From an uncultured virus (IMG/VR IMGVR_UViG_3300025543_000015) (lineage: Duplodnaviria > Heunggongvirae > Uroviricota > Caudoviricetes > Crassvirales), in IMG/VR virus record IMGVR_UViG_3300025543_000015: a stretch of DNA of 20,000 nucleotides. One strand, written 5' to 3'. The position numbers and the translations under genes are program-made. The notes under the pieces are model-generated. The model was not told the origin of the DNA, ran no database searches, and saw only the letters and a program-made list of their open reading frames with translations. Below, piece by piece: positions 1 through 20,000 of this stretch (position 1 is its first letter; every line of letters starts with the position of its first letter).

Positions 1-136
1 ACTCTAGATTTACGCTAATAGCCCCAACAGTCATTATGTTAGGGCTTGTAGCTAAATAAATATAAAGCAGTTTTGAATTGTTAGCTAGACATAGGAACTT
101 GTTATCGCTCCATAGTTTGCTTATCTTAACTGCCAT
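1..136 (-). CDS. 5' part of a putative phage replication initiator/replisome organiser-like protein (runs off the window)
   Basis: Open frame from ATG at 136: MAVKISKLWSDNKFLCLANNSKLLYIYLATSPNIMTVGAISVNLE. The W-x-D-x-x-F...KLLYIYL...P...G pattern resembles phage replication protein N-termini, and it lies 7 nt downstream of the SSB-like gene. Confidence 0.55.
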   Translation of the reverse strand, partial: MAVKISKLWSDNKFLCLANNSKLLYIYLATSPNIMTVGAISVNLE

Positions 137-143
137 GACCTAT

Positions 144-938
144 CTAAAATGGTAAGTCATCTTTCTCATCTGCCTCGGCATCATCCGGAGCTGTAGGAGC
201 ATCGTCCTCATCCTCATCACTATCATCATTTTTAGTAGCAGGTTTGTTACCATTAAAGTATGCCTGTAATTCATCGTCATACTCACCTGCCTCATCAGCT
301 TGCTCATCAGTAATCTCTACTGTATCAAACTCTAGTACATAGAACCAAATTGGTCTAGGAGCACGAGGGTTCTTTTTAAGCTTAGCATCCAATTCTTTTT
401 CTTCCTCGTCTGTCACAGGTACAAACTTACCTTTCAACAATTTAGATAGAGCACCTCTCTTAATGGTGATTACATTATCATACTCACCATCTCTGTCTAA
501 TGAGTCTAGGAAGTTAATCCACCCATTTAATGAAGACCCTTGGAATTGTAAGTTACAAACCTCTTTACCCTCACCTGTAACATCACATAAGCAAATTACA
601 TTGGCAGTAAACTTACCACCTACTGCTTTTACTTTGTCCTTAATCTCCTTGTAAAGACCTTCGGCAATGTCTGTAGACTTACCATCCTTCCAAGAAGCTA
701 CTTTTAAAACTTCTGAACCTGTAGCTGCTACTAAGTTAGAAGTAATCTGTGCACTAGTGTCAGAATTAAATCCTGTTATAGATGAACGTACATCTAGCAC
801 CACGATTTCAAGCTCATCTAGCTCTACTCTCTCTTTACTCTCCTTATCGTAGTAGCTAAACTGTCCTGTACTACCACTGAATTGTAAATAACGTTTAATA
901 GGTGAAGCATTTCCACCTCTTCTTTTTGTTCTGCTCAT
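144..938 (-). CDS. Putative single-stranded DNA-binding protein
   Basis: 264 aa with a long acidic, low-complexity C-terminal tail ending in DDLPF, the typical SSB C-terminal interaction motif. Confidence 0.65.
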   Translation of the reverse strand: MSRTKRRGGNASPIKRYLQFSGSTGQFSYYDKESKERVELDELEIVVLDVRSSITGFNSDTSAQITSNLVAATGSEVLKVASWKDGKSTDIAEGLYKEIKDKVKAVGGKFTANVICLCDVTGEGKEVCNLQFQGSSLNGWINFLDSLDRDGEYDNVITIKRGALSKLLKGKFVPVTDEEEKELDAKLKKNPRAPRPIWFYVLEFDTVEITDEQADEAGEYDDELQAYFNGNKPATKNDDSDEDEDDAPTAPDDAEADEKDDLPF

Positions 939-959
939 AATATAAAAATTAAATTAAAA

Positions 960-1397
960 TTAAATTGTTGTGTTTTCAAATTGCTCTACCTTGGATTGGT
1001 AGAATTGAAGCATGTCATGATAATCATGAATGTTCTTGCTACAGTTCCTGATACGCTTTGTATAGAATGCTTTGTTTTTTGGTAAGCTTTTCTTGTACTT
1101 AGCTTTCATCCTGTATAAACCCTCTATTGACTTTATATACTCGGCAACTCGGCTCTTGTTTCTAGTGTATGTAATAGTTCTTGCCCCTTTTATAAATCCG
1201 TGTTCCTGCATGACCTTTAAATCTTCTTGGCTCACTTCACTATAGAAATCACTTTGCCTTGTGTCTTGTATAGAATAAGAGTTATCATCGAAGTAGTGAG
1301 TAATCTTAAACCCATTCTCAATGATGAACTCATGGTCTCTAAATGTGAACACCTTTAATAACCTTGACTCCTCAAACCACTTTTGTATTTGTTCCAT
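960..1397 (-). CDS. Hypothetical protein (145 aa)
   Basis: ORF track gives 960..1439. Start moved to ATG 1397 (MEQIQKW) because a -7 promoter box lies at 1415-1422 inside the longer ORF. Confidence 0.65.
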   Translation of the reverse strand: MEQIQKWFEESRLLKVFTFRDHEFIIENGFKITHYFDDNSYSIQDTRQSDFYSEVSQEDLKVMQEHGFIKGARTITYTRNKSRVAEYIKSIEGLYRMKAKYKKSLPKNKAFYTKRIRNCSKNIHDYHDMLQFYQSKVEQFENTTI

Positions 1398-1414
1398 AAA
1401 ATTTTTGTGGGTTG

Positions 1415-1422
1415 CAAATTTA
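1415..1422 (-). promoter_or_regulatory. Bacteroidota sigma70 -7 box (TAAATTTG)
   Basis: Matches TAnnTTTG in the context TTCGTAAATTTGCA, 17 nt upstream of an ATG. Confidence 0.7.
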
Positions 1423-1462
1423 CGAATAATTTTTGACATTCGTAAACTTAGGTTATTAATAA

Positions 1463-1693
1463 TTAGTCCTCTAAGAAACTCGTAAGCTTAGATGCAAGCT
1501 TGGCATTCTTTGCCGCTGATACATCTAGTACCTCAATTTCTGCAGTTAATTTAGCTGCCTTTCCAACATGTACTGCTGTAGCTGCTGCTATTTTCTCATT
1601 AATGTTTCGCAATCTAGTTGCTGTCTTCTCGAAGATACTTAAGGCATCTTGACTTTGTTTTTGTAGGCTAGCTACTTTGTTTACTGTAATCAT
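1463..1693 (-). CDS. Hypothetical coiled-coil protein
   Basis: 76 aa, Ala/Lys-rich helical sequence, A-rich upstream region. Confidence 0.7.
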   Translation of the reverse strand: MITVNKVASLQKQSQDALSIFEKTATRLRNINEKIAAATAVHVGKAAKLTAEIEVLDVSAAKNAKLASKLTSFLED

Positions 1694-1711
1694 GTTTTAA
1701 ATGGTTTTAAA

Positions 1712-1861
1712 TTAAAATGTAAAAAATACTACTACTGTTGAATAAACAGTAGCTACTATAGCTACTATAGCTACTATAGCTACTATAGCTACTATAGCTA
1801 CTGCTATGACTATTGTGATAATGGCTTGTGCCAATATCTTCTCTAGCTTACTTATTTTCAT
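1712..1861 (-). CDS. Small membrane protein with (IVA)n repeat
   Basis: MKISKLEKILAQAIITIVIAVAIVAIVAIVAIVAIVATVYSTVVVFFTF; ATG 1861 overlaps the upstream stop (ATGA). Confidence 0.6.
   Translation of the reverse strand: MKISKLEKILAQAIITIVIAVAIVAIVAIVAIVAIVATVYSTVVVFFTF
1751..1802. repeat. 9-bp tandem repeat (AGCTACTAT) x5 plus a partial copy
   Basis: Exact copies start at 1751, 1760, 1769, 1778 and 1787; partial copy at 1796. Confidence 0.95.
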
Positions 1862-1941
1862 ATGTTCCTGTTGTTGTGTAGCCACAATATAAATGCGTAG
1901 TAAGCACCTATAATAACTACTGCTAATAAAATCACTCTCAT
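1858..1941 (-). CDS. Small membrane peptide (27 aa)
   Basis: MRVILLAVVIIGAYYAFILWLHNNRNI; just downstream of a -7 box, ATGA-coupled to the next ORF. Confidence 0.55.
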   Translation of the reverse strand: MRVILLAVVIIGAYYAFILWLHNNRNI

Positions 1942-1954
1942 CTTTTAGTTTTTG

Positions 1955-1962
1955 CAAAGGTA
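1955..1962 (-). promoter_or_regulatory. Bacteroidota sigma70 -7 box (TACCTTTG)
   Basis: TAnnTTTG match, intergenic, 13 nt upstream of ATG 1941. Confidence 0.7.
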
Positions 1963-2001
1963 CAACCTTACAATTGATTGTACCCTACTGTTAACATATA
2001 A

Positions 2002-2169
2002 TTAACTCTTCATGGTAGGTAAGAACCTCATACCATCCCTCAGAATATTTCTGAATAGTGCAGGGTTCATATCATCCAACCACTTCAAGTAATAAAAAGT
2101 TAAAGGTGTATCATGCTTGAACATTCTCTCTAACTCATTAGCTATCCTTTCTGTTGATACAACATTCAT
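2002..2169 (-). CDS. Hypothetical protein (55 aa)
   Basis: Manually translated MNVVSTERIANELERMFKHDTPLTFYYLKWLDDMNPALFRNILRDGMRFLPTMKS; co-directional with neighbours. Confidence 0.55.
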   Translation of the reverse strand: MNVVSTERIANELERMFKHDTPLTFYYLKWLDDMNPALFRNILRDGMRFLPTMKS

Positions 2170-2266
2170 CTTCGTAGGCTAAAACAGTTTTATTGTGTTG
2201 ACTGCCTCTCCGGAAAAGTTGAGGTTCTTGGTGATTGCAAATCTATAGCCAATACTAACTTACCAT

Positions 2267-2398
2267 TTACCATTCAATCTCATCCTCATCTTTAGTTATA
2301 TCTGCAATACACTTTACTACCAAAAAGAAAAATACTGCTAACGCTATTACTAGTGTGCCTATAGCTACAGCTAGGATAAAAAATTCTAGTTCCATCAT
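2267..2398 (-). CDS. Small membrane protein (43 aa)
   Basis: MMELEFFILAVAIGTLVIALAVFFFLVVKCIADITKDEDEIEW; ATGA overlap with the upstream gene. Confidence 0.6.
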   Translation of the reverse strand: MMELEFFILAVAIGTLVIALAVFFFLVVKCIADITKDEDEIEW

Positions 2399-2664
2399 AT
2401 TAAATTCTGTTTTAAGTACTGTATAATCATCCCTTGAAGTAGATAGTTCTTGGTTCTCAAGTACCTAGCATCGTAGCTATCTTCTAAGTGGTTAAGAACA
2501 TAAGATACCCTCTCTTTGGCTACCTCATTATCCGTCTTTTCAAGCATTTGTTCTAAGTCCTCTATAGCACCTTTTACGGTAGTGCCACCTTTCATTATCT
2601 GCAGCTCTGCATGCTCGATAATAGTTCTGTACGGATTGTCAATCCATGCTAATTTGTTTTCCAT
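2395..2664 (-). CDS. Hypothetical protein
   Basis: 89 aa ORF in the minus-strand gene run. Confidence 0.7.
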   Translation of the reverse strand: MENKLAWIDNPYRTIIEHAELQIMKGGTTVKGAIEDLEQMLEKTDNEVAKERVSYVLNHLEDSYDARYLRTKNYLLQGMIIQYLKQNLI

Positions 2665-2684
2665 GTTTGTTGCTTTAAAATTAG

Positions 2685-2761
2685 AAGTGGGTGCAGGATT
2701 CGAACCTGCGATATACGACGATGAAGACGTAGCCTCTTAACCAACTCAGTCCATACCCACT
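2685..2761 (-). pseudogene. Degenerate tRNA / tRNA-like element, anticodon not assignable
   Basis: Acceptor AGTGGGT/ACCCACT, T-arm GCAGG-TTCGAAT-CCTGC, D-loop-like GAGTTGGTTAA; irregular anticodon arm (TACGTCTTCATCGTCGTA). Confidence 0.7.
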
Positions 2762-2769
2762 TTCCTTAA

Positions 2770-3138
2770 TTAATTTTCAGTATATAACCACTGTGTACCA
2801 TTATCTGTAGTGTGTAGGAAAGGTAAGCTGTAATCACAGCTAATCTCTACAACCTCTCCACCTCTAAATACTAGCCCACCATCGCTTAAGGTCTCACATT
2901 CACCCTCAGTATCACCGTGGTCTAAATGGTCTTGAAGTGATGTTACATCAATAGATATGGTCATGCCATTATGACATACATCAACCTTATCGGAAGTTGT
3001 GACCTTTGCATAAGATGACTTACCATAATCCTGTTGTGAAACTAATGTACATAGTGCAGGTTGAGTACACTCATCTTCACATGAAGTGAAGGTAAAAGAT
3101 GCTAATGCTAACACCAAAATCAAAAATACTTTTTTCAT
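2770..3138 (-). CDS. Putative lipoprotein
   Basis: MKK + hydrophobic stretch + FTSC lipobox followed by acidic residues; internal VCH...HLDHGDxxGxC motif. Confidence 0.7.
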   Translation of the reverse strand: MKKVFLILVLALASFTFTSCEDECTQPALCTLVSQQDYGKSSYAKVTTSDKVDVCHNGMTISIDVTSLQDHLDHGDTEGECETLSDGGLVFRGGEVVEISCDYSLPFLHTTDNGTQWLYTEN

Positions 3139-3590
3139 TCTCTTTTGTTTTTAATTAATAAACTCTTGTAATGCAGGTATCGCTTTAGATACTTTAATGT
3201 TGATGTCTTCCTGTATCCCATATAGATACCACCATTCCACATCCTCACGATTTCGCTCTCGCTAGGCAACCTGCTATGCCTTCTCTTAAACAACCTAATA
3301 CCTGCTTTTAAATACAGAATAAACATCTCCTTCGCAGTATGCTTATTGAAAGCCTGCTTGTGTGTATAGCTTGTGCCATATAACCTGTTGATGTCCTGTA
3401 CACAAATATTGTGTATTTGAACTACTCCATAAGCTCTACCCCCATCACCAACCACATGTACCCTATTATTAGATTCAACATGCCTTACTATGTTGTATAT
3501 CTTGTGTAGGTCTTGTGCCTTGACTGATGAGAGTGATAAGCTTATAAGTAGCACTAGGGTGAACCCCTGTCTTCTTGTCTCTCTTCCCAT
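3135..3590 (-). CDS. Secreted lysozyme-like / lytic transglycosylase-like protein
   Basis: N-terminal hydrophobic signal; motifs VES (catalytic Glu), GxxQI and WNGG of the lysozyme-like superfamily. Confidence 0.7.
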   Translation of the reverse strand: MGRETRRQGFTLVLLISLSLSSVKAQDLHKIYNIVRHVESNNRVHVVGDGGRAYGVVQIHNICVQDINRLYGTSYTHKQAFNKHTAKEMFILYLKAGIRLFKRRHSRLPSESEIVRMWNGGIYMGYRKTSTLKYLKRYLHYKSLLIKNKRE

Positions 3591-3666
3591 ATTTTATCTT
3601 TTCGGTTAATAACCTTTAGGAGTAACCACACTATGAGCCACATGCCTGTAATACAGATTATGAATG

Positions 3667-4065
3667 TTACTGTGTCTTGTTCCAATATTGTAGGGATTTA
3701 ATTAGAAGTAAAGTCTTTGTGTTCAGTGGAAATTCGTGACCCCTTACGTAGAAGCATGCATCAAAGATTGCAACAATACTATCTCCTTTTAGGTTAAATA
3801 GCCCACCTACAAAACCATTATTATTAGATTTGGTGAATCCTAGACCATAAATCCTCATCGCCTCACTTATTTCAAAGTCATCTAAGATGTCATCTACAGG
3901 TTTGTTTTGGTATACCCTAGTGTGGTCAGTAAGCTGTTCAATAGGTCTCACAATAATCTCTTTGTTGTGGTCGCTAATATTAATAGCTGACTGCCTAGCA
4001 TCCTCCAAGCTCTTCTTCTCAGATACCCAAGCCCTGTCACCATTAATTGTTATAAATTTTTCCAT
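3667..4065 (-). CDS. Hypothetical protein
   Basis: 132 aa, tightly packed with neighbours. Confidence 0.7.
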   Translation of the reverse strand: MEKFITINGDRAWVSEKKSLEDARQSAINISDHNKEIIVRPIEQLTDHTRVYQNKPVDDILDDFEISEAMRIYGLGFTKSNNNGFVGGLFNLKGDSIVAIFDACFYVRGHEFPLNTKTLLLIKSLQYWNKTQ

Positions 4066-4067
4066 GT

Positions 4068-4325
4068 CTATTGTTTTAGTAGTTGTTGTATTAAATCAAA
4101 AGCCTCTTCTACTTTGTTTTTTGAATATACAGAGTGCTGTTCTCCACTTAAAACCATTGAATTTAATAACCCTATAGCCATACCTATTTTAGTTAAATCT
4201 CCACTTATACCCCCTACCTCTGCTTTGAGGTAGGCTTCCATTAATTTTATAACATCACGTTGGTCGTTAGATAATATGATGTTTAAATAAGCACGTTCCT
4301 TTCTGTAAAATTCTTCTGCTGTCAT
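4068..4325 (-). CDS. Hypothetical protein
   Basis: 85 aa, ATGA overlap with the upstream gene. Confidence 0.7.
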   Translation of the reverse strand: MTAEEFYRKERAYLNIILSNDQRDVIKLMEAYLKAEVGGISGDLTKIGMAIGLLNSMVLSGEQHSVYSKNKVEEAFDLIQQLLKQ

Positions 4326-4561
4326 ATCACCTCTGATTTAGCGGTTGTTCTAATAAACCCTACCTCTATACCTATCTCAGTTCCCTGCTCTAAGTACTCC
4401 TGCAATTCACTCTCATCCGGTATTAAACTCCCTGAGTCATCATCGTGTAGAGCATATAAAGAAAATGCACCATTGGATATAACATCCTTGGCTTCCTGCT
4501 CTGTCAATACCTTCCATACGAAGTTATCGCTCTCTGTAATCTTAATTGTTTTTCGTGTCAT
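4322..4561 (-). CDS. Hypothetical protein
   Basis: 79 aa, operon-like spacing. Confidence 0.7.
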   Translation of the reverse strand: MTRKTIKITESDNFVWKVLTEQEAKDVISNGAFSLYALHDDDSGSLIPDESELQEYLEQGTEIGIEVGFIRTTAKSEVI

Positions 4562-4565
4562 GATT

Positions 4566-4754
4566 TTATTTATTAATAATTCTTATATAATTCTTTGTGT
4601 TATGGAAGTAGACATCCTCAAAGCTAGACCACTTGACCCTTTGCTTGATGTCTGCCTCCGTCTTACCTAGTAGCTCCAATCCTTCCTCGAAGGTGTCTCT
4701 ACTAATATTTGCCTTATCCTTCTGTGGGATATATATTCTGACTAGTACGCTCAT
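4566..4754 (-). CDS. Hypothetical protein
   Basis: 62 aa, operon-like spacing. Confidence 0.65.
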   Translation of the reverse strand: MSVLVRIYIPQKDKANISRDTFEEGLELLGKTEADIKQRVKWSSFEDVYFHNTKNYIRIINK

Positions 4755-4755
4755 C

Positions 4756-5055
4756 CTACCAAAAATATGCGTTAGTAAATTCCGTCTTACTCTCTACCCA
4801 ATCCAATACCTGTCCTGCGTAGTAGTCTGTTGTCAAGTCCTCCAAGAAGTCTTGAAGCTCTCGTATTGCACTTGAGCTACTAGTTGATACCTCTCGTCTG
4901 TCAAATTCAGTAGCCCCACTTTGGTCACTGCCTTTGCGTGTACCTGCTGAATAGTCCCAATCCTTTGCTATGATTGTTACCTTTGTCTTTGTTGCTACTG
5001 CTGTGATGATACCACCCTTGCAGTACTCACCAATCTTAAATGTTTTCGTTGCCAT
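4756..5055 (-). CDS. Hypothetical protein
   Basis: 99 aa, operon-like spacing. Confidence 0.7.
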   Translation of the reverse strand: MATKTFKIGEYCKGGIITAVATKTKVTIIAKDWDYSAGTRKGSDQSGATEFDRREVSTSSSSAIRELQDFLEDLTTDYYAGQVLDWVESKTEFTNAYFW

Positions 5056-5060
5056 ATTAA

Positions 5061-5345
5061 TTATGATTTACGATTAACAGGGATACACTCGTTGTACTTT
5101 ACCTGCTTGAAATAGTCATACGTCTCTTCGTATGGATAGTATGGCTCACCATACAGAATAGTAAATGCCTTACTTGTGATGTTAAAACCAATACCATAGC
5201 TTGATGACCTAAACTCTAACGTCACTGTATCTGATAGCTCATCCCACTCATAGCCTCTGAACTGCACCCACTGTGCAGCTTCCCAAACTATGAAGTTCAT
5301 CTTAGACATGTACTCACTTTTAAATCTCTCTAATGGTAGTGCCAT
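5061..5345 (-). CDS. Hypothetical protein
   Basis: 94 aa; ATG 16 nt downstream of hammerhead stem I. Confidence 0.7.
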   Translation of the reverse strand: MALPLERFKSEYMSKMNFIVWEAAQWVQFRGYEWDELSDTVTLEFRSSSYGIGFNITSKAFTILYGEPYYPYEETYDYFKQVKYNECIPVNRKS

Positions 5346-5361
5346 AAATATAATATTTAAT

Positions 5362-5430
5362 GATTAAGACAACCACCCTACATGAAAGTGAGAGTGATTG
5401 TTTCGGATACTAAATCCTCATCAGTTAATC
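5362..5430 (-). ncRNA. Type I hammerhead ribozyme (copy A)
   Basis: Minus strand: GATTAA-CTGATGA-GGAT(TTAGT)ATCC-GAA-ACAATCAC...GTGGTTGT-C-TTAATC. Full catalytic core, stems I/II/III, GUC cleavage triplet (cut between 5368 and 5367). Confidence 0.93.
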
Positions 5431-5651
5431 TTAGCTGTGTACACAGGATTACCTTTCTTATCGTATGTAACTATGATAGGTCGGTGTCCTGTTACTGTGA
5501 TAGCAGGCTCTCTGCTCTCTACAGGAGGATATGTACCCCCAATTTTGCCTTCCCCATCTAACGGGTTAACGCATACTCCATTAACGAAATGGTTACCACC
5601 ATCGTCAATCATGTGGTTTTCACCATCAACTTTAAAATACTGTGTCTTCAT
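5421..5651 (-). CDS. Hypothetical protein
   Basis: 76 aa; its TGA stop is part of the ribozyme CUGAUGA core. Confidence 0.65.
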   Translation of the reverse strand: MKTQYFKVDGENHMIDDGGNHFVNGVCVNPLDGEGKIGGTYPPVESREPAITVTGHRPIIVTYDKKGNPVYTAKIN

Positions 5652-5784
5652 CTTTTTTAGAATTACAGGTTAATACTTGTTGCTCAAGGCAACCTCTTTT
5701 GAAGTCCTTCATAATGGACTTATTTGTTATGTGCTTTATGCCTAGAGTAGTCTCTAGACCATATACTGCTTGAATAATTTTCAT
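5632..5784 (-). CDS. Hypothetical protein (50 aa)
   Basis: Manually translated MKIIQAVYGLETTLGIKHITNKSIMKDFKRGCLEQQVLTCNSKKDEDTVF; fills the gap between ORFs. Confidence 0.5.
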   Translation of the reverse strand: MKIIQAVYGLETTLGIKHITNKSIMKDFKRGCLEQQVLTCNSKKDEDTVF

Positions 5785-5786
5785 AG

Positions 5787-6320
5787 TTAAATATTTACAT
5801 GTGTTCCTCTTCCGTCTTCGTATGCCTCCATGATATAATCACGAGTCCTACGTGGTTGGTCATTGTAGTATTCCCACTCATCTTTATCGTGTAGGTCTAC
5901 ACTAGTCCTGCCTTCTACCCAATCCCATTCACTCTCATCATTCAACCAATCATAGTACTCTCTATAGTTCCTATGTATACCAAAGCTTGTGGACTCACAG
6001 CAATCACAATCCATACTAGTCACTGAGTAGTAGATAGTCTTGTTCTCAAAGTTATACCTGTACCAATGCTCTAGTCTAGTCTCAGTCTTGCTTAACCAAC
6101 GTCTGAACCTAAACTTCATAGTATACCACAATTGCTTAGGTGTCTTCATCTCAAATGTGTAGAAACTAAGTATGTAGTACCCTAGGTAGAAGCTTAATAG
6201 CTTGTTTAGGTATGTATCACTACTATATCTTATTCCTAGTCTAAACTTTCGTGTTCTGTTCTGTCTGTCCTGCAGGATGTACACCATGCCGAACCTTGTC
6301 TTACCTTGTATTGTCTTCAT
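5787..6320 (-). CDS. Hypothetical protein
   Basis: 177 aa, aromatic-rich, DCDCC motif. Confidence 0.7.
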   Translation of the reverse strand: MKTIQGKTRFGMVYILQDRQNRTRKFRLGIRYSSDTYLNKLLSFYLGYYILSFYTFEMKTPKQLWYTMKFRFRRWLSKTETRLEHWYRYNFENKTIYYSVTSMDCDCCESTSFGIHRNYREYYDWLNDESEWDWVEGRTSVDLHDKDEWEYYNDQPRRTRDYIMEAYEDGRGTHVNI

Positions 6321-6322
6321 AA

Positions 6323-6562
6323 CTATATATATAATGTGTTAATAAATTCCTTCAATAGCTTGATGCCTAGTACATTTAACTGTACGTTACCAATCACGAG
6401 CCCCTGCTCATCAGCTTGTAGCTGTATGTGTAGAGATTCTGTCTCGGTGTTCTTATTATCATACTCGGTGATGATAAAATCCCTGTAGCTTGTTGAGGTA
6501 TCAATGTGTAACCTCTGACACCCTATTGATGTCTCCTGCTGTAGTTTAATTAAGTTATTCAT
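6323..6562 (-). CDS. Hypothetical protein
   Basis: 79 aa; ATG 14 nt downstream of hammerhead stem I. Confidence 0.65.
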   Translation of the reverse strand: MNNLIKLQQETSIGCQRLHIDTSTSYRDFIITEYDNKNTETESLHIQLQADEQGLVIGNVQLNVLGIKLLKEFINTLYI

Positions 6563-6576
6563 CCTGTTTAATTTAT

Positions 6577-6637
6577 GATTAAGACATAAGCAGCGTAGCT
6601 ACCCATGTTTCGGATACTAAATCCTCATCAGTTAATC
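6577..6637 (-). ncRNA. Type I hammerhead ribozyme (copy B)
   Basis: Minus strand: GATTAA-CTGATGA-GGAT(TTAGT)ATCC-GAA-ACATGGGTAGC(TAC)GCTGCTTATGT-C-TTAATC. Same core as copy A with a different but paired stem III; cut between 6583 and 6582. Confidence 0.93.
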
Positions 6638-6949
6638 TTATCCATATATCCAATTAAAGTTCTTAGAGCTCGCCTTCTTAAGCTGAGTATGAAATCTTTT
6701 AATAGACCTAGCCAAAGCTAATGCCTCTTTAAATTCTGACTCAAAGCCACTCACGTCACAGCCATCACGTACTTCATCTCTGAACATACATAAGCTCTCA
6801 TTAATACCTACTACTTGGTAGTATAAATCGTCATGCAGCCTATCAAATTCTTCTATGTCATCTGCATAACACAAGTCACGCAAATCGTTCAATAAATTAT
6901 AGGCTTTCTTACCTATCTGATAAATTCTCTTCTCTTCTTTAGTTGCCAT
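6638..6949 (-). CDS. Hypothetical protein
   Basis: 103 aa; stop codon abuts ribozyme copy B. Confidence 0.7.
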   Translation of the reverse strand: MATKEEKRIYQIGKKAYNLLNDLRDLCYADDIEEFDRLHDDLYYQVVGINESLCMFRDEVRDGCDVSGFESEFKEALALARSIKRFHTQLKKASSKNFNWIYG

Positions 6950-6977
6950 AGTTTCTATTGTTTATTAGTTTTACATC

Positions 6978-7103
6978 CTACACTACTCTCTCTCTAGTTG
7001 CACCACTTGTGTACACTGAGTATCCGAAAGGTGTTACAGTCTTCTTAACTGCATTCCTGTCCTGCAATTCACCCTTATCTTTGTTACTCTTAAATGTTGT
7101 CAT
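6978..7103 (-). CDS. Hypothetical protein (41 aa)
   Basis: Manually translated MTTFKSNKDKGELQDRNAVKKTVTPFGYSVYTSGATRERVV. Confidence 0.5.
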   Translation of the reverse strand: MTTFKSNKDKGELQDRNAVKKTVTPFGYSVYTSGATRERVV

Positions 7104-7107
7104 GATA

Positions 7108-7275
7108 TTATAAATTAAATCCTCCAAAGCTTGCGTTAGCAATGGTTGATGGGTTAATAATTAGGTTACCTATCAAAGCTAGTACTGATACTGCTATGAA
7201 TGTTAGTGCTATAGCTACAGGTATGTTCACTGCTAAGCTGTTTGTATCTGTCAATTTTGATATTAAAGTATTCAT
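7108..7275 (-). CDS. Small membrane protein (55 aa)
   Basis: MNTLISKLTDTNSLAVNIPVAIALTFIAVSVLALIGNLIINPSTIANASFGGFNL; one TM segment. Confidence 0.6.
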   Translation of the reverse strand: MNTLISKLTDTNSLAVNIPVAIALTFIAVSVLALIGNLIINPSTIANASFGGFNL

Positions 7276-7296
7276 GGTGTATAATTTTAATTGTTA

Positions 7297-7539
7297 TTAT
7301 AAATGTCCTCCATAAACTTGGTTACCCATATCATCATAGATGTCATATCTATCCTCATCATCGGGCTCACCATCTTGTAGTTCAGCTTGTGAAAATAAAC
7401 TCTCTTCTTCATCATAAGGATAATCCCCTATTAAATATTCAGCAATCTCTTCATTGCTCAATCCTTTTAGTAATGAATTATCTAATTCAATCTTCACCTC
7501 TTTGTAGTATACTCGTGTTAATGTTAATACTGTTTTCAT
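7297..7539 (-). CDS. Hypothetical acidic protein
   Basis: 80 aa, strongly Asp/Glu-rich C-terminal half. Confidence 0.7.
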   Translation of the reverse strand: MKTVLTLTRVYYKEVKIELDNSLLKGLSNEEIAEYLIGDYPYDEEESLFSQAELQDGEPDDEDRYDIYDDMGNQVYGGHL

Positions 7540-7685
7540 CTTGTTATATTTTTAGTTATTAATTCTTTCTCTTCTCTCTCAGCATCTCTCTTCTTCTGTA
7601 TTGCTAATATAAACTCACGGTTAGTGATGCCTGCACCTGCAGACATTCTCTTCCTGTTCCAATCTGATATGTTTCTACGTCTCAT
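7536..7685 (-). CDS. Hypothetical basic protein (49 aa)
   Basis: MRRRNISDWNRKRMSAGAGITNREFILAIQKKRDAEREEKELITKNITR; ATGA-coupled to the next gene. Confidence 0.55.
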   Translation of the reverse strand: MRRRNISDWNRKRMSAGAGITNREFILAIQKKRDAEREEKELITKNITR

Positions 7686-7687
7686 CT

Positions 7688-7855
7688 CTAAGCTTTTACA
7701 AAGTTATAATACTGTCTTGGTTTACCTCCAAAATCTAGGCTACCTTTCTGTCCATCTGACTTGCGTTCTACTGCTACAAAACCATAGGCAAATCCTAATA
7801 CCCTAAAGTCATCCTGTAGCTCATCTGTTGTCCAAGTTTCTTTTACTGTGTTCAT
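7688..7855 (-). CDS. Hypothetical protein (55 aa)
   Basis: MNTVKETWTTDELQDDFRVLGFAYGFVAVERKSDGQKGSLDFGGKPRQYYNFVKA; TAATG-coupled, globular-looking. Confidence 0.7.
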   Translation of the reverse strand: MNTVKETWTTDELQDDFRVLGFAYGFVAVERKSDGQKGSLDFGGKPRQYYNFVKA

Positions 7856-8121
7856 TACTCTTCGTGATTTAATGTTACATATACTCTCAATACTATCTCG
7901 CCATCTATAACCCGTAGGTAGGAGCTTAGTGCTGTTGGCTCTATTAGTGCTACAATATCTGTGCTGTAGAATGCTATATCCTTTCCTATGTTACAGTGGA
8001 TATTAAACTCTGCCTTATTCAACTCCTCTATGCTGAAATGTCCTAATCCATATCCTATATTTGATTTTAGTGTAGTGATAACTGCTTTTACTGTTCTGAT
8101 TTTCTCTTTGTTTGTGTTCAT
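7855..8121 (-). CDS. Hypothetical protein
   Basis: 88 aa, operon-like spacing. Confidence 0.7.
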   Translation of the reverse strand: MNTNKEKIRTVKAVITTLKSNIGYGLGHFSIEELNKAEFNIHCNIGKDIAFYSTDIVALIEPTALSSYLRVIDGEIVLRVYVTLNHEE

Positions 8122-8128
8122 GATATTA

Positions 8129-8428
8129 TTAGTTTAAAATTAATACTTCGTCTTCACTCAACCCTCTCTCTATTTGGTAGTAGTACGATTGTAGTGTGTC
8201 AATTAGGTATCTACCTTGAGCAGTATGAAAACCATATGAATGTGTATATGCACCTGCAATTGGCTCATTCTCAATTAGTAGATGAAATAGGTCTGTAGGT
8301 GTTATACCTCTCTGCTCCTTAGCTAGTCTTCTGCATGCTAGTACTAGTGACTTAACATTGTGTCTTGGTTGACCATAGTTCGATGTGATGTACTTCTTTG
8401 CTCCTGCAATTGTTAAATTTGTGCTCAT
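8129..8428 (-). CDS. Hypothetical protein
   Basis: 99 aa, TAATG-coupled. Confidence 0.7.
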   Translation of the reverse strand: MSTNLTIAGAKKYITSNYGQPRHNVKSLVLACRRLAKEQRGITPTDLFHLLIENEPIAGAYTHSYGFHTAQGRYLIDTLQSYYYQIERGLSEDEVLILN

Positions 8429-8616
8429 TATTTTAGTTTTTTAAAGTTATTAAATGCCTCTTTCAATATAGGATAGAAAGGTATTATCAAGGTAATAACT
8501 ACATCCTTCTTTGTTAAGTCCTTCTCGAAGTTATCTGTAAGCATTCCGAATAAGACCACGGTTGATATTATCCAAAAGCTAACATAAACAATTGTTACTA
8601 TAACTAGTGCTGTCAT
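8428..8616 (-). CDS. Small membrane protein
   Basis: 62 aa with two hydrophobic segments. Confidence 0.65.
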   Translation of the reverse strand: MTALVIVTIVYVSFWIISTVVLFGMLTDNFEKDLTKKDVVITLIIPFYPILKEAFNNFKKLK

Positions 8617-8633
8617 TGTATTATATTTTATGA

Positions 8634-8936
8634 TTATAATGTGTTATATAGTTTATTGATTATTTTAATTTCTTCTACTGCCATAACGATGTCAATACGA
8701 TTAACTCGCTCACCATATAGCAGTCTGTGAGATGTGCCATATGCTCTAACTAAATCGTCATGATGCTCCTCAACATCTTTTCTGTCCCTAGTTAGAAATG
8801 CTTTCTTAGATGATGCTGTCTTGTAGTTAGCTAACCCCTCAATGTAATAAGCTGATATCTCTGATAATGTACTTGTAAACTCTCTCTTGGTGTTAACATC
8901 TTTAATAATTCTAAAAAACTCACTGCAATTTGTCAT
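8634..8936 (-). CDS. Hypothetical protein, first gene of the leftward operon
   Basis: ORF track gives 8634..8963; ATG at 8936 (MTNCSEF) preferred because the longer start overlaps a tRNA-like element. Confidence 0.65.
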   Translation of the reverse strand: MTNCSEFFRIIKDVNTKREFTSTLSEISAYYIEGLANYKTASSKKAFLTRDRKDVEEHHDDLVRAYGTSHRLLYGERVNRIDIVMAVEEIKIINKLYNTL

Positions 8937-8957
8937 GATAATTGATTTAATTGTTAG

Positions 8958-9017
8958 AGGCAAAGACAGGATTCGAACCTGTACGTGCTTATTATTTCAC
9001 ACATCCGATTCATTGCC
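8958..9017 (-). ncRNA. Truncated tRNA-like element (60 nt, no D-arm)
   Basis: GGCAATG...ACAGG-TTCGAAT-CCTGT-CTTTGCC-T-CTA: 6/7-bp acceptor stem and perfect T-arm. Confidence 0.65.
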
Positions 9018-9022
9018 ATTAG

Positions 9023-9069
9023 TCATCTGTGGAGGGTTCGAACCTCGTATACCCTAACGTATACAGATG
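9023..9069 (-). ncRNA. Mini tRNA-like element (47 nt: acceptor stem, T-arm, one short hairpin)
   Basis: CATCTGT-ATAC(GTTAGG)GTAT-A-CGAGG-TTCGAAC-CCTCC-ACAGATG-A-CTA: perfect 7-bp acceptor stem and TTCGA T-loop. Confidence 0.65.
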
Positions 9070-9263
9070 ATTGTACTTACTGTATCTCTACAGTCTGTAA
9101 CCGATTTGATTTTAGGAGAAATCTTTACTCCCGATTATAGTCTCAATGCAAGTTGCTACTCGTGTATCCTTATTGAGTCTGACGATGAACTGTCTACTAC
9201 TGTAATACTACTTACATAGGTTGCTCTCAATAGCAATTCTACTCCTATGCTCCATGTTACCAA

Positions 9264-9271
9264 CAAAGCTA
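9264..9271 (-). promoter_or_regulatory. Candidate -7 box (TAGCTTTG) for the leftward early operon
   Basis: TAnnTTTG match immediately upstream of a run of hairpins and the first leftward gene. Confidence 0.55.
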
Positions 9272-10367
9272 ACTATAATCTGTGCCATCTACTTTTACCA
9301 TTTAACCCACAATCGGGAAAGCTATGACCAACATGTTTATCATCTGTAAGAGTGAGCTGTGCTGTAGGATACTAAGTAAGTATGTAGCAGGGGAGCAGTA
9401 AGCAGGATGCTTGTGCTGAGCTCGATGATAATCCAATAATGTATAAGAACGTTTGTTGCTTCCAACACTGCAATAGTAATACATATATTTTAAATGGATG
9501 CTGATACTAACTCGTTGATAATGAGTGAGTAAGATGATATTAGGTAATTATAACCTGTTGATATACAGATAGTTAACATACACAACAAAATAAAATGACT
9601 TTTCGATGAATGGTAAATAACAACGATGAAATACACAATTTGATGAAATATTGGATAAAATGTTTGTAGGAAGAGCTTGTGAGATTTGTAGGGAGAATGC
9701 ATTTCGTTGATGGAGTATGCAGTTCAACAATGGTAGTATGTATTGCATAGTACATAGCTAAGTAGTTGAGGTAGTGGTAGTTAAGTAGTATGTGAACAGG
9801 GGTGCATGTATGGTGCATGATACAAGTACTGCCTATAGATACAGCATGTATATCAATACAATCCCCGACGAACTTGCGAGAGAGCACGCAGCTTGATGCA
9901 GCAGCCGTTGATACAGCATGCGTGCACGAGCACAGCTAAGCAAAACCATGCTAACATTACTTAGATGTTCGTTTAAATGATGTTAGTATTACCACATGCG
10001 AACAGGAATGAATGAATTTAATGTGTTGAGTATCAGTATCGTAGAATATAGTAGTAGCATGGATGCAGCAATAGATAGCAAGCAAAAATCTCAAAACTAT
10101 GGCTGAAAATCGAAAAAGTCAAACCCCACCCCATCGAGAAATTTTGGTTTTCCCTTTCGAGTCGGGACGGGGATTTATTATATAGACCCTAAAGAGAGGC
10201 GTTGCCCGAAAAATTTTTATATAATTTTTTTTTTGATTCAGCATGCTAGGATAGAAGATGTTCAACATGGTAGGCTAACAAACGACCACTAAAAACCCCG
10301 TAGAGGTATAAATCGTGCCCTCTGCTAAACTTTTACTACCTCTCGGGTATATTTCACTACCGGACAT

Positions 10368-10390
10368 AAAAAAGCCCCTTAGAGGAGCTT
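10368..10390 (-). terminator. Intrinsic terminator
   Basis: AAGCTCC-TCTAA-GGGGCTT-TTTT downstream of the small ORF 10411..10518. Confidence 0.7.
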
Positions 10391-10410
10391 ATATTAGTTT
10401 TAGTTTTTAT

Positions 10411-10518
10411 TCAGCAAAGTAACCATGTGATGAAACTACCTAGAGCAGCGCCTATTAATAATAATGCTGCAGCAACGTATAAGAATGTTTTAGTAATTGA
10501 GTTTCCGATTCCTTCCAT
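10411..10518 (-). CDS. Small membrane peptide (35 aa)
   Basis: MEGIGNSITKTFLYVAAALLLIGAALGSFITWLLC; A-rich upstream region, followed by a terminator. Confidence 0.55.
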   Translation of the reverse strand: MEGIGNSITKTFLYVAAALLLIGAALGSFITWLLC

Positions 10519-10630
10519 ATATAATTTTGATTTGATTAAGCAGTTCCTAATGTAGCTCTTTTTGTTCGTAAGACAAGAAAGTAACACAAAGAAAAGAATA
10601 TAATCATTTATTTATAATAGTTATATCTTA

Positions 10631-10736
10631 TAGTAGATAATCTACTAGTAGATACATATTATAAGTATTATATTATAAGCATTATCTACTTTATACTTAT
10701 CTACTAGTAGTTACACTTCTAATAATTATCTACTAG
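10631..10736. repeat. AT-rich cluster of ATCTACT(AG) repeats in both orientations; origin-like
   Basis: Forward copies near 10640, 10684, 10699 and 10728; reverse copies (TAGTAGAT) at 10631 and 10646. Confidence 0.7.
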
Positions 10737-10765
10737 TGCTATCCCCCTTTCCCCCTTTCTTGGGA

Positions 10766-10773
10766 CAAAGATA
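10766..10773 (-). promoter_or_regulatory. -7 box (TATCTTTG), leftward
   Basis: TAnnTTTG match, divergent from the box at 10859. Confidence 0.6.
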
Positions 10774-10858
10774 AGAAATATTTTTGACTTCTCATTTTTG
10801 GTAGATACATTAACATATCTTTAACTAAACCATAAAACAATATGTAAATTATTTTACG

Positions 10859-10866
10859 TATCTTTG
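10859..10866 (+). promoter_or_regulatory. -7 box (TATCTTTG)
   Basis: CGTATCTTTGCA, 29 nt upstream of the recombinase ATG. Confidence 0.75.
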
Positions 10867-10895
10867 CAGCAGAGTTTAATTAAAAAGATAAAATT

Positions 10896-11636
10896 ATGGA
10901 GAATAAACAATTTATAGCTTACTATCGTGTGTCAACGGAGGAGCAAGGGAATACAGGTTTAGGTTTAGGAGCTCAGCAGAGTAGTGTTCGCCCATTTGTC
11001 AAAGCCAATGGCGAACTAGTAGGAGAATTTACTGAGATTGAATCCGGAGCAAACAACTCTAGACTCCAACTTGATGCAGCAATTGATATGTGTGTTAAGC
11101 TAAAAGCGACTCTTGTTGTAAAGAATCTCTCACGTATCTCTCGTGGAGGGTACAGAGTGATGGGTAAATTGCAAGACCTAGGTGTTGAGTTTATAGAGGC
11201 TACGTCACCCTTTGATAATCAGCTAATTAAGGAATTTAAGTTCTCAATGGCTAAAGAGGAATTGGAGCGCATCTCAGAAAGAACCTCAGCAGCTCTGCAG
11301 GAGATAAAATCTAAGATTGCTCGTGGTGAAAAACATATTTCAAAATCGGGCAATGTTGTAAAGTCTCTTGGTATGCCAAGTAACTTAACTGATGAGTCCC
11401 GTCAAAAGGCAAAAAAGGTAAGAATTGACAAAGCATTGAATAATCAGAACAATAAAAGAGCCGGAGCATTCATAATTGCGTTAGCGAAAGCAGGTGTCTC
11501 CTTTTATGCGATAACTGCTCAATTGAATCAAAACGGGTTTAAAACTAGTAGAGGTAATAACTTTTCAGAAGTCCAAACAAAAAGGCTATATGAGCGATAC
11601 AAAAAGCAATCAACACAAAATTCACATATTGGGTGA
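10896..11636 (+). CDS. Serine recombinase (resolvase/invertase family)
   Basis: N-terminal AYYRVSTEEQ catalytic-Ser motif, EIESG, LSRISR, ISERT helix, and a C-terminal helix-turn-helix-like ITAQLNQNGFKTSRG. Confidence 0.92.
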   Translation: MENKQFIAYYRVSTEEQGNTGLGLGAQQSSVRPFVKANGELVGEFTEIESGANNSRLQLDAAIDMCVKLKATLVVKNLSRISRGGYRVMGKLQDLGVEFIEATSPFDNQLIKEFKFSMAKEELERISERTSAALQEIKSKIARGEKHISKSGNVVKSLGMPSNLTDESRQKAKKVRIDKALNNQNNKRAGAFIIALAKAGVSFYAITAQLNQNGFKTSRGNNFSEVQTKRLYERYKKQSTQNSHIG

Positions 11637-11741
11637 GGACGGTAAGCGGTACTATATCAATTGCTACTTAAAGAATCATGAATGACATACAGTGGAAGGT
11701 GATGTTCACGTTCCTAGAACACAAATTTATTGGGTAAACTA

Positions 11742-12170
11742 ATGCAGAAAATATTTGAATCGAGGAAGGACTTAAGGAGAGAGCTACTCACCATTAAGAA
11801 ATTCATAAAGAAAAACAAACTCAAGTACACCTACGAGAAGTTAGATTGGAAGAGTTTAGATTATGAACTATATGAATGTAAGAAATTGGTAGCAGTGGTC
11901 GAGATTAAAAACTTTAAAGTGGCATGGGGCTTTTTTCCAACAGTGCTTGTTGCTTTAAAGAAGTACATTAAAATGTTGGGCGTAAAAGAGGAGAAGGATG
12001 TTCCTGTGTACTTTATGGCACACTTCTACTGTGGTACGATAGCTTGGATTGAGGTTGACCAAATCGATGGAGAGAATAAGCACTTTGAAAGGAATGAGAT
12101 ACGGGAAGGGGCAGCAAGCGATGCTGAGGAAGTCTTCTACGTAGTTAACGAATTATTTAAAACGATATGA
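11742..12170 (+). CDS. Putative PD-(D/E)XK-family nuclease-like protein
   Basis: LDY...VVEIK pattern; ATG at 11742 preferred over TTG at 11730. Confidence 0.5.
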   Translation: MQKIFESRKDLRRELLTIKKFIKKNKLKYTYEKLDWKSLDYELYECKKLVAVVEIKNFKVAWGFFPTVLVALKKYIKMLGVKEEKDVPVYFMAHFYCGTIAWIEVDQIDGENKHFERNEIREGAASDAEEVFYVVNELFKTI

Positions 12171-12424
12171 GTTGGGGAAGTAAAAATAACGGTAGGTTCT
12201 GTCCAAACTGTGTCTCAGACATGGTTAATCAGATTAGAAACAAAGAGAGAGTATACGTATGCCTAGAATGTGGTGTAGTAGAGCAGGCAGATGAGCCACA
12301 GGAAAGTCAAATAATTAAAACAAAAAAAGATGAAGGTATCAGAGAAAGACAAGCAATGGACTACTACGACTGTAGCGAACAAGATATTATCTACCACTAC
12401 ATTCAACAAAAAGACCCTAGCTGA
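12167..12424 (+). CDS. Zinc-ribbon protein
   Basis: CPNC...CLEC; ATGA-coupled to the upstream gene. Confidence 0.6.
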   Translation: MSWGSKNNGRFCPNCVSDMVNQIRNKERVYVCLECGVVEQADEPQESQIIKTKKDEGIRERQAMDYYDCSEQDIIYHYIQQKDPS

Positions 12425-12539
12425 GGAATTGGGAATTTCTCGACCAACCCTAGATAAGAGATTGTTTAGGGAGTCTAAGTGGAAGGTGTTAGAGATTAAG
12501 TGGCTAGATATGCTACATAAGCAAAAATGCGACTATTAA
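12330..12539 (+). CDS. Helix-turn-helix DNA-binding protein
   Basis: NKKTLAEELGISRPTLDKRL is a classic HTH. Confidence 0.8.
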   Translation: MKVSEKDKQWTTTTVANKILSTTTFNKKTLAEELGISRPTLDKRLFRESKWKVLEIKWLDMLHKQKCDY

Positions 12540-12548
12540 TTTTATCAG

Positions 12549-12556
12549 TATCTTTG
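12549..12556 (+). promoter_or_regulatory. -7 box (TATCTTTG)
   Basis: TAnnTTTG, 20 nt upstream of ATG. Confidence 0.7.
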
Positions 12557-12576
12557 CTACATGAAACTAATAAATC

Positions 12577-12819
12577 ATGATGACAAGAACAATAAAATTT
12601 AATATAAAACATTTCATAGAAGAGTACATCTATAGCATAGAGTCTAAAGACGACGATGCTGAGGTAGAGCTACTAGAGAAGTTTAATCGGGTGTTCTACA
12701 ATAGTCCACCACAAGTTAAAAAAGGTATACAAGCATTTCTGTTCAATAATAGTAATGCGAAGGAATACAAAAAGATACAAGATTTAGCCACAAGATGCGC
12801 CTGTTTTTTAATAAGTTAA
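12577..12819 (+). CDS. Hypothetical protein
   Basis: 80 aa, preceded by a promoter box. Confidence 0.7.
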   Translation: MMTRTIKFNIKHFIEEYIYSIESKDDDAEVELLEKFNRVFYNSPPQVKKGIQAFLFNNSNAKEYKKIQDLATRCACFLIS

Positions 12820-12829
12820 ATATTTTTTG

Positions 12830-12837
12830 TATATTTG
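12830..12837 (+). promoter_or_regulatory. -7 box (TATATTTG)
   Basis: TAnnTTTG upstream of ATG 12879. Confidence 0.7.
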
Positions 12838-12878
12838 CACTTATAATTAGTGATACATAACTCAAAAAACTAAAACAC

Positions 12879-13208
12879 ATGGCAATTAAAGGAAACGCAT
12901 TTAGCGAGTACAGAGATGTAATCGTTCAATTTAACCTCTCAGAAGGGTTAGACATCGTTGGGCAAACTGCTCAAGAAGCGATGAGTATTGATGCTTATAA
13001 AGCAGCATTAAACAAAGTAGCTGACATTGAAGCTAAGTATGCAGCAGACTCTACATCAGTAGTAGATTTAGCAGCAGTTAACGTTGTAATGACAGGAACA
13101 AGTCGTTACAAGCTTTACAGCTTTAACTTAACACTAGACATTTCAGCAGGTCTTTACAGATTCGTTTGGATTGAAACAGTACCTAACGCAGCAGGATTAA
13201 CTCCGTAA
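12879..13208 (+). CDS. Hypothetical protein
   Basis: 109 aa, with its own promoter box and a downstream terminator. Confidence 0.75.
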   Translation: MAIKGNAFSEYRDVIVQFNLSEGLDIVGQTAQEAMSIDAYKAALNKVADIEAKYAADSTSVVDLAAVNVVMTGTSRYKLYSFNLTLDISAGLYRFVWIETVPNAAGLTP

Positions 13209-13229
13209 GCAGTTAAGTAACAACTAATG

Positions 13230-13265
13230 ACATCTCGTCGCTTAATAGTGGGCGAGGTGTTTTTT
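13230..13265 (+). terminator. Intrinsic terminator
   Basis: ACATCTCGTC...GGCGAGGTGT followed by a T-run. Confidence 0.75.
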
Positions 13266-13281
13266 AAACAACAATAAAAAG

Positions 13282-13371
13282 ATGAAAAATTTTAACATAT
13301 ATTATAATTGCTTTAGTTGGTCGAATAACCAACAGGGTGAGTTATGTGTTAAAGTGAAGATAAGTATTTAG
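13282..13371 (+). CDS. Putative leader peptide of the tRNA cluster (29 aa)
   Basis: MKNFNIYYNCFSWSNNQQGELCVKVKISI; A-rich upstream region; followed by a terminator, then tRNAs for Y, S, S, N, W, F, C. Confidence 0.7.
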   Translation: MKNFNIYYNCFSWSNNQQGELCVKVKISI

Positions 13372-13398
13372 ATACTATTCCTTTCTTTATTACAGTAC

Positions 13399-13431
13399 AA
13401 GCCCTTAGCATTTATGTTAGGGGCTTTTTTT
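13399..13431 (+). terminator. Intrinsic terminator / attenuator immediately before the first tRNA
   Basis: AAGCCCTTAGCA-TTTA-TGTTAGGGGCTT-TTTTT. Confidence 0.85.
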
Positions 13432-13436
13432 ATTGG

Positions 13437-13502
13437 GGTGCTTTTTAGCTGAGGTAGGGTCTGTAAAACCCTAACCGAGTGGTGCAAATCCACTATACAC
13501 CA
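13437..13502 (+). tRNA. tRNA-Tyr(GTA), atypical/degenerate
   Basis: Anticodon arm AGGGT-CTGTAAA-ACCCT, T-arm AGTGG-TGCAAAT-CCACT; mismatched acceptor, reduced D-arm, no long variable arm. Confidence 0.6.
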
Positions 13503-13507
13503 CAAAT

Positions 13508-13595
13508 AGAAGGAGTCCGGTTGGACGAGGGGCTAGTCTTGAAAACTAGTAGGTCGTGGAGACATGGCTTGGGGGTTCGAATCCCTTTCCTTCTA
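13508..13595 (+). tRNA. tRNA-Ser(TGA)
   Basis: Acceptor AGAAGGA/TCCTTCT, CTAGT-CTTGAAA-ACTAG, long variable arm, GGGGG-TTCGAAT-CCCTT. Confidence 0.9.
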
Positions 13596-13601
13596 CTATA
13601 T

Positions 13602-13685
13602 AGAAAGTGAACTCACTAGGGTGGGCTTTCCCTGCTAAGGGAATGGGTCGAGAAATTGGCTGTGGGTCATGACCACCTCTTTCTG
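13602..13685 (+). tRNA. tRNA-Ser(GCT), non-canonical T-loop
   Basis: Acceptor AGAAAG/CTTTCT, TTTCC-CTGCTAA-GGGAA, long variable arm, GTGG-GTCATGA-CCAC. Confidence 0.75.
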
Positions 13686-13734
13686 CAACGTATCATATCG
13701 TATATCGCAAATCGCAAATCGCAATATGGAATAT

Positions 13735-13806
13735 TCCTCAGTAGCTCAGTGGTAGAGCAAGGTGCTGTTAACACCGAGGTCGCAGGTTCAAATCCTGCTT
13801 GGGGAA
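13735..13806 (+). tRNA. tRNA-Asn(GTT)
   Basis: Canonical cloverleaf: TCCTCAG/TTGGGGA, GCTC-AGTGGTA-GAGC, GGTG-CTGTTAA-CACC, GCAGG-TTCAAAT-CCTGC. Confidence 0.95.
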
Positions 13807-13811
13807 CAAAT

Positions 13812-13879
13812 ACATCTAGACTTGGCAGCAGCAGTGGTCTCCAAAACCATAGCGTAGGGTTCGATTCCTTGTGGGTGTG
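13812..13879 (+). tRNA. tRNA-Trp(CCA), reduced D-arm
   Basis: ACATCTA/TGGGTGT, GTGGT-CTCCAAA-ACCAT, TAGGG-TTCGATT-CCTTG. Confidence 0.8.
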
Positions 13880-14190
13880 CTAAATGTGCCTTATAATGCA
13901 CAAAATGGGTGTTTTTGTATATAATAAGCAACATATAGATACTAATAGTGTGTTAAATAGCACTTTATTAAACTGTGGTGGTCTAATCTTAGTAATAATT
14001 CGAGTAAGTTAGCAATAATTGGTATGTTTCTCGAAATTTTACTAAAGCAGGTGGTCTAATAGGTGGTGTAATGTCAAGTTTTCACTGTCATTTACTTGAC
14101 ACATCAATATATGTAAAAGCGTATAATATGGCACTTTTGATTGGTATTATATGCAAAAGGATATAATATGATTGAAGTAACAATCAAATT

Positions 14191-14262
14191 GGGGAGAAGC
14201 TAACTTAGTAGAAGCAGTGGTTTGAAACGCCACAGGAACAGGAGCATAACCTGTCTGCCCCA
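14191..14262 (+). tRNA. tRNA-Phe(GAA), non-canonical T-loop
   Basis: GGGGAG/CTGCCCC (one bulge), GCT...AGC D-stem, GTGGT-TTGAAAC-GCCAC, ACAGG-AGCATAA-CCTGT. Confidence 0.7.
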
Positions 14263-14267
14263 CAAAT

Positions 14268-14339
14268 GACTCTGTGACCGAATTGGCTAGGTGGTTGGCT
14301 GCAACCCTTCACATGTGGGTTCGAGCCCCACCGGAGTTT
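14268..14339 (+). tRNA. tRNA-Cys(GCA)
   Basis: GACTCTG/CGGAGTT, U73 discriminator, loop CTGCAAC (stem with two T-T mismatches), GTGGG-TTCGAGC-CCCAC. Confidence 0.85.
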
Positions 14340-14467
14340 CTAATGCATGGAAAACCCAACATTAAGTGCTAAATTGACCCTTAATGCATGAGAAACCCCA
14401 CACTAGTGGAAAAATTCTATGTATATGTCTATATAATGGAAAAAAGTATACATATACATATATTTGC

Positions 14468-14475
14468 TATCTTTG
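14468..14475 (+). promoter_or_regulatory. -7 box (TATCTTTG)
   Basis: TAnnTTTG, 18 nt upstream of ATG 14494. Confidence 0.7.
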
Positions 14476-14493
14476 TGACAAATTAAATTTAAT

Positions 14494-15183
14494 ATGAAAC
14501 AAGGAACAGACAGATTTGTCCCTATAGAAAAGGATGTCAAAGATTTGATATTGATGTATAGAGTAGACCACGGTCTATCCTATAGAGAGATTGAAAGAAG
14601 ATTAGGCGTATCTAGAGAGACAGCGAGGCTCCACTGCTTAGAGAACTTAACAGAGGAGAAGCGTAAATCATTAAAGAAAAAGAAAAAACTTAACTCTAGA
14701 AAGGTTAAGAACAGAAGTGTTACAAAAAAGACACCTCTACCACAGTATAACTCAGTTAGGAACTATGACTTCCTACAATACATACGAATAGTGTTCAGAT
14801 GGGCGTTAAAGACCCACAGAGACCTCAACAGGGGTACTCTAGAAACATTACTCTTCCTTTACCCTAAAGGTGCTTTTACATACACCGAGTTCCATATATA
14901 CTACAAAACTATAGGGATGTATCAAAGCCATGTGCTAGCTGAGTTTATTGAAAATGGTTGGGTTAAGGTTTGGAAGAAGCGAACAGGTAGAAGTCCTAAG
15001 CTATACGCATTAACTGATAAATCCAAAAGGTTGTGTGATGATATACACAAATACTGTGTAGGTGATAAGAAGATGTCTGAGGAGTCTGATAATCCAATAG
15101 TCTCTGACAAGGATGTTAGAATAAATACCTACTACGTGGATATGATTAAAAAGATGAACAAAAGGAAAGCCCCTACTAAGTAA
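14494..15183 (+). CDS. DNA-binding protein: N-terminal HTH plus C-terminal winged-helix-like domain
   Basis: GLSYREIERRLGVSRETAR HTH, a Lys-rich linker, then GWVKVWKKRTGRSPKLYALT wing-like motif. Confidence 0.7.
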   Translation: MKQGTDRFVPIEKDVKDLILMYRVDHGLSYREIERRLGVSRETARLHCLENLTEEKRKSLKKKKKLNSRKVKNRSVTKKTPLPQYNSVRNYDFLQYIRIVFRWALKTHRDLNRGTLETLLFLYPKGAFTYTEFHIYYKTIGMYQSHVLAEFIENGWVKVWKKRTGRSPKLYALTDKSKRLCDDIHKYCVGDKKMSEESDNPIVSDKDVRINTYYVDMIKKMNKRKAPTK

Positions 15184-15192
15184 GGGCTTTTT
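15166..15192. terminator. Bidirectional terminator between convergent genes
   Basis: AAAGCCC...GGGCTTTTT. Confidence 0.7.
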
Positions 15193-15459
15193 CTATTTAC
15201 GTTTGGTTGGTAATTTTCTTTTACGTCCACCCTCTCCGGCTCTTCCTCGATTAGTGCTCGTCTTAACAAATCTTCCTACTGCGTGGTCGTAATCTTTACC
15301 TTTTATATCTTTACCTGCTGCTTTAGCTTTTAGCCTAGCTGCATTAGACTCTACCCTCTTCTTTACTTGCTCAGGTCTAGTATTTATCTTTTTATCTGTA
15401 GCAGCCTTCTTTTTTCTTGCTGCAGCATTCTTTCTATAGTACTCGGCACTCTTGCTCAT
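15193..15459 (-). CDS. Small basic protein with a degenerate HNH-like motif
   Basis: Start at MSKSAEYYRKN; GKDYDH...STNR resembles minimal phage HNH-like proteins. Confidence 0.6.
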   Translation of the reverse strand: MSKSAEYYRKNAAARKKKAATDKKINTRPEQVKKRVESNAARLKAKAAGKDIKGKDYDHAVGRFVKTSTNRGRAGEGGRKRKLPTKRK

Positions 15460-15484
15460 AAATCTGTTATTGGAATTAATTTCG

Positions 15485-15502
15485 TATATTTGCACAAAGA
15501 TA
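15485..15502. promoter_or_regulatory. Two opposed -7 boxes (TATATTTG on +, TATCTTTG on -)
   Basis: TATATTTG-CA-CAAAGATA between the divergent genes at 15459 and 15531. Confidence 0.65.
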
Positions 15503-15530
15503 AGCAAAAAAATTAAGAGTGTAAAATATT

Positions 15531-16532
15531 ATGAGTAAGAGGATTGAAATAATTGGAAGTTCTCTTGTAGTAACAGACACCGATACAGAAACAATTTTGT
15601 ATGATGTTCCTAAAAATTTATTGTACTATGAGTATACAAAGCTTGTAGAAGAGAATTTAATATGGTTCTACAAGATGAATGGTGAAGCTAACGAAGCAGC
15701 AATACCTGCAGCTATGTTAGTTTCAGATGCCGTTAATAAGGCAGGTGATGTATTTACAGTAGACTCATTTATAGAGTTTGCTAATACACAATTAGGTACT
15801 GTAGATGTTATATTACAGGACTCTACAACACCATTAATGATTGTTGATGTAACATTGTTGGTAACTGAGACAACCCTGTCATCCTTAACAGCTAAGGATA
15901 ATTACATTATAAATGTAACAGATGCTACCGGATTCGTAGTTGGGCAGTATTTAACCATATATAATGGAGATGCTAATAGGGTATTTTTCTGTCACATAAT
16001 AGCTATCAACACTTTAGCTATTACAATAGATTCACCATTAGATTTTGAATTTCCTGCAGGTTCTTTTGTATCGGTAGGCAGTTCAGATATGGCAGTTGAT
16101 GGTTCTGTTACACCACAGATTTTTGGTGTAAGAAACTCAACAGGTGTAAGTATACCACTTATCTTTGATATTTCAAGAATAGCAATTGAGTGTACATGTA
16201 CAGGAACAGCAGACTTATCTAAATTTGGAGATATAGTTGGTGGAGTAGCTAGAGGATTGGTTGCAAGGAGGGTAGACGGCACTTGGAGAAATATATTTAA
16301 TGTAAAGACAAATGCTGAGCTAAAGATGCTGATGGATATTTTTGAGATACAGGCAGCAATTGGTAATCAACAAAATGGTTTTACAGGTATTTGGGAATTT
16401 GGTGGTTACAGCAATTTAGGCTCTGTAGCTAGGATAGGGGCTCTTGAGGATGTTCAGTTTATAGTACAGGATGACCTATCAGCATTATTGACCTTGGGTA
16501 TTTCAGTTCATGGTAGCGAAGTAACAGTATAA
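15531..16532 (+). CDS. Hypothetical protein, possibly virion structural
   Basis: 333 aa, beta-rich Thr/Gly/Val/Ile composition, in the late region. Confidence 0.6.
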   Translation: MSKRIEIIGSSLVVTDTDTETILYDVPKNLLYYEYTKLVEENLIWFYKMNGEANEAAIPAAMLVSDAVNKAGDVFTVDSFIEFANTQLGTVDVILQDSTTPLMIVDVTLLVTETTLSSLTAKDNYIINVTDATGFVVGQYLTIYNGDANRVFFCHIIAINTLAITIDSPLDFEFPAGSFVSVGSSDMAVDGSVTPQIFGVRNSTGVSIPLIFDISRIAIECTCTGTADLSKFGDIVGGVARGLVARRVDGTWRNIFNVKTNAELKMLMDIFEIQAAIGNQQNGFTGIWEFGGYSNLGSVARIGALEDVQFIVQDDLSALLTLGISVHGSEVTV

Positions 16533-16582
16533 TCAAACCAATTTACTAGAGGACAGGATACTAAGTTTTGGATAATTTTAAC

Positions 16583-16590
16583 TATCTTTG
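16583..16590 (+). promoter_or_regulatory. -7 box (TATCTTTG) upstream of the lysis cassette
   Basis: TAnnTTTG match, intergenic. Confidence 0.65.
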
Positions 16591-16634
16591 TACCTCTTGA
16601 TAAAGCACAAAATAATTATGAAAATTAACAATAT

Positions 16635-17138
16635 ATGAAGACAACTTTGGCATTTTTCGAGAACCTAACAACAGGGAAAAAAGTACTATTGCTCTTTTCC
16701 CCTATAATAACAATATTAGTTTCTATGAAAGCAGCCCTACTAGGATTATTAATACTACTGTTTATAGATTTATTAACAGGTATAAGGAAAAGTGTACATG
16801 AAAATAATGTACCATTCAACATTTTTAAGAAATCTTTTTGGATGAATATACAAAGCACCCAACTACGTAAATCGTGGAGGAAGGGTTACGAGTATGGTAT
16901 AGGTATTTTGGTAATAGCAACATTGAGGGCTTTGATTTTTGGTAAAGAGACCTTAATAACTATATTTTCAAAAGAGTTCAGCCTGATAGAGTTATCCATA
17001 ATAATTCCTTCTATAATAGAGGTATGGTCTATATTTGAGAACATCGAGGCTGTTTCGGGAAGTAATCCATTAAAGAAGTTGTTCAAACTATTCCCTAATT
17101 CATTGCAGATGTTATTAGGAAAGAAAAAGGACGAATAA
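16635..17138 (+). CDS. Holin
   Basis: Several TM segments; IDLLTGI, S..LRKS..K..EY and EVWSIFENI motifs of the phage holin-4-like family; directly upstream of the putative endolysin. Confidence 0.8.
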   Translation: MKTTLAFFENLTTGKKVLLLFSPIITILVSMKAALLGLLILLFIDLLTGIRKSVHENNVPFNIFKKSFWMNIQSTQLRKSWRKGYEYGIGILVIATLRALIFGKETLITIFSKEFSLIELSIIIPSIIEVWSIFENIEAVSGSNPLKKLFKLFPNSLQMLLGKKKDE

Positions 17139-17554
17139 TGAGGTTACTTATAGAGAGATACAACTATGACGATAAACAGACCTTAGGTAGGCTTCATTTG
17201 TTAAGCTATGAAGACTATATACTAAGGACTTGGGATTGTCTAGAGCTTTCTTGGAAAAATAATTTTAAGGGGGTATCTTGTATACCTGAGGGAACATACA
17301 AAGTGTGTAAACATAACAGCCCTAAATTTGGTAAGTCACTTTGGGTTCAAGATGTCCCAAATAGGAGTGAGATATTAATACATAGAGGAAACTATAATTC
17401 AGATATATTAGGTTGCATAATTATAGGTATGGACTTAGGAGATATAAACAATGATGGTTATCTAGATGTAACACAAAGTGTAGATGCAATAAAAGAATTA
17501 CTAGAGCTTACAAAACTTATTGACTCTCTAATGTTAACAATAACAAGCTCATAA
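17138..17554 (+). CDS. Putative endolysin (DUF5675-like)
   Basis: TLG.L...LE..W..N...SCIPEGTY...VPNRSEILIHRGN....GCI motif; TAATG-coupled to the holin. Confidence 0.8.
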   Translation: MRLLIERYNYDDKQTLGRLHLLSYEDYILRTWDCLELSWKNNFKGVSCIPEGTYKVCKHNSPKFGKSLWVQDVPNRSEILIHRGNYNSDILGCIIIGMDLGDINNDGYLDVTQSVDAIKELLELTKLIDSLMLTITSS

Positions 17555-17564
17555 ATTAAATATT

Positions 17565-18182
17565 ATGAACAAGAAACTTAATTTAACTAAAATAATATTA
17601 ATTACTGCTCTAATATTCATAGGGTGGCAAAACTTTTTTAATGACGAGCCCGAAATTATACCTGACCCTGTTACCGTTAAAATTCCGGAAACCACAGGAG
17701 CTAGTGGTATTGTGAACTTAGAGCCTGAGGTAGTTATAGATACTGTATATGTAAAGGGAGATGTCATTGAGATTGATAAGGGTTATAAAGAGCTCTATGA
17801 AAAAGCTAAAGACTCGTTAGAAAAGAAGGAACTATATTTAGAGGCTATTCAGATAAAGAAATATTCCGATACTATAGTTGATAATGATGAGATAACAATA
17901 AAAGGAAAAGCCACTACTAGAGGTAGTTTATTAGACTACTCAGTGGACTACACCATAAAAGAAAAAGAGTTTACTTATATACCTGAGATTGTATCAAGAT
18001 TTCCAAAGCTTTCTTTAGGATTAGGCTTGGAAGTTGGAGTGCCACTTATGTTAGATGACCCAATGGTGATAAAAGCTAACCTATCGGTTATAAACAAAAA
18101 AGGTAAGGAGTTTGGGGTATCATATGATACAAATGGTACTGTGTGGGTTGGAGCAAAAATAATTATAAAACTTAGAAAATAA
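17565..18182 (+). CDS. Membrane-anchored protein, spanin candidate
   Basis: N-terminal TM helix, DTVYV motif and C-terminal amphipathic beta strands; third gene of the lysis cassette. Confidence 0.55.
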   Translation: MNKKLNLTKIILITALIFIGWQNFFNDEPEIIPDPVTVKIPETTGASGIVNLEPEVVIDTVYVKGDVIEIDKGYKELYEKAKDSLEKKELYLEAIQIKKYSDTIVDNDEITIKGKATTRGSLLDYSVDYTIKEKEFTYIPEIVSRFPKLSLGLGLEVGVPLMLDDPMVIKANLSVINKKGKEFGVSYDTNGTVWVGAKIIIKLRK

Positions 18183-20000
18183 TGTCTAGAATAAAGAATA
18201 AGAATGTATATCCACTAAAACTTTATCCAAAGCTTACAGATTACGTAATAGGTTCAAGTGACGAGTCTAATGGTGAGACAGTAAACTTTGAGGTTGGAAC
18301 ACTTACAGGTGTAATAAACGGGGGTGGGTTACCGGATGGAATATTGTCGGGAACTTACCAATGGGTAGTAGGTACGCTTACCTTTAATATCCTAACAATA
18401 GTATATAGAATAGGTGGTATAGTATATAGCACTGACCCAACTTCCGTTACACTAGATGTTGGAGGAGCTTTAGCTAGGAAAGATGTAATAGCTGTAAACA
18501 CAGACAGAAATGTATTTGTAATAAAAGGTACAGAGAGTATAACTCCTGCAAAACCTGTATTAACAAATGCAAACTTATCTTTAGAATTTACTTTCGTTGA
18601 TATAGCAGCAGGTGCAACAGTACCTACAGGAGTGACATCACAAGATATTTATGATGAGGGCTTAGGTCTTCCCGATGAGTTTACAGCAACAGAGTCTACA
18701 GGTAATACTACCATACAATTAGACAGTAATGACAATTCTAATACAGGTACTAAAGCTATAAAGTTTCAATCACCACTAGACGGTGAGACATTTTCATTTT
18801 CTACAGATACTCCTGTAACAGTTAACTTTGGTGACTATCTGCAATTTTGGATGAGGATAGAAATATCTCATGAGTCGGGACAAAAAATAAATATAAGGTT
18901 CTATAATGGTGTTAATATAGTAAGTAACACGATTACAGTAGTAACAGGTTTTTATAATTTTATTGGTGATTTAGTAAATGAGTGGCAGCTTATATCTATT
19001 CCATATTCCGATTTAGGGTTTACAGATGTAGAGTATGATAAGATAGAGTGTGAAATTGATATAAACCCTCTTATACCACAAGGTCAATTTTATATAGACA
19101 GTGTAGCAAGGATTAGTGGTTTAGCAGGTGTTGATGACTCTATAAATCACTCAGCATTATTCTTAGATGATGGTACAAACCCACACGGAACAACAAAAGA
19201 TGATGTAGGTTTAGGTAATGTAGATAATACAAGCGATATAAACAAGCCTGTATCTACAGCTACACAAGCTACACTAGATTTAAAGCAAGATATTATAAAT
19301 TTTGGTACAGATAACCAAATACCTATAATGAACGTAGGTGGAACTGATTTTGAGTATGATGTAGCCTTAAATTTTGATACAGCAACTAATTCACTTAGCG
19401 TAGGTGTAGATAATACAGCAGTAGGTAGATTTAGAGCCTATGGGTCGGGAACAGGTGGTCAACCTCTTGGTGGTGCACTATTCCTATACGCACACGCAGA
19501 CTTTGATACTTCAAATGATTTTTATGGTATATATGCTTGGGAAGATGATTTAAGAATTGCTGATGCTTTAGATGCCCCAATACTAGAATATACTGCTGCA
19601 AATTCAACATGGAATGTGATTAGTGCTTTATATGTAGATACTATAACTGCAGCCACAACAGATACTGATAGATTTTTAGTGTCTGATGGTGGTACAATAA
19701 AATATAGAACAGGTGCACAATTGTTAAGTGATATTGGAGCTTCTTCAACAGCACATAATCATACAGTAGATAGTTTATCAAATGTAACCATAACAGCTAA
19801 CTCTACAGGTGAGCTTCTTAAGTGGAGCGGAACTGCTTGGATTAACAACACTTTATCTGAGGCAGGTATAGAGCCTTTGTTTAGTAAGAATACAGCATTT
19901 AATAAAAACTTTGGAACTACAGTAGGTACAGTAGCAGAGGGAAATGATAGTAGAATACTAAATGGTCAGACAGCTTTTGGATGGGGAGACCACGCTTTAG
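18182..20000 (+). CDS. Tail fibre / receptor-binding-like virion protein (partial, runs off the window)
   Basis: Open frame from ATG 18182 (MSRIKNKNVYP...), Thr/Gly-rich, containing NPHGTTKDDVGLGNVDNTSDINKPVSTATQ and TAFGWGDHA motifs typical of fibre shafts. Confidence 0.75.
   Translation, partial: MSRIKNKNVYPLKLYPKLTDYVIGSSDESNGETVNFEVGTLTGVINGGGLPDGILSGTYQWVVGTLTFNILTIVYRIGGIVYSTDPTSVTLDVGGALARKDVIAVNTDRNVFVIKGTESITPAKPVLTNANLSLEFTFVDIAAGATVPTGVTSQDIYDEGLGLPDEFTATESTGNTTIQLDSNDNSNTGTKAIKFQSPLDGETFSFSTDTPVTVNFGDYLQFWMRIEISHESGQKINIRFYNGVNIVSNTITVVTGFYNFIGDLVNEWQLISIPYSDLGFTDVEYDKIECEIDINPLIPQGQFYIDSVARISGLAGVDDSINHSALFLDDGTNPHGTTKDDVGLGNVDNTSDINKPVSTATQATLDLKQDIINFGTDNQIPIMNVGGTDFEYDVALNFDTATNSLSVGVDNTAVGRFRAYGSGTGGQPLGGALFLYAHADFDTSNDFYGIYAWEDDLRIADALDAPILEYTAANSTWNVISALYVDTITAATTDTDRFLVSDGGTIKYRTGAQLLSDIGASSTAHNHTVDSLSNVTITANSTGELLKWSGTAWINNTLSEAGIEPLFSKNTAFNKNFGTTVGTVAEGNDSRILNGQTAFGWGDHAL

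Follow-up and report, generated by a model that had tools for sequence, protein, structure and literature searches.

Phage tRNA genes are currently explained either as compensation for codon usage or as replacements for degraded or cleaved host tRNAs, and their expression is taken as simple. The locus described here raises the question of whether a phage may instead tie the expression of its tRNA genes to the state of translation. In a 20,000-nt stretch of DNA from an uncultured virus of the Crassvirales (hereafter the window), seven tRNA genes are preceded by a short ORF and an intrinsic terminator, and the ORF is written largely in the codons that these tRNAs read. The ORF, a leader hairpin, an antiterminator strand and the terminator (Table 1) probably make up a ribosome-mediated (leader-peptide) transcription attenuator that gates the seven genes. 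With a tiny ORF spelled in the codons of the adjoining tRNAs and followed by a stop signal, these tRNAs are probably made only under a shortage of them at the ribosome. We computed the anatomy of the module, its conservation, and the co-variation of codons with tRNAs and of antiterminators with terminators. A literature search for such leader attenuators on phage tRNA arrays found no description.

Table 1. Coordinates of the leader, the signals around it and the downstream tRNA genes in the window.
Feature	Position	Strand	Remarks
TAnnTTTG box (Bacteroidota-type -7 promoter motif)	12830-12837	+	nearest upstream; before gene 12879-13208
Terminator-like hairpin	13238-13265	+	7-bp stem and T run, after upstream gene; 16 nt before leader ATG
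Leader ORF	13282-13371	+	29 codons and stop; MKNFNIYYNCFSWSNNQQGELCVKVKISI; in ORF list
Regulatory codon stretch, codons 3-16	13288-13329	+	13/14 cognate to downstream tRNAs
Leader hairpin, segments 1:2	13289-13355	+	in MFE
Antiterminator strand (candidate), G-rich	13334-13354	+	core 13334-13342 pairs with 13397-13405; extended helix reaches 13386-13405
Intrinsic terminator	13399-13434	+	12-bp stem 13399-13426, 4-nt loop, T run from 13425
tRNA-Tyr (GTA)	13435-13503	+	short form without long variable arm; below default threshold; relaxed ARAGORN only
tRNA-Ser (TGA)	13504-13596	+	ARAGORN default; Rfam Sec model 45.6 bits
tRNA-Ser (GCT)	13602-13686	+	below default thresholds; relaxed ARAGORN
tRNA-Asn (GTT)	13735-13807	+	ARAGORN default; Rfam 64 bits
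tRNA-Trp (CCA)	13806-13880	+	ARAGORN at most relaxed threshold only; Rfam only 21 bits
tRNA-Phe (GAA)	14190-14263	+	Rfam 30.2 bits (gathering score 29); ARAGORN relaxed
tRNA-Cys (GCA)	14268-14340	+	ARAGORN default; Rfam 41.5 bits; two mismatched pairs in anticodon stem

The tRNA array and the codons of the leader

At default settings, ARAGORN called three of the seven tRNAs (Ser-tga, Asn and Cys). Relaxed thresholds yielded exactly seven abutting candidates, Tyr, Ser-tga, Ser-gct, Asn, Trp, Phe and Cys, so that every type listed in a first-pass annotation of this DNA was recovered, four of the seven only at the relaxed settings. These four tRNAs could be impaired.

The ORF described in that annotation is present in the window. 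Our recount of codons 3-16 agreed with its figure of 13 codons belonging to the tRNA set, and the AGT and TCG codons do match the two Ser isoacceptors (GCT and TGA) to which it had assigned them. Codons 7-16 (13300-13329) form an unbroken run of ten cognate codons, and the ORF holds at least one cognate codon for each of the seven tRNAs. Read in frame +1 or +2, this DNA gave 4 set codons in 27 in either case. The annotation had called for a calculation of the odds; based on the codons used in 15 ORFs of the window, p(match) is 0.236, and a run of at least ten has a probability of approximately 5 × 10−6 to 1 × 10−5. When all 17,006 stop-free 14-codon segments in the six frames of the 20 kb were scanned, a single tandem repeat aside, only the leader ORF reached 12 or more set codons out of 14. 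The codon match of the window leader to its tRNAs is not due to chance. The tandem repeat, located at about 1742-1820, also reaches at least 12 of 14 in the six-frame scan.

The only close copies of the window leader, in G001 and L003, are 100% identical to it and therefore hold no variation to read. The contigs of relatives aligned over the stretch, in the parts that they cover, offered no substitutions in the leader ORF from which selection could be read.

Terminator, leader hairpin and antiterminator strand

The strong terminator that had been placed at 13399-13431 was recovered as a 12-bp stem followed by a T run, with a folding energy of −16.2 kcal/mol when taken by itself. The first tRNA begins 3 nt past the T run, and not after the 5-nt gap given in the first-pass annotation. 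The proposed pairing of segments 1 and 2 was found in the MFE structure as a helix of 13289-13301 with 13343-13355, enclosing a second helix (13316-13321/13328-13333); the fold of 13266-13436 has z = −5.3. The pairing first offered as the antiterminator, GTGTTAA with TTAGCAT (2:3), had to be replaced. The conserved pairing is formed instead by 13334-13342 with 13397-13405, at the base of the terminator 5′ arm. The 7-bp helix 13346-13352/13405-13411 could form, yet it would cross the conserved pairing, and relatives have nothing equivalent.

In the full-length MFE of the window leader, five of the seven antiterminator nucleotides pair with the region of the codon run, and the leader hairpin would thus be expected to hide the antiterminator strand when the codon run is free of ribosomes. 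The antiterminator core has an energy of −8.4 kcal/mol, compared to −16.2 kcal/mol for the terminator; it is among the weaker ones of the 17 leaders compared below, and its own terminator arm ranks fourth of the 17. With a ribosome modelled on the window stop codon, the antiterminator persisted, with 11 of 16 arm nucleotides still paired. The window contains the regulatory-codon ORF, the intrinsic terminator, a weak candidate antiterminator and a 1:2 helix placed as an anti-antiterminator.

The Rfam leader families (His, Leu, Thr and Trp leaders) gave no match over the region. The Rfam matches over the leader were far under the gathering score (PyrR 27.9 vs 54, VrrA 24.1 vs 50, Spot_42 22.6 vs 80), and the T-box covariance model had no match at E ≤ 1 in 12800-14800.

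The module in related phages

The arrangement of ORF, terminator and tRNA genes is also found in the Cellulophaga phages phi17:2/phi4:1 and phi10:1, in the Tenacibaculum phage Gundel_1 and in uncultured viral contigs. The comparison with relatives that the first-pass annotation had suggested supported its proposal: tRNA blocks preceded by homologous short ORFs and terminators were found in four lineages of isolate phages and in several contigs of uncultured viruses. In phi17:2, an unannotated ORF and a terminator are followed by Tyr, Ser, Ser, Asn, Trp, Phe and Cys, that is, in the window order, and contig L052 has the same ORF-terminator arrangement with the same seven tRNAs, again in the window order. 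The same module arrangement occurs in phi10:1, Gundel_1, L073, L112 and L132, which have, like phi17:2 and L052, leaders of class A; the window leader shares homology and synteny with these. The window leader is homologous to the leaders in L006, L052, L073, L112, L132, L064 and L065. With a profile of these seven leaders, the top match in the window was 13288-13433 (E 0.0077), a modest homology at the nucleotide level. A second match, at 8219-8253 (E 0.33), was taken as chance because box and terminator are missing there and the frame spans just 4 codons.

Other searches returned less. Searching with the flanking proteins (the 229-aa and 109-aa neighbours) retrieved the identical contig L003 and the distant relatives L004 and L005, which are without any tRNAs. 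The DNA pattern ATGAAAA...TTGGTCG...TATGT matched 56 loci, of which three held a leader (the window's own twin, phi4:1 and L052) and 53 were unrelated genes. Among at least 120 matches of the promoter-plus-start pattern in bacterial genomes, none of those listed lay within 400 nt of a tRNA called on the + strand; hosts may still have such leaders.

The tRNA clusters of Cellulophaga phages have been described as a conserved central isotype block with exclusive blocks on either side (PMC6409571), and the layout outlined there fits the block structure of the leader-gated arrays seen here. In the main text of that paper, the terms "leader", "attenuat", "terminator" and "promoter" have zero occurrences, and the paper is silent on control elements between the blocks.

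Co-variation of leader codons with tRNA content

We compared 17 leader/array pairs of 8 classes. The homologous leaders front differing blocks: Pro/Glu/Gln/His/Leu/Arg; Ala/Lys/Ile/Gly/Asp/Thr/Val/Arg; Tyr/Leu/Ser; Pro/Ile/Cys; and Pro/Gln/Met/Asn/Leu. A contiguous run cognate to its own array, of 3-15 codons, was present in 17/17 leaders, which, sharing the same promoter and the same MK(T) start by descent, are not fully independent samples; nine of the 17 had runs of at least ten codons. In frames +1 and +2, the longest run did not exceed four. At least one cognate codon was found in the own leader for 103 of 107 tRNA genes. In an exact permutation of the eight class representatives, the true pairing alone (1/40,320) attained the observed sum, and the result was the same with curated tRNA sets and with ARAGORN-only sets. 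The co-variation of uORF codons with tRNA content, which the first-pass annotation had proposed to look for, is therefore present, with runs that track block content.

The three leaders of phi17:2 fit their own blocks only, with own runs of 10, 11 and 11 codons versus 1-5 for the other blocks. An Asn codon is absent from the runs of Gundel_1 leader 1 and phi10:1, whose arrays are without tRNA-Asn, and occurs 3-6 times where the array has this tRNA. The match reaches the isoacceptor level for the six-fold amino acids (Leu TTA vs CTN, Ser TCN vs AGY, Arg CGC vs AGA), and the ATA codon of Ile goes with the Ile-tat tRNA. There are also misfits. L084 retains Ser and Cys codons in the absence of the Ser and Cys tRNAs, the L087 leader persists ahead of a decayed array, phi10:1 has an AGT codon and no Ser-gct, and L104 encodes Arg-acg with no Arg codon in its leader.

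Source of the transcript

The TAnnTTTG motif was matched 41 times in the window, compared to 24.7 matches expected. On the + strand between 12837 and 14459 there was none, which includes the interval between the upstream terminator and the ATG, where the first-pass annotation had also seen no box. Most of the relatives' leaders carry the box 4 nt before the ATG; directly upstream of the window leader, no such promoter was found. Transcripts that reach the leader likely start from the box at 12830-12837; the window copy would then depend on the upstream gene's promoter. The stretch before the leader ATG is A-rich and unstructured, and would suit translation as a downstream cistron. Since the 3-nt gap after the terminator leaves no room for a promoter and 13266-14458 contains no TAnnTTTG box, there is no alternative route to the tRNAs. 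Candidate sigma-70-type promoters inside the array (e.g. 13897-13925) were rejected; they numbered 10, compared to 10.3 in shuffles, and the phage has boxes of the Bacteroidota type.

The missing box bears on a different reading, in which the family is a real attenuator and the window copy a non-regulating remnant acquired without its promoter, the tRNAs being either silent behind two terminators or made by unregulated read-through. We consider this unlikely, although it survives better than the other alternatives. It would account for the ATG without a box, unlike in the relatives, for the terminator-like hairpin just upstream of the leader, for the weak antiterminator, for the four sub-threshold tRNAs, and for the 310-nt stretch 13881-14190, which splits the window array and is lacking in related contigs; moreover, L087 is an example of a leader that has outlasted its array's decay. 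Against it, the window ORF is intact, with its unbroken ten-codon run and all seven tRNAs represented; the leader hairpin, the position of the antiterminator and the terminator are all retained, and the A-rich stretch before the ATG would allow the leader to be translated in the absence of a promoter of its own.

Structures across the leaders

A terminator of −10 to −19 kcal/mol, then a T run and then the first tRNA were found in 17/17 leaders. The G-rich strand pairing best with the terminator 5′ arm sits 50-68 nt past the ATG, likewise in 17/17. The duplexes of antiterminator and terminator arm averaged −10.8 kcal/mol for own pairs versus −7.1 kcal/mol for cross pairs, and none of 100,000 random pairings equalled this. 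These energies are independent of an alignment and were used because the MAFFT alignment was too rough for the antiterminator: RNAalifold on the seven aligned class-A leaders returned the terminator only (10 pairs, three with compensatory changes).

The folding of alternative structures, another proposal of the first-pass annotation, succeeded in part. The 1:2 hairpin and an antiterminator strand were found, but equilibrium folds alone gave no clean switch. In the full-length MFEs, 14 of the 17 leaders had the antiterminator strand base-paired with the region of the codon run, and 16 of 17 retained the terminator. When the transcripts were cut before the 3′ arm, the antiterminator formed without a ribosome in 15 of 17, and a ribosome modelled on the stop codon removed it in 7 of 17 only. 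In class-A leaders, the antiterminator is followed by 8-12 codons before the stop codon is reached.

The lack of a clean ribosome-dependent switch in these folds and the distant stop codon would agree with a leader that is translated and senses codons with an output other than intrinsic termination, such as control of Rho access, of precursor processing by RNases or of transcript stability. This seems quite improbable to us, since a canonical intrinsic terminator with a T run stands right before the first tRNA in every one of the 17 leaders. Moreover, each leader has a strand that co-varies with the terminator 5′ arm, a feature needed by a termination/antitermination switch and not by these alternatives.

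Conservation of the leader peptide

An alignment of three class-A peptides showed M1, K2, Y8, W13, S14, G19 and C22 to be invariant; a peptide search with this alignment returned only the window's own twin. The invariant residues could suggest that the ORF encodes a small functional peptide (a Cys/Trp-containing effector, for instance) and lies before the tRNAs by coincidence. Such a role is very improbable. What is kept is composition and not sequence, as the leaders before other blocks have entirely different residues that track the tRNAs of the block. The invariant TGG TCG and TATGT sit in RNA helices, and may therefore be conserved for pairing. Furthermore, leaders alike in start and architecture and unlike in their codon runs co-occur within a genome, two in one case and three in phi17:2. 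Weakest of all, and hardly credible, is the view that the frame arose by chance in a structured, AT-rich spacer that only ends the upstream operon: AT-rich DNA does favour Asn, Phe and Tyr codons, and among very many scanned segments rare coincidences are expected somewhere, but this ORF is the only non-repeat site of its kind in six frames of 20 kb, a run as long has a probability near 10−5, the other frames are unenriched, and both the ORF and the logic of its codons are found again in independent phages, where they shift with the tRNA set.

Proposed working of the probable attenuator

We return to the leader-peptide attenuator as the preferred reading. From the arrangement of codons and helices, we infer that the leader ORF is translated, that ribosomes stall on it and that read-through depends on the stalling. 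A transcript started upstream would be translated through codons of exactly those tRNA species that are encoded downstream. With quick decoding, the ribosome would cover or pass the antiterminator strand, or else the leader hairpin would fold again, so that the terminator folds and transcription ends before the tRNAs. If any of the corresponding aminoacyl-tRNAs were scarce, the ribosome would stall on the run and cover segment 1. The G-rich strand 13334-13354, freed by the stall, could then pair with 13386-13405, at the base of the terminator 5′ arm, and RNA polymerase would enter the array. The new tRNAs would relieve the stall, which would make the element a negative-feedback controller of decoding capacity. 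The anatomy supports sensing of the decoding speed at the codons of the run, whatever cause lowers that speed; anticodon-nuclease defence, the trigger named in the first-pass annotation, may be one such cause.

The proposed element resembles the attenuators of amino-acid biosynthesis operons, such as trpL, hisL, leuL and pheL and the multivalent thrL and ilvL. As in trpL/hisL-type attenuators, a short translated ORF with regulatory codons, alternative 1:2, 2:3 and 3:4 helices and an intrinsic terminator would precede the regulated genes, and the signal would be the speed of the ribosome at codons that depend on aminoacyl-tRNA. The mixed-codon thr and ilv leaders likewise sense several amino acids together. 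Unlike the biosynthetic attenuators, the module is phage-borne and its targets are tRNA genes, not enzymes. Each leader here covers up to 8-10 tRNA species, down to the isoacceptor, and several leaders divide one tRNA array into separately gated blocks.

A target within the translation apparatus, matched to the sensed codon, is also known from E. coli, where the pheST attenuator (pheM leader) controls phenylalanyl-tRNA synthetase through Phe codons. That leader-peptide attenuator is, however, chromosomal, senses one amino acid and acts on the synthetase, whereas the phage module yields the tRNA itself, so that the quantity under feedback would be the supply of tRNA and not its charging. T-box riboswitches (RF00230) share with the phage element transcription attenuation by the state of a specific tRNA, through alternative terminator and antiterminator structures, but they bind uncharged tRNA directly, via a specifier codon and the T-box sequence and without translation, whereas the phage element needs its ORF.

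Implications for phage tRNA arrays

On balance, we think it rather likely that Flavobacteriia phages, this one included, carry their tRNA arrays in blocks, each behind a codon-matched leader and a switchable terminator, and that a block is transcribed only when its codon class is slow and is turned off again as the tRNAs accumulate. The module accounts for spacers within phage tRNA clusters that are unannotated or wrongly annotated, and for "hypothetical proteins" there. It is directly testable in cultured systems, namely Cellulophaga baltica with phi17:2, phi4:1 or phi10:1, and Tenacibaculum with Gundel_1, and would be a natural, compact multi-codon sensor of translation speed. If the proposed working is true, these phages have a feedback controller of decoding capacity that acts on the tRNA genes themselves and answers the loss of host tRNAs of any cause, be it host shut-off, codon-usage mismatch or a tRNA-cleaving defence. 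Through a codon-matched leader, phages would be seen to follow decoding directly and to adjust the dose of their tRNAs by feedback, and leader-peptide attenuation would extend from amino-acid supply to tRNA supply.

Layout of the leader locus and tRNA array

The first-pass annotation had placed a short ORF and a strong terminator ahead of the phage tRNA genes, and this layout was recovered (table below). The row of tRNA-like genes starts three bases past the terminator of this leader (short ORF plus terminator before a tRNA block).

Features of the leader locus in the window
Feature	Position	Strand	Source and remarks
Upstream gene, 109 codons	ends 13208	+	ORF list
Terminator-like hairpin	13238-13265	+	terminator scan; between upstream gene and leader ORF
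Leader ORF, 29 codons, MKNFNIYYNCFSWSNNQQGELCVKVKISI	13282-13371	+	ORF list
Strong intrinsic terminator	12-bp stem 13399-13426, T run from 13425	+	terminator scan; -16.2 kcal/mol

The terminator sequence (13396-13433) recurs in contigs of three runs with other flanks, followed by an apparent gene start; the hairpin is thus common to related phages and not specific to tRNA leaders. The window is enriched in TAnnTTTG, the -7 promoter motif of Bacteroidota (41 observed vs 24.7 expected), which precedes most genes; the motif scan gave zero boxes on the + strand from 12837 to 14459.

With default settings, ARAGORN reported only Ser-tga, Asn and Cys in the array, to which Rfam added Phe, slightly over the gathering score, and Trp, far under it. 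At relaxed thresholds, the complete ARAGORN set was Tyr, Ser-tga, Ser-gct, Asn, Trp, Phe and Cys, seven genes that abut one after the other, in agreement with the content proposed earlier; four of them are unusual. Bacterial tRNA-Tyr normally has a long variable arm. The first window tRNA (anticodon GTA, 13435-13503) is a 69-nt form without this arm; short Tyr-anticodon tRNAs likewise stand right after terminators in contig L084 and in Tenacibaculum phage Gundel_1 (L064), and the long form occurs in Cellulophaga phages phi17:2 and phi10:1 and in contig L052. The Cys-anticodon tRNA of class-A blocks, Tyr/Ser/Ser/(Asn)/Trp/Phe/Cys, is odd in every phage (window 14268-14340; phi17:2, L006 2907-2981; L064 1303-1377). 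ARAGORN assigns it odd loop sizes, GenBank labels it 'tRNA-Pseudo' in phi17:2 and 'Undet' in Gundel_1, and the window copy has mismatched pairs in the anticodon stem. The conservation of its oddity across phages suggests a tRNA that is non-standard but maintained.

Between tRNA-Trp and tRNA-Phe, a 310-nt stretch (13881-14190), missing from related contigs of two runs ('skips 310' and 'skips 313'), resembles a sequence inserted into the array. It contains a 23-nt direct repeat (14108-14130, 14148-14170) and inverted repeats extending into its edges. The window (13690-13731) and phi17:2 (L006 2500-2530) share a conserved spacer with short ATCGCA-type repeats directly before tRNA-Asn; it is absent from one related contig ('skips 42'). 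Immediately after the last tRNA (14341-14416), a 35-nt sequence is directly repeated, its two copies 74% alike and 41 nt apart.

Codon match in the window leader

The claimed match between leader codons and downstream tRNAs was borne out. At the codon/anticodon level, codons 7-16 are all cognate (a run of 10), codons 3-5 are cognate too, and all seven tRNAs are represented. Given a per-codon match chance of 0.236, from the codon usage of 15 window ORFs, the probability that a frame as long as this one contains such a run is ~5e-6 to 1e-5. AT-richness alone fails to explain the match because the other two frames of the leader DNA give 4/27 and 4/27 cognate codons. Scanning all six frames of the 20 kb gave 17,006 stop-free 14-codon windows; at least 12/14 N/F/Y/C/S/W codons occurred only in the leader ORF and in a tandem repeat (~1742-1820) with Ser/Tyr repeats in two frames.

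Leaders in related phages

G001 and contig L003, the close copies, match the window at 100% identity and are hence uninformative, and relatives reached through neighbouring proteins had no tRNAs. The way in was a weak blastn match of the window tRNA-Asn to phi17:2 (KT962247), which ran past the gene because the ATCGCA-type spacer is conserved. The large phi17:2 array ends, in the window's order, with Tyr, Ser, Ser, Asn, Trp, Phe and a 'pseudo' tRNA carrying a Cys anticodon; ahead of this block stand an ORF missing from the annotation, MKTNYCTYNNSNWSFSYDTGSVCTLGSDGLIG, and a terminator abutting tRNA-Tyr. A pattern search with bases common to both leaders gave a third, in L052, before the same seven tRNAs, and a blastn search from the phi17:2 leader added Gundel_1 (two leaders) and phi10:1.

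Most leaders found have in common a promoter box, four bases and the start ATG AAA ACA A. For an unbiased collection, viral and metagenome collections were scanned for a 17-letter box-to-start string, blind to codon run and tRNAs; leaders were matches with an ORF of at most 45 codons and a + strand tRNA call at most 260 nt away. The string matched 188 times, giving 17 such leaders (13 distinct peptides) and 171 ordinary genes or frames with no adjoining tRNA. A perfect cognate run of 5-15 codons was present in 9/13 peptides with uncurated, ARAGORN-only tRNA sets. The L149 leader has 7/18 cognate codons and a run of 3. The three poor fits are L222, a truncated locus; L084, whose tRNAs are Tyr, Asp, Phe and Leu, yet whose leader includes Ser and Cys codons too; and L087, a class-A leader ahead of a decayed array.

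In relatives (L064, L073, L077, L083 and others), 4 nt separate the end of the TAnnTTTG box from the leader ATG. From this spacing, transcription of these leaders may begin on the AUG or beside it, and their translation may proceed on leaderless mRNAs.

Two KT962247 CDS annotations, both 'hypothetical protein', look mis-called. Phi17218_078 (L006 2247-2348) overlies a relaxed-threshold Ser-tga tRNA. Phi17218_077 (L252 2143-2262), annotated from an upstream TTG, corresponds to the leader preceding the Ala/Lys/Ile block; its frame lacks an ATG, and GTG at L252:2179 was taken as its start. In Gundel_1, an HNH endonuclease gene (L064 1713-2219) lies between the second leader's terminator and the Pro, Gln, Met, Asn, Leu block, so this leader is ~600 nt from its matching tRNAs.

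Co-variation of leader codons with tRNA blocks

String-scan leaders and those found by other routes made up 17 leader/array pairs.

tRNA blocks and the leaders that precede them
Block	Leaders
Tyr/Ser/Ser/Asn/Trp/Phe/Cys	window, phi17:2, L052, L073, L112, L132
Tyr/Ser/Ser/Trp/Phe/Cys (without Asn)	Gundel_1 leader 1, phi10:1
Pro/Glu/Gln/His/Leu/Leu/Arg	phi17:2 first leader, L077, L195
Pro/Gln/His/Leu/Arg	L104
Tyr/Leu/Ser/Ser/Leu	L083
Pro/Ile/Cys	L149
Pro/Gln/Met/Asn/Leu	Gundel_1 leader 2
Ala/Lys/Ile/Gly/Met/Asp/Thr/Val/Arg	phi17:2 second leader, L077 second leader

Every leader draws its run from codons that match its own block; MKIQRLHLQELEQPIISGGTGV, for instance, is followed by Pro, Glu, Gln, His, Leu, Leu and Arg. 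When eight class representatives were permuted exhaustively, the true pairing alone (1/40,320) attained the observed sum of run lengths or total matches, whether tRNA sets were curated or ARAGORN-only. The three phi17:2 leaders have runs of 10, 11 and 11 on their own blocks vs 1-5 on the other two. Isoacceptors follow as well: TTA/CTN codons occur where Leu-taa/Leu-tag are encoded, TCN/AGY codons track Ser-tga/Ser-gct, CGC accompanies Arg-acg, AGA accompanies Arg-tct, and ATA makes up 3/4 Ile codons before a block with Ile-tat. For 103/107 tRNA genes, the own leader contains one or more cognate codons; some leaders misfit their blocks.

The three phi17:2 blocks behind leaders (KT962247 ~87,500-91,100; L252, L006) are roughly sorted by first codon letter: one reads C-starting codons plus Glu and Leu-UUR, another A-/G-starting codons, and the last U-starting codons plus Asn and Ser-AGY.

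RNA structure of the leaders

Each of the 17 leaders closes with a terminator (-10 to -19 kcal/mol) whose T run touches the first tRNA. In all 17, the antiterminator strand, the G-rich part of the ORF pairing best with the terminator 5' arm, lies 50-68 nt past the ATG, directly behind the codon run. Strand/terminator duplexes averaged -10.8 kcal/mol for own pairs vs -7.1 kcal/mol for others' pairs, and 0/100,000 random pairings were as good as the own ones. L052 and Gundel_1 leader 2 have 11-bp perfect antiterminator matches. In full-length MFE folds, the codon-run region holds the antiterminator strand in 14/17. The 7-bp alternative helix of the first-pass annotation is not the conserved one; the window core instead pairs 13334-13342 with 13397-13405 (-8.4 kcal/mol) and is extendable (13334-13354 with 13386-13405).

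In equilibrium folds, the antiterminator was still possible with a modelled stalled ribosome in 17/17, was removed by a modelled ribosome on the stop codon in 7/17 (the window not among them), and formed in 15/17 transcripts cut before the 3' arm, with no ribosome. Such folds are only partly telling. From these outcomes, the proposed terminator/antiterminator switch is plausible on kinetic grounds, like that of classical leader-peptide attenuators.

Standing of the window copy and of the attenuation model

Judged by synteny, peptide similarity and a modest profile match (the window's top match, E 0.0077), the window leader is a family member. It differs from its relatives in starting MKN vs MKT, in having no promoter box before the leader and in the extra 310 nt within its array. 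Its transcription would have to come from the upstream gene, through the weaker hairpin. That the window copy no longer regulates is, in our estimate, unlikely.

A full-text literature search of openly accessible main texts turned up no account of tRNA genes controlled by leader peptides. A term look-up in a premature-terminator survey (PMC2965389) gave zero hits for 'tRNA gene', 'tRNA operon', 'Bacteroid' and 'phage'. Cellulophaga phage tRNA clusters are conserved block-wise according to PMC6409571, in whose main text 'leader', 'attenuat', 'terminator' and 'promoter' are absent. The comparative evidence supports the earlier reading of the locus as a putative attenuator. What these sequence comparisons support would be a mechanism of known kind, ribosome-mediated attenuation, with a new target: phage tRNA genes, with codon matching to multiple tRNAs.
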